In this document: one piece after another, positions 1 to 48,966 of the stretch
Layout of the letters: each line of letters begins with the position of its first letter
How positions within the stretch are numbered: position 1 is the first letter of the stretch
Source: a virus
Taxonomy: Duplodnaviria; Caudoviricetes
Direction: 5' to 3' (one strand)
Length of the DNA: 48,966 nt
IMG/VR virus record: IMGVR_UViG_3300025392_000867
Location: 1-48,966 of that record
Made by a program: the position numbers and the translations under genes
The notes under the pieces: model-generated
Databases searched by the model: none
What the model saw: the letters and a program-made list of their open reading frames with translations, nothing else
What the model was told of the DNA's origin: nothing

Positions 1-80
1 TCATTAACATAATAGCCTCCTTAGGCGCATACATATACAACGCCTAAGGAAACTAATTAGTTGACAAATTTTGAGCAAAT

Positions 81-100
81 AAAAAGGGCCCTTAGGCCCT
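81..100 (-). terminator. intrinsic terminator for the minus-strand cluster
   Basis: Minus strand AGGGCC-TAAG-GGCCCT followed by a T-rich tract, just downstream of ORF 139..405. Confidence 0.6.
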
Positions 101-138
101 AGTGAATGTTACGCTATTCTGGCGAACGAAGCTATGCT

Positions 139-405
139 TTATTTCTTGGCGCCGGTATTGACGAAGCCATAGAACTTTTCAGCCGCTTCCAATACTTTCT
201 CAAGTCCTGGAAACTCTGGCATTGCTACTGAACTTACAAGCTGTCCAGTTTTTTCATCACGCTTGGCGGAGACTTCCCAGCCTGCGAACTTAGCGTGGTA
301 CTCTTGTTCAACATGTTGTTTAGCCAGTGCTAATACATCTGCACGGATTTCATATCCGTTTTTGTTGAACTTAACTTCGGGTAGTTTTGGAGTAAAATCA
401 GACAT
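139..405 (-). CDS. hypothetical protein (88 aa)
   Basis: ORF coupled to upstream gene (TAATG overlap), AAGGAG RBS. Confidence 0.75.
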   Translation of the reverse strand: MSDFTPKLPEVKFNKNGYEIRADVLALAKQHVEQEYHAKFAGWEVSAKRDEKTGQLVSSVAMPEFPGLEKVLEAAEKFYGFVNTGAKK

Positions 406-611
406 TATTTTGCTCCTTTGTAAACTGAGTCTTTAGCACTAGAAACTAGAGTTTGTGCCAATGTAAGAGTTGTATCAACCCAACCTTGATAAAACTTAGT
501 TTGTGCTTCAATTAATTTGATTAGTTCTTTCTGAACTACTTCATCCTTAACGCATGAGTTAACGATTACTTTTTTTCCGCTTTGAATGGAATCGATTAGT
601 GTATTAAACAT
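405..611 (-). CDS. small helical protein, possibly phasin-like
   Basis: AAGGAGA RBS preceded by ACAC-rich leader; amphipathic helical pattern; the phasin label is a guess. Confidence 0.55.
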   Translation of the reverse strand: MFNTLIDSIQSGKKVIVNSCVKDEVVQKELIKLIEAQTKFYQGWVDTTLTLAQTLVSSAKDSVYKGAK

Positions 612-677
612 ATTGTTCTCCTTGTGTGTATGTTTGTGTGTTACAACAACTTCTGCTGTTGTAGTATTATATATGCC

Positions 678-1232
678 TTATGCTAAAAAAGCAAGAGGTT
701 TTGTGATGCGTTTGTTCAAGTAGTCTACCACGGCTAGATTACTGTCAGTAGCTTCTTTTACATAGGTATACATATTGGCATAAGGGAGCTCAATACTAGC
801 TAGTGTTTCTCCTAGTTCGTTCTCCATGACAATACCGTATTTGCTACACAGGTGTTTAATGGTACTATTGGCACTTAAACAAACCATACAGCCTTTTCGT
901 ATGTTGCGTGTGCGACACCATTGGATACAACGTTTCATAAGACTATTACCTAAACCCTGTCCTTGGTAATCTTTCAATACTGAAAATGCCAATTCCATAC
1001 CATCCTCAAGGGCGATATGTCCTACTGCTATAAATTCTAACTGCTCGTTTTCTACAGCAAATAGAATATGTTGTTTAGTATTGGCTTCGAACCGGTCACA
1101 AAGTGTGTCCAAGACGTAGTCGCTAACTGTATAGCCAAACCGTAATATCTTAGATTCTGCATCAAGACATTTAAGGTGCTGACGATATTTGGTATATTCG
1201 TGTGGCAGTACACGACGAACTGTAGTATGCAT
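678..1232 (-). CDS. GNAT family N-acetyltransferase
   Basis: Acetyl-CoA motif A: FSVLKDYQGQGLGNSLM. Confidence 0.85.
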   Translation of the reverse strand: MHTTVRRVLPHEYTKYRQHLKCLDAESKILRFGYTVSDYVLDTLCDRFEANTKQHILFAVENEQLEFIAVGHIALEDGMELAFSVLKDYQGQGLGNSLMKRCIQWCRTRNIRKGCMVCLSANSTIKHLCSKYGIVMENELGETLASIELPYANMYTYVKEATDSNLAVVDYLNKRITKPLAFLA

Positions 1233-1235
1233 CGA

Positions 1236-1328
1236 TTATATCCAGTGTTGGCCTCGTAATATAGCTTCTGCACGAGCTTGTTGTACTGCTTTGATAATTT
1301 CATAGAAATCTTTAAGAAATTGTTTCAT
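1236..1328 (-). CDS. small protein (30 aa, MKQFLKDFYEIIKAVQQARAEAILRGQHWI)
   Basis: Read manually; fills the gap, ATGA overlap with upstream ORF. Confidence 0.55.
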   Translation of the reverse strand: MKQFLKDFYEIIKAVQQARAEAILRGQHWI

Positions 1329-1423
1329 TGATGTACTACCAAATAAGCTATAATAGCTACGATTGCCCACATGGCAAACTTAGGACCGTATTCCTTTTCG
1401 AATTTTGCAATAGCTTCTGCCAT
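1325..1423 (-). CDS. small membrane peptide (32 aa)
   Basis: Read manually: MAEAIAKFEKEYGPKFAMWAIVAIIAYLVVHQ; GGGGA RBS; hydrophobic C-terminus. Confidence 0.5.
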   Translation of the reverse strand: MAEAIAKFEKEYGPKFAMWAIVAIIAYLVVHQ

Positions 1424-1424
1424 A

Positions 1425-1613
1425 TTAAAATCCCCTTGCCCAGATATAACCTTGTTGGTTATTAGCGTGATACTCGCGAGTTAAACGATCTACATCGCCT
1501 TCGCTTTGTGGGTTGTTACTAACAATGTAATACTCTAATCCACTACCGTAAGTTTGTGGCTTACTAAATTGATTTGCTAGGTTTTTGACCCAGTTTGATA
1601 TGATTTTTAACAT
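1425..1613 (-). CDS. hypothetical protein, DUF3563-like
   Basis: AAGGA RBS, minus-strand TAAATA at 1676-1681; LEYYI...DVDRLTRE pattern resembles DUF3563. Confidence 0.55.
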   Translation of the reverse strand: MLKIISNWVKNLANQFSKPQTYGSGLEYYIVSNNPQSEGDVDRLTREYHANNQQGYIWARGF

Positions 1614-1718
1614 TTTGTGTTCCTTTTAAGTGTATGTGTAATATCAGTAGAAACGTTATCATGGTTTCTACTGAGTATTTAGCAAGTATACGTGGCTCTG
1701 CACAAATTATCAACTTAT

Positions 1719-1757
1719 TTGAAACTAATTTAATTAGACTGTATAATTCAATAAATA
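1719..1757 (+). promoter_or_regulatory. sigma70 promoter plus TAAATA late promoter
   Basis: TTGAAA(1719)-17 nt-TATAAT(1742), then TAAATA(1752). Confidence 0.65.
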
Positions 1758-1776
1758 ACACATAACGAGAAAGAAC

Positions 1777-2028
1777 ATGCGTAAAAGCACACGTAGTATT
1801 CTACAAGAACTTAGCGATATTGGCATCAGCCGCGATACCGACCTAGTAATAGAAAGCCGCGGCAGTAACATCATTCAAAGTGCTGTTAACTTGCTGGCCA
1901 TGATACGTGAAAACTATGACGTGGAAACAGCCGCAGAGCTAGAACGTAGGTTCATTAACAGTATCAAAGCTAATGATGTTACCAAGTTCAAACGTGGCAT
2001 CAAACGTATTCAGGAATCAAAAGAATGA
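1777..2028 (+). CDS. hypothetical late protein (83 aa)
   Basis: ORF following a late promoter. Confidence 0.75.
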   Translation: MRKSTRSILQELSDIGISRDTDLVIESRGSNIIQSAVNLLAMIRENYDVETAAELERRFINSIKANDVTKFKRGIKRIQESKE

Positions 2029-2867
2029 GCGGTAACGCACTTAAAAAATTAGGCATAGCACCATTACATGAAAACCCAACTGTGGGTGTACTTGTACGTT
2101 TAACTCCGGCACAGTATTTAGAAGTTAAACAGGGTCTGATGCCTGTGTTAGATTCAATCGGTGATACTGGCTTTTGGCAAGCAGGTGGTGCAGGAAGTTT
2201 TGACCCTGAACACAAGTATGCCCATAAGGGTACTACAAAAATCGATTCAGGCGATGTAGATGTGTTCATAGATACAGCTCGTGTTAAGCAAAAGTTAAAG
2301 TTAGATCCTAACATGGATGACAGTGGTGTTCGCAAAGTAATTGCACAGCACATGTCTAAACACTACCCTATGAATCCCATAGGTAAAAATGTACACATAG
2401 GCTATCCTACTGGGCATGAAATAGAAGGATTGCCCACATACTTTCAAATAGATTTAATGTGTATGGAACATGCACATGAAATCGGACGTCATCACGAACA
2501 TGACTACTCTGTTAAAGACAGTCCTTATGGCGGGCAAGATCAGCAGTTTGCCTTGAGTAGTGTAATCAATACTATACCAGGACATCCTCCTAAAACATTC
2601 CAATACAACGGATTTGGTGGTGCATTACAGAATCGTGCTACTGGCGAAGTTATTACCCGTGATGTGGATAAAGTAGCAGAACTAGCACTAGGTCCAGGAC
2701 ATACTTCCAATGACTTGGGCAATGCAGAAAGCATCATAGCCGCAGTTGGCGGCATCAACAGCCCACGGTTAGAGCAATTCCGTGCGGACATGGCTAAAAA
2801 GTACCCACAGCTAAAAGAAGGTACTGTTGACTGGTTCAAATTAATCAGCCAAAAATTAGCCATATAA
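2025..2867 (+). CDS. putative Pol-beta-superfamily nucleotidyltransferase
   Basis: GAGS...SGDVDV (G-S, DxD) and a later FQIDL third acidic residue. Confidence 0.6.
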   Translation: MSGNALKKLGIAPLHENPTVGVLVRLTPAQYLEVKQGLMPVLDSIGDTGFWQAGGAGSFDPEHKYAHKGTTKIDSGDVDVFIDTARVKQKLKLDPNMDDSGVRKVIAQHMSKHYPMNPIGKNVHIGYPTGHEIEGLPTYFQIDLMCMEHAHEIGRHHEHDYSVKDSPYGGQDQQFALSSVINTIPGHPPKTFQYNGFGGALQNRATGEVITRDVDKVAELALGPGHTSNDLGNAESIIAAVGGINSPRLEQFRADMAKKYPQLKEGTVDWFKLISQKLAI

Positions 2868-2964
2868 CTACCAAAATAAGTATTCGGACTAAATAATATT
2901 ACAAAGGCTTTTTAATAAGCTGTTCGCAGAGTGCGAACTGTAATGGTAAGATTAGGAGAATATT

Positions 2965-3663
2965 ATGCCATCACTATTAGGTACATACGTCGCGGCCAAT
3001 TATGGTCGTATGACATCGATCGACACATACGGCGGTCTAACATACAACAACTTCGGAACACGTAACTTAGCGTTTTTGAAGATTTCAGCTGTTAACACAA
3101 GCTCAACAACAGTTCTAGACTTCACAGCAGCCGCTGGTCCAGATACTGATGCTTCGAACATTTCTGGTTACGCTCAACAAATTTCAACATTTGATCCAGC
3201 AGTTAACCAAACTAACGCTACTAAGTCATACTTAGACAGCAACAGCTACTTTGCAGTAGCAGTTCGTACACTACAGCAATTTGCTGAAGTTTACATGGTT
3301 GGTACTCCATACTCAACAGGTTCTGGTTCTTCATTGACATCAGGATTTATCGTTGCAGTAGCATTGGATACAGCTAGTGACTCTGGTACAGGTTATACAG
3401 TTGGTTCTAAGACAGCTCCATCAGCTAGTAACACAGAAGTATTAGCTTACCCAACATTAGGTACAGCAAGTGCAACTGGTACTACAAACAGCTTTGGTAA
3501 CCTACAGTATCAATTAGCAATCGCTACAGCTACAACAGCTACAGCTTCTAGTGCTAACGGTCCAGCAACAGTTACAGCTCAGCCAGCCGCTATCACAGTA
3601 ACTCAAATTTTCCCATATGGTACAAGTTTAGTTGCAGTTGGTGGTTCAGCTACAGCAGTTTAA
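2965..3663 (+). CDS. putative virion structural protein (Ala/Thr/Ser-rich)
   Basis: Late promoter, AGGAGA RBS, biased codon usage, own terminator. Confidence 0.65.
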   Translation: MPSLLGTYVAANYGRMTSIDTYGGLTYNNFGTRNLAFLKISAVNTSSTTVLDFTAAAGPDTDASNISGYAQQISTFDPAVNQTNATKSYLDSNSYFAVAVRTLQQFAEVYMVGTPYSTGSGSSLTSGFIVAVALDTASDSGTGYTVGSKTAPSASNTEVLAYPTLGTASATGTTNSFGNLQYQLAIATATTATASSANGPATVTAQPAAITVTQIFPYGTSLVAVGGSATAV

Positions 3664-3697
3664 TAGCTAGTTTATTCTCAGGGATGGGAAGCAAATC

Positions 3698-3720
3698 AGG
3701 ACTCCTCGGAGTCCTTTTTT
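3698..3720 (+). terminator. intrinsic terminator
   Basis: AGGACTC-CTCG-GAGTCCT then a T tract. Confidence 0.85.
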
Positions 3721-3762
3721 GTTGGCTTAAATAACACTAGGCCACACTGAAGGAGAATATAC

Positions 3763-4017
3763 ATGGCAAACAAAATAACACCAGAAGAACTTGAAAAGAT
3801 ATTTGCAGAAGCAGAAGCAATTCATCCTGGCAGAAACTTTTCACCCATATATCAATTTTTTATTCCAAATGGTAGTTCCAGTATAGGAGTTGGCAATGTG
3901 CAAGCCATTATGCCTATAGTTGAAAATCTTGTATTTGCAGGATATACTATCGACCGTAAACCTGTGTTTGGCAACCCAATCCCAGAAGAAACTGATCAAA
4001 ATACTACAACGGCCTAA
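3763..4017 (+). CDS. hypothetical protein
   Basis: AAGGAG RBS, late promoter. Confidence 0.7.
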   Translation: MANKITPEELEKIFAEAEAIHPGRNFSPIYQFFIPNGSSSIGVGNVQAIMPIVENLVFAGYTIDRKPVFGNPIPEETDQNTTTA

Positions 4018-4020
4018 TGT

Positions 4021-4422
4021 ATGGAATACAAGTTATATACACTCGTTGATATAACACACACCAAACAACACAGGGCAGAGGTTGGAAAAGAAAACCTACG
4101 TTGGAAGGAACAAAACTTTCAAACTGTATTGCAAACACTTGGTATACGAGCCAATGTGGTATATGATACCGAACCAGGTGTGTCTGAGGTAAGAGGCAGG
4201 GTGGTAGGATTTGACACTGATGAAATCTTACGAGTATGGCGCTTTGACTTTAGTACTGAACGAGAGTTTGTCTACGAGTTGAATGGTAATCCTATTGGAG
4301 CATTGATAGAAGATTTCACCCTAGTGCCTTATGTCAGTGGCCTTGATGAAAGTATGACACAGAAATATGCAGTGTTTAATCCAGAAGATCCTGGCAAAAA
4401 CATTACTTTTTTCCAAAAATAA
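4021..4422 (+). CDS. hypothetical phage protein
   Basis: ORF in late operon. Confidence 0.75.
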   Translation: MEYKLYTLVDITHTKQHRAEVGKENLRWKEQNFQTVLQTLGIRANVVYDTEPGVSEVRGRVVGFDTDEILRVWRFDFSTEREFVYELNGNPIGALIEDFTLVPYVSGLDESMTQKYAVFNPEDPGKNITFFQK

Positions 4423-4531
4423 TAAATACTAACAAGAAGGCACACAAGAGAAAATTCAAGGCAATCAACGACTTTAGGCACATACCCTATATCAAGGGAC
4501 CTGACTTAAACAAATACGGAGATGCCTTCAA

Positions 4532-4933
4532 ATGGCTACAAAAGAAGCAGTTGCACAACTAGCTACACTACCTGAGCGTGTAAGTGTATTAGAAACCAAA
4601 GTAGAGAATGTCAACGAAAAACTTGTCGACTTAAAGATTGACGTCAAAGACATGCACGACTGCTTGGATCAAACACGTGATCGTGTACTAGCACAGTTAG
4701 ATGTTATGACCAATGAATATCGTACTAATGCTACCAAATATTACGACCATGCTAATCATCTAAACGAACTACAGACAGCACAACATAACGAACTAGCCGG
4801 TAAGATAAGCGAATTAGAAAAAGTTAAAAGCAAATGGACCATGTATGCTATGGTAGGCCTAGCATTTGCCGCAGGTACTGGCTGGATTAACGCTACTAAC
4901 TTTCCACAGATTTTAAAGTTCTTAGGCTTGTAA
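4532..4933 (+). CDS. coiled-coil protein with C-terminal TM helix
   Basis: Heptad pattern, then WTMYAMVGLAFAAGTGWI. Confidence 0.7.
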   Translation: MATKEAVAQLATLPERVSVLETKVENVNEKLVDLKIDVKDMHDCLDQTRDRVLAQLDVMTNEYRTNATKYYDHANHLNELQTAQHNELAGKISELEKVKSKWTMYAMVGLAFAAGTGWINATNFPQILKFLGL

Positions 4934-4949
4934 TTCTGTTAAATACAGA

Positions 4950-5648
4950 ATGAACGTCAAAGAATTATTCATCGATCCCAATCCACATCATCACGAGCTT
5001 AACCCAAAGCTCTGGGATAATAACCAACTACGTAAAAAAGTTAGATTTAAGCTATTACGAATAGCTAGGCATTTTGCTGACTATTTGAATGTAGATCGTT
5101 TACATTTGAAAGACGTAACATTGAGTGGATCCAGCGCAGGCTACAACTACAGCGATTACAGCGATATAGATTTGCATTTAGTTGTAAGCAAAACTGACGG
5201 CAATGATGAATTATACACGGCCAAAAAGAACTTGTATAATAACGAGCATGACCTAGCTATTGTTGACATTCCTGTAGAGCTATATGTACAACCAGCAGAT
5301 CAAACGCACCACAGTGCTGGTATTTACAGTGTATTAGATGACAAATGGATCACTGAGCCAGTACACGAAGAGCCTACCGTTGATCCTAAGGATATCAAAG
5401 CTAAAGCTCGTAATTATGCTGGTAAAATAAACTCTGCTATGCGTAGCGGAGATATTGCTAAATGCCGTCAAACAATGGACGATTTAAAACGCCTACGCAA
5501 AGCAGGTTTAGAATCTAATGGTGAACAAAGCGTAGAAAACCTAGCTTTCAAGTTACTCAGAGCTAGGGGACAAATTGACAAATTGCGTAAATACATAACT
5601 AAACTAGAAAGTGCTGAATTAAGCCTTGGAGAACACAATGAAGATTAA
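4950..5648 (+). CDS. nucleotidyltransferase (Pol-beta superfamily)
   Basis: LSGSSAGYNYSDYSDIDLHL (GS...DxD) and PVELYVQ. Confidence 0.75.
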   Translation: MNVKELFIDPNPHHHELNPKLWDNNQLRKKVRFKLLRIARHFADYLNVDRLHLKDVTLSGSSAGYNYSDYSDIDLHLVVSKTDGNDELYTAKKNLYNNEHDLAIVDIPVELYVQPADQTHHSAGIYSVLDDKWITEPVHEEPTVDPKDIKAKARNYAGKINSAMRSGDIAKCRQTMDDLKRLRKAGLESNGEQSVENLAFKLLRARGQIDKLRKYITKLESAELSLGEHNED

Positions 5649-6573
5649 AGATATACTAGACAAATACCGTATGCTTGAAGATGATACAATGAAAATCAAA
5701 TCCGTCAATGGAAATGATGTTACCATTGATCAAGGCGGCACTGAGATTAAAACAACAGCAGATTCATTGTTGCCCGATGCAGAGCATCCAGGACAGTATC
5801 AAATGAAAGCACCTGATCCTAGTAAGATGACGCCAGGCGCAACTATTACTCCAGCTACTAGCGAAGATCAAGGAACAAATCCAGCGGCACAACAATATGT
5901 ACAACAGTTATCTGCATTTATGCAACAAGCTAGTCAGCCATGGGAAAAGGTACAACTACAAAAACGTCTTGATGCTGTAAAAAATGGAGATGTTCCTCAC
6001 AACGCCCAAGGCGGCGCAATAAAGGTATTACCTCCAGCAGAGTGGGAAGCTAAAACGGATCCTAAGATTATTGCTCGTGTAGTTGGTAAAGAAGGTATGA
6101 GTCCAGAATATCTCAAGACACACGGTATGATGGATCGTACACTTGACTATCTAGGATTTGAAGCTCAAAGTCCTTATCCAAGTCGCAACCCAGGTACACC
6201 AGCTGCCGCAGATGCCGCCGCACAAGCCAATACTCCTGCAAAACCTGTACAAAGTGTTATACCAAGCCGTAACAATCCAGGACTAGATAAATTACAAAAT
6301 GTTGATCCTTCTATGTGGGGCAAAGATCCTAGTACAAAACCAGTGCAGAGTGTTATGCCAAGTCGTAATGCTAATTCTTTTGAAGGACACAAAGATACTA
6401 TTGCACAGGGCGGTGGAGATGTTGGTGGTGATGCTACAGACAGTTTTATTGACCAAGTACGCGACAAAGGCTACGAGCGTAAGAATCGCGGATCAAGCGG
6501 TGCTAGCTCAAAAAGTACATTAAGTGAAAAAGACGAATTGTACAAGTGGTTGACTATTGCAGGGCTCAAGTAA
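5638..6573 (+). CDS. putative internal head protein, low complexity
   Basis: GGAG RBS favours ATG 5638; MKIKDIL N-terminus; C-terminal ELYKWLTIAGLK. Confidence 0.6.
   Translation: MKIKDILDKYRMLEDDTMKIKSVNGNDVTIDQGGTEIKTTADSLLPDAEHPGQYQMKAPDPSKMTPGATITPATSEDQGTNPAAQQYVQQLSAFMQQASQPWEKVQLQKRLDAVKNGDVPHNAQGGAIKVLPPAEWEAKTDPKIIARVVGKEGMSPEYLKTHGMMDRTLDYLGFEAQSPYPSRNPGTPAAADAAAQANTPAKPVQSVIPSRNNPGLDKLQNVDPSMWGKDPSTKPVQSVMPSRNANSFEGHKDTIAQGGGDVGGDATDSFIDQVRDKGYERKNRGSSGASSKSTLSEKDELYKWLTIAGLK
6240..6368 (+). repeat. intragenic direct repeat (KPVQSV[IM]PSRN x2, 96-nt spacing)
   Basis: aaaacctgtacaaagtgttataccaagccgtaa versus aaaaccagtgcagagtgttatgccaagtcgtaa. Confidence 0.8.
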
Positions 6574-7193
6574 TGAAATCATTCAGACAATATCTCGCAG
6601 AGGCAGATGACCTTAATACACAAGTTAGTAGTACTATAGGACAACTTGTTCCTACGCCTGCACCAACGGTTGATACAGATGGTCCAGGATATTCACTTGA
6701 TAGTGCTAAAGGTTTTAAAGATGCTATCAGTAAAGATTTAGGTAGTCAAGATCCAGAATTAAATGCACAACTAGATAAACTTGTTGTAGCAGAACCAGAC
6801 GGCACCGTCGACGTTGACCAAACATTTTACAATATGGTAGAGATGATGGACAATGATGTGATGCCAGCTATGCTTAATTTTGTCAAGCAAATGATCGACT
6901 CATTTACACAGCTTACCAAAAGCCCAGAGTGGTCACAGGTTAGTCCAGCCGATCAAGCTAGTGTGATACAAAGTATCAAAGATATGCAGGCCAGCCTACC
7001 AAAAATAGAACAAGAAATAGCCGCCGCACATGCAGAGTTTGAAAAGAACAAAGGCATGATGCAACAAAATATTAAAGATCGCAAACTGAACCAACAGCTC
7101 AAAGGTCCGGCACCTGTTACTCAAGCACCTCCTGCTACAGTTCAAGAAGATGCAGAACTAGCTCGCTGGCGTAAGATTGCCGGACTAGCATGA
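6573..7193 (+). CDS. putative internal head protein
   Basis: TAATG coupling; N-terminus MKSFRQYLAEA resembles the T4 capsid-targeting sequence; C-terminal ELARWRKIAGLA. Confidence 0.6.
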   Translation: MKSFRQYLAEADDLNTQVSSTIGQLVPTPAPTVDTDGPGYSLDSAKGFKDAISKDLGSQDPELNAQLDKLVVAEPDGTVDVDQTFYNMVEMMDNDVMPAMLNFVKQMIDSFTQLTKSPEWSQVSPADQASVIQSIKDMQASLPKIEQEIAAAHAEFEKNKGMMQQNIKDRKLNQQLKGPAPVTQAPPATVQEDAELARWRKIAGLA

Positions 7194-7444
7194 AAATCAG
7201 CGAATTAATGGCCGGGCTCATCCAGCCTGAAACAACTAAGAACAAGTACAGCATACTTGATGGGTTTTCTATTTGGATGAGTAATGAAGAAGCTGAGTTG
7301 TTAGAGCGTCTTAACAAACCTGTCAAGTTGCGTCATCTCAGTGAACATGATCAAGTCAGAGTTCAGTCCCTGATTCGCAAGAGTCTGGTAAGTAAAGTTG
7401 GAATGGAAGACCCAACAGTAGTTGCCAATGAAAAAACAAAATAA
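7190..7444 (+). CDS. hypothetical protein
   Basis: Overlapping operon ORF; MKISEL N-terminus. Confidence 0.7.
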   Translation: MKISELMAGLIQPETTKNKYSILDGFSIWMSNEEAELLERLNKPVKLRHLSEHDQVRVQSLIRKSLVSKVGMEDPTVVANEKTK

Positions 7445-7889
7445 CAAGAAAAAACCACAAGCTAAAGTTATTAAAGAATTAGCCAGTCAGTTTGAACAAG
7501 AGCTAAACAAAACTTTACCTATAGCTATACAGCCTAACGGCAGTATAGTTTATAAGCATTATCTAATTAAAACTGATCAGAAGGGAGACTGGGCTATTTA
7601 CAAGCCAGGCGTAATAGATCCGTTAGGTGTTTTCTATCTTAAGACTAGTGCGCTTATGGCCACTCGTGCATATGATAGAAATAATCTAAACAAAATGTTT
7701 GAAATTAAACAATTAGATACAGACTATAAAAATAATCACATAGATAGCTTAATTTTTGCAAATAGTATTAAAAAAGCTAAGGATTTTAACAGATATCTAG
7801 TATTATTAAACAAATTAGAATACAGCCAAGAACGTGCCGAGCATTTTCAGGATAAGATTTCCAAGATGTTTAAGTGGTCGTTCGTATAA
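7428..7889 (+). CDS. hypothetical protein
   Basis: ORF in operon. Confidence 0.7.
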   Translation: MKKQNNKKKPQAKVIKELASQFEQELNKTLPIAIQPNGSIVYKHYLIKTDQKGDWAIYKPGVIDPLGVFYLKTSALMATRAYDRNNLNKMFEIKQLDTDYKNNHIDSLIFANSIKKAKDFNRYLVLLNKLEYSQERAEHFQDKISKMFKWSFV

Positions 7890-7919
7890 ATACATACAAT
7901 AGAAGCTTAGGATACTACC

Positions 7920-8906
7920 ATGCAAATTAGAGAATTATCAAAACCAATTAAAGCTAGTCAGCTTAACGAAAGCCTAGCACAAAAGTTTGGTTACAAACTT
8001 AATCTAGCAGAATTCAGCGATGTGCAACTAGAAGATGCACGTAACAAGCTACGCACCAAACTAAGTCAGTTTGAAGTTAGCGAAAGTTATGATAGTGTTG
8101 CAACTAGTCCACAGTATCAAAAAACTCGCATTATGCTTGATTGTATTAATCAAGAATTATTAGAGCGTGAAGATGGTAAATGTTCTAGCTGTCATCAAGA
8201 CCCATGCGAATGTGAAGTAGACGAAAGCATGGATGACAAAGCTATGGAGGAAAAGGCCGCTATGAGTAAAAAAATCAAAGCTGACAAAATGAAACAAAAG
8301 GCTATGGAAGCTAGTATTCCAACTAGCTGGATCAATAGCGCATTACAGCGTATTGAGCTAGACGAGGCAGACTCAGAAGAATTGGCAGCAGAATTAGTAA
8401 CACGTTACGATCTAAGCGAAAGTCGTGCAAACTATATCGTATACCTAGCAGAAGGCGAAGAAGAAAAAGCTGAGAACATCATGGCTAGTAAAGATATGGT
8501 TGACCAAATTACTGGTTGGCTAGAAGATACAGCCGCATTGAAGGCTGAACAGCTTTTAGAATTAACTGACTCTATAAGAGAGACAATGGGCAGTGAAGTT
8601 GCTCAACAATATAATGATGCAGTTAAACCTGCATTAGAGGCAATCTATACAGCATTAGAGACAAGTCGTCAAGGTTTAGCAAAAGGCCTAGCAATTTTAT
8701 CAGGCGGTGAAGTAGATACAATGGGCGCACCTGCAATGGGTGCTCCAGAAGGCGGAGAAGATGCAATGGGTGCTCCAGCAATAGGCGGTGAAGAATTACC
8801 TCCTGAGCCAGCACCTGAACTAGCAGGCAGAGAAAAACGTGAAAGCGTTGACTACAGTCGTCGTTTAGGCATGTTATTAGCTTCAACACAATCAAAAAAA
8901 AAGTAA
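7920..8906 (+). CDS. acidic helical protein, putative prohead core/scaffold; ends at a slippery site
   Basis: TATAAATA promoter, E/A-rich, LxE motifs; ends TCA AAA AAA AAG TAA. Confidence 0.6.
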   Translation: MQIRELSKPIKASQLNESLAQKFGYKLNLAEFSDVQLEDARNKLRTKLSQFEVSESYDSVATSPQYQKTRIMLDCINQELLEREDGKCSSCHQDPCECEVDESMDDKAMEEKAAMSKKIKADKMKQKAMEASIPTSWINSALQRIELDEADSEELAAELVTRYDLSESRANYIVYLAEGEEEKAENIMASKDMVDQITGWLEDTAALKAEQLLELTDSIRETMGSEVAQQYNDAVKPALEAIYTALETSRQGLAKGLAILSGGEVDTMGAPAMGAPEGGEDAMGAPAIGGEELPPEPAPELAGREKRESVDYSRRLGMLLASTQSKKK

Positions 8907-9241
8907 ATGAAACATCAGATCCGTTAGTACGTGTACTAGCGGGTCTCCAAGCTTCAGCTAACAACGCTGGCCAATCAGACACTATTGATTGGGACACATT
9001 AAATCACGAAATGACATCAAGAGGTACATCGTTAGGCGTTAATCGTCACGATGCGTATCGTGCATTTGCCAAACGTTGGGAACAAGAACCCGAACTTAAA
9101 AATTATGTAAAACGTTTTGATGGCGATGGTGCAGTACTCAAAACAGGTAAAGGCGAGCCTATGCCAAATCAAGGCGAACCAAAAAAGTCAATGAAAGCTG
9201 GCGCCGCAATGGCCGCTACAAAACGAACAGATAAGGCTTGA
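8903..9241 (+). CDS. -1 frame extension of 7920 gene (contains the annotated 9011..9241 ORF)
   Basis: Frame is open from the slippery site (VNETSDPLVRVLAG...) to 9241. Confidence 0.6.
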   Translation, partial: VNETSDPLVRVLAGLQASANNAGQSDTIDWDTLNHEMTSRGTSLGVNRHDAYRAFAKRWEQEPELKNYVKRFDGDGAVLKTGKGEPMPNQGEPKKSMKAGAAMAATKRTDKA

Positions 9242-9272
9242 CAACATAAGGTCATATAGTTTAATATACTGT

Positions 9273-9992
9273 ATGACCTTATTAACTGAAAGATACGACT
9301 ATACTCCTTTAAACAGAGAAAGTGTAGAAGGCAAGCGTTTATACGCTACACCTGACGGACAAAAACTGCCATCCGTTACAACAATATTAGACAAGACTAA
9401 ACCATATGAAAAGGTACAGGCCTTACTCAATTGGAAAAAAGCTGTCGGTGAAGTAAAAGCACAGGAAATTGTAACCGAAGCGGCATCGCGTGGTACACGT
9501 ATGCACAAGTATATCGAAGACTATATTACCAGTGGTGTACTTAACGATCCAGGAACAAATCCATATAGTATACAAAGCCACAAAATGGCTAAACATATTA
9601 TTGAACACGGCCTTAAGAACGTTAACGAAGTCTGGGGTGTAGAAGTAGGTCTATACTACCCAGGCCTGTATGCAGGTAGTACAGACTGTGTGGGTGTACA
9701 TTCAGGCGATCCAGCTATTATGGACCATAAACAGACAAACAAGCCTAAAAAAGAAGAGTGGATCGAAGACTATTATTTGCAAATGGTTGCGTATGCTCTA
9801 GCACATAATGAGATACACGGAACTAACATTCAAAAGGGTGTGGTGTTTATGTGTGTAAAACCCCCAGAAATAGGTAAAACACTAACTTGGGGAGAACCTG
9901 CTTATCAGGAGTTTATACTTACTCCGGACAAGTTTTCTTATTGGGAACGTCGCTGGTGGGATAGAGTAGAAGAATACTACAGTAAGAACTGA
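9273..9992 (+). CDS. PD-(D/E)XK exonuclease (Cas4/MGME1-like)
   Basis: PSVTTIL, RGTRMH, E...AGSTD...IMDHK, YYLQMVAYA. Confidence 0.85.
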   Translation: MTLLTERYDYTPLNRESVEGKRLYATPDGQKLPSVTTILDKTKPYEKVQALLNWKKAVGEVKAQEIVTEAASRGTRMHKYIEDYITSGVLNDPGTNPYSIQSHKMAKHIIEHGLKNVNEVWGVEVGLYYPGLYAGSTDCVGVHSGDPAIMDHKQTNKPKKEEWIEDYYLQMVAYALAHNEIHGTNIQKGVVFMCVKPPEIGKTLTWGEPAYQEFILTPDKFSYWERRWWDRVEEYYSKN

Positions 9993-10019
9993 TAAATATC
10001 CTATATAGAGGATATTTCA

Positions 10020-11939
10020 ATGGCTGTCGTACAGATATCAAAAATACAAATTCGCCGTGGCAAAGCCAAAGACGGCACAGGATTGCCACAACTAGCTAGC
10101 GGTGAAATGGCATGGGCGGTTGATACCCAGCAATTATACATCGGTAACGGTAGTGTAGCAGAAGGATCTCCGGCTGTTGGTAATACTCGTTTACTAACTG
10201 AAAACGATCTTAGTAGTTATAGTAATTTGCTAGGTTTATTAAGTTATAGTTATAAATCTACCGATACTGCTATTACAACTGGTGCTAGTGCTAATAGCCC
10301 AATACAGCGTACATTCCAACTTAGATTAGATGACAGAGTAAACACTGCCGACTTTGGCACAGTTGCTAATGCTTCGACAGATGATACAGATGCACTACAA
10401 CGTGCAATTGATCAATTATTTTTAAACCCAAGTCATCCAAGCTCTACATACAACAACGTTTATCCTAGTGGAATTCCAGCGGCTGTCAGTACACGAACAG
10501 TATTAGAAATTCCAGCAGGTATTTACTATACTTCGAATACAATTTATATTCCTAGTTATACAACACTACAAGGTCCAGGCCCAGACAAAGCAATTATATA
10601 TTATACACCTACAAAGACATATACCGGTTCTACTACTTCTACTAGTCCGGTTGTTGTAATGTTTAGTGCTAGAGTAGGTATGGTTGGAGCAAGTGTAACC
10701 GGTACTGGTATTCCTGCTAATACCACAATCGTTTCTATTGTTGCTGGACAAAGTATAACATTAAGTAGTGCCGCAACATCAAGTAATGTAAACATTGGAA
10801 TTACAATTACTGTTACTGGCCCAGCTATACAGTTTGTTAATGATTCGAGTACAATAGGAAACCCTAGCTCAATTACTATTACACAAGGTGTTACTCAACC
10901 ACGTGGTATTAAAATTAATGGAATAACTGTACATTGTACTAGCGGCGTGAACACTTGTTTGCAATTAGATTCTGTTAGAGATAGTTCATTTGAAAATATG
11001 ATTTTGCAAGGCGATTGGCTCAGTGCGTTCAATGTTAACTGTGTTGGTGTAGCATTAAACTCAACTTCTACACTAGTAACATGCGAGAACAATATATTTA
11101 GAAACATAGTGTTTAACAGTTTTACTTACGGTGTAGCTTCTAAGTATGATGCATTGAATAATAGATTTGAAAATTGTTATTTTAATGATATGCAACGAGC
11201 ATTTAATTTAGGACAAGGGTCAAATGGATCTACTCCTGGTCAAGTCTACGGACCACGCCAAACACAAATTATCGGCTCTAAGTTTTATAATATCAAACAA
11301 CAGGCCGTATATTTAGAACGTGGAGTTGGTAACACAGTAAATGATAATAAGTTTACCAACGTTGGCAATAATGGTGCAGGCAATGCAGGTGCAATATATC
11401 CGCAAGTTTATTTTAATACTTTTGGTAATAGTGTTAATAACAATGCTTCGGATAGAGGCGGTGATTTATTGACTAGCATACTTGCTACACCATATGTTGG
11501 TGAGTTAGCCGGGCATGGTATATATAGATCATTTGGTACTAATACTGTACAGATAGGTTATCACCCTTCATCTGTTTTCTTATTTAGATTACCAGTTAGC
11601 ACAGATTATGTTGGAAATCCAACTGGTTCAATTAACTATGTTGTCGATTATTATTATTTGAGCAACACTAATAATTTTAGTCGAAGAGGAACATTAACTA
11701 TTACAGCAGATATTGCTACCGGTAAACTACAAATGAGCGACGAATTTGATTATGCAGGTCTTGATCCTAGTAATTTGATAGCACTGGTCTTAGATTTCAA
11801 TGCTACATTCTTAGACAGAACTGGCGTAACATACACTGGTGCAATTGGACAAGTTCCATATTCGATAGCCATTAACTATGTTAATCAATTGACTAATGAT
11901 GCCGGAACGATGGGCTTCACATATACTGCTCAACAATAA
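10020..11939 (+). CDS. tail fibre/spike protein with Mtd-like N-terminus and beta-helix domain
   Basis: IQIRRG...LASGEMAWAVDTQQLYIGNG; DFG..DDTDALQRAI pectate-lyase-3-like motif; Asn/Gly-rich helix repeats. Confidence 0.75.
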   Translation: MAVVQISKIQIRRGKAKDGTGLPQLASGEMAWAVDTQQLYIGNGSVAEGSPAVGNTRLLTENDLSSYSNLLGLLSYSYKSTDTAITTGASANSPIQRTFQLRLDDRVNTADFGTVANASTDDTDALQRAIDQLFLNPSHPSSTYNNVYPSGIPAAVSTRTVLEIPAGIYYTSNTIYIPSYTTLQGPGPDKAIIYYTPTKTYTGSTTSTSPVVVMFSARVGMVGASVTGTGIPANTTIVSIVAGQSITLSSAATSSNVNIGITITVTGPAIQFVNDSSTIGNPSSITITQGVTQPRGIKINGITVHCTSGVNTCLQLDSVRDSSFENMILQGDWLSAFNVNCVGVALNSTSTLVTCENNIFRNIVFNSFTYGVASKYDALNNRFENCYFNDMQRAFNLGQGSNGSTPGQVYGPRQTQIIGSKFYNIKQQAVYLERGVGNTVNDNKFTNVGNNGAGNAGAIYPQVYFNTFGNSVNNNASDRGGDLLTSILATPYVGELAGHGIYRSFGTNTVQIGYHPSSVFLFRLPVSTDYVGNPTGSINYVVDYYYLSNTNNFSRRGTLTITADIATGKLQMSDEFDYAGLDPSNLIALVLDFNATFLDRTGVTYTGAIGQVPYSIAINYVNQLTNDAGTMGFTYTAQQ

Positions 11940-11948
11940 TCAATCCGA

Positions 11949-11977
11949 TAGACACAACTAAAAAATGCGTATATAAT
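11949..11977 (+). promoter_or_regulatory. sigma70 promoter for nrdAB
   Basis: TAGACA-17 nt-TATAAT. Confidence 0.6.
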
Positions 11978-12043
11978 TCATTTTATTACTATGATAAAAT
12001 ATACCGCAGTCTTCGAAAAAACCTAGCAAAATCCTATGTAAAA

Positions 12044-12070
12044 CAACGACTAACGAATAATTAGTCGTTG
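12044..12070. repeat. perfect 10-bp inverted repeat upstream of nrdA
   Basis: CAACGACTAA-7 nt-TTAGTCGTTG. Confidence 0.7.
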
Positions 12071-12129
12071 ATTTTGCCACCACTAAATACTACCTAAATA
12101 TTAACACAGTACAACTATAAGAAAGAGCA

Positions 12130-14472
12130 ATGACAAAGATTACAGTAATTAAAAGAAACGGTGAAAGAGAACCGTTAATGATTGAAAAGTGGCAGGCACA
12201 GGTAGCAAAAGTCTGTAAAGGTATTGCAGACGTTAGTCAGTCAATGATCGAAATTAAAAGTCAACCACACTTTTACGATGGTATTACTACTAATGAAATT
12301 GACAACATCACATTACGTGCTATTGTAGATTTGATTGACGTAGAACATAATCCAGATGTTGGTCACACTAACTATCAATATGTAGCAGGTAAACAACGTC
12401 TTAGTATTTTGCGAAAGGACGTTTACGGTGGTTATGAAGTTCCACATCTTTATGAAATCGTAAAAAAGAATGTAGCTACCGGTTTGTATACTAGTGAACT
12501 TCTCGACTGGTATACTGAAGAAGATTGGAACCGCATGAATGAAATGTTGGATCATGAAAAAGATGAAACATATTCATATGCGGCTATTGAGCAGTTGATT
12601 GAGAAGTATCTTGTTAAGAATAGAGCAACAAAGGAAACTTATGAAACTCCACAGATTAGATACATGGTTGCGGCCGCTACTGTCTTCCATAAAGAAGATC
12701 CAAATAGCGCAAGAATGCGTTACATTAAAGAATATTATCAAGCCGCTAGTGATGGTCTGTTTACTCTTGCGACTCCTGTTCTGGCTGGATTGGGAACACC
12801 AACAAAACAATTTAGCTCTTGTGTGCTTATACGTAGTGACGATGATTTGGATAGTATTTTTGCCTCAGGAGAGATGATGGCCAAATATGCTAGTAAACGT
12901 GCTGGCATTGGTTTAGAGATCGGTCGCTTGCGTCCATTAGGTAGTCCTATCCGTGGCGGAGAAATCATGCATACTGGTATGATACCATTCTTGAAAAAGT
13001 GGTTTGGAGATTTAAGAAGTTGTTCACAAGGAGGCATACGCAATGCTAGTGCTACAGTTTTTTACCCTATCTGGCATCATCAGTTTGATGATCTTATTGT
13101 GCTTAAAAATAATCAAGGCACTGAAGAAACCCGAGTAAGACACATGGACTACGGTGTTGTACTATCTGCGTTCTTTTGGAGAAGATTTAAAAACAAAGAA
13201 CAGATTACATTCTTTGACCCTAACGAAGTACCTGACTTGTATGAAGCGTTTTATAAGAACACAGCCTTGTTCGAAGAGTTATATGTAAAATACGAAAAGC
13301 GTAAAGACCTACGTAAGAAAACTATGAATGCAGAAGATGTGTTCAAAGGCGGAATACTAAAGGAGCGCACTGACACAGGGCGTATCTATCTAGTGTTTAT
13401 TGACAATGTACAGAATCAAGGACCATTTGATCCTGAGTATCATACTATCTACCAAAGTAACTTGTGTTGTGAGATCCTACTACCTACAAAATCTTTCAAA
13501 CGTCTGGATGACGTTGAAGGTCGCATAGCGTTATGTACACTAGGATCAATCAACTGGGGAGCATTCCGTAATCCAGAAGACATGCGTCGTGCTTGTCGTA
13601 TACTGCAACGTAGTCTATGTAATATTCTGGATTACCAAGACTTCTTATCAATCCAGAGCAAGTTATCTAACGATGAAATACAGCCATTGGGTATTGGTGT
13701 AACTAACCTGGCCTATTGGCATGCTAAACGTGGATTGAAGTATGGAGAGAAAGATGCACTACAAGATGTTAAGAGTTGGATGGAGCATCAAGCCTATTAT
13801 CTAACTGAAGCAACTGTTGAACTTGCCCGAGAGCGTGGCCCTTGTCTGCATAGCACACATACACGATATGGCAAAGGTATCTTTCCTTGGGAACTACGTG
13901 CTAAAGGTGCAAATGAACTTGCAGACTTTACACCCGAACTTGACTGGGAAACACTACGCACCAACATGAAACAGTATGGTGTACGCAACGCTACTCTAAT
14001 GGCTATTGCACCAGTCGAAAGCAGTAGTGTTGTTATAAACAGCACGAATGGTATTGAAATGCCTATGAGCCTTATATCAGTTAAGGAATCAAAAGCAGGA
14101 TCATTTGTACAAGTTGTTCCAGAGTATCATAAACTCAAGAATAGATATCAAATGATGTGGGATCAGAAAGATTGTGATGGTTATTTAAAAACCGCGGCAG
14201 TACTTGCGGCTTATGTAGATCAATCAATTAGCACAAATACATTTTATAATCCAGCGCATTTTGCGGATCGTAAAGTACCGACTACATTGATTGCCAAAAA
14301 CTTAATGCAAGCCCATCTATGGGGATTGAAAACATTCTACTATAGTCTTATTAACAAAGCAGGTAGTAAGCAGGTAGCAGAAGAAACTCCAGAGATGACA
14401 CAAGTGAACGGTGTCCAGATGAATGGCCACTACGACGAATTAGAAGATGATTGCGAGGCATGTAAACTATGA
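12130..14472 (+). CDS. nrdA: class Ia ribonucleotide reductase alpha subunit
   Basis: ATP cone (VIKRNG), FSSCVL, SNLCCEI, TFYY, C-terminal CEACKL. Confidence 0.97.
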   Translation: MTKITVIKRNGEREPLMIEKWQAQVAKVCKGIADVSQSMIEIKSQPHFYDGITTNEIDNITLRAIVDLIDVEHNPDVGHTNYQYVAGKQRLSILRKDVYGGYEVPHLYEIVKKNVATGLYTSELLDWYTEEDWNRMNEMLDHEKDETYSYAAIEQLIEKYLVKNRATKETYETPQIRYMVAAATVFHKEDPNSARMRYIKEYYQAASDGLFTLATPVLAGLGTPTKQFSSCVLIRSDDDLDSIFASGEMMAKYASKRAGIGLEIGRLRPLGSPIRGGEIMHTGMIPFLKKWFGDLRSCSQGGIRNASATVFYPIWHHQFDDLIVLKNNQGTEETRVRHMDYGVVLSAFFWRRFKNKEQITFFDPNEVPDLYEAFYKNTALFEELYVKYEKRKDLRKKTMNAEDVFKGGILKERTDTGRIYLVFIDNVQNQGPFDPEYHTIYQSNLCCEILLPTKSFKRLDDVEGRIALCTLGSINWGAFRNPEDMRRACRILQRSLCNILDYQDFLSIQSKLSNDEIQPLGIGVTNLAYWHAKRGLKYGEKDALQDVKSWMEHQAYYLTEATVELARERGPCLHSTHTRYGKGIFPWELRAKGANELADFTPELDWETLRTNMKQYGVRNATLMAIAPVESSSVVINSTNGIEMPMSLISVKESKAGSFVQVVPEYHKLKNRYQMMWDQKDCDGYLKTAAVLAAYVDQSISTNTFYNPAHFADRKVPTTLIAKNLMQAHLWGLKTFYYSLINKAGSKQVAEETPEMTQVNGVQMNGHYDELEDDCEACKL

Positions 14473-15569
14473 GTCAAGCTCAGTATAACTTAAACACAAA
14501 GACAGACTATCTTAATCGTAAGATGTTTTTAGACCCAGCTGGTCCTGTTACTATACAACGATTTGAAGAAGTTAAATATAAAAAGATTGCAGACTTTGAA
14601 GCTACAGCACGTGGTTTCTTTTGGCAACCTGAAGAGATTAGTCTAACCAAAGACGCAAATGATTTTAAGGATGCATCAGATGCAATTAAACATATCTTCA
14701 CTAGTAACTTGCTTAGGCAAACTGCTCTTGACAGTTTGCAAGGTCGCGGCCCAAGTCAAATCTTTACTCCGGTCGTAAGTCTTCCAGAACTAGAAGCACT
14801 AGTATACAACTGGACATTCTTTGAAACTAATATTCATAGCCGTAGCTACAGCCATATTATTCGTAATATCTACGGTGTACCTAAAGAAGTGTTTAATACA
14901 ATCCACGATACTAAAGAAATTGTAGATATGGCATCAAGTGTAGGCAATTATTACGATGCATTACACTTAATTAACTGTCGTAAAGAAGCAGGGGAAAAGA
15001 TTAACGAAACTACACATATCAAAGCAATCTATATGGCTCTACATGCTAGCTATGCACTAGAAGCGTTCCGCTTTATGGTTAGCTTTGCTACTAGCTTGGC
15101 CATGGTCGAGAATAAGATCTTCATCGGTAATGGTAATATTATTAGTTTGATCCTACAAGACGAACTACTACACAAAGGTTGGACAGCTTTCTTGATTAAT
15201 CAAGTGGTCAAAGAAGATCCACGCTTTGCTGTACTTAAAGAAGAATGTGAACAAGAAGTATACCAATTGTACATGGATGTTATCCGTGAAGAAAAACAAT
15301 GGGCCGATTACTTGTTCCAAAAAGGTCCAGTGATTGGTTTGAACGCGGCTATCCTAAAAGATTTTGTAGACTATACAGCAGTAGGCGCATTGAAAGATAT
15401 TGGTATCAAATATCAGCAAGCCGCTCCAAAGTCAACACCAATTCCTTGGTTTAACAAACACGTTGACACAAGTAAGAAACAAACTGCCCTGCAAGAAAAC
15501 GAATCCACTAATTATGTTATTGGAGTTATGGGTGAAGGCATTGACTACGATGCATTGCCTGCGTTATAA
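14469..15569 (+). CDS. nrdB: ribonucleotide reductase beta subunit
   Basis: FFWQPEEI, ETNIHSRSY, LEAFRF, DELLH di-iron ligands. Confidence 0.97.
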   Translation: MSQAQYNLNTKTDYLNRKMFLDPAGPVTIQRFEEVKYKKIADFEATARGFFWQPEEISLTKDANDFKDASDAIKHIFTSNLLRQTALDSLQGRGPSQIFTPVVSLPELEALVYNWTFFETNIHSRSYSHIIRNIYGVPKEVFNTIHDTKEIVDMASSVGNYYDALHLINCRKEAGEKINETTHIKAIYMALHASYALEAFRFMVSFATSLAMVENKIFIGNGNIISLILQDELLHKGWTAFLINQVVKEDPRFAVLKEECEQEVYQLYMDVIREEKQWADYLFQKGPVIGLNAAILKDFVDYTAVGALKDIGIKYQQAAPKSTPIPWFNKHVDTSKKQTALQENESTNYVIGVMGEGIDYDALPAL

Positions 15570-15587
15570 TAGTAAAAAGGAATTAAG

Positions 15588-15815
15588 ATGAAAGCAATAG
15601 TATGGAGTAAAAATGCTTGCCCATTTTGTGTGCAGGCCAAGGCCTTGCTCGAGATGAAAGGTATCGAATACGAAGAAAGAAATGTACAAGAAGATTGGAC
15701 TAAAGAACAACTACTAGAAGTAGTACCTACAGCCAGAACTTTGCCGCAGATATTTTTAGACGATAATTATATAGGCGGGTTCACAGAACTCAAGAAACAT
15801 TTCGAAAAGGTATAA
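15588..15815 (+). CDS. glutaredoxin
   Basis: CPFC, TLPQIF, IGGF. Confidence 0.93.
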   Translation: MKAIVWSKNACPFCVQAKALLEMKGIEYEERNVQEDWTKEQLLEVVPTARTLPQIFLDDNYIGGFTELKKHFEKV

Positions 15816-15816
15816 T

Positions 15817-16107
15817 ATGTTAATTTCAAAAGGTATCGCAGAAGGCGAAGTAGTTACTATCAAAACAACAGCAGGCGAAGAAATTGTCGCCAAGTTGGTT
15901 GAAGATGGCCCATTAGGCGTTCGAGTTAAGAAACCACTGTGCTTAACAGCGACCAAAGATGGAATTGGACTTGTACCATTCTTATTTACTACAGATCCAG
16001 ATGCTGAGGTTACTATTAACAAACACAGTATAATGGTTTTGGCAGCTACTATTAAAGATGCCGCAGATCGTTACACAGAACAAACATCAGGGATTAAACT
16101 AGTATAA
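15817..16107 (+). CDS. small beta-barrel (Sm-like) hypothetical protein
   Basis: VTIKTTAGEEIVAKL pattern. Confidence 0.6.
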   Translation: MLISKGIAEGEVVTIKTTAGEEIVAKLVEDGPLGVRVKKPLCLTATKDGIGLVPFLFTTDPDAEVTINKHSIMVLAATIKDAADRYTEQTSGIKLV

Positions 16108-16415
16108 TGCCAAGTATAAGTGTTGCTGGTGATACAAACGTACACGGTGGTGCACCGTTTGATTCCGGACTTAGTACCAATGTGCTTGCCGGTGGCAAAG
16201 GCATTGCACTAACAGGACAAACTACAAGTAATGAAAATGACGACTTGTATAATCAAAATCGACGCGGACACCCACAAGGGATTGCCGCTAATCAATTAGC
16301 AGTGGGCGGAAGTGGATCGGTATTCATTAATGGCAAACCAATCCATCGGGTCGGCGATGCCAGAATAGATGGCGACACAGCAGGCCCTGGACTTGGGTCT
16401 TGCCAAGTTGGTTGA
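16107..16415 (+). CDS. PAAR-like spike tip protein
   Basis: GDTNVHG, GSGSVFINGKPIHRVGD. Confidence 0.8.
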   Translation: MPSISVAGDTNVHGGAPFDSGLSTNVLAGGKGIALTGQTTSNENDDLYNQNRRGHPQGIAANQLAVGGSGSVFINGKPIHRVGDARIDGDTAGPGLGSCQVG

Positions 16416-16479
16416 TCTTTATTTTTAACCCCTATACACTAGATATAAGTACTCTGTACTTGCCTTAAAGGAGAATTAA

Positions 16480-16674
16480 ATGGCTACAAACAAATACGCA
16501 GAATTCACTGCAATTATCGAAGCAATGGAATCAGATTTTGAAAAGTTTTATGATAAAGAAGTAGGTGCCGCAGGCACTCGCGTTCGTAAGCATTGTCAGG
16601 ATTTGGCTAAATTGTGTAAAGAAACTCGTAACGATGTTACAGCAGTTAAAAACGCAAGAAAAGAAGCCAAATAA
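16480..16674 (+). CDS. histone H1-like (Hc1 N-terminal domain) small protein
   Basis: DFEKFYDK..AAGTRVRK pattern; AAGGAG RBS. Confidence 0.65.
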   Translation: MATNKYAEFTAIIEAMESDFEKFYDKEVGAAGTRVRKHCQDLAKLCKETRNDVTAVKNARKEAK

Positions 16675-16728
16675 GTCAACTAAATATTGGTCTAAGGCGT
16701 TATATTATTATACGCTAAGGAGAGTATT

Positions 16729-17085
16729 ATGAAAAGTAAACTTATTACTAGTTCGGTTTTTGCCAGTATTTTGGCAATGAGTGCGTTGTTTGCTTATAGT
16801 CCTAGTGCCCAAGCACAATGGCATCATCATGGTGGCTATTATAGAGGTGGGTGTTATGGATGCGGATGGGTTGCTCCAGCATTAATTGGCGGTGTAATTG
16901 GATATGAATTATCTCAACCTCGTACAGTAATTGTAGAACAAGCTCCTGTTTATATACAACAGCCTGCTCCTGGAACAGTATATGTAAATCCTCCAGGAAC
17001 AATATCTCCCCCAACAGGATATCATTATCAGTATATGATAGATCCTGCTACTAACCAAACTAAGATCGTACTAGTACCAAACTAA
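16729..17085 (+). CDS. exported Gly/Pro-rich protein
   Basis: Signal peptide, WVAPALIGGVIG, Pro-rich tail. Confidence 0.7.
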   Translation: MKSKLITSSVFASILAMSALFAYSPSAQAQWHHHGGYYRGGCYGCGWVAPALIGGVIGYELSQPRTVIVEQAPVYIQQPAPGTVYVNPPGTISPPTGYHYQYMIDPATNQTKIVLVPN

Positions 17086-17086
17086 G

Positions 17087-17115
17087 TTGACAATCTCCAA
17101 AGGTGATGCTATACT
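17087..17115 (+). promoter_or_regulatory. sigma70 promoter
   Basis: TTGACA-17 nt-TATACT with extended -10 TG. Confidence 0.8.
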
Positions 17116-17147
17116 ATTAGCATTGTTATAACTTTTGGAGATTTATT

Positions 17148-17546
17148 TTGAGTATGCATTTAGAAGGTCCGTGGTTAAGTACTACTGGCAAAAAGAAAGG
17201 CAAAAAGAAGTTTGCATCGGCCGCCGCAAAAAGAAAAAGTGAACAATTGGATCGTGAGTGGAAAGAATTACTCAAACGTCAAGGACTTGAATTAGAAGAA
17301 AAGAAACGTAAACGTGCCTTAACTTCGGAAACTTTAAGTTCTACTGGTTACAGTTTATCCATCCCTTCTGGTAGAAACACAACTGCTCATATTCCTAGCA
17401 GAAATACTGGCGGCAATGCAACTTTGGCTCCAGCAAAAGTTTATACAGGAACCAAGGTCAAAGGTATTGCAACCATGCATAAAAGTAATGCAGTACCAAT
17501 TTTCAGCGATGAAGAAGCAGTTGATATCGCTCGTATGAGGCGTTAA
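17148..17546 (+). CDS. conserved-looking basic phage protein
   Basis: Lys/Arg-rich; C-terminal GIATMHKSNAVP. Confidence 0.7.
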   Translation: MSMHLEGPWLSTTGKKKGKKKFASAAAKRKSEQLDREWKELLKRQGLELEEKKRKRALTSETLSSTGYSLSIPSGRNTTAHIPSRNTGGNATLAPAKVYTGTKVKGIATMHKSNAVPIFSDEEAVDIARMRR

Positions 17547-17714
17547 AGCATGGTCGCTCATAATAATAGTATTTTACCTCAGGCTGTAGAGGATAACTAT
17601 ATATTGTCCACTAAAAGTTTATTGGGCAAGGCTAAATTTTACAGGAGAAATAAAGACAGCCAAAACAACAATGACGGTACTAGCGATACCTCATCCAGCG
17701 TAAAGGAGAAAAAA

Positions 17715-18245
17715 ATGATACGCATTATCAAAACAGTAGTATTCCTATTAGCACTAGCATTGGTAGGAACAGCAGGGTATAAAGTAATCATCTACAAACT
17801 AGATACTCTTAAAAATGCTCGCGAAAATGTGAGCACAGTTACAGCAGAAGTAAGACAAAAACAGTTAGACTGTCTAGCTCGTAACATTTACCACGAAGCA
17901 GGCTACGAACCTTTTGAAGGTAAGGTAGCAGTTGCCCAAGTTACTATCAACAGAGCAGAAAGCGGACAATTTCCATCTGATATCTGTCAGGTAGTTTATC
18001 AAAAGAATATAGTATATGAAAAAGTACTATGTCAATTTAGTTGGTACTGCGACAGCGCCAGCGCCAAGAAGCCAATGAACGGCCCAGTCTATACAGAAAG
18101 TATGGAAGTAGCAAAGAAAGTGCTATTGGAAGGATTCCGCATTGACAGCGTTAAGAAAGCATTGTATTATCATGCTGACTATGTAAATCCGGCATGGGGT
18201 AAAAAACCCATATCAAAAATTGGCCATCACGTATTTTATAATTAA
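17715..18245 (+). CDS. cell wall hydrolase (SleB/Hydrolase_2) with N-terminal anchor
   Basis: CLARNIYHEA, VAQVTINR, CQFSW, YYHADYV, IGHHVFY; AAGGAG RBS favours ATG 17715. Confidence 0.9.
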   Translation: MIRIIKTVVFLLALALVGTAGYKVIIYKLDTLKNARENVSTVTAEVRQKQLDCLARNIYHEAGYEPFEGKVAVAQVTINRAESGQFPSDICQVVYQKNIVYEKVLCQFSWYCDSASAKKPMNGPVYTESMEVAKKVLLEGFRIDSVKKALYYHADYVNPAWGKKPISKIGHHVFYN

Positions 18246-18253
18246 GGACTGAC

Positions 18254-18601
18254 ATGAACGCACAAGTAATTGTACAAAACATCAAGAAAGGTTTGCATGA
18301 TTTTCTTGATTTGGACCTTTGGGTTAAAAACATTAAAGAACATGCTCCCCATGTCAGTGCAGAAACAATGGGCTGGGTAGCAGTAATACTATTGCACCTA
18401 GCTACAGTACCTACAATGGTTGCTGTACTTACAGGATTGACTGAAAAAATGCCCCCAGTGGACATGGTTTTGTTTAGTTGGACTGGATTATTCTGCTTTT
18501 TTATCAAGGCAACTATCCAAAAAGACTTGCTCAACATTGTAACCATTGGATTTGGGTTCTTTGTGCAGGCCGCCCTGTTAGCTTTAATTGTCTTTAAGTA
18601 A
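18254..18601 (+). CDS. membrane protein (about 3 TM), possible holin
   Basis: Hydrophobic segments; adjacent to the hydrolase. Confidence 0.55.
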   Translation: MNAQVIVQNIKKGLHDFLDLDLWVKNIKEHAPHVSAETMGWVAVILLHLATVPTMVAVLTGLTEKMPPVDMVLFSWTGLFCFFIKATIQKDLLNIVTIGFGFFVQAALLALIVFK

Positions 18602-18639
18602 AAAGCTGATAAATACTCTATAAACAAGGAGCAGGTATA

Positions 18640-19314
18640 ATGGCCTCAGGATTTCAATTAGACAGCAACCAATTAACACCGGGCTTGTACCGTGTGGCAA
18701 TTGACACAAGTAATACCACAACTTACCCAGTTTGTTCTGGATCGAGCGTAACTACAGCCCAGGGCGGTATAAACCCGTACGATTGGGATGCTGGTTCGGT
18801 ATATACAGGTGGACTACCGACTAACGCATATTACGCACAAGCACTGGCCCAAGGAAATTTACGTTTTCAACGTATTATCGAATCACTAGCGGCTATTTCA
18901 GATTGCAAAATTTTAGACCCAAGCGTAACAGCAGGTGGTACTAGCGGTAATTATCAACCAACAGCAGTATCGTTTACAGTTTCGTTTGATCGTGATGCAT
19001 TTGTATTGCCAGAATATCAAAAGATGTTAGTGGCCGCAAACTCAGCTAACACAACTTATCTAGGCTTAGATGGCACAACAATTATCAATACAACCGCACT
19101 AGCAGTTAAAGATATTGTTGCCAATGCTATTGCAATGCAAAACGGTTATGGTACAACAGCATTAACTGGTTATTACAAACAGTATCGTCAATTTAACGTG
19201 TCACAGAACGGTGATTCAGCAGTAGCTACTTATATTGTTCAACCTAACACAGGTGCAACTATTTTTGGTACTGTTACAGTTAGCCAGGTAGCACTAACCG
19301 GATTAACATACTAA
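18640..19314 (+). CDS. putative virion protein
   Basis: Late promoter, AAGGAG RBS, Thr/Ala/Gly-rich. Confidence 0.6.
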   Translation: MASGFQLDSNQLTPGLYRVAIDTSNTTTYPVCSGSSVTTAQGGINPYDWDAGSVYTGGLPTNAYYAQALAQGNLRFQRIIESLAAISDCKILDPSVTAGGTSGNYQPTAVSFTVSFDRDAFVLPEYQKMLVAANSANTTYLGLDGTTIINTTALAVKDIVANAIAMQNGYGTTALTGYYKQYRQFNVSQNGDSAVATYIVQPNTGATIFGTVTVSQVALTGLTY

Positions 19315-19327
19315 TAGAAAGGCAAGG

Positions 19328-20560
19328 ATGATACTAGCGTATCTACTACTACTAACAGGTCTTACAATATCGGCGGTCGCAATTTACTACTCAGTAGTAG
19401 GTTTGACCGCTATATTTTCTGCGGCGGCAATCCCAATCATCATTATGGGGTCAGCTTTGGAAATTGGCAAACTTGTCTGTGCCTCTTGGCTCAAGGCCAA
19501 TTGGGAACGTGCTCCACGTTTCATGAAGTACTATATGACTATTGCAGTCATTGTACTAATGCTAATCACATCAATGGGTATCTTTGGATTTCTTTCTAAA
19601 GCACACAACGATCAAACACTAGTAAGTGGTGATGTTGGAAGTAAGATAGCAATATATGATGAAAAAATCAAAACTGCCAAAGAGAATATCGAAGCTGACC
19701 GCAAGCAACTTAAACAGATGGATGAAGCAGTGGACCAGATCATGGGTCGCTCGTCAGATGAAAAAGGTGCCGATAAAGCCAACGCTGTACGTAAGAGTCA
19801 GCAGAAGGACAGGGTTTCACTTGCCAAAGATATTGAAACCCAGCAGAAACTTATTGCTAGTCTTAACGACGAAGCGGCTCCAATACGTGCAGAAGTACGT
19901 AAGGTCGAAGCCGAAGTTGGTCCTATTAAGTATATCGCTGCCTTCCTCTACGGAACAGCACCGGACGAGTCGATGCTGGAGCGAGCAGTAACTTGGATTA
20001 TTATTTTAATTGTTATTGTATTTGATCCTCTAGCAGTTATTATGTTGTTGGCCGCACAGATGACATTTGCTTGGACTAGAGAACAAAAAAACTCTACATG
20101 GCTCGATGATCAAGCAGAAGAAATAACAGAAGCGTTCAACCAACCGCAGGTCGCTGATGAAATATTAGCACAAGGTGTTACTAATAGTAACCCAGCAGAT
20201 AATGTACCCGTAGTTGACTATGAATTTACCGAAGAAATTAACGAGCTCAATCATCCAGAAATGTTAACTGCTGACAGTACCCAACTTATAGAAGAAGCAG
20301 AAGTTCCTATGAGTACAGAGTCTGAGCTAGATAAATGGAATAAAATGATAGCCGAGGCAGAAGCTGAAGTAGCCAAAACCGCAGAAGAATCTGCTATGGC
20401 AGAACGTCTAGCTACAGGTGAAACTTATATAGATGGCGACGGTGTAGAAACTCCGTTAGAGACTAAAGAAACTATCTACTCAGAAGACGACGGCTCAAAA
20501 AAAAAGACATATATGATCAAGGATCAAACAGGACAGATACAGACCAAGAGCAGAGAGTAG
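19328..20560 (+). CDS. membrane coiled-coil protein with acidic tail; internal slippery site
   Basis: 3 N-terminal TMs, coiled coil, TM (VFDPLAV), acidic tail; TCA AAA AAA AAG at 20495-20506. Confidence 0.8.
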   Translation: MILAYLLLLTGLTISAVAIYYSVVGLTAIFSAAAIPIIIMGSALEIGKLVCASWLKANWERAPRFMKYYMTIAVIVLMLITSMGIFGFLSKAHNDQTLVSGDVGSKIAIYDEKIKTAKENIEADRKQLKQMDEAVDQIMGRSSDEKGADKANAVRKSQQKDRVSLAKDIETQQKLIASLNDEAAPIRAEVRKVEAEVGPIKYIAAFLYGTAPDESMLERAVTWIIILIVIVFDPLAVIMLLAAQMTFAWTREQKNSTWLDDQAEEITEAFNQPQVADEILAQGVTNSNPADNVPVVDYEFTEEINELNHPEMLTADSTQLIEEAEVPMSTESELDKWNKMIAEAEAEVAKTAEESAMAERLATGETYIDGDGVETPLETKETIYSEDDGSKKKTYMIKDQTGQIQTKSRE

Positions 20561-20853
20561 AATATATTCAAAATGCAGAACAGTCAACTACAGAAACACT
20601 ATGGAGTAAAATAAATTCAAGGCTAACTACTAAGCCGATAGATCAACTTTATAAATGGCATGGAGAAAATGTATTCCTAGAATTTATAGTTGATAGACAG
20701 CTAGAACCAGCACTATACAATTTTGTAGAAGATATTAAAAAGAATGGCGCTGTATTTGGAAATTATTCAGAAGAAAAATTAAGAGAATTTGAAGAACGAT
20801 TATATGAACTTAGGAAAGATAACTTTAATAACTCCACCGGACAAATTGTTTAA
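20506..20853 (+). CDS. start-less -1 frame extension (115 aa) of 19328 gene
   Basis: Open frame DIYDQGSNRTDT...YIQNAEQSTTETLWSKI...GQIV* begins at the slippery site and has no in-frame ATG/GTG/TTG. Confidence 0.6.
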   Translation, partial: DIYDQGSNRTDTDQEQRVEYIQNAEQSTTETLWSKINSRLTTKPIDQLYKWHGENVFLEFIVDRQLEPALYNFVEDIKKNGAVFGNYSEEKLREFEERLYELRKDNFNNSTGQIV

Positions 20854-21217
20854 TATGAATTTGAGTTACTTATTGGTTAAACCAAGTAACTTTGTCAAGG
20901 AACAATTTCAAACTATTTTGAGTGCGAGTATAGATGATCTAAACGTCTTTATTTTTGACAATGATGATCATGATATTAGCTGGCTTTTGAGTATAGCTAT
21001 TCAAGTTGACTGTGTAATCGTTGATATTGATAACTGCGACCCAATTACCCAAAAATTTGTTACATTTATGCTTGCCCAGCCTAATGCACACTACATAACT
21101 TCAGACGACACAACTCCTTATAAATTGATAAGTAAAAATCGCATCTACGATTTAGATTGGATCGTAGAGCAATTAAAAAATCAAGAAGAAGATAACGATG
21201 ATATTCAAGAAGAATAA
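20804..21217 (+). CDS. hypothetical protein
   Basis: ORF, probable start ATG 20804. Confidence 0.7.
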
Positions 21218-21431
21218 AGGAACTGGGGTTACTGTTAAAGAAGGCGAAAACATCAATCAAAGTTTACGCCGATTTAAACGTAAAATCGAAGAAGCTGGCA
21301 CTTTGGATACATTGCGCTCAAAGGAGTTTTATGAAAAACCAACTACCGAGCGTAAGCGTAAAAAAGGAGCCGCCAAAGCACGATGGAAAAAGAAGCTCCG
21401 TGACCAGCAACTACCACCAAAACTCTATTGA
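21198..21431 (+). CDS. rpsU: ribosomal protein bS21
   Basis: [17 protein letters not shown]...[13 protein letters not shown]. Confidence 0.93.
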
Positions 21432-21456
21432 CATAATACCCTAGTGGTGTTATAAT
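21428..21456 (+). promoter_or_regulatory. sigma70 promoter
   Basis: TTGACA-17 nt-TATAAT with extended -10 TG. Confidence 0.85.
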
Positions 21457-21483
21457 ATAAGTTCAATTTAAAGAAAGAACTTA

Positions 21484-22068
21484 ATGGCCAATACCGATAT
21501 CATGATTGACCTTGAAACACTCAATACAACTCCTGACGCCAGTATCTTAACAATCGGCGCTGTAAAATTTGATCCGTTCGGATCAGAAATCAAAGAACCA
21601 AAAATGGACAGTTTCTACTGCCGAGTAGACTTAGATAGTTGTGATCGCATCGGTCTAACTACTAATGACGATACTATTGCTTGGTGGGCCCAACAAAGTA
21701 AAGAAGCACAAGAAGCGGCATTTGATCCTAATGATCGATTAGATATTGAAGAAGCATTTGCTCGCTTATATAAATTCTGCTGGGGAGCAAAGCGTGTATG
21801 GTCGAATGGATCGTGTTTTGATATTATCATTTGCGAACACGTATTCCGTAAAATTAATAGAGCTATTCCTTGGAAGTTCTGGGAAGTACGCGATGTACGT
21901 ACAGCATTTGATTTGGGAATCAATCCACAGCGTCCTCCGGTAACAGCACACCATGCGTTGGAAGATGCATGGAACCAAGCAGTAGGAATTCAAAATGTCT
22001 ACAATACTCTCCGAACTAGCACAACTAGCGGTGGCACTTACATCGCTCCCTTTGCCAACCAAAGATAG
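21484..22068 (+). CDS. DEDDh 3'-5' exonuclease
   Basis: MIDLETL, WSNGSCFD, RDVRT, HHALEDA. Confidence 0.88.
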   Translation: MANTDIMIDLETLNTTPDASILTIGAVKFDPFGSEIKEPKMDSFYCRVDLDSCDRIGLTTNDDTIAWWAQQSKEAQEAAFDPNDRLDIEEAFARLYKFCWGAKRVWSNGSCFDIIICEHVFRKINRAIPWKFWEVRDVRTAFDLGINPQRPPVTAHHALEDAWNQAVGIQNVYNTLRTSTTSGGTYIAPFANQR

Positions 22069-22069
22069 T

Positions 22070-22288
22070 ATGCATTTTACAAATACCAATAATCCCATAG
22101 ACTTTCCCCCTTGTGGCTGTTATAAGTGTATGAGTAAAATTAAAGATGTTAACGGAATCAGCCCTACCTCATACACATTTATTGTGTGCCCTACCTGCGG
22201 GAATAAAAGATGTCCTAAGTCAACTGATCACAATTTGGAATGTACTAATAGCAATGAACCTGGACAAAAAGGAAGTAGATATGAATAG
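22070..22288 (+). CDS. small Cys-rich zinc-binding protein
   Basis: CGCYKC, CPTCGNKRCP..H...C; probable start ATG 22070. Confidence 0.7.
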   Translation: MHFTNTNNPIDFPPCGCYKCMSKIKDVNGISPTSYTFIVCPTCGNKRCPKSTDHNLECTNSNEPGQKGSRYE

Positions 22289-22556
22289 TCAAGAACGTGA
22301 AGTAATGAACATTCTCTCAGAAGAATGTGCTGAAGTAATTCAAGCAATTAGTAAATGCCATCGTTTTGGCATTGACAACTATAAGCCAGGTAAGCCAAAG
22401 ACTAACCGAGAACATTTGGAAGAAGAACTGGGTGACTTGTATGCCATGATTGAAATCTTACAAGAGATGGATGTAATCAGTTGGACTAATATTGAACAAG
22501 CCGCCAAAGCTAAAAGAGAAAAACTTAAGAAATGGTCAACTATAGAAAACTTGTAA
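22281..22556 (+). CDS. MazG-like nucleotide pyrophosphohydrolase
   Basis: EECAEVIQA...LEEELGDL. Confidence 0.8.
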   Translation: MNSQEREVMNILSEECAEVIQAISKCHRFGIDNYKPGKPKTNREHLEEELGDLYAMIEILQEMDVISWTNIEQAAKAKREKLKKWSTIENL

Positions 22557-23266
22557 TCTTTATAGGATTACTTGTTAGTTGCCATTGTTATGCTTTTAGT
22601 TTTCCTAAAGTTACAGCTAAAAGTTGGCTAGTTGCAGACGAAACTGGCAAAGTAATTCAAAGCGAGAATCCTGATCAAGTTCGTAGTATTGCGAGTATTA
22701 GCAAACTCATGACTGCCATGGTTGTACTCGATAGTCATCAAGATTTATCGGAACCCATCGGTAAATTTACTCGTGGACAATTAATAGATATGGCAATTAT
22801 ACATTCGGATAATCGTGCGGCAAAAGTCTTATGCGAAAATTATCCAGGCGGTGAATCAGTTTGTGTTCATGCAATGAACATGAAAGCCAGACTGTTAGGC
22901 ATGCCCAATACTGGTTTTGTAGAGCCAACCGGACTTAGCGTGTTCAATGTAAGTACTGCTACTGAACTAATAAAATTAGTACAGGCCGCAAGTCAGTATC
23001 CTGAAATAGTCAATGCATCAGGCTCTAGCGAAGTTAAAATTAAAATACGCAATAAATGGTTTGTATTTCACAATACAAACCCTATCATAGGTAAAAGGCA
23101 TAAATTTATAGTAAGCAAGACGGGTTATATTAATGCCAGTGGTGGTTGCATAGTTATGATGCTTGATACAGATATTGGGCGTAGGATTGTCGTAGTCCTG
23201 GGCAGTAAAAATACTAAAACACGTATTCCTGAAGCAGAATTTATTGCTCAAAAATACGCAAACTAG
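22532..23266 (+). CDS. peptidase S11 D-Ala-D-Ala endo/carboxypeptidase (PBP7-like)
   Basis: Signal peptide; SISK, SDN and KTG motifs. Confidence 0.9.
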   Translation: MVNYRKLVIFIGLLVSCHCYAFSFPKVTAKSWLVADETGKVIQSENPDQVRSIASISKLMTAMVVLDSHQDLSEPIGKFTRGQLIDMAIIHSDNRAAKVLCENYPGGESVCVHAMNMKARLLGMPNTGFVEPTGLSVFNVSTATELIKLVQAASQYPEIVNASGSSEVKIKIRNKWFVFHNTNPIIGKRHKFIVSKTGYINASGGCIVMMLDTDIGRRIVVVLGSKNTKTRIPEAEFIAQKYAN

Positions 23267-23278
23267 AAATATCAGAGA

Positions 23279-23364
23279 TAAATAATTATGTGCTAGAACG
23301 CCGTAAGGGTTTAGTACAACGGGCAAGGTGCCCAAAATTACTCGCTTAATTAAAGGAGAATATT
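23279..23364 (+). promoter_or_regulatory. dnaK 5' UTR with ROSE-like RNA thermometer
   Basis: TAAATA, two hairpins, then CTCGCTT-AATTAA-AGGAG (U(U/C)GCU opposite the SD). Confidence 0.6.
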
Positions 23365-25278
23365 ATGAGTAAAATCATCGGTATCGATTTAGGTACAACA
23401 AATAGCTGTGTAGCAATCTTAGAAAACGGAATTGCTAAGGTAATTGAAAACAGCGAAGGTGCTAGAACAACACCATCAATCATTGCATATACAAAGGACG
23501 AGATCCTAGTTGGTGCAACAGCAAAACGACAAGCAGTCACAAACCCAAAGAACACAATCTACGCAAGCAAGCGTCTAATTGGACGTAAGTTTGACGAGAA
23601 AGAAGTACAAAAAGACATCGACTTAATGCCTTACACTATTGTTAAGGCAGATAATGGTGACGCTTGGATTGAAGCAAATGGCGAAAAATTAGCGCCACAA
23701 CAAGTGTCAGCAGAAGTACTTCGCAAAATGAAAAAGACTGCTGAAGACTATTTGGGTACAACAGTTACTCAAGCAGTTATCACTGTTCCGGCTTACTTCA
23801 ACGACAGCCAACGTCAAGCAACTAAAGATGCTGGCCGTATCGCTGGTCTAGAAGTTCTACGTATTATTAATGAGCCAACAGCGGCTGCCTTAGCATACGG
23901 TGTTGATAAAGCAGACAAGAAGGATCGTAAGATTGCCGTATACGACCTAGGTGGTGGTACATTTGATATTTCAATTATCGAAATTGCTAATATTGATGGC
24001 GACAAGCAAATTGAAGTATTGTCAACAAATGGCGATACATTCCTAGGCGGTGAAGACTTTGACCAAGTTATCATGGACTATCTAGTAGACGAGTTCAAGA
24101 AAGACAACGGTGTCGATCTTAAGAAAGATATGTTGGCCTTACAGCGTTTGAAAGAAGCCGCAGAAAAGGCCAAGATTGAACTGTCAAGCACCACTAGTAC
24201 AACAGTTAATTTGCCTTACATCACAGCAGATGCAAATGGTCCTAAGCATATGAATGTAACTATCAGCCGTAGTAAGTTTGAAGCAATGGTTGAGAAACTA
24301 ATCGAGCATTCAATTGAGCCATGTAAGATTGCTATGGCAGACGCTAAAGTAACTGCCGCAGACATTGACGAAGTTATCTTAGTGGGTGGACAAACACGTA
24401 TGCCTAAGGTACAAGAAGCAGTTGAGAAACTGTTCGGTAAGGCTCCACGTAAAGACGTTAACCCAGACGAAGCAGTAGCCGCAGGTGCCGCAGTACAAGG
24501 TGCTGTTCTAGCCGGCGACAAGACAGATGTATTGTTATTGGACGTTACTCCACTAACATTAGGTATTGAAACAATGGGCGGCGTGTTTACCAAGTTAATC
24601 GCTAAGAACACAACTATCCCAACTAAACACTCACAAACATTCTCAACAGCAGAAGACAATCAACCAGCTGTTACTATCAAAGTAGCACAAGGTGAGCGTG
24701 AGTTGTTCAAGTATAACAAATTACTAGGTGAGTTTAATTTAGAAGGTATTGATCCTGCTCCACGCGGCTTGCCACAAATTGAAGTTACCCTAGACATTGA
24801 TGCTAACGGTATCTTGAATGTTAGTGCTAAGAACAAAGCAACTGGCAAGGAAAACAAGATCACCATCAAGTCTGATTCAGGACTAACTGAAGCTGAAATC
24901 CAACGTATGGTTCGTGAAGCTGAAGAAAATGCTGAAGCAGATAAGAAGGCAAAGGAATTGATCGAAGCTCGTAATAGTGCTGAAGGCACCTCCCATGGTA
25001 TCAAGAAAGACTATGCCGAGTATAAAGATCAATTGACTGAAGAAGAGCAGACTAAGTTTGACGAAGCTGTTACAGCTTTAGATACAGCTTGTGCTGGAGA
25101 AGATCCAGAAGCAATTCAAAAGTCAGTACAGTCGCTTTTTGAAGCCGCAGGGCCAGTGATGACCAAAAAGCAGGCCGCAGAATCTGCCAAAGCAGAAGCT
25201 GAGAAACAGGCTGCTGAAAAAGGTGAACAAACTGTTGATGCTAGCTTCACAGAAGTTGACAAAGACTCAAAAGAGTAA
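23365..25278 (+). CDS. dnaK: Hsp70 chaperone DnaK
   Basis: [27 protein letters not shown]. Confidence 0.98.
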
Positions 25279-25345
25279 TATAATAGTAACGTAGGGCGCC
25301 GATGGTCGGGCCCTACATATTCTTGCTTAATTTAAGGAGATAAAA
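25256..25345 (+). promoter_or_regulatory. sigma70 promoter plus ROSE-like thermometer for hsp20
   Basis: TTGACA(25256)-17 nt-TATAAT(25279); hairpin 25291-25316; CTTGCTT-AATTTA-AGGAG. Confidence 0.7.
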
Positions 25346-25777
25346 ATGGCAACAATGCAATTAAGAGCAATCGACCCAGCTCACTTGGCAAATTTAAGTA
25401 GAGCTCTTGTAGGATTTGATACAATTTTCAATCAACACTTACAGGCAACAAATGGAAACTATCCTCCACATAACATTGTGAAGTATAGTGATAGCGAGTA
25501 TGCTATCGAAGTAGCAGTAGCAGGTTTCAGCAAAGATGAAATCACTGTTGAAGTAGACCAGGATCAATTAATTGTTCGTGGTATTCAACAAAAAGATGAA
25601 AATACTACTAAAGAGTATTTGCATCGCGGGCTTGCTAGCCGTGATTTTGAGCAAAGCTATACACTTGCTGAATACATGGAAGTAAAAGATGCTGAAGTAA
25701 AAGATGGTATGCTAATCATTAGTATTGAGCGTATTGTACCAGAAGCATTACAACCACGTAAGATAGAAATCAAGTAA
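25346..25777 (+). CDS. small heat shock protein (Hsp20/IbpA-like)
   Basis: NYPPHNI, AVAGF, YLHRGLA.R.F, DGML.I, PRKIEI. Confidence 0.95.
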   Translation: MATMQLRAIDPAHLANLSRALVGFDTIFNQHLQATNGNYPPHNIVKYSDSEYAIEVAVAGFSKDEITVEVDQDQLIVRGIQQKDENTTKEYLHRGLASRDFEQSYTLAEYMEVKDAEVKDGMLIISIERIVPEALQPRKIEIK

Positions 25778-25822
25778 TACTAACCTGGGGGAGGCAACTC
25801 CCCCTCTTTGAAAGAGAATAAT

Positions 25823-26125
25823 ATGGCCGGAACAGATATCCAACTAGATGAGAAGATTAAAATTACAGCTTCTGAACCTAAGCGTTGGAAAGTAATAATT
25901 CTTAATGATGACACTACTCCAATGGAGTTTGTTGTTACTGTATTAACAGATATTTTTAGACATACTGAAACTACAGCAAATGATATTATGTTACAAATTC
26001 ACCAAACTGGTAGCGGTGTTGCGGGTACATATAGTTTTGAAATTGCTGAAGCAAAGGCTGTAGAGGCAACAAACTTAGCACGTACTAATACATACCCTTT
26101 ACAAATTAAATTGGAAGAAGAATGA
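25823..26125 (+). CDS. clpS: ATP-dependent Clp protease adaptor
   Basis: VIILNDDTTPMEFVV, MLQIH..G, EIAEAK, YPL. Confidence 0.93.
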   Translation: MAGTDIQLDEKIKITASEPKRWKVIILNDDTTPMEFVVTVLTDIFRHTETTANDIMLQIHQTGSGVAGTYSFEIAEAKAVEATNLARTNTYPLQIKLEEE

Positions 26126-26679
26126 GCCTACGCGAATTAACTAAAGATGCACACACTAATGCCGAGCGTCAAGAATTTGTAAAGATTCTTTTCAGCGGTA
26201 AAATTAATCCTAAATTATATGCTACATTTTTAAAGAATCAGCATCCATGTTACGAAATTTTAGAAGTATGTGCAATGGCACATCCAGGGTTGTTGTCTGG
26301 ATTAATTGATATTCGTAGAGCACCATCGATACTAGCAGATTTTGAAGAATTATGGGATCAAGAAGCAGATGGAGATCCAAAAATTCTTCCTACTACTGAA
26401 CGATATATCAAATATATTTTAAGTATTAAAGATCAACCCGAAAGACTTATGGCCCATATCTATGTACGTCATATGGGGGATCTAGCTGGTGGACAAATGA
26501 TTGCTAAAAAAGTTCCAGGTAGTGGCAAGTTTTATCAATTTGAAAACCCAGAAGTTCTTAAAATGGCTATTCGTGATCGTATCAGCGACGACATGGCCGA
26601 AGAAGCTAAAGTTTGCTTTGGATATGCGACAGACTTATTCAAAGACATGATGGAACTTGTAGAATATACCAATGAGTAA
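26122..26679 (+). CDS. biliverdin-producing heme oxygenase
   Basis: LRELTKDAHTNAE, AHIYVRHMGDLAGGQ. Confidence 0.92.
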   Translation: MSLRELTKDAHTNAERQEFVKILFSGKINPKLYATFLKNQHPCYEILEVCAMAHPGLLSGLIDIRRAPSILADFEELWDQEADGDPKILPTTERYIKYILSIKDQPERLMAHIYVRHMGDLAGGQMIAKKVPGSGKFYQFENPEVLKMAIRDRISDDMAEEAKVCFGYATDLFKDMMELVEYTNE

Positions 26680-27352
26680 AGTATGGGATACTCTAATAAA
26701 TATTCAACATTTATTGGAGAATGAATTTGAACGCACTGGGACTGAAGTTTTCGAATCTGGGATGGATCGTTTTAACCAACCTGGCTGGATTAATAGGGTG
26801 TGGACTGGTGATAGCTATCGCCGTGCTCACGTTGATGTGGTGGATGCGAGGGAAACTAAAGGACTTTGGATGATGCATTGTTGCATCTTTCCACACATAC
26901 ATAATCCTGCTCCAATCTATGGTTTCGATGTAGTAGCTGGCAAGAACAAAATGACTGGCTGTTTTCATGATTTTAGCCCGGCTGGCGACACACACCATCC
27001 TATGATAGAATGGTTTGGTTCTGAAGTTGCCAAACTAGAATGGCGTAAACCACGTGCTTTACCTGATTGGGCACAGCGCATCTTTACAGAACATATGGTA
27101 GCCGCAGGTAATGTTAGTGACGAAACAGAGTTAGATCAGATTACTGCCATGGCTCGAACTACCCTATCACATTACTTAGAAACAGTAGCTGAAACTAATA
27201 ACACTGTGCTAGATACAACAAGTTTTCAGAACTACTACTGCGATAATCAGAAACAAAACCCTCATACACCGCGTGTAATGGTTAGTTTAGGGCTAAGTGA
27301 AGAGGATGTACAAGTGTTTATTCAGGAATGTTTGTTCCCAGAGATAGTATAA
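26672..27352 (+). CDS. pcyX: ferredoxin-dependent bilin reductase, PcyX-like
   Basis: RRAHVD (D55), MMHCCIFP (H69), PIYGFD (D86), YCDNQKQNPHT; Asp rather than the PcyA Glu. Confidence 0.8.
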   Translation: MSKVWDTLINIQHLLENEFERTGTEVFESGMDRFNQPGWINRVWTGDSYRRAHVDVVDARETKGLWMMHCCIFPHIHNPAPIYGFDVVAGKNKMTGCFHDFSPAGDTHHPMIEWFGSEVAKLEWRKPRALPDWAQRIFTEHMVAAGNVSDETELDQITAMARTTLSHYLETVAETNNTVLDTTSFQNYYCDNQKQNPHTPRVMVSLGLSEEDVQVFIQECLFPEIV

Positions 27353-27362
27353 ATATTATACT

Positions 27363-29024
27363 ATGCTAATAAGTGATATTATTAAACCCAGGCTAGATGA
27401 AGCCGCAATGAAGATCACAAACGGTCTTCACCCAGGGTATCTTACAAATATGATTGACATGATCAACCATAATGTCCCGTTTGCAGTTGTTTCTGAAAAA
27501 CATGAAAAATATGGTGAAGCTGTTATCTTAGACCCGTCAATGGCTGACTTACTACAAACTGCCTTAGACACTAGTGAGGAGTCAGGTAAGTACTTAAAAA
27601 TAACCACAGATATTAGAAAACTTCAAACAGCAGACGGTCAATCAATATTGTTTACTGAACTTGAAAAGACCAACGACATCAAAGGCGGCGAAGTAGATTA
27701 CAACGTAGGATATATTGGTGAAATTGCCTTAGGTGTTGCGGCAGGAGCAAAGTTCTTACAAGCTGGCGGAGATACTGGATTAGCAGATTTTATAGAACTA
27801 GCAAAAAAACTCAGTATGGATGCTGTTCTTACCCAATCTGGAAAGAAAGGTAGCAGTTTGCAATTATCTTACTCGGGCACTATTACACATGGCAATGGAA
27901 AAGAAGATAATCTTAAATTAATTATCAAAGCACCAGGTAAAGATGTTAAAGCATTTTTAGAGTTTATCAACAATAAACCAGAAGCTATACATCCTAAGGC
28001 AATGGGTGCTATGCTTAGTGCTTTAGAATATGCTAGAAATGCACATAAGATTGCCGCTGGATTAAAACAAACTTCTGAAGATCCTAACACTAACACTATA
28101 CAAGTTGTTAGCGATGGTATCAGTGATCAAAAAGGCACTAAGGCAGATTTGATTATGGAGATCGATGGATCTAAAATAAATCTATTAAGTGTTAAGACTG
28201 GTCCTAGTCAATTAGGACAAGCTAGTGGGCACGAATGGATTAAGCAACTAAAATTCTTTGAACTAGTATTTGGCTTGAATGTAAGTGAGTATGAACAGTA
28301 CTGGGGATCTTCAAATTCAGAACATCTTAATGCATTAAAGCAAATTTGGCCATTGGCTATTGCTAAAGTTGAAAGATTAACTGGCGGCGATAGTGTTCGC
28401 AAAGAAGCCACTCTTGTTAAATCTATTGCTAATGGTTTAATTAGATATGCCAACAACTGGGATGAAGCAACTGGCAAAACTGAAACAGTCGATATTGTAA
28501 AACTAGTTACAGATCCAGGAAGTCCGGGATATAAACTAATGCAGATTGACGACAGATTAATTGCCGCCATGGAAAAAACTGATTTGATTGGTTGGCAACC
28601 GTCTGGCGGAATGGGTGTCAATATTAGTGGTTTGATTAATACTACTAATGCTAAAGGACAAACTGTACAAAAGAAAGTAGCGTTATGTAGAATGTGGAGC
28701 ACATTGTCAGGTACTACTGTACGTACAAATGTTGCTGGTGGTCCGCTTTTAGATGAACTAGCATTGATAACCCCTACTAATGCACAACCAATAACACCCC
28801 AAGGTCAGGCACAAACACACAAAGCAAAAGAACTTGCTAAAGCACCCCCACCAGCACCCCCAACAGCACCTGCGCAACCAATAGCACAACAAAATACTAC
28901 TAATTTACAAGGTACAGAATTTACATCACAAGCACCTCGACAAGCAGGTGTTCCCGAAGAAGAACCTGAACCAGCAATGGAAGACTTAAAAGCTATTCTT
29001 AAAAATGCTGGTTTATTATCCTAA
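27363..29024 (+). CDS. large late protein, possible PD-(D/E)XK fold, putative head-packaged
   Basis: TATAAATA; MLISDII...LDEA N-terminus; TKADL...LLSVK; C-terminal DLKAILKNAGL. Confidence 0.55.
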   Translation: MLISDIIKPRLDEAAMKITNGLHPGYLTNMIDMINHNVPFAVVSEKHEKYGEAVILDPSMADLLQTALDTSEESGKYLKITTDIRKLQTADGQSILFTELEKTNDIKGGEVDYNVGYIGEIALGVAAGAKFLQAGGDTGLADFIELAKKLSMDAVLTQSGKKGSSLQLSYSGTITHGNGKEDNLKLIIKAPGKDVKAFLEFINNKPEAIHPKAMGAMLSALEYARNAHKIAAGLKQTSEDPNTNTIQVVSDGISDQKGTKADLIMEIDGSKINLLSVKTGPSQLGQASGHEWIKQLKFFELVFGLNVSEYEQYWGSSNSEHLNALKQIWPLAIAKVERLTGGDSVRKEATLVKSIANGLIRYANNWDEATGKTETVDIVKLVTDPGSPGYKLMQIDDRLIAAMEKTDLIGWQPSGGMGVNISGLINTTNAKGQTVQKKVALCRMWSTLSGTTVRTNVAGGPLLDELALITPTNAQPITPQGQAQTHKAKELAKAPPPAPPTAPAQPIAQQNTTNLQGTEFTSQAPRQAGVPEEEPEPAMEDLKAILKNAGLLS

Positions 29025-29092
29025 ACTAAACTACTAGTTTAATTTAACCCTAGCCCCAATAAATACTAATAAGACTTACCGGGGGCGAATCC

Positions 29093-29542
29093 ATGTCTAA
29101 AAAAGCAATATTATTGCTAGCATTCTTACCTGTTGCAGGTTTTGCGGCATCTACGGGTGATTTCCAATTTAAAAATCCATCATTTAATGGCGTTGGATTC
29201 AGCTCTCACGTGCTTACTATAGAGAATCAAGAATACACACGTCAACAACAAATTCAAAAAGATATACAAGCGGCATTACAAGCTCAAGCTACTGCCGCAC
29301 AAAATACCAATATTGCTAAGTTCTTAAACAATTTAGAGTCGAGGATCTATGCACAGATTAGTCAAAACTTAGCCACAGCTATGTTTGCTAATGGTGGTTC
29401 AAATTCGGGTACATTAAACTTTGAAGGTAATAGTATATATTGGACTAAGGATAGTTCAAACGTGTATCTTACGGTAACTGATACAGTAGGTAATCAAACA
29501 CAAGTGACTGTTCCGTTAGGCCAATTCCAGTTTGGAAATTAA
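29093..29542 (+). CDS. csgF: curli assembly component CsgF-like
   Basis: Signal peptide then FQFKNPSFNG; FLNNLESRIYAQIS; directly upstream of csgG. Confidence 0.8.
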   Translation: MSKKAILLLAFLPVAGFAASTGDFQFKNPSFNGVGFSSHVLTIENQEYTRQQQIQKDIQAALQAQATAAQNTNIAKFLNNLESRIYAQISQNLATAMFANGGSNSGTLNFEGNSIYWTKDSSNVYLTVTDTVGNQTQVTVPLGQFQFGN

Positions 29543-29543
29543 C

Positions 29544-30674
29544 ATGAAAAGATTGTTGTTAATCTTATTTCTAATGAACCTAACTGGATGTGCAGTTATA
29601 CAAAGTACTGGCTTAAACGAGACTAGTCCTGAAATAACTACGCAGATGAAACAGGTCAAAAAAGAATTTGATACTATCCCTGGGCCAGCTGGTGGCCGCC
29701 CTGTTAGCGTAGCAGTTTATAGTTTTGCAGATAAAACTGGACAGCGTAGACCTAGTGCTACAGTGGCTAGTTTATCTACAGCAGTAACACAGGGTGCTGA
29801 AACATTCCTAATACAAGCACTACAAAATGTTGGTAAAGGAAGTTGGTTTGATGTTGTTGAACGTGTAGGTATCGATAACCTAGTTAAAGAACGTACCATT
29901 ATTAAACAAATGCGAGAAGCCTATGAAGGCCCTAATGCCAAACCACTAATGCCTATGCAGTTTGCTGGTATGATATTGGAAGGTGGACTAGTAGGTTATG
30001 ATACTAGTACTACTAGTGGTGGTGCAGGCATACGTATTTTTGGTATTGGTAAACAAACTCAGTGGTCAACAGATACTGTAACTGTAAGTCTCCGTGCTGT
30101 CAGCGTCAATACAGGAAAAGTATTGGCTAGTGTTACAGTGCAGAAAACAATTTTAAGTACAGCTGATTCAGGAACCGTAATGAAGTTCTTTGATCAGGGT
30201 ACCCAGGCATTTGAAGCAGAAGCTGGATTAACAATTAATGAGCCCGGAACTTATGCTACAAAAGCCGCAGTAGAATTAGCTGTAGTTGAGCTGATAAAAG
30301 AAGGTCAACGAAAAGGGGTATGGGACTTCAAACAAGAAGTAAAAGTAACAGAACCTGTAGTAGTTTTGACTCCTGAAGTAAAGAAAGAAGAACCAAAAAT
30401 AGAAACTAAAGAAGAACCTAAACCAGAAGTTAAACTGGAACTTACGGAAGACAAGAAAGAGGAAGTAAAATCAAAATCTGGGATCATGCATACTATAAAT
30501 TTAACTAGGGTCTATAGGAAGAAGAGCGAATTAAAAGTAGCTCCATTTGGAGAATACTTATTATATCCTAAAGACACAGAGTTTGCAGTAATAGATACAG
30601 ATATTGAGGGAGTAGTAGAAGTAACAGACAAGAAAGCTCGAACTGGTTATGTTCGAAGAGAGATGTTGAAGTAA
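29544..30674 (+). CDS. csgG: curli secretion channel CsgG lipoprotein with C-terminal extension
   Basis: Lipobox LTGC; VAVYSFADKTGQ, STAVTQG, WFDVVER..NLVKER.II, NEP. Confidence 0.9.
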   Translation: MKRLLLILFLMNLTGCAVIQSTGLNETSPEITTQMKQVKKEFDTIPGPAGGRPVSVAVYSFADKTGQRRPSATVASLSTAVTQGAETFLIQALQNVGKGSWFDVVERVGIDNLVKERTIIKQMREAYEGPNAKPLMPMQFAGMILEGGLVGYDTSTTSGGAGIRIFGIGKQTQWSTDTVTVSLRAVSVNTGKVLASVTVQKTILSTADSGTVMKFFDQGTQAFEAEAGLTINEPGTYATKAAVELAVVELIKEGQRKGVWDFKQEVKVTEPVVVLTPEVKKEEPKIETKEEPKPEVKLELTEDKKEEVKSKSGIMHTINLTRVYRKKSELKVAPFGEYLLYPKDTEFAVIDTDIEGVVEVTDKKARTGYVRREMLK

Positions 30675-30848
30675 AGGTGTTGATTTTTTAACACTGTTAG
30701 AAAAATAACAGCGGTATTAAATTAATGCAGAATAACACTTAAATATTTTTAAGAAAGGATAGTAGCGAGAACAGCAGTACTAAAGGAACAGTGTTCCAAG
30801 GAGCGATGCGGGGATAAACTTAGTGTTCGAACCCAAATCAGTATTACG

Positions 30849-31784
30849 ATGAATTCATCAAGTTTAAAAGGCGCTGGTAAGTTGTCGAGAAAATTACTTA
30901 CAATTCTGGTGGTGGCTGCAATGCCCTCACTGGGCTATGCTGTTGACAATAGTATCTATATCGATCAAAGTGGTAGTTTCGGTAATATAGCTATTACACA
31001 GGATGGAGCAGGAAATACTGTACAGGGCGTGGTTAACAACGCGGCTGGACAACGTACTGATGCGGCAACTATGACCGGAGATAACAGTCAGATTACAATT
31101 AATCAAGTAGGTTCTGGTAACCAATTATCTTTGTCAAGCCAAGGTAGTACTATGACTGGATATAGAGATACTACTATTAATTACAGTGCAGTTGCTCGCG
31201 ATACTAGAACACTTATTATTAATAATGGTGCAAGTAACTTGATTGGTATTACGCAAACAGGTAATCAATCTCAAGTAGAAGCTCGTGCTATTGGTGATAG
31301 AAATTCTATCAGTATTAATGCGGCAGGTACAGGTGATAACGTTAGAGCCGGAATACAAGGTGGCGACAGTACTATCAATGTTAATTTATCTAACACTGGC
31401 GGTGGAAACACTGTAACAGCAACAACAAACAGTGGCAATATAGGTATTAATGCAGATGGTACTGGGAATACATTTAATGTACAGCAGAATGGGTTTGGCA
31501 ATAGCGTAAGCGTAGCCGGATATGCACCAGGTAGTGCCTTAACTGGCAACAATAATAATGTGCAGATAGCACAAAATGGTGACAGTAACTCTGCAAACTT
31601 AGGTATAACTGGTAGCTCAAACTATATCGGTGTTAATCAAGCCAACACAGGTATTGGCGGACAAGAAGCTAATGTTAAAGTAAGCGGTAGTAGTAATACT
31701 GTAAATATTAGTCAAGGTGTTCCAAGTGCAGGCGTCGGAGTTATTGCAGGTAGCAATTTCTTAGCATTACCGACTAGACAGTAA
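30849..31784 (+). CDS. curlin-repeat-like secreted protein
   Basis: Signal peptide; repeated N-x3-I-x-Q-x-G-x2-N units. Confidence 0.7.
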   Translation: MNSSSLKGAGKLSRKLLTILVVAAMPSLGYAVDNSIYIDQSGSFGNIAITQDGAGNTVQGVVNNAAGQRTDAATMTGDNSQITINQVGSGNQLSLSSQGSTMTGYRDTTINYSAVARDTRTLIINNGASNLIGITQTGNQSQVEARAIGDRNSISINAAGTGDNVRAGIQGGDSTINVNLSNTGGGNTVTATTNSGNIGINADGTGNTFNVQQNGFGNSVSVAGYAPGSALTGNNNNVQIAQNGDSNSANLGITGSSNYIGVNQANTGIGGQEANVKVSGSSNTVNISQGVPSAGVGVIAGSNFLALPTRQ

Positions 31785-31792
31785 TAAAGTAT

Positions 31793-32905
31793 ATGAAGCT
31801 CTGGTATACTTTATTTTTTATACCAATAGTATGCCAGGCGGCTATAGGAACTGTAACTGAACAGGTTAATACACCGCCCAGCATACAGCGTAAAGCTCAG
31901 ACCTTAACTGGCGCCAAAGGCACAGGTGTAGAGATGAACGATGCTGTTCGTACTGCACAAGGCAAGGTTGGTATAACCTTTGACGACAATACTAAAGTAC
32001 AAGTAAACGAAAATAGCAAACTTGTTATTGACGACTTTGTTTACGATCCAAAGAAAGGTACAGGTAAACTGGCACTTAATATGGCTATGGGTACTGTACG
32101 TTATGCATCTGGTTCTATTGCACACAACAGTCCCGGCGGAGTCAATGTTAATACTCCTAGTGCGACTATTGGAGTACGTGGTACTGACTTCACTGCAACT
32201 GTAGACGAACTAGGACGTAGTACGATCATATTATTACCTAGTTGTCCTAGTGATCGTAATACTCGCACAATTAACGATATAGAAACAAATTGCAAGACAG
32301 GCGAAATCACTGTCGAAAGTGATGCAGGACAAGTTATATTGAATAAACCATTCCAAGCTACTAGAGTTGATAGTAGATCAGCTCCTCCTAGTCCTCCTGT
32401 GATACTTAAACTTAGTGAAGGTGCTATTAATAATATGTTAATTGTTGCGCCACCTAAAGAGATGAACAAGGAAGAAAAAACAACTGTAAAAACAGAAATG
32501 AAAAATAGTCTAGATATGGATTTTTTAAAAGAACAAGGTTTAGCCAATGCCTTGGATGCACAGCAAAAAGAAGTATTTGCAGACAAGTTAAGTCAAAACT
32601 TTTTAGATCAAAACTTTCTAGCAAACATCCTGGATATATTAGATGCTATGATGAAAGCACAGCTGAATTTGTTAAACACCACTAGTAATAAACTATTACC
32701 AGACTATGTGGCTCTTTCTGGCGTAACTGTAGCTATTGATGAACCTAAGATCACCCTCGCCCGTGACGACGGCAGTAACTATATGAGCGTAACTGTTCCT
32801 ACTGCACAGAACACTACAATATACATGACACAGGGTGCTATGGATGCTATTAAGAATCGAGTAAACAGCGGAGGATCGACAATTATAACGTTGATACAGC
32901 GATGA
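31793..32905 (+). CDS. FecR-domain periplasmic protein
   Basis: Signal peptide; D.VRT, F.DNTKV...ENSKL.ID, TPSATIGVRGTDF. Confidence 0.85.
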   Translation: MKLWYTLFFIPIVCQAAIGTVTEQVNTPPSIQRKAQTLTGAKGTGVEMNDAVRTAQGKVGITFDDNTKVQVNENSKLVIDDFVYDPKKGTGKLALNMAMGTVRYASGSIAHNSPGGVNVNTPSATIGVRGTDFTATVDELGRSTIILLPSCPSDRNTRTINDIETNCKTGEITVESDAGQVILNKPFQATRVDSRSAPPSPPVILKLSEGAINNMLIVAPPKEMNKEEKTTVKTEMKNSLDMDFLKEQGLANALDAQQKEVFADKLSQNFLDQNFLANILDILDAMMKAQLNLLNTTSNKLLPDYVALSGVTVAIDEPKITLARDDGSNYMSVTVPTAQNTTIYMTQGAMDAIKNRVNSGGSTIITLIQR

Positions 32906-33489
32906 AATTATTAATTACAACTGCATTTATACTAGTTGCTGGATTTCAATGTTCAAAAACTCACGCGGCTGACAATACAGTTAATGTAGATCAAATAGGC
33001 AACGGTAACCAAACTACTATTGTACAAGACGGCAGAGGAAATACTGCTACAGTGACATCGGGGCAAGGCGGCCCTGCAGATTATAATGTATTCAGTATCA
33101 TACAACAAGGTAATAATAAAACAGCCAGCATAGATCTTAAAAGTGGAATTAATAACACATTTAATATACAGCAAGACGGTACTGGTAACCATACCGCCGC
33201 AATACAGAATATGATAGGGTCGGGTAATCAAATTAATCTTAGTCAGACTGGATCTGGTAACCATACACTCAATGTTACTAATCCTTGGAATGCTACTAAC
33301 AATGGTAATGTTATAAATTCTACTCAAGCAGGAGGTGTTGGCGCAGATAAAAGATTTGATTTAATGTTTAGTGGTGCTAGCAATGCTGGAGTTACTATCA
33401 ATCAAACTAATCCAACACAACCAGATCAAGCCGGAATGAATATACAATGTAATCCATGCGGATCAGGTTGGAGCTACACTAAATTCTAA
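32902..33489 (+). CDS. curlin-repeat-like secreted protein
   Basis: Signal peptide; VDQIGNGN, IVQDGRGN, IIQQGNN, IQQDGTGN, LSQTGSGN. Confidence 0.72.
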   Translation: MKLLITTAFILVAGFQCSKTHAADNTVNVDQIGNGNQTTIVQDGRGNTATVTSGQGGPADYNVFSIIQQGNNKTASIDLKSGINNTFNIQQDGTGNHTAAIQNMIGSGNQINLSQTGSGNHTLNVTNPWNATNNGNVINSTQAGGVGADKRFDLMFSGASNAGVTINQTNPTQPDQAGMNIQCNPCGSGWSYTKF

Positions 33490-33502
33490 ATGATAAATAC
33501 TA

Positions 33503-33567
33503 TGCGGGCACAAAATAGGGTGTCGCTGGAACCCGTAATCAGCACTGGACCATCCTGGTCCTTTTTT
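33503..33567 (+). ncRNA. candidate pseudoknotted small RNA/riboswitch plus terminator
   Basis: TGCGGG/CCCGTA, CAC/GTG, crossing GCTGG/TCAGC; then GGACCA-TCC-TGGTCC-TTTTTT. Confidence 0.45.
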
Positions 33568-33586
33568 ACCCTTGAAGGAGTCTGGT

Positions 33587-33718
33587 ATGAAAACTAAAAA
33601 ATTAATTTTGAAACTTAACAAAGCTGAAGTTGAGCATAACCTAAAAAAAGTTAAAGAACTTTGGTTCAAATTGTTAAAGAAAAGTTTGAAACACAAGCAC
33701 ACCGAATCAGTAAGATAA
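33587..33718 (+). CDS. small Lys-rich protein (43 aa)
   Basis: Read manually; GAAGGAG RBS; MKTKKLILKLNKAEVEHNLKKVKELWFKLLKKSLKHKHTESVR. Confidence 0.6.
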   Translation: MKTKKLILKLNKAEVEHNLKKVKELWFKLLKKSLKHKHTESVR

Positions 33719-33768
33719 TTGTAACATAAAAGTAATAATACACGCACTGTACTGCGATAAATATTGGT

Positions 33769-34539
33769 ATGAAGCCAAAAACTTATCGCAGTATTTTTAT
33801 TTCTGATGTACACTTAGGTACAAGAGATTGCAAAGCCGAAGAACTCAACAACTTCCTCAAACACAACACCTGCGAAACATTATATCTTGTAGGAGATATT
33901 ATTGATGCGTGGAAAATTCAACAAAACAAATGGCGATGGAAACAAAGCCACTCCAATGTGGTCCGTAGAGTTCTTGGTCACGCTAAACGTGGCACTAGGG
34001 TTGTATACGTGGCTGGAAATCATGACGAATTCTTGCGCCCGCTAATTCCTTATGGTTTTGGTTTTGGCTTGATAGAAATCCATAATCAAACAGAACATAT
34101 TGGTGTGGACGGCAAGCATTACTTGGTTACCCATGGTGATTTGTTTGACGGGATCACCAAACTAGCTCCCTGGTTAGCCTTTATGGGTGACAAAATGTAT
34201 GATTTTGTGCTAGAATTAAACAGTAAATTTAATGCTCTTAGACACAAGATGGGCCTGGGTTATTGGAGTCTAAGCAAATACCTCAAGAATAAAGTTAAAA
34301 AAGCCGCAGATTTCATGTTTCAGTTTGAACGAAACATAGCGGCATATTGTAGAAAACGCGGCTTTGACGGGGTAATTTGCGGACATATCCATCACGCAGA
34401 GATTAAATATGTGGAAGACATAATTTACATGAACGACGGTGACTGGGTAGAATCATTGACAGCTCTTGTCGAGCATCATGACGGTCGCTGGGAAATTGTA
34501 ACCTGGACACAAAAAGATGACCGTATTACTACTAACTAA
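33769..34539 (+). CDS. UDP-2,3-diacylglucosamine diphosphatase-like metallophosphoesterase
   Basis: SDVHLG, GDIID, GNHD, HGD, GHIH, NDGDW. Confidence 0.88.
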   Translation: MKPKTYRSIFISDVHLGTRDCKAEELNNFLKHNTCETLYLVGDIIDAWKIQQNKWRWKQSHSNVVRRVLGHAKRGTRVVYVAGNHDEFLRPLIPYGFGFGLIEIHNQTEHIGVDGKHYLVTHGDLFDGITKLAPWLAFMGDKMYDFVLELNSKFNALRHKMGLGYWSLSKYLKNKVKKAADFMFQFERNIAAYCRKRGFDGVICGHIHHAEIKYVEDIIYMNDGDWVESLTALVEHHDGRWEIVTWTQKDDRITTN

Positions 34540-35395
34540 ACAAAAAACCGGGTATGAACGCAAACGGCTAGAATCAAGTTTTGCTGAAAAGAAAATGGAT
34601 GTGCTGATTAGCCATCCCAGTAAATTTGATATTGTATTAACTAACCAGATTAGCCAAAGCGTAAAACATCTAGGACAAGATTTTCCATGGCCTGAACTAG
34701 TACTAACTAGATCAAGTGCAGGAGAAAATAATTTTAATCTTGCCTTACTGAGAGAATTTGAACAGGCTCTTGTTCCTGTAATCAACACAGCCAATAGCAT
34801 TGAAATGGCTCGTGACAAATTACGTACTAATCAAATTTTAGCAAATAATGGAATACATGTTCCTCGAACCATGATGTTTCGATTTCCTGTAGACTACGAT
34901 CTAGTTGAAAAGGAGATTGGATTCCCTTGTGTTGTTAAAGTTGTCACAGGTAGTCAAGGTAACGGAGTTTATCTCTGCGATAGCCGTAAAGAATTTAAAA
35001 AGCTCATGGGCATTGCAATTGGCCTTGGCAATAAGAAAACACTAATCGTGCAAGAATATTTAGACGATCGTGTAGGCGAAGACCTGCGTGTACTGGTTGT
35101 TGGCGGCAAGGTAATAGGCGCTATGCGTCGTATTAGTAATAACGATTTTCGTGCTAATATTAGTCAAGGTGGTTATGGTGAACCTTTTGAAGTTACAGAA
35201 GAAATTGATTTCCTCAGCAGAGAAAGTGCCAAGATACTGGGATTAGATATTGCCGGTGTTGACCTATTGTTTAATAATGGAAGTTTTAGTGTTTGCGAAG
35301 TTAATAGTAATCCAGGGTTTAAAGGATTTGAAACTTACTGCAACATCGATGTAGCAGATGCAATAACAGAATATGTAAAATTTAGAATTCAATGA
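34517..35395 (+). CDS. RimK-family ATP-grasp ligase
   Basis: ARDK, GSQGNGV, VQEY, DLRV, FRANISQGG, GVDL, EVNSNPG. Confidence 0.9.
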   Translation: MTVLLLTKQKTGYERKRLESSFAEKKMDVLISHPSKFDIVLTNQISQSVKHLGQDFPWPELVLTRSSAGENNFNLALLREFEQALVPVINTANSIEMARDKLRTNQILANNGIHVPRTMMFRFPVDYDLVEKEIGFPCVVKVVTGSQGNGVYLCDSRKEFKKLMGIAIGLGNKKTLIVQEYLDDRVGEDLRVLVVGGKVIGAMRRISNNDFRANISQGGYGEPFEVTEEIDFLSRESAKILGLDIAGVDLLFNNGSFSVCEVNSNPGFKGFETYCNIDVADAITEYVKFRIQ

Positions 35396-36393
35396 CAAAA
35401 AAGATTTTAATTATCACAGACAATTTACCGGATCAAATTAATGGCGTTGTCACTACATACAAAAATATTGAGGCGTGTGCGCTTCGCGATGGTTATACTG
35501 TTGATTATCTTCACCCCGGGTGGTTCAGCTATATTGATTGCCCTAAATATAACGAAGTCAAACTTAGCTATCCCCGTAACATGGGCAAGAAGATCGCGCA
35601 GATTAATCCGGATTATATACACATCGCGACCGAAGGTCCTTTGGGTGTGTGGGCTAGAAAGTATCTTTCAATATGTGGGATTAGGCACAATACTGCTTAC
35701 CATACTAAATTTCCTGAAGGGCTAAAGAAGTTATTTGGAATCCCCGAGTCGTGGACTTGGAGATTTGTCCGTTGGTTCCACAAACATTCAGGCCGAGTAC
35801 TTACTACAACAGATAGTATGGTAACAGAATTAAAAGCACATGGATTTGGCGGAGAAGTCATACCTTGGACTAGAGGTGTTGATCGTGAAATTTTTTCTCC
35901 TGATCTTAGAGAAGAAACAACTTCTAAGTATCTTTTGTGTGTTGCTCGTGTAAGCAAGGAAAAATCATTAGAAGACTTTTTTGAAATGGACTACCCCGGA
36001 TATTTAAAAATTATGGTAGGGGATGGGCCAATGCTCGAAACTTATAAAAAGAAATATCCAGACGTACATTTTACAGGTGCTAAAAGAGGCAAAGAGTTAG
36101 CCAAATATTATGCTAATGCTGAAGTATTTGTATTTCCTAGTCGTTGGGAAACATTTGGTATTGTTATGATAGAAGCCATGGCCTGCGGTACACCAGTTGC
36201 CGCATATCCTTGTCAAGGACCTGAAGATGTTATAGATCAAGGTGTTACAGGATTCATGAATAATAGTTTAGAAGATGCTGTTACTGCTTGTTTACAACTT
36301 AATAGAGGTTATGTTGTTATGGGTAGCCAGCGTTGGACCTGGGAAAAGGCTTGGAAGATTTTTCGAGATAATTTAGTAGAAAAATCTAGCTAA
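35392..36393 (+). CDS. GT4 family glycosyltransferase
   Basis: PDQINGV, HIATEGP, RVSKEK, FPSRWETFGIVMIEAMACGTPV. Confidence 0.92.
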   Translation: MTKKILIITDNLPDQINGVVTTYKNIEACALRDGYTVDYLHPGWFSYIDCPKYNEVKLSYPRNMGKKIAQINPDYIHIATEGPLGVWARKYLSICGIRHNTAYHTKFPEGLKKLFGIPESWTWRFVRWFHKHSGRVLTTTDSMVTELKAHGFGGEVIPWTRGVDREIFSPDLREETTSKYLLCVARVSKEKSLEDFFEMDYPGYLKIMVGDGPMLETYKKKYPDVHFTGAKRGKELAKYYANAEVFVFPSRWETFGIVMIEAMACGTPVAAYPCQGPEDVIDQGVTGFMNNSLEDAVTACLQLNRGYVVMGSQRWTWEKAWKIFRDNLVEKSS

Positions 36394-36400
36394 ATATTGA

Positions 36401-38449
36401 ATGTTAAAAAAAATACTCTTAAGCCCTTGGACTGCTCTGATAACCCTAGCATTAGTAGTGGGTATACGTGTTGCAGATCCTACATTTGTCGAAAGCGTAA
36501 GATTACGCTATTTTGATACCCTAGTTATACAACCAAGAGAAGTTACTGCTCCAGACAATATTGTAACAGTTAATATAGACGAAGCCAGTTTAGACAAATA
36601 CGGTCAATGGCCATTACCGAGAGTTAATTATGCTGAAATTATTGAAGATCTTTACCATCGTAATGCTAGTATCGTCGTGCTTAATGTGCTCATGGCTGAG
36701 CGTGATCGTACTGGTGGAGATAGGGATCTGGCCGCCGCTCTTAAACATTATCCAGTAATATTTTCAAGTGTTCCTAGTAATAAAACAAAAAATACTCCTC
36801 GTGTGCCGGGTAGTGCTGTATTAGGGCCAGAATATTTAAATCAGATAGTTCAGTATCCTGGACTTATTGCTAACATACCACAAATAGAAAACTCCGCAGC
36901 CGGAGTTGGAATAGTTAACACACTCCCAGAGGTGGATGGTGTGAATCGCCGTTTGCCATTAATTGTATCAGTTGATGACAAACTTTATCCTAGCATAGCT
37001 TTAGAGACACTCAGAGTTGCGGCAGGCGATTCCACTTTCCAAGTTAAGTTATTTGAAGGCGGCGTTGAGAAAATGCGTATTCCAAAATTTGGCCCTATTA
37101 CTACAGATAGTTTAGGACGCATTTGGATTGATTGGAGTCAAACAAATAAATCATATAGTCTTACTGATTTGCCTAAAGACTTTGGAGGTGCCATTGTTGT
37201 AGTAGGACCTACTGCGGCCGGTATTGCTAATCCAGTACCTACAGCAAAAGGTGCAGTTTTCCCTCATCAGTTACAAGCCGCAGTTATAACAACTATGGCA
37301 AATAATGTTGTTATTCAGCGTCCAGATTGGGCCGATGGTGCTGAAATTCTTGCCTTAGTAGTAGCAGGCATTGCTTTACTTTTTTTAACAAGGTGGACTT
37401 ATGTTGGACTTTTCGCTGGTGTTAGTATCGTTGCTATTTCTGTTTTTAGTAGTAGATTTCTTTTTAGCAATTACCTTTTCCTTTTTGACGCTACTATGGT
37501 GGCTGGTGGTACTATATTGGTTATGCTACATGCTTATGGGGTAAAATTTGTAAGCGAATTCTTACAAAAGCAAGCAATCAAAAAACAATTTGCAGGTTAT
37601 TGCAGTAAAGAAGTTGTAGAGATGTTACAAAAAGATCCAGAGTTGATTAGACGTGGTGTGCGTAAGGATGTATCAGTTATGTTTAGTGACTTGCGTGGCT
37701 TTACTCCTATTGGCGAACACTACGGCGATGATGTTGCAGGACTAGGCAAGTATATGAACGGCTATATGGATGCTATCAGCCAGCCTATGCTAGAAAATAA
37801 AGGTATGATTATTAAGTATGTAGGTGATGCAAGTATGCACATACAAGGTGCCCCTATTGAAGATCCTAATCACGCTCGTACTATTGTTCGAGTAGGACTA
37901 GAGATGCTAGACCGAGTAGACGAGTATACTAAGATTATGGAAGCACAAGGTTTGCCGCCAGCCGCAATGGGCTGGGGCTGTAACTCGGGTATTGGTTTTA
38001 TTGGTGAGATGGGTTCAACTGATAGACACAGCTATGATATCTTAGGCGATATGGTTTCAACAGCGGCGCGACTAGAAGCACGTTGTAAAGCATACGGTGT
38101 ACTGTGTATTATTGGTGCTGAAACATATAATCGTACTAAAGATGATTTTTTCTATCTGATGTTAGATAATTTACAACCAAAAGGCAAAACTGTAGCTGAC
38201 TTAATCTACACAGCACTGCGTACACGTGGTGTTGATTACTCTAACGACAAAGAACAGCACGAAGCAATGCATGCCTTATATCGAGCTAAGAAGTTTGACG
38301 AAGCCGCCGCCATGTGTAAAAAACTAGTTGGCAACTTTGGCGGACAAATGGACAAGTACTATAAGATATGGATTGAACGTTGTGACTTTATGAAGCAACA
38401 AGACCTACCGGAGAATTGGAATGGTGAATTTGTTGCCCATGAAAAATAA
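36401..38449 (+). CDS. CHASE2-domain class III adenylate/guanylate cyclase
   Basis: IDEASL..YGQWPLPR, DGVNRR, TM helices, FSDLRGFT, KYVGD, GDMVSTAARLE. Confidence 0.92.
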   Translation: MLKKILLSPWTALITLALVVGIRVADPTFVESVRLRYFDTLVIQPREVTAPDNIVTVNIDEASLDKYGQWPLPRVNYAEIIEDLYHRNASIVVLNVLMAERDRTGGDRDLAAALKHYPVIFSSVPSNKTKNTPRVPGSAVLGPEYLNQIVQYPGLIANIPQIENSAAGVGIVNTLPEVDGVNRRLPLIVSVDDKLYPSIALETLRVAAGDSTFQVKLFEGGVEKMRIPKFGPITTDSLGRIWIDWSQTNKSYSLTDLPKDFGGAIVVVGPTAAGIANPVPTAKGAVFPHQLQAAVITTMANNVVIQRPDWADGAEILALVVAGIALLFLTRWTYVGLFAGVSIVAISVFSSRFLFSNYLFLFDATMVAGGTILVMLHAYGVKFVSEFLQKQAIKKQFAGYCSKEVVEMLQKDPELIRRGVRKDVSVMFSDLRGFTPIGEHYGDDVAGLGKYMNGYMDAISQPMLENKGMIIKYVGDASMHIQGAPIEDPNHARTIVRVGLEMLDRVDEYTKIMEAQGLPPAAMGWGCNSGIGFIGEMGSTDRHSYDILGDMVSTAARLEARCKAYGVLCIIGAETYNRTKDDFFYLMLDNLQPKGKTVADLIYTALRTRGVDYSNDKEQHEAMHALYRAKKFDEAAAMCKKLVGNFGGQMDKYYKIWIERCDFMKQQDLPENWNGEFVAHEK

Positions 38450-38609
38450 TCCATTAGATTTATGGATAGATTACAATGTTTATTTTATGTTGTACATGAA
38501 GTTTATGTTGCCAGCATTAATGCTAGACATGAATGAATCAATGGGTAGTATTCTTAAAACTTACAGTTTAAACGGTATCAAGTCTTACAATCTCTGCAAG
38601 CCCTACTAG
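38439..38609 (+). CDS. possible small protein
   Basis: Fills the gap, but overlaps the convergent gene end. Confidence 0.35.
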   Translation: MKNNPLDLWIDYNVYFMLYMKFMLPALMLDMNESMGSILKTYSLNGIKSYNLCKPY

Positions 38610-39284
38610 GCTAAACAATTTTAGCCACATCCAACCGATATCAAATTCATACCATTTAAGACTTAGTTTAGGTCTTGCTGGATTCATATGATGATTATTA
38701 TGCAGTTCTTCGCCACCTACTATAATACCCCAAGGTAATAAGTTAGTACTTTGATCTCTAGTCTCGGTGTTGCGGTAGCCCCACCAATGTCCTATTCCGT
38801 TAATAACACCTGCGGCCCAAAATGGGATCCATATCATTTGTACACCCCACACTATAAATCCCCAAGGTCCAAAGAACAGGCAGTCTATAACTAGCATTAA
38901 AAGAATACCAAGGCGGCTATGGGGTGTATAAATGTTACGCTCCATCCAATCATTTGGAGTTCCTACTCCAAATTTATTAATCATGTCTGTGTCTTTACTA
39001 GCATTGTGATATAATCCGGCACCTTTAAAAAATACACGCCATATTCCGTATACATGCGGGCTATGTGGATCGCCTTCTTTATCACTAAATGCGTGATGCT
39101 TGCGATGTATGGCTACCCACTGTTTAGTAACCATGCCGGTTGTTAACCATAACCAGAAGCGCATAAAGTGTGCTAGTATAGGGTGGAATACGATTCCTTT
39201 ATGTGCTTGTCCTCTGTGTAAAAATAGTGTTACACAAACTATAGTGATATGGGTAACTATTAGTGTATATATTAATATATTCAT
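38568..39284 (-). CDS. acyl-CoA (delta-9) fatty acid desaturase, DesA-like
   Basis: His boxes HRGQAH, HRKHH, HNNHH. Confidence 0.93.
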   Translation of the reverse strand: MNILIYTLIVTHITIVCVTLFLHRGQAHKGIVFHPILAHFMRFWLWLTTGMVTKQWVAIHRKHHAFSDKEGDPHSPHVYGIWRVFFKGAGLYHNASKDTDMINKFGVGTPNDWMERNIYTPHSRLGILLMLVIDCLFFGPWGFIVWGVQMIWIPFWAAGVINGIGHWWGYRNTETRDQSTNLLPWGIIVGGEELHNNHHMNPARPKLSLKWYEFDIGWMWLKLFSLVGLAEIVRLDTV

Positions 39285-39508
39285 TAAGCGTATGACATCG
39301 TACCATCGCCAATCTGATTAGGAGTACCTTCAGATTGTCCACGATGTACTACTTCGCCATCGGTATTGTAGACTTTAACAGTATGAGCATCGCTCGATGT
39401 AGCATGTTCTAATGCTTCTTCTACTGTATCGAAGAAAGTTTCAACGGTTTTTAAAAAACCGTGTTCCCAGTGGTGTGTTTTTACTTTATGTTTATGATGC
39501 TTTGACAT
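39284..39508 (-). CDS. small protein, paralogue of 39529..39720
   Basis: VK...WEHG...EEA...TVKVY...YA. Confidence 0.7.
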   Translation of the reverse strand: MSKHHKHKVKTHHWEHGFLKTVETFFDTVEEALEHATSSDAHTVKVYNTDGEVVHRGQSEGTPNQIGDGTMSYA

Positions 39509-39528
39509 GATTTTATCCTTTTCAGTAT

Positions 39529-39720
39529 TTATGCGTATGTTTCTTTTGTTTTTGTAGCTGTATACAATACTTCATCTTCAACGTATACTTTAACGGTTTG
39601 CCCTACACCAATAGATTTAGAATATGCTATCGATTCTTCTTCGCTAGAAAACTCTATATTGCTGACATTAACTGTACCGTTTTCCCAACGAAAGATTTTT
39701 ACAAGATATTGATAACTCAT
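39529..39720 (-). CDS. small protein, paralogue of 39284..39508
   Basis: VK...WENG...EES...TVKVY...YA. Confidence 0.7.
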   Translation of the reverse strand: MSYQYLVKIFRWENGTVNVSNIEFSSEEESIAYSKSIGVGQTVKVYVEDEVLYTATKTKETYA

Positions 39721-39723
39721 ATA

Positions 39724-40776
39724 TTATCTAAAATAATTAGACCAAATTTTTGCACTATTATTAGTATAGTTGGTTAAAGATTCTTGATGTTCTACAACAT
39801 TTTCCTCAGCATGATCATATATATAATGAAGTTTATCAATAATATCCTGGCTATCTACAGCACTTGCACTAAATTTTTCAACAGCCCACGGAATTTCTGT
39901 ATAGTTAGGTAACAAAGGAACACCTTGGCTAACTAAATCTGCGCCTACAATATTAAATGTTTCACTAAAATTGCATTGCATACCAATATCCATTTCTGCA
40001 CATAGATGTAAAAATTCTTCTCTTGGACGCCATTGGTGATTTACTAGTTCGTGCCCGTGTTCGTAGATTTGTTGGAATAGTCCTTTTAAATTGTTAATAG
40101 CAGGACCGCCTTGCATTTCAATTCGCCCAGCGTTAACATGGAATCGTAGCTTTTTTCCAAGTTGTTCAGCAAACTCAATAGCGGCAAATGCCTGTACTAG
40201 ATGATTTTTTAAAGGACGTATTGCACCAAAGCAACTAATATCGATTGTATCTTTGTTCTTTTTTAATTTCTTTTGTTTGTAATCTTGAGGATAGTAGTTG
40301 GGCAAATAAACTACACGACGATCTGCTTCCCTGTCGCCCCATTGATTTCTGTGCTTGAGATAAAACTTAATTTCGCGCATCATTCTAGGAGCATTACAAC
40401 CGATTATGATATTTTTGAAACCCGAATAGTCGCCAACCCAATCCATAGCATTACCTTCTCCGGCCATAAACGGCATTTCGCTGTGTATGCGTATAATCCA
40501 AGTTACATTAGGATGTAGTTTACATAATACAGCAAACTTAGTAGGAACTACCCAAAGTGCTTCTATGATCACATGAGTTGGTTTGTGCCGAGTAACAAGT
40601 TTATCAATACAATTATTGTCTATTGCTACTTCTAAATTACTTTCTATTCCGTGATCTGCAAGCATGTCGTCCATAAACTTGGCGCTGTTATATAAACCTG
40701 TGCTAAGACCAACATGGCTATGTGTTATCGCGTTGAAATCTTCACGACGCTTCAGGATGAATAGGACTCGGGACAT
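39724..40776 (-). CDS. putative GT-B glycosyltransferase
   Basis: FGAIRPLKN, SETFNIVGAD.VSQGVP. Confidence 0.65.
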   Translation of the reverse strand: MSRVLFILKRREDFNAITHSHVGLSTGLYNSAKFMDDMLADHGIESNLEVAIDNNCIDKLVTRHKPTHVIIEALWVVPTKFAVLCKLHPNVTWIIRIHSEMPFMAGEGNAMDWVGDYSGFKNIIIGCNAPRMMREIKFYLKHRNQWGDREADRRVVYLPNYYPQDYKQKKLKKNKDTIDISCFGAIRPLKNHLVQAFAAIEFAEQLGKKLRFHVNAGRIEMQGGPAINNLKGLFQQIYEHGHELVNHQWRPREEFLHLCAEMDIGMQCNFSETFNIVGADLVSQGVPLLPNYTEIPWAVEKFSASAVDSQDIIDKLHYIYDHAEENVVEHQESLTNYTNNSAKIWSNYFR

Positions 40777-40859
40777 GTGTACTCGCTACTGTGTATTTTA
40801 TACCAGTATTTATACTTAATGTATGTATATTATGATTACAATGATTTGACAAATAAAAA

Positions 40860-40951
40860 TGCTCACTTCGAGGATTGCCGGTAGCGAATCAGAATCCTCA
40901 GGCAGCAGCCGCCTACACACTTTGGTAACTAGTACCGGTCCTAAGGTGTGT
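40860..40951 (-). ncRNA. candidate structured RNA
   Basis: Three adjacent stems in a GC-rich intergenic island; strand uncertain. Confidence 0.45.
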
Positions 40952-40955
40952 TCTC

Positions 40956-41330
40956 TTAACTACTGCCTCCGGCAGCTTCTTTGTCATCTGGTGATTTATT
41001 TTTCTTTGCAATGTTGTCAGCTTCATCCATTGCATCATGAAACTTGGCATTGGCCTTAGCTTCAACTATTGCAGTTTCCATAACACGATCGCTTTCAATC
41101 ATTTTGCCACGGATAGTTAATACTGTGTTTACTTTTTGATTTAAACGTATTAAGTCGTTATCTAACATACGTATGCGATCTATAAGTGCAATAAGAACAG
41201 TATTAGCATCTGAAATAACAGGTTTAATTTCTTTAGTAGCCCATTCCCATACGTAACGGATGATGAATCCCATCCCTACTGCCATAACAATAGGGAATCC
41301 ATACTTATTGACTATTTCTGCAATTTCCAT
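40956..41330 (-). CDS. N-terminal TM plus coiled-coil protein (paralogue of 42337..42618)
   Basis: GFPIVMAVGMG...ALIDRIRMLDNDLIRL. Confidence 0.75.
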   Translation of the reverse strand: MEIAEIVNKYGFPIVMAVGMGFIIRYVWEWATKEIKPVISDANTVLIALIDRIRMLDNDLIRLNQKVNTVLTIRGKMIESDRVMETAIVEAKANAKFHDAMDEADNIAKKNKSPDDKEAAGGSS

Positions 41331-41331
41331 A

Positions 41332-41916
41332 TTAGAACCAAAGGAATAAACCGTTTAGGCTTAAAAACAATCCTAATCCTGCTACTGCAAAACTACTCCA
41401 GAACAGCATCATGCTAACAGCTAGTATACTTGCTGACAAAATAACAATAGCCATTTGATACGCTGTTGATGCATATCCAATCCACGGGCTACGCATTTTA
41501 GCTTCATCACGTTCAGCTTCTAATTGTTTTGCTTTAGATAATAATGCTTTCTTACCTTCATTTGGCTCATTTTCATAGCGGTCAATCTTGGTAATCATTT
41601 CTTCAGCACGAAGTTTATCGCCCGATTTCTTAGCTTCATACAGACTTTGCTCTGCTAGACTCTGCTTAAGGCTTTTTGCTTGATAAAAATTATAAACATC
41701 ACTGGCTTTGATAGTGTTGTTTAATACTGTGCTAGATAGTTTACCGCCATACCATACATTCACAGCAAGTAACAATGCAAACACGTTGATCACCATACCT
41801 GCTTTGTCTTTGATCTTTGCTTCGCGTTCGCTACGTGAGCCCACCGGAGGCTTTGGTGCGTCCGGATCTTTTGGTGTTTTTGTAATTAAATTTAATATGC
41901 TATCTATTAGTGCCAT
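41332..41916 (-). CDS. DUF4337-like membrane protein
   Basis: ASDVYNFYQAKSLKQ between TM helices; probable start ATG 41916. Confidence 0.7.
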   Translation of the reverse strand: MALIDSILNLITKTPKDPDAPKPPVGSRSEREAKIKDKAGMVINVFALLLAVNVWYGGKLSSTVLNNTIKASDVYNFYQAKSLKQSLAEQSLYEAKKSGDKLRAEEMITKIDRYENEPNEGKKALLSKAKQLEAERDEAKMRSPWIGYASTAYQMAIVILSASILAVSMMLFWSSFAVAGLGLFLSLNGLFLWF

Positions 41917-42032
41917 GTTAAAACTACTCCTATAATAATTCCTATTAGAAATGCAAATCCTGCCCATTTGGCTAAATCTCCATCAGTCCATATCTGACGT
42001 GCTGGCAATCGATTTGGATCAAATTTATACAT
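41907..42032 (-). CDS. small membrane protein (41 aa)
   Basis: Read manually: MYKFDPNRLPARQIWTDGDLAKWAGFAFLIGIIIGVVLTWH. Confidence 0.55.
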   Translation of the reverse strand: MYKFDPNRLPARQIWTDGDLAKWAGFAFLIGIIIGVVLTWH

Positions 42033-42213
42033 TTACTTTATATCCTTTTGCAAACATTTCTATTGGATCAACTTTCTTAATTAATTTAATACCGTTGCTT
42101 TCTACAAATTTAAAATAATCACCTTCCTTCCAACCTAAAGCATCTGTGTTTAATTCTTCGTCTAGTTTAATATAGTTAGGATACAAGTCCCATTGATAAT
42201 CATAATGTAGCAT
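42025..42213 (-). CDS. AbrB-like small protein
   Basis: ALGWKEGD motif. Confidence 0.55.
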   Translation of the reverse strand: MLHYDYQWDLYPNYIKLDEELNTDALGWKEGDYFKFVESNGIKLIKKVDPIEMFAKGYKVNV

Positions 42214-42337
42214 ACAGTACCTCGTGTAATCTATCTGCTACTTTGCGTATATCTTCGCTTAATTTTTCTACACCTATTTCTTCTTCCACTAAACGAGCAA
42301 TATCATGTAATTCTATAATTGTATCTTGTAATTCCAT
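42200..42337 (-). CDS. small helical protein (45 aa)
   Basis: Read manually: MELQDTIIELHDIARLVEEEIGVEKLSEDIRKVADRLHEVLYATL; TAATG coupling. Confidence 0.6.
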   Translation of the reverse strand: MELQDTIIELHDIARLVEEEIGVEKLSEDIRKVADRLHEVLYATL

Positions 42338-42618
42338 TAGTCTCTCCTTGCATCGGTTTTACCGTCAGCACGGGCAATACGATCAACGTCTGGACGTAAT
42401 CCTAGTGCGTTAGATACAATAGTATCAATGCGAATTACGTCATGATTCATGGTTTTTACACGATTATCAAGTGCTGTAATAATACCAGCCATGCCTTTTA
42501 CCGAGCTTAAAACACCCGCTAAAAGTAGTTTGATAGTTAGGTATAAAAAGTAGCCACCGGCTAGTGCGGCCGCTACTGGGAACCCAAGGTCCCCTATGAT
42601 TTTAAAGATGTCATTCAT
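42337..42618 (-). CDS. N-terminal TM plus coiled-coil protein
   Basis: GFPVAAALAGG...ALDNRVKTMNHDVIRI; GGAG RBS favours ATG 42618. Confidence 0.75.
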   Translation of the reverse strand: MNDIFKIIGDLGFPVAAALAGGYFLYLTIKLLLAGVLSSVKGMAGIITALDNRVKTMNHDVIRIDTIVSNALGLRPDVDRIARADGKTDARRD

Positions 42619-42744
42619 CAGATTCGCTCCCGGCTTTTGACACAAGTATTTATTAGTTTTGATTATTAAAATGCACCATGCTAAATACTATATGATCAGT
42701 GTGATTTACAATAAATACACATAACAATTTAAGAGAGCAATTCC

Positions 42745-45192
42745 ATGGCATATACCAATAATAGCGACAGATACGGCGTAGCAATGCCCCCAAGAGTACG
42801 TGATGTATTAGGGCGTTTAAAAGTCACTTTGCATCAAAACGTTTACGAAGCTGACTTCGAATACGGTCCACAGCCCTTGCGTTGGGAAGCTGTTACACAA
42901 GGTGGCGGAAGCGTAGTACAAGTTCCACAAACAGGTGGTGTACGTATGCGTGTTACTAACGCAACTGGTGATATTGCTATTCGTCAAAGTCGTCCATATC
43001 ATAGATACCAGCCAGGTAAGACCATGTTCATGGCAACAGCTTGTCAGTTTGGTACTCCAGCAGTTGGCAATCATCAGCGTGTAGGATTCTTTGATGATTC
43101 AAACGGTGTGTTTTGGGAACAGTCAGTGGTCACAGCAGACAATCCATACGGAATTTACTGCGTAGTGCGTTCAGACGTAGGCGGAGTAGTTACAGAAACA
43201 CGTATCGGTATTGACCAAGTTAACGGAGATAAAGCTACGATCAGTCAAGTTGACTTTACTGGTATTCAAATGTACTGGGTTGAATATGCATGGTACGGTG
43301 CTGGTGCTACACGTTTTGGTTTCTGGATCAATGGCGAACCAATTATTGCACATCAAATTGGTTGGGGTAACTATGCAAACCCAACAACTACAGGTACACG
43401 TCAACAGGTACCTTGGGGACGTACAGGTAACTTGCCAGTGCGTTACGAACAACGTAATACAGGCCCACAGACCAGCTCACAAAATGACATGTACCACTGG
43501 GGTGTGTCGGTTATTGTAGAAGGCGGACGTGATGAACAGCGCGGATTTACATATTCATATGGTGTTAGTAACACAAACCAAGCTCGTCCAATCGTTGGTG
43601 GTACAAACGGTACAACACGTTATCCATTGTTAACTATTCGTTCACGTGCTATGGGTACACAAGAATTTGGTAACGTCAACGGATTATACAACGCTAACGC
43701 AACTCCAACAGCCAACGCTACACAGTCAGCCACAAGTACAGCCAGTTATGCCGTAGGCACAACACTAACTGTTGGCGGCAGTTTAACAGGTACATTTGCA
43801 GTAGGTATGGGCGTTGTTGGTTGGGGTATTGCACTAGGCACATATATTACAGCACTGGGCACAGGTTCAGGCGGAGCAGGTACATATACTCTAAGTACTG
43901 CCGCACAAACAGGATCAAGTTCAGCAACAGCTACGATTCAGGTCAATGCTTATGCTAACGTAATGACCGTAACAGGAACTCCGCTTACTGCTAACCAGTA
44001 CCAAGGACGTTACATTTACTTCCCATATAACGGAACACAAACATCAGTCTCTATTGCTAGTTCATCTGGAGTTGCTGGAACAACACAGTTGGTATTGGCC
44101 AACGTTACTGGAATATATGCAGGTATGACAGTAACTAGTGGTACTGGTATTTTAACACTAGGTACCAACAACATTCCAACGTTTATTCAAAGTATCAACT
44201 CAAGTACAAATACTGTAACACTATCTAACCCACTAACTACAACAGCTAGCGGCAACTATATATTTGTATCAACACTAGGTGCTGGTGCTGTTGGTCGTAT
44301 TTTATATAATACAACAAGTGCTATTTACTTTGCAGATCCTATACTAGGCGGCCTAGTTCCAAACTTAACTGTAGCTACTTCAGCAGTTACAGCTACATTT
44401 GCCGCAAGCCCAACATATACATATAGTTCAGGCGGTGCTAGTGGCGCATATACATTCACATTAACAGCTAGTACTACTAACGTAGTGCCAGGCATGCCTA
44501 TTTCAGGAACTGGTATTATTGCCAACACCACAGTTGTTAGCGTGTCAGGCGCTACGGTTACAATGAGTAATCCAGCAGGCGCACAGATTAGTGGTACAAT
44601 TACATTTGGCAGTGGAACAGCTGGTGCATACACTGTATTGACCACAGCAGGTACCGGCTCAGTTGTTGTAGGTATGAGTGTAACAGGTACAGGTATTGCT
44701 CCAGGTGCCATGGTAACACAATACGCCAACAACGTGATCACATTAAACTTGCCATGTACCGCACAGGTATCCAGTACACTTACATTCGCAACAGGCTATG
44801 TTATTGGATTAAGTAATCGTGGACAACTATTACCAAGACGACTAATGATGAGCTCGGACACACGTTGCGTGGTTGAGGTTATTGCTAGTACACCAACTAA
44901 CCCAACTACACTAACTGGTCCAAACTTCCAGCAGTTACAATACTTGGGATCATTAAACTCATTTGCTGAACGTGATATTACTGCAACTAGTTTAACAGGT
45001 GGTGAGGTTGTATTTGCGTTTACACTAGCATCTGGTTCAGGTCTACAGGATATTGACTTCAGCTACTTCTTCCCATTATATAACAACATACGTGGAAGTA
45101 ACGTTGATACACTAACATTAGCAATTTCAGTTGTTCCAAACGCAACTGCGGTTGTTTCTGGACACTTGATTTGCCAAGAAGCGATGAGTTAA
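42745..45192 (+). CDS. large virion/tail-fibre-like protein
   Basis: Late promoters; Thr/Gly/Ala-rich; repeated GM-x-[VI]-[TS]-GTGI modules also seen in 10020..11939. Confidence 0.7.
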   Translation: MAYTNNSDRYGVAMPPRVRDVLGRLKVTLHQNVYEADFEYGPQPLRWEAVTQGGGSVVQVPQTGGVRMRVTNATGDIAIRQSRPYHRYQPGKTMFMATACQFGTPAVGNHQRVGFFDDSNGVFWEQSVVTADNPYGIYCVVRSDVGGVVTETRIGIDQVNGDKATISQVDFTGIQMYWVEYAWYGAGATRFGFWINGEPIIAHQIGWGNYANPTTTGTRQQVPWGRTGNLPVRYEQRNTGPQTSSQNDMYHWGVSVIVEGGRDEQRGFTYSYGVSNTNQARPIVGGTNGTTRYPLLTIRSRAMGTQEFGNVNGLYNANATPTANATQSATSTASYAVGTTLTVGGSLTGTFAVGMGVVGWGIALGTYITALGTGSGGAGTYTLSTAAQTGSSSATATIQVNAYANVMTVTGTPLTANQYQGRYIYFPYNGTQTSVSIASSSGVAGTTQLVLANVTGIYAGMTVTSGTGILTLGTNNIPTFIQSINSSTNTVTLSNPLTTTASGNYIFVSTLGAGAVGRILYNTTSAIYFADPILGGLVPNLTVATSAVTATFAASPTYTYSSGGASGAYTFTLTASTTNVVPGMPISGTGIIANTTVVSVSGATVTMSNPAGAQISGTITFGSGTAGAYTVLTTAGTGSVVVGMSVTGTGIAPGAMVTQYANNVITLNLPCTAQVSSTLTFATGYVIGLSNRGQLLPRRLMMSSDTRCVVEVIASTPTNPTTLTGPNFQQLQYLGSLNSFAERDITATSLTGGEVVFAFTLASGSGLQDIDFSYFFPLYNNIRGSNVDTLTLAISVVPNATAVVSGHLICQEAMS

Positions 45193-45202
45193 TCCAAAAC
45201 AC

Positions 45203-45230
45203 TTGATATATACAAAAAAGATAGTATAAT
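45203..45230 (+). promoter_or_regulatory. sigma70 promoter for the micropeptide-tmRNA unit
   Basis: TTGATA-16 nt-TATAAT. Confidence 0.65.
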
Positions 45231-45254
45231 TAATATATAGTAAAGGAGACTGTA

Positions 45255-45320
45255 ATGGGTCAAAAGAAACGTACACCAATGGAAAGCGCGGCACGCCGTG
45301 CAACCAAAAAGAAACGCTAA
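45255..45320 (+). CDS. basic micropeptide 1 (21 aa, MGQKKRTPMESAARRATKKKR)
   Basis: AAGGAG RBS, read manually. Confidence 0.65.
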   Translation: MGQKKRTPMESAARRATKKKR

Positions 45321-45337
45321 TCTGAAGGAGAACTAAC

Positions 45338-45409
45338 ATGGCATACAGAGCAAAAAACGGTAGCATGAAAGCCGCAGTACGCAGAGTTCTACGTCGCGGT
45401 AAGAAGTAA
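45338..45409 (+). CDS. basic micropeptide 2 (23 aa, MAYRAKNGSMKAAVRRVLRRGKK)
   Basis: AAGGAG RBS, read manually. Confidence 0.65.
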   Translation: MAYRAKNGSMKAAVRRVLRRGKK

Positions 45410-45776
45410 TTTAAAGAATTGTTGTAATCCCTTCAAAGCGAAGGCGTTGCGGACCCGGGTTCGACCCCCGGCAGGTCCACCAAAAGAAAATTCAGCAGGA
45501 TGCATACTGCGGCCAACCAGTAATGGAGCCAACCGTGAAAGGATCTGAGTTTTCTTCTGATGGGCCTGTATTGGCTTCGACGTGGCGAGATAGTAGAGAC
45601 GGCAACACAGTAGGCGATGACTGTCAATCAAGCAAATCTAGTAAATGCAAAAGCATCTACATTCGAGTTTTTCCAAGTTCCTGTAACATTAGCAACTGCT
45701 GATGATGCAGAATTTGCACTAGCAGCCTAAGAAACTGCACTCGCGAGGTAGGATAGACCTTGTCACCCAACACACC
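45410..45776 (+). ncRNA. ssrA: circularly permuted (two-piece) tmRNA
   Basis: T arm plus CAGGTCC-A-CCA (ends 45482) precedes GGGCCTG (45562); G3.U pair; tag frame 45647-45730 ends ALAA*; outer ends approximate. Confidence 0.92.
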
Positions 45777-45801
45777 AATGGACCTTCGGGTCCATTTTTT
45801 T
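45777..45801 (+). terminator. intrinsic terminator after tmRNA
   Basis: AATGGACC-TTCG-GGTCCATT then a T tract. Confidence 0.88.
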
Positions 45802-45824
45802 CAACACACATTAAGGAAGTACAC

Positions 45825-46043
45825 ATGGACATGGATCAAGCGGCAGTATTTTTAGCCGGCTCAATTTTAACAATGCTAGGATTTATCATAATCGTAGCAG
45901 GTATCATTGCAATTAACAATCTACTACACAAATATTGGAAACCCGTAATCATTTGGCGTTTTCCCGAATATCCGGCTACTAGATTTGCCGAACCTCACGA
46001 ATTAGCAACTGTCGAGCCTAAAAACGAAACAAAAAAATCTTGA
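45825..46043 (+). CDS. small single-TM protein
   Basis: AAGGA RBS; hydrophobic N-terminal half. Confidence 0.7.
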   Translation: MDMDQAAVFLAGSILTMLGFIIIVAGIIAINNLLHKYWKPVIIWRFPEYPATRFAEPHELATVEPKNETKKS

Positions 46044-46068
46044 CTTAGTACAAACACGAATATATACT
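46040..46068 (+). promoter_or_regulatory. sigma70 promoter
   Basis: TTGACT-17 nt-TATACT. Confidence 0.65.
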
Positions 46069-46113
46069 AACGACATGACACATGTCATTTTTATTAATAA
46101 AAGGAAGTAAAAT

Positions 46114-46566
46114 ATGAAGAAATTTGCAATCGCAACATTGATGGCCCTAGCGGCTGTAACAGCAAGTGCTGTAGAACTAGGTGTAAACGGATCTTACGAT
46201 TACGGTTCACCAACACAACGTCCAGGTGCAGGTATCACAATTGGTCAAAAATATGACAAGTTTGGTATCACTGCTGGCTTTGATCGTTACACCAAAGGTA
46301 CAGATCAAAACAAGTGGACACTAGTTGGTTCATACGATGTTTACACAGTTGGAGCCGCAACATTTGCAGTTAAAGCTGGTGCCGCATATATCGACAATAC
46401 TGGTAATACTCCAGACGGTTATGCAGGTCTAGTTGGTACAGGTGTTAGCTATGCCGTTGCTAAGAATGTAGCATTGACAGCTGACTATCGTTATCAGTTT
46501 GGTCAATCACGCATTAACCAATTTGATGGCAATACAATTTCAACTGGCGTTAAGTTCTCATTCTAA
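46114..46566 (+). CDS. outer-membrane beta-barrel protein (OmpA-TM/Ail-like)
   Basis: Signal peptide, alternating beta strands, C-terminal GVKFSF. Confidence 0.85.
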   Translation: MKKFAIATLMALAAVTASAVELGVNGSYDYGSPTQRPGAGITIGQKYDKFGITAGFDRYTKGTDQNKWTLVGSYDVYTVGAATFAVKAGAAYIDNTGNTPDGYAGLVGTGVSYAVAKNVALTADYRYQFGQSRINQFDGNTISTGVKFSF

Positions 46567-46581
46567 TTTATAATTAGATCC

Positions 46582-46607
46582 ATAAAAGGACCTACGGGTC
46601 CTTTTAT
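46582..46607 (+). terminator. intrinsic (possibly bidirectional) terminator
   Basis: ATAAAAGGACC-TACG-GGTCCTTTTAT. Confidence 0.8.
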
Positions 46608-46727
46608 TATTAATTTTTTCAATAAGCGTTATTAAAATTATTATTGAAAAAATCAATAAATTCGCTTGATTTAATTAGTAAATACTATTACAATAGAAGT
46701 AAGACAACACACACAAAAGGAGAAAGT

Positions 46728-47177
46728 ATGTCAGCTACATTAGCAAATTTAAGTAGTGCATTGGCCGGCGAAAGTCAAGCACACATCAAATATCGGTATT
46801 TCGCCAAGATTGCTCGTGAGGAAGGTTTTGAAGAAGTTGCAAAGCACTTTGAACACACAGCAGATCAAGAACTTAAACATGCATGGGGTCACTTGGAATT
46901 GCTTATTGGCAAACCTTCAACTAAAGAATGTTTAGAGAAAGCAATCGAAGGTGAAACTTACGAGTTTACACAGATGTATCCGCAGTTTGAAGCTATTGCT
47001 ATTAGCGAAGGCAACGTAGAAGCCGCTAAAGAAGCACAGCATCAAATTGAAGAAAGTAAAGAACACGCAGAGCAATTTGCGGCAGTATTGGCAAAGGCAG
47101 AAAAGCGTTTTGCGGCTTTGAAGAAAGTTGAAGAACGTCATGCTCTTGCTTACAAGAAAGTTTTGGAGGCACTATAA
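46728..47177 (+). CDS. rubrerythrin (ferritin-like di-iron domain)
   Basis: AGESQA, EEG, QELKHA, GETYE, ESKEH; AAGGAG RBS favours ATG 46728. Confidence 0.9.
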   Translation: MSATLANLSSALAGESQAHIKYRYFAKIAREEGFEEVAKHFEHTADQELKHAWGHLELLIGKPSTKECLEKAIEGETYEFTQMYPQFEAIAISEGNVEAAKEAQHQIEESKEHAEQFAAVLAKAEKRFAALKKVEERHALAYKKVLEAL

Positions 47178-47305
47178 TGGAACACGTATGCGTAGTATGC
47201 GGTCACATACATGACGAAGCCACCGAAGGCAAATGGGAAGACTTACCTGCAGATTTTCTCTGTCCAGAGTGCGGTGTAGGCAAAGATGAGTACGAAACCA
47301 TCTAG
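47177..47305 (+). CDS. rubredoxin (42 aa)
   Basis: Read manually: CVVCG...WEDLPADFLCPECGVGK. Confidence 0.9.
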   Translation: MEHVCVVCGHIHDEATEGKWEDLPADFLCPECGVGKDEYETI

Positions 47306-47346
47306 TAATTAAAATGTGTTAAAAAGACCATATTTCCCATATGGTC

Positions 47347-47474
47347 TTGACACAGAGACTAAATAACTATACAATAAGAACATGCACAAACAATCCGTTT
47401 GAGCAGATGTTGTAGTAATACAACAAAGAAATTTTAAAAAAGTTGTTGACAGTACTGCTGAAAGGCGTTACAAT
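47347..47474 (+). promoter_or_regulatory. two tandem sigma70 promoters (first with embedded TAAATA)
   Basis: TTGACA(47347)-17-TACAAT(47370); TTGACA(47446)-17-TACAAT(47469). Confidence 0.75.
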
Positions 47475-47531
47475 TAACACATGAACTAGCAATTCCGCTA
47501 GTAAACAAAAAGGTTTAAAAGAGAAAACAAA

Positions 47532-47684
47532 ATGCAATCTTGCAATAGACATCATCAGTTTAATACGATGCCCAAACAGGTAGGCGTTATAGCCTCTTAT
47601 TGGTCAGCGATTAATGGCGGAAGTCTATTATCACTAGATCGCACACCAGAGATTAATAGTAGGGTCCGGAGGACTGTCGTGTAA
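47532..47684 (+). CDS. putative attenuator leader peptide (50 aa)
   Basis: MQSCNRHHQFNTMPKQVGVIASYWSAINGGSLLSLDRTPEINSRVRRTVV; its 3' end overlaps the antiterminator arm. Confidence 0.6.
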   Translation: MQSCNRHHQFNTMPKQVGVIASYWSAINGGSLLSLDRTPEINSRVRRTVV

Positions 47685-47748
47685 CACAAAAGTATACACA
47701 ACAAACTTCAAGGACCCTAGGATTAAAAACCCTGGGGTTTTTTGTTTT
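47660..47748 (+). terminator. alternative antiterminator/terminator
   Basis: TAGGGTCC(47660-67) pairs GGACCCTA(47712-19); alternatively GACCCTAGG(47713-21)/CCTGGGGTT(47731-39) plus a T tract. Confidence 0.75.
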
Positions 47749-47760
47749 GTGGAGGAGAAA

Positions 47761-47925
47761 ATGAAAACTATAGATTACTCAAAATTGAATGAACGTATTG
47801 TTGAGCAGGCTTATGAAGCTGTTCTTAATAAAGAGCAACTCCAAAAACTTATTCAAGATAAGTTGGAACGTGCTAGACAATATCACGAAGCGTTAGTGAA
47901 ATCACCGACGTTTAGTGTAAACTAG
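47761..47925 (+). CDS. small helical protein (54 aa)
   Basis: GGAGGAG RBS; MKTIDYSKLNERIVEQAYEAVLNKEQLQKLIQDKLERARQYHEALVKSPTFSVN. Confidence 0.7.
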   Translation: MKTIDYSKLNERIVEQAYEAVLNKEQLQKLIQDKLERARQYHEALVKSPTFSVN

Positions 47926-47931
47926 TACACC

Positions 47932-48098
47932 GTGTGAAGATACCAGTAACGAGGACTGGGCCCTGCACGTAAAACATGGGGCGAACGGGCGGCCTATCGG
48001 ATGGAACTCCTCTTCTGGAGCGAAAAATGGTAGCGTATTAAAGCATTCCCGGCCTTAGGGCAAGTGGGTTCATCCATGTAGAGTGCTTTAATACACAC
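47932..48098 (+). ncRNA. candidate multi-stem ncRNA upstream of the tRNA array
   Basis: Stems CCAGT/ACTGG, GCCCTG/TGGGGC, CTCC/GGAG, and 14-bp GTATTAAAGCATTC/GAGTGCTTTAATAC. Confidence 0.55.
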
Positions 48099-48124
48099 TT
48101 TCTCAAAACTACCTGAAATAGTTG

Positions 48125-48153
48125 TTGACATAGTCAAGAGAGAGTGTTATAAT
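48125..48153 (+). promoter_or_regulatory. consensus sigma70 promoter for the tRNA array
   Basis: TTGACA-17 nt-TATAAT with extended -10 TG. Confidence 0.85.
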
Positions 48154-48161
48154 TAAAACTT

Positions 48162-48246
48162 GGATGTGTAGGAAAACTGGTAACCCCAGGAGACTGTAAA
48201 TCTCCCGCCACTGGCACTGTTGGTTCGACTCCAACCGCATCCACCA
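48162..48246 (+). tRNA. tRNA-Tyr(GTA)
   Basis: GGATGTG/CGCATCC-ACCA; GGAGA-CTGTAAA-TCTCC; long variable arm. Confidence 0.92.
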
Positions 48247-48252
48247 ATTTAT

Positions 48253-48328
48253 TCCCTAGTAGCTCAGAGGTAGTAGCACTTGACTGTTAATCAAGGTGTC
48301 GGTGGTTCGATCCCACCCTGGGGAGCCA
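48253..48328 (+). tRNA. tRNA-Asn(GTT)
   Basis: Cloverleaf, CTTGA-CTGTTAA-TCAAG, CCA. Confidence 0.95.
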
Positions 48329-48334
48329 GTCAAT

Positions 48335-48408
48335 CGCGGATTAGAGAAGAGGTATCTCAGGAGTCTCATAAGCTCCAGTCGCTGGTTCGAGTCCAGCATC
48401 CGCAACCA
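48335..48408 (+). tRNA. tRNA-Met(CAT), initiator-like
   Basis: C1xA72 mismatch; GGAGT-CTCATAA-GCTCC. Confidence 0.88.
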
Positions 48409-48412
48409 ATAC

Positions 48413-48487
48413 GGCTTCATAGTATAATGGTTAGTACGGTGGCTTGTCACGCCATTAATAGGAGTTCGATTCTCCTTGGAGCCGCCA
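48413..48487 (+). tRNA. tRNA-Asp(GTC)
   Basis: GTGGC-TTGTCAC-GCCAT; discriminator G; CCA. Confidence 0.93.
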
Positions 48488-48493
48488 TATTTT

Positions 48494-48567
48494 TCCCGGA
48501 TAGTTAAATGGTATAACGGTCGCTTGATAAGCGATTATCGAAAGTTCAATTCTTTCTCTGGGAACCA
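48494..48567 (+). tRNA. tRNA-Ile(GAT)
   Basis: GTCGC-TTGATAA-GCGAT; CCA. Confidence 0.92.
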
Positions 48568-48572
48568 AGTTT

Positions 48573-48627
48573 AGGATGCTAACAGCAACTTACAAATTTT
48601 TTATGGAAAAAAAGTAAATGCATCCTG
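48573..48627 (+). ncRNA. short hairpin element embedded in the tRNA array
   Basis: AGGATGC/GCATCCT closing stem, ACAGCAA internal loop, inner TTAC/GTAA and T6/A6 stems. Confidence 0.5.
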
Positions 48628-48636
48628 TTTAATTAT

Positions 48637-48711
48637 ATCCTGGTAGTTTAATGGTTAGAACGCTGGCCTTTCAAGTCGGTAACACGGGTTCGATTCCCGT
48701 TCAGGATGCCA
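48637..48711 (+). tRNA. tRNA-Glu(TTC)
   Basis: CTGGC-CTTTCAA-GTCGG; CCA. Confidence 0.93.
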
Positions 48712-48719
48712 AACAATTT

Positions 48720-48794
48720 GGGGGCAGTAATGGGTTACGGGTTTGCTTTGCAAGCATACTGTCTAGAAGGGTTCGATTCCCTCGGCCTCCACCA
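48720..48794 (+). tRNA. tRNA-Ala(TGC), atypical
   Basis: G3.U70, loop TTTGCAA, discriminator A, CCA; weak D arm and several mismatches. Confidence 0.8.
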
Positions 48795-48800
48795 AATTAT

Positions 48801-48876
48801 CTCTATGAAGCGTTATCAGGTTGCGTACACGGTTTGGGGCCGTGTGGTCTAGGTTCGAATCCTAGCATGGAGACCA
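48801..48876 (+). tRNA. tRNA-Pro(TGG)
   Basis: CACGG-TTTGGGG-CCGTG; CCA. Confidence 0.9.
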
Positions 48877-48881
48877 AATTT

Positions 48882-48955
48882 GCCCTATTAGTTAAATGGT
48901 AGAACACCTGTTTTGTAATCAGGGGATGGCAGTTCGATTCTGTCATGGGGCACCA
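48882..48955 (+). tRNA. tRNA-Thr(TGT)
   Basis: GCCCTAT/ATGGGGC-ACCA; loop TTTGTAA. Confidence 0.92.
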
Positions 48956-48966
48956 AGTTAAGGATG

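What the first reader, a model, noticed from the sequence alone, without database searches (positions are those of the whole stretch)
47446..47760. Pan-codon leader-peptide attenuator: candidate sensor of the whole tRNA pool upstream of the phage tRNA region
Seen: two sigma70 promoters drive a 50-codon ORF (47532-47684). By hand count it contains all 20 amino acids, 36 different codons, and 31 of the 32 codon classes (NNY/NNR half-boxes, ATA and ATG counted separately; only Leu CTY is missing), including AGA, AGG, CGG, ATA, CTA, CCC and GGA. A rough uniform model expects about 25-26 classes in 50 codons. Its last codons form the 5' arm of a long hairpin (TAGGGTCC/GGACCCTA, GGAG/CTTC, TGT/ACA, GTGTA/TACAC) that is mutually exclusive with an intrinsic terminator at 47713-47748. 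Established: this is the logic of trp/his-type attenuators, which sense a single amino acid. Inference: a ribosome that finishes the leader blocks the antiterminator, so transcription stops. A stall at almost any codon (uncharged or nuclease-cleaved tRNA, as in anticodon-nuclease defence) permits read-through into a 54-aa ORF, a structured RNA and the tRNA array. Caveat: the array also has its own promoter at 48125.
Basis: partly seen in the sequence, partly recalled or inferred. Interest (0 to 1): 0.88.

Follow-up and report, generated by a model that had tools for sequence, protein, structure and literature searches.

The report
All-amino-acid switch before phage tRNAs
In front of its tRNA genes this uncultured large phage carries a tiny reading frame that holds all 20 amino acids, as do most of about 200 related phage sequences, and that frame overlaps a predicted stop/go RNA hairpin, so the phage likely transcribes more tRNA when ribosomes stall for want of almost any tRNA.

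Summary
Observation confirmed. ORF 47532-47684 has 20 amino acids and 31 of 32 codon classes (chance about 0.0008; 0 of 11,713 gene windows). Of 196 distinct homologous leaders, found by peptide, by terminator alone or by a downstream RNA alone, 145 hold all 20; among 51 under 50% identical, 25 do (2.6% expected). Single-copy residues change less often, and an internal Met is kept. Antiterminator pairs covary. Folding predicts termination only once the ribosome covers the arm. All 75 leaders with enough flank precede a tRNA array; 55 lack an internal consensus promoter, but this genome has one. Corrections: 36 codons is ordinary; AGG and CGG come from the hairpin arm and would not be sensed; close homologues conserve the peptide well. 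Best reading: a ribosome-coupled attenuator sampling nearly every tRNA. It works like whiB7 or trp attenuators but is not a member. No experiment or expression data support it yet. I found no paper on it; this scan noted the same element before on four other genomes.

The parts
47347..47375 (+). Upstream sigma70-type promoter (P1)
   Evidence: 11 of 12 consensus; activity not tested
47446..47474 (+). Leader promoter (P2), sigma70-type
   Evidence: 11 of 12 consensus; a consensus promoter lies within 160 nt of the leader ATG in 98 of 100 leaders
47485..47531 (+). 5' UTR: small hairpin (47485-47502), then an A-rich stretch with a weak Shine-Dalgarno-like GAGA
   Evidence: Fold. Of 196 leaders, 130 are leadered, 56 start within 11 nt of the -10 box (leaderless) and 10 have no consensus promoter. 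Weak, sub-threshold likeness to Rfam freshwater-2 (19.7 bits against a cut-off of 49.9)
47532..47684 (+). Leader ORF, 50 codons, all 20 amino acids, 31 of 32 codon classes; codons 1 to about 41 form the predicted sensed zone
   Evidence: no Pfam or PHROGs family
47600..47649 (+). Conserved hairpin inside the leader (47600-47613 with 47636-47649), ending 12 nt before the GGG of the antiterminator arm; candidate RNA polymerase pause hairpin
   Evidence: Consensus fold of 61 leaders, its 12 pairs kept in 41-61 of 61; the zone folds better than codon shuffles, z < -2 in 31 of 51, z = -1.6 in the window itself. The pause role is inference
47660..47719 (+). Antiterminator hairpin (5' arm 47660-47667 in the last codons of the leader; 3' arm 47712-47719)
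   Evidence: Fold; covariation at two positions
47710..47748 (+). Intrinsic terminator, mutually exclusive with the antiterminator
   Evidence: Consensus fold; stem variants stay paired in diverged members; predicted in 49 of 49 once the ribosome covers the arm
47761..47925 (+). 54-aa small protein, optional member of the unit; homologues in most but not all loci
   Evidence: no convincing Pfam or PHROGs match; none in GenBank phages
47932..48098 (+). Conserved structured RNA of about 170 nt, not in Rfam, co-occurring with the leader
   Evidence: nhmmer hits behind 81 of 100 leaders; the first stem is paired in 241 of 241 at an unconstrained position, with 5 pair types; compensatory pairs; no Rfam match
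48125..48153 (+). Internal perfect-consensus promoter directly before tRNA-Tyr
   Evidence: an internal promoter precedes the first tRNA in 20 of 75 leaders
48162..48955 (+). Start of the tRNA array (Tyr, Asn, Met, Asp, Ile, Glu, Pro, Thr; the record ends at 48966)
   Evidence: ARAGORN and Rfam; three long relatives carry 28, 38 and 28 tRNAs for 20, 19 and 19 amino acids behind the leader

Best explanation
A short reading frame holding all 20 amino acids overlaps a predicted antiterminator at the head of the phage tRNA array, and it likely works as a ribosome-coupled transcription attenuator that would let transcription run into the tRNA genes when the ribosome is delayed at almost any codon. 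Shown by sequence comparison: the promoter-leader-antiterminator-terminator-RNA-tRNA order, selection on amino-acid completeness upstream of the arm, a fixed stop-to-terminator distance and covarying pairs. Predicted by folding: a ribosome with its A site at codon 42 or later covers the 5' arm and the terminator forms; at codon 41 or earlier, or with no ribosome, the antiterminator forms. Inferred: RNA polymerase pauses behind the 47600-47649 hairpin until the ribosome arrives, and the two then race over about 20 codons against about 85 bases. One missing, uncharged or cleaved tRNA would lose that race, the phage would make more of its near-complete tRNA set, and restored decoding would close the switch (negative feedback on usable tRNA). 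In this genome an internal promoter would supply the tRNAs as well, so here the switch would add to a basal level and would alone control the 54-aa gene and the structured RNA.
For: Completeness: 145 of 196 distinct leaders have 20 aa. Among 51 under 50% identical, 25 have 20 and 38 have 19 or more (expected 2.6% and 15%). In the sensed zone without the initiator (mean 34 codons), 17 of 51 have 20 (expected 0.3%). Peptide-blind sets agree: 83 of 92 (terminator pattern) and 66 of 114 (downstream-RNA pattern). An internal Met is present in 98 of 99 leaders and in the zone of 45 of 51 diverged ones. In 68 disjoint close pairs single-copy residues changed in 144 of 1219 cases against 762 of 3772 for multi-copy ones (odds ratio 0.41 within residue type), and 114 of the 144 recur elsewhere in the partner's zone. 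The count with 20 aa in the zone falls from 73 to 24 of 100 when the boundary moves from 10 to 13 nt before the arm, so the set is often completed right at a ribosome's leading edge. Given the peptide, class coverage exceeds synonymous resampling (z 5.8-8.0, 0 of 500). Family boxes favour C-ending codons (200:112 against 2218:5121 in flanking genes) and split boxes favour U-ending ones (107:410 against 4297:7542); this also holds at unpaired third positions (76:34 and 48:133). The arm lies in all three frames (101/85/10) while the stop stays 25-31 nt before the terminator in 170 of 196. Covariation with an anchor blind to the tested bases: 36 and 35 Watson-Crick pairs of 51 against 21 and 23 in shuffles. 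Switch folding: terminator in 49 of 49 when the arm is covered, in 2-7 of 49 at 4-8 codons before it. A tRNA array follows in 75 of 75, and 55 of these have no internal consensus promoter before the first tRNA; in L584 21 tRNAs follow with no consensus promoter for 5.7 kb. Precedent: removing the single Trp codon of the M. smegmatis whiB7 uORF reduced its response to Trp starvation (PMC10274678, section 7 read).
Against: No experiment, and no read-level RNA evidence of translation, termination or read-through. This genome has a perfect promoter between terminator and tRNAs, as do two of the three long arrays, and all three have more promoters deeper in. Short leaders (32-38 codons, n = 18) average 17.4 aa and only 1 has 20. 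Thr, Val and Lys show no excess of both codon classes (26 of 47, 7 of 14 and 13 of 29 against 33.6, 7.7 and 13.7 expected). The leader favours GCC, CCC, CAG and ACG, but Ala-GGC, Pro-GGG, Gln-CUG and Thr-CGU tRNAs were not seen in 35 partial or 3 long arrays, so the feedback is not one-to-one. Theory predicts low sensitivity when 1 codon in many is regulatory (PMC1183508, passages), so only severe depletion may trip it. Equilibrium folding is not co-transcriptional folding: 10 of 49 fold the terminator even with no ribosome, and 5-18 of 49 at stall sites further upstream. Leaders share ancestry, so the counts and shuffles overstate independence.
Confidence: 0.72

Rival explanations
1. Same switch, but it reads host nutrition or overall translation speed (amino-acid charging, antibiotics, ribosome supply); tRNA abundance or cleavage is incidental.
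For: All 20 amino acids is also what a general starvation gauge needs. The whiB7 attenuator responds to loss of 18 of 20 amino acids and to ribosome drugs (PMC10274678). The no-ribosome state folds as read-through in 39 of 49. The isoacceptor signal is absent for Thr, Val and Lys.
Against: The genes behind it are tRNAs, not biosynthetic enzymes, and more tRNA does not cure a lack of amino acid (inference). Both classes are present more often than expected for Pro (29 of 32 against 16), Arg (18 of 22 against 11-12), Gly (25 of 30 against 15-17) and Ala (33 of 42 against 25).
Confidence: 0.13
2. The attenuator is real but mainly controls the 54-aa protein and the 170-nt structured RNA; the tRNAs are made chiefly from their own promoters.
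For: A perfect promoter at 48125; internal promoters in 20 of 75 and deeper in all three long arrays. The RNA is the most constant neighbour (81 of 100; a few loci have a promoter between terminator and RNA).
Against: 55 of 75 have no consensus promoter before the first tRNA, and the small ORF is absent from many loci. I did not search systematically for a terminator between the RNA and the tRNAs; the simple scan found none in the window.
Confidence: 0.08
3. The 50-aa product is a functional peptide (acting in trans, or as a nascent-chain arrest peptide), and its composition reflects that function.
For: In 39 close pairs the leader is 79% identical against 61% for the next small gene. Trp is present once in almost all leaders and never changed in 136 comparisons.
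Against: No invariant column in 30 diverged leaders. Synonymous sites are also constrained (12% changed against 29%). The Trp and Asp-Arg-x-Pro codons form the two sides of an RNA hairpin. The Trp-to-stop distance ranges from 10 to 33 codons; Cys floats from 6% to 86% of the length; the C-terminal frame over the arm varies.
Confidence: 0.06
4. Chance composition in a short ORF that overlaps a constitutive terminator.
For: 20 aa in 50 codons alone has a chance of about 4%, and one other short ORF in the window has it.
Against: Repeated in lineages under 40-50% identical, in peptide-blind samples, with protection of single-copy residues and covarying antiterminator pairs.
Confidence: 0.01

Closest known systems
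whiB7/wblC uORF attenuator of Actinobacteria (PMC10274678; abstract and sections 7 and 8 read)
   Same: A stall in the uORF lets an antiterminator form; loss of the start codon raises read-through; broad sensing (18 of 20 amino acids in M. smegmatis, whose uORF has all but Cys); a single codon can confer sensing.
   Different: Its uORF is selected for Ala (25-40%) and lacks several amino acids in M. tuberculosis; it controls a transcription factor in a bacterium. Here the composition is flat, completeness is the conserved trait, and the targets are phage tRNAs.
Enterobacterial amino-acid operon attenuators trpL, hisL, pheL, leuL, thrL, ilvL (PMC1183508, passages read; other detail recalled)
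   Same: Leader ORF, candidate pause hairpin, antiterminator and intrinsic terminator; starvation-sensitive synonymous codons preferred.
   Different: They concentrate codons for one to three amino acids and control the matching enzymes. In trp/his the first hairpin competes with the antiterminator, so no translation gives termination (recalled); here the hairpins do not overlap and no translation is predicted to give read-through.
T-box riboswitches (recalled, no paper read)
   Same: tRNA status controls termination.
   Different: They bind one uncharged tRNA directly, with no translated leader. Rfam found no T-box here or in 20 relatives.
Phage tRNA counter-defence (T5 tRNA-Tyr against retron Eco7 and tRNA-Lys against PrrC, PMC11555353 passages; PMC10264068 passages)
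   Same: Phage tRNA clusters resupply tRNAs destroyed by host nucleases; a strong promoter sits before tRNA-Tyr, as at 48125 here.
   Different: Those papers describe strong promoters and resistant anticodon loops; the word 'attenuat' occurs 0 times in either. No inducible sensor was seen in the passages read.

Membership tests
Ribosome-mediated transcription attenuators (general class) | Short ORF with initiation signals downstream of a promoter | tested here: met
   Promoter in 98 of 100; 130 leadered, of which 107 have a GAGA/GGA/GAGG motif, and 56 leaderless of 196
Ribosome-mediated transcription attenuators (general class) | Mutually exclusive antiterminator and intrinsic terminator overlapping the ORF end | tested here: met
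   Folding; covariation
Ribosome-mediated transcription attenuators (general class) | Ribosome position decides which hairpin forms | tested here: inconclusive
   Predicted by equilibrium folding only; no in vivo test
Ribosome-mediated transcription attenuators (general class) | The ORF is translated and read-through changes with stalling | not testable with these tools
   Only assembled contigs of relatives were available
trp/his/phe/leu/thr/ilv amino-acid operon attenuators | Leader enriched in codons for the amino acid(s) made by the downstream operon | tested here: not met
   Flat composition, about 1 codon for W, C, D, E and H per zone; downstream genes are tRNAs
trp/his/phe/leu/thr/ilv amino-acid operon attenuators | Rfam leader family match | tested here: not met
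   None in the window or in 20 relatives
whiB7/wblC attenuator | Ala-rich uORF upstream of a WhiB7 gene | tested here: not met
   Ala is about 2 of 34 codons; the next ORF has no WhiB match
T-box riboswitch | Specifier loop and T-box bulge, Rfam match | tested here: not met
Rfam freshwater-2 (RF02980) | Score above the gathering cut-off | tested here: not met
   19.7 bits against 49.9 over the 5' UTR; not among the hits in 20 relatives; the paper's supplement could not be read

The most novel reading that the evidence does not exclude
A clade of 350-400 kb phages has evolved a universal alarm for tRNA-destroying immunity: a 40-codon test tape, built from the weakest-read codon for nearly every host tRNA, that switches on a full replacement tRNA set as soon as any anticodon nuclease fires. 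The 170-nt RNA behind it would be a further undescribed part of the response.
Probability: 0.4. Interest if true: 0.93.

Novelty: new variant of a known kind. Interest (0 to 1): 0.82.

Why it matters
Why phages carry tRNAs is a long-standing question (codon compensation against resupply after host tRNA destruction, PMC10264068). A switch that ties tRNA transcription to decoding of every amino acid would show that the supply is regulated on demand, and the 200-nt element can be tested directly in a laboratory reporter to see which stress opens it. It inverts the usual attenuator logic, from many codons for one amino acid to one codon for each, and it could serve as a compact reporter for tRNA-targeting defence systems.

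Tried and rejected
Cultured relatives: none found in 50,697 GenBank phage records with the region, the attenuator, the downstream RNA, two divergent loci or the 54-aa protein (only tRNA hits or chance matches). GTDB genomes: the RNA pattern gave 120 loci from 19 of 64 parts; only 2 were true RNA matches (L479, L475), both with 20-aa leaders, in bins labelled Bacteroidota; I think these are binned phage contigs but did not test it. The three Roseobacter-group hits I printed look like antisense 16S rRNA (read by eye) and had no RNA-profile match. Expression: 24 runs held under 0.1 of the words. Contigs of relatives from 4 freshwater RNA libraries cover the leader, terminator and RNA at mostly under 95% identity, but contigs cannot show ends, strand or level, so this is not used as evidence. 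RNAalifold on MAFFT alignments returned only the terminator and part of the downstream RNA, because the spacers align poorly; I used anchored pair counts in scripts instead. Terminator covariation is uninformative because the search pattern fixed those bases. A deep protein alignment had no conserved stretch to search with. Rejected: 36 distinct codons as a signal (P = 0.30); AGG and CGG as sensed codons; uniform GC pressure as the cause of the codon bias (split boxes move the other way); identity with Rfam freshwater-2. Literature: 9 full-text searches listed no paper on an attenuator before phage tRNAs; most subscription papers are not in the library, and the supplement of PMC5737381 (224 RNA motifs), which might describe the 5' UTR or the downstream RNA, could not be read.

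Full report
Setting. The window is a 48,966-base linear virus record, estimated 6% complete. It carries ribonucleotide reductase, endolysin and virion genes, a two-piece tmRNA that matches the Betaproteobacteria family, and ends inside a tRNA array. Relatives that carry the same element reach 345-400 kb at 94-100% completeness. A betaproteobacterial host is my inference from the tmRNA. No cultured relative was found.

Observation. ORF 47532-47684 has 50 codons, 20 amino acids, 36 codons and 31 of 32 classes. Under uniform codons P(>=31 classes) is 0.0008 and P(20 aa) is 0.043, but P(>=36 codons) is 0.30. None of 11,713 50-codon windows of the window's genes reaches 31 classes, and it is the only one of 55 ATG ORFs of 40-56 codons with 30 or more classes.

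Homologues, three ways. By peptide: 40 and 61 viral loci, largely overlapping. By a terminator-only pattern: 119 loci from 51 of 64 parts of the collection. Together these gave 102 distinct leaders; I dropped 2 whose loci were cut at the 5' end, and 1 locus had no upstream DNA. Of the 100, 91 have 20 aa, 8 have 19 and 1 has 18; of the 92 hit by the terminator pattern, 83 have 20. By a pattern for the downstream RNA, blind to both peptide and terminator: 241 loci, of which 94 had too little upstream DNA and 6 were duplicates. Of 141 examined, 114 had a terminator with an ATG ORF of 30-56 codons ending just before it, chosen by length only; one is the window's own sequence. 66 have 20 aa, 26 have 19 and 22 have 15-18. 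Of the other 27, 14 were chance pattern matches. Of the 13 true ones, 7 have a 20-aa leader, 3 a 19-aa leader, 1 a 25-codon leader with 16, and 2 gave no ORF with 16 or more. Merged, without those 13, there are 196 distinct leaders of 32-56 codons, 145 with 20 aa.

Selection on completeness. Among 51 leaders under 50% identical to each other, 25 have 20 aa and 38 have 19 or more, where length-matched draws from 184 flanking genes give 2.6% and 15%; among 21 under 40%, 10 have 20. A stalled ribosome can matter only if it leaves the 5' arm free. I took that zone as codons starting 10 or more bases before the arm (footprint size recalled). In that zone, without the initiator and averaging 34 codons, 17 of 51 still have all 20 (0.3% expected) and 27 have 19 or more (2.6% expected). 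In the closer set of 100, the number complete in the zone is 83, 73 and 24 for boundaries of 7, 10 and 13 bases, so the set tends to be finished at the boundary. An internal Met is in 98 of 99. Cys sits anywhere from 6% to 86% of the length. In 68 disjoint close pairs, single-copy residues changed in 11.8% of cases and multi-copy ones in 20.2% (odds ratio 0.41 within residue type), and 114 of 144 changed singles recur elsewhere in the partner (some may be alignment shifts). Against this, the 18 leaders of 32-38 codons average 17.4 aa and only 1 is complete.

What is sampled. AGG and CGG come from the arm (2 and 0 occurrences in 51 zones), so 'pan-codon' overstates it. Given each peptide, class coverage still exceeds synonymous resampling (24.2 against 22.8-23.3; 0 of 500 in three nulls). 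Both classes are present in excess for Pro, Arg, Gly and Ala, weakly for Gln, Ile, Ser and Leu, and not for Thr, Val or Lys. Family boxes prefer C-ending codons (64% against 30% in flanking genes) and split boxes prefer U-ending ones (21% C against 36%); both trends persist at third positions predicted unpaired. From recalled knowledge, this is the reverse of the codon choice of highly expressed bacterial genes, and C-ending family-box codons depend mostly on one isoacceptor. Known attenuators prefer starvation-sensitive codons (PMC1183508, passages seen). Mean counts per amino acid track the number of codon classes (rho 0.59) about as well as the frequency in flanking genes (rho 0.50), so this last point is weak.

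RNA switch. Folding from the ribosome's leading edge gives the antiterminator for A-site codons 1-41 and the terminator for codon 42 to the stop in the window. Across 49 representatives the terminator forms in 49 once the arm is covered, in 2-7 at 4-8 codons before it, in 5-18 further upstream, and in 10 with no ribosome. With an anchor blind to the tested bases, two arm positions show C-G to U-A exchange: 36 and 35 of 51 Watson-Crick pairs against 21.4 and 22.6 in shuffles (0 and 1 of 5000; relatedness not corrected; some anchors misplaced). Each arm binds its own terminator flank better than a 42-base stretch further upstream in 50 of 51. The arm is read in all three frames while the stop stays 25-31 bases before the terminator in 170 of 196. 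A third hairpin, 47600-47613 with 47636-47649, is conserved in 61 leaders of the nearer group. It pairs the Trp codon with the Pro-Glu codons and explains the few conserved residues. It ends 12 bases before the arm's G run, the geometry of a pause hairpin (recalled; inference). Close relatives conserve the leader more than the next gene at both protein (79% against 61%) and synonymous level (12% against 29% changed; 39 pairs), which fits codon-level and RNA-level constraint but does not exclude a peptide role.

What it controls. All 75 of the 100 leaders with 1.2 kb or more of downstream DNA are followed by same-strand tRNAs, the first at a median of 462 bases. 20 have a near-consensus promoter before the first ARAGORN tRNA, the window among them, and 55 do not. 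Three long arrays hold 28, 38 and 28 tRNAs for 20, 19 and 19 amino acids; one has 21 tRNAs with no consensus promoter for 5.7 kb, the other two have an internal promoter, and all have more promoters deeper in. The switch is therefore one input to the array, and often the only visible one at its head. Between terminator and tRNAs lie an optional small protein and a covarying RNA of about 170 bases with no Rfam match, whose role I cannot explain. The arrays lack several tRNAs that match codons the leader favours, so the leader probably samples the host's set more than the phage's.

Mechanism and rivals. Most likely (0.72): a ribosome-coupled attenuator that opens when decoding of nearly any tRNA fails and feeds back through phage tRNA synthesis. 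With one codon per tRNA it should respond to severe rather than mild loss (PMC1183508), which suits nuclease attack or tRNA collapse during infection, a known pressure on phages (PMC11555353 and PMC10264068, passages seen); that link is inference. Rivals: a gauge of nutrition or general translation speed (0.13), control mainly of the small gene and the RNA (0.08), a functional peptide (0.06), chance (0.01). Translation, termination and response are not shown.

Known systems and novelty. It works like the whiB7 uORF attenuator, which senses many amino acids and where one Trp codon confers Trp sensing, but that uORF is selected for Ala and controls a transcription factor (PMC10274678, abstract and sections 7 and 8 read; lead from earlier scan notes). 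It fails the defining tests for the trp/his-type families, whiB7 and T-boxes. Nine full-text searches (listings only) showed no report of an attenuator before phage tRNAs; subscription papers and the supplement of PMC5737381 (main-text passages seen) were not visible. This scan noted the same element in 6 windows of 4 other genomes; those notes are not independent support. Verdict: real, conserved, a new variant of a known mechanism with an unusual input and target, and directly testable. Interest 0.82.

Noticed in passing
window 47932-48098: Conserved, covarying RNA of about 170 nt behind nearly every leader, not in Rfam; about 700 viral stretches are estimated to hold its pattern. Function unexplained.
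   Followed up: partly
window 48099-48153; L009, L010, L014, L016, L181: By eye, the internal promoter lies in the loop and 3' arm of the hairpin that closes the structured RNA; relatives without it have a short hairpin there. It often precedes tRNA-Tyr or a Tyr-like gene that ARAGORN misses.
   Followed up: partly
window 48720-48794: tRNA-like gene with a GCA (Cys) anticodon loop, a T-arm and a CCA end, missed by ARAGORN and Rfam (read).
   Followed up: no
window 48573-48629: Non-tRNA hairpin element inside the array; similar elements recur in relatives' arrays, and another may start at the end of the window.
   Followed up: no
window 45377-45821: Two-piece (permuted) tmRNA of the Betaproteobacteria type about 1.7 kb upstream of the leader; also near the leader in L001, L002, L004, L009 and L225.
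   Followed up: no
window 46114-47305: Outer-membrane beta-barrel-like protein, rubrerythrin and rubredoxin genes directly upstream.
   Followed up: no
L422 about 860-1020 (+): Distant member: GTG-start 52-codon leader with all 20 amino acids and differently worded hairpins, before the same RNA.
   Followed up: partly
L359, L265, L233, L284, L295: Very short leaders (about 25-33 codons) with 16-18 amino acids or fewer; possibly a reduced form of the sensor.
   Followed up: no
56 of 196 leaders: Leaderless start: the ATG lies within 11 nt of the -10 box, often as Met-Met.
   Followed up: partly
arrays of 12 of 35 loci: tRNA-Ile with a UAU anticodon, rare in bacteria (recalled), alongside CAU-anticodon tRNAs; the leader usually contains an ATA codon.
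   Followed up: no
L106 1009-1200: Group I intron match (68 bits) just upstream of a leader.
   Followed up: no
L479, L475: The complete element lies in two GTDB metagenome bins labelled Bacteroidota; probably binned phage contigs, but it could point to a second host group.
   Followed up: partly
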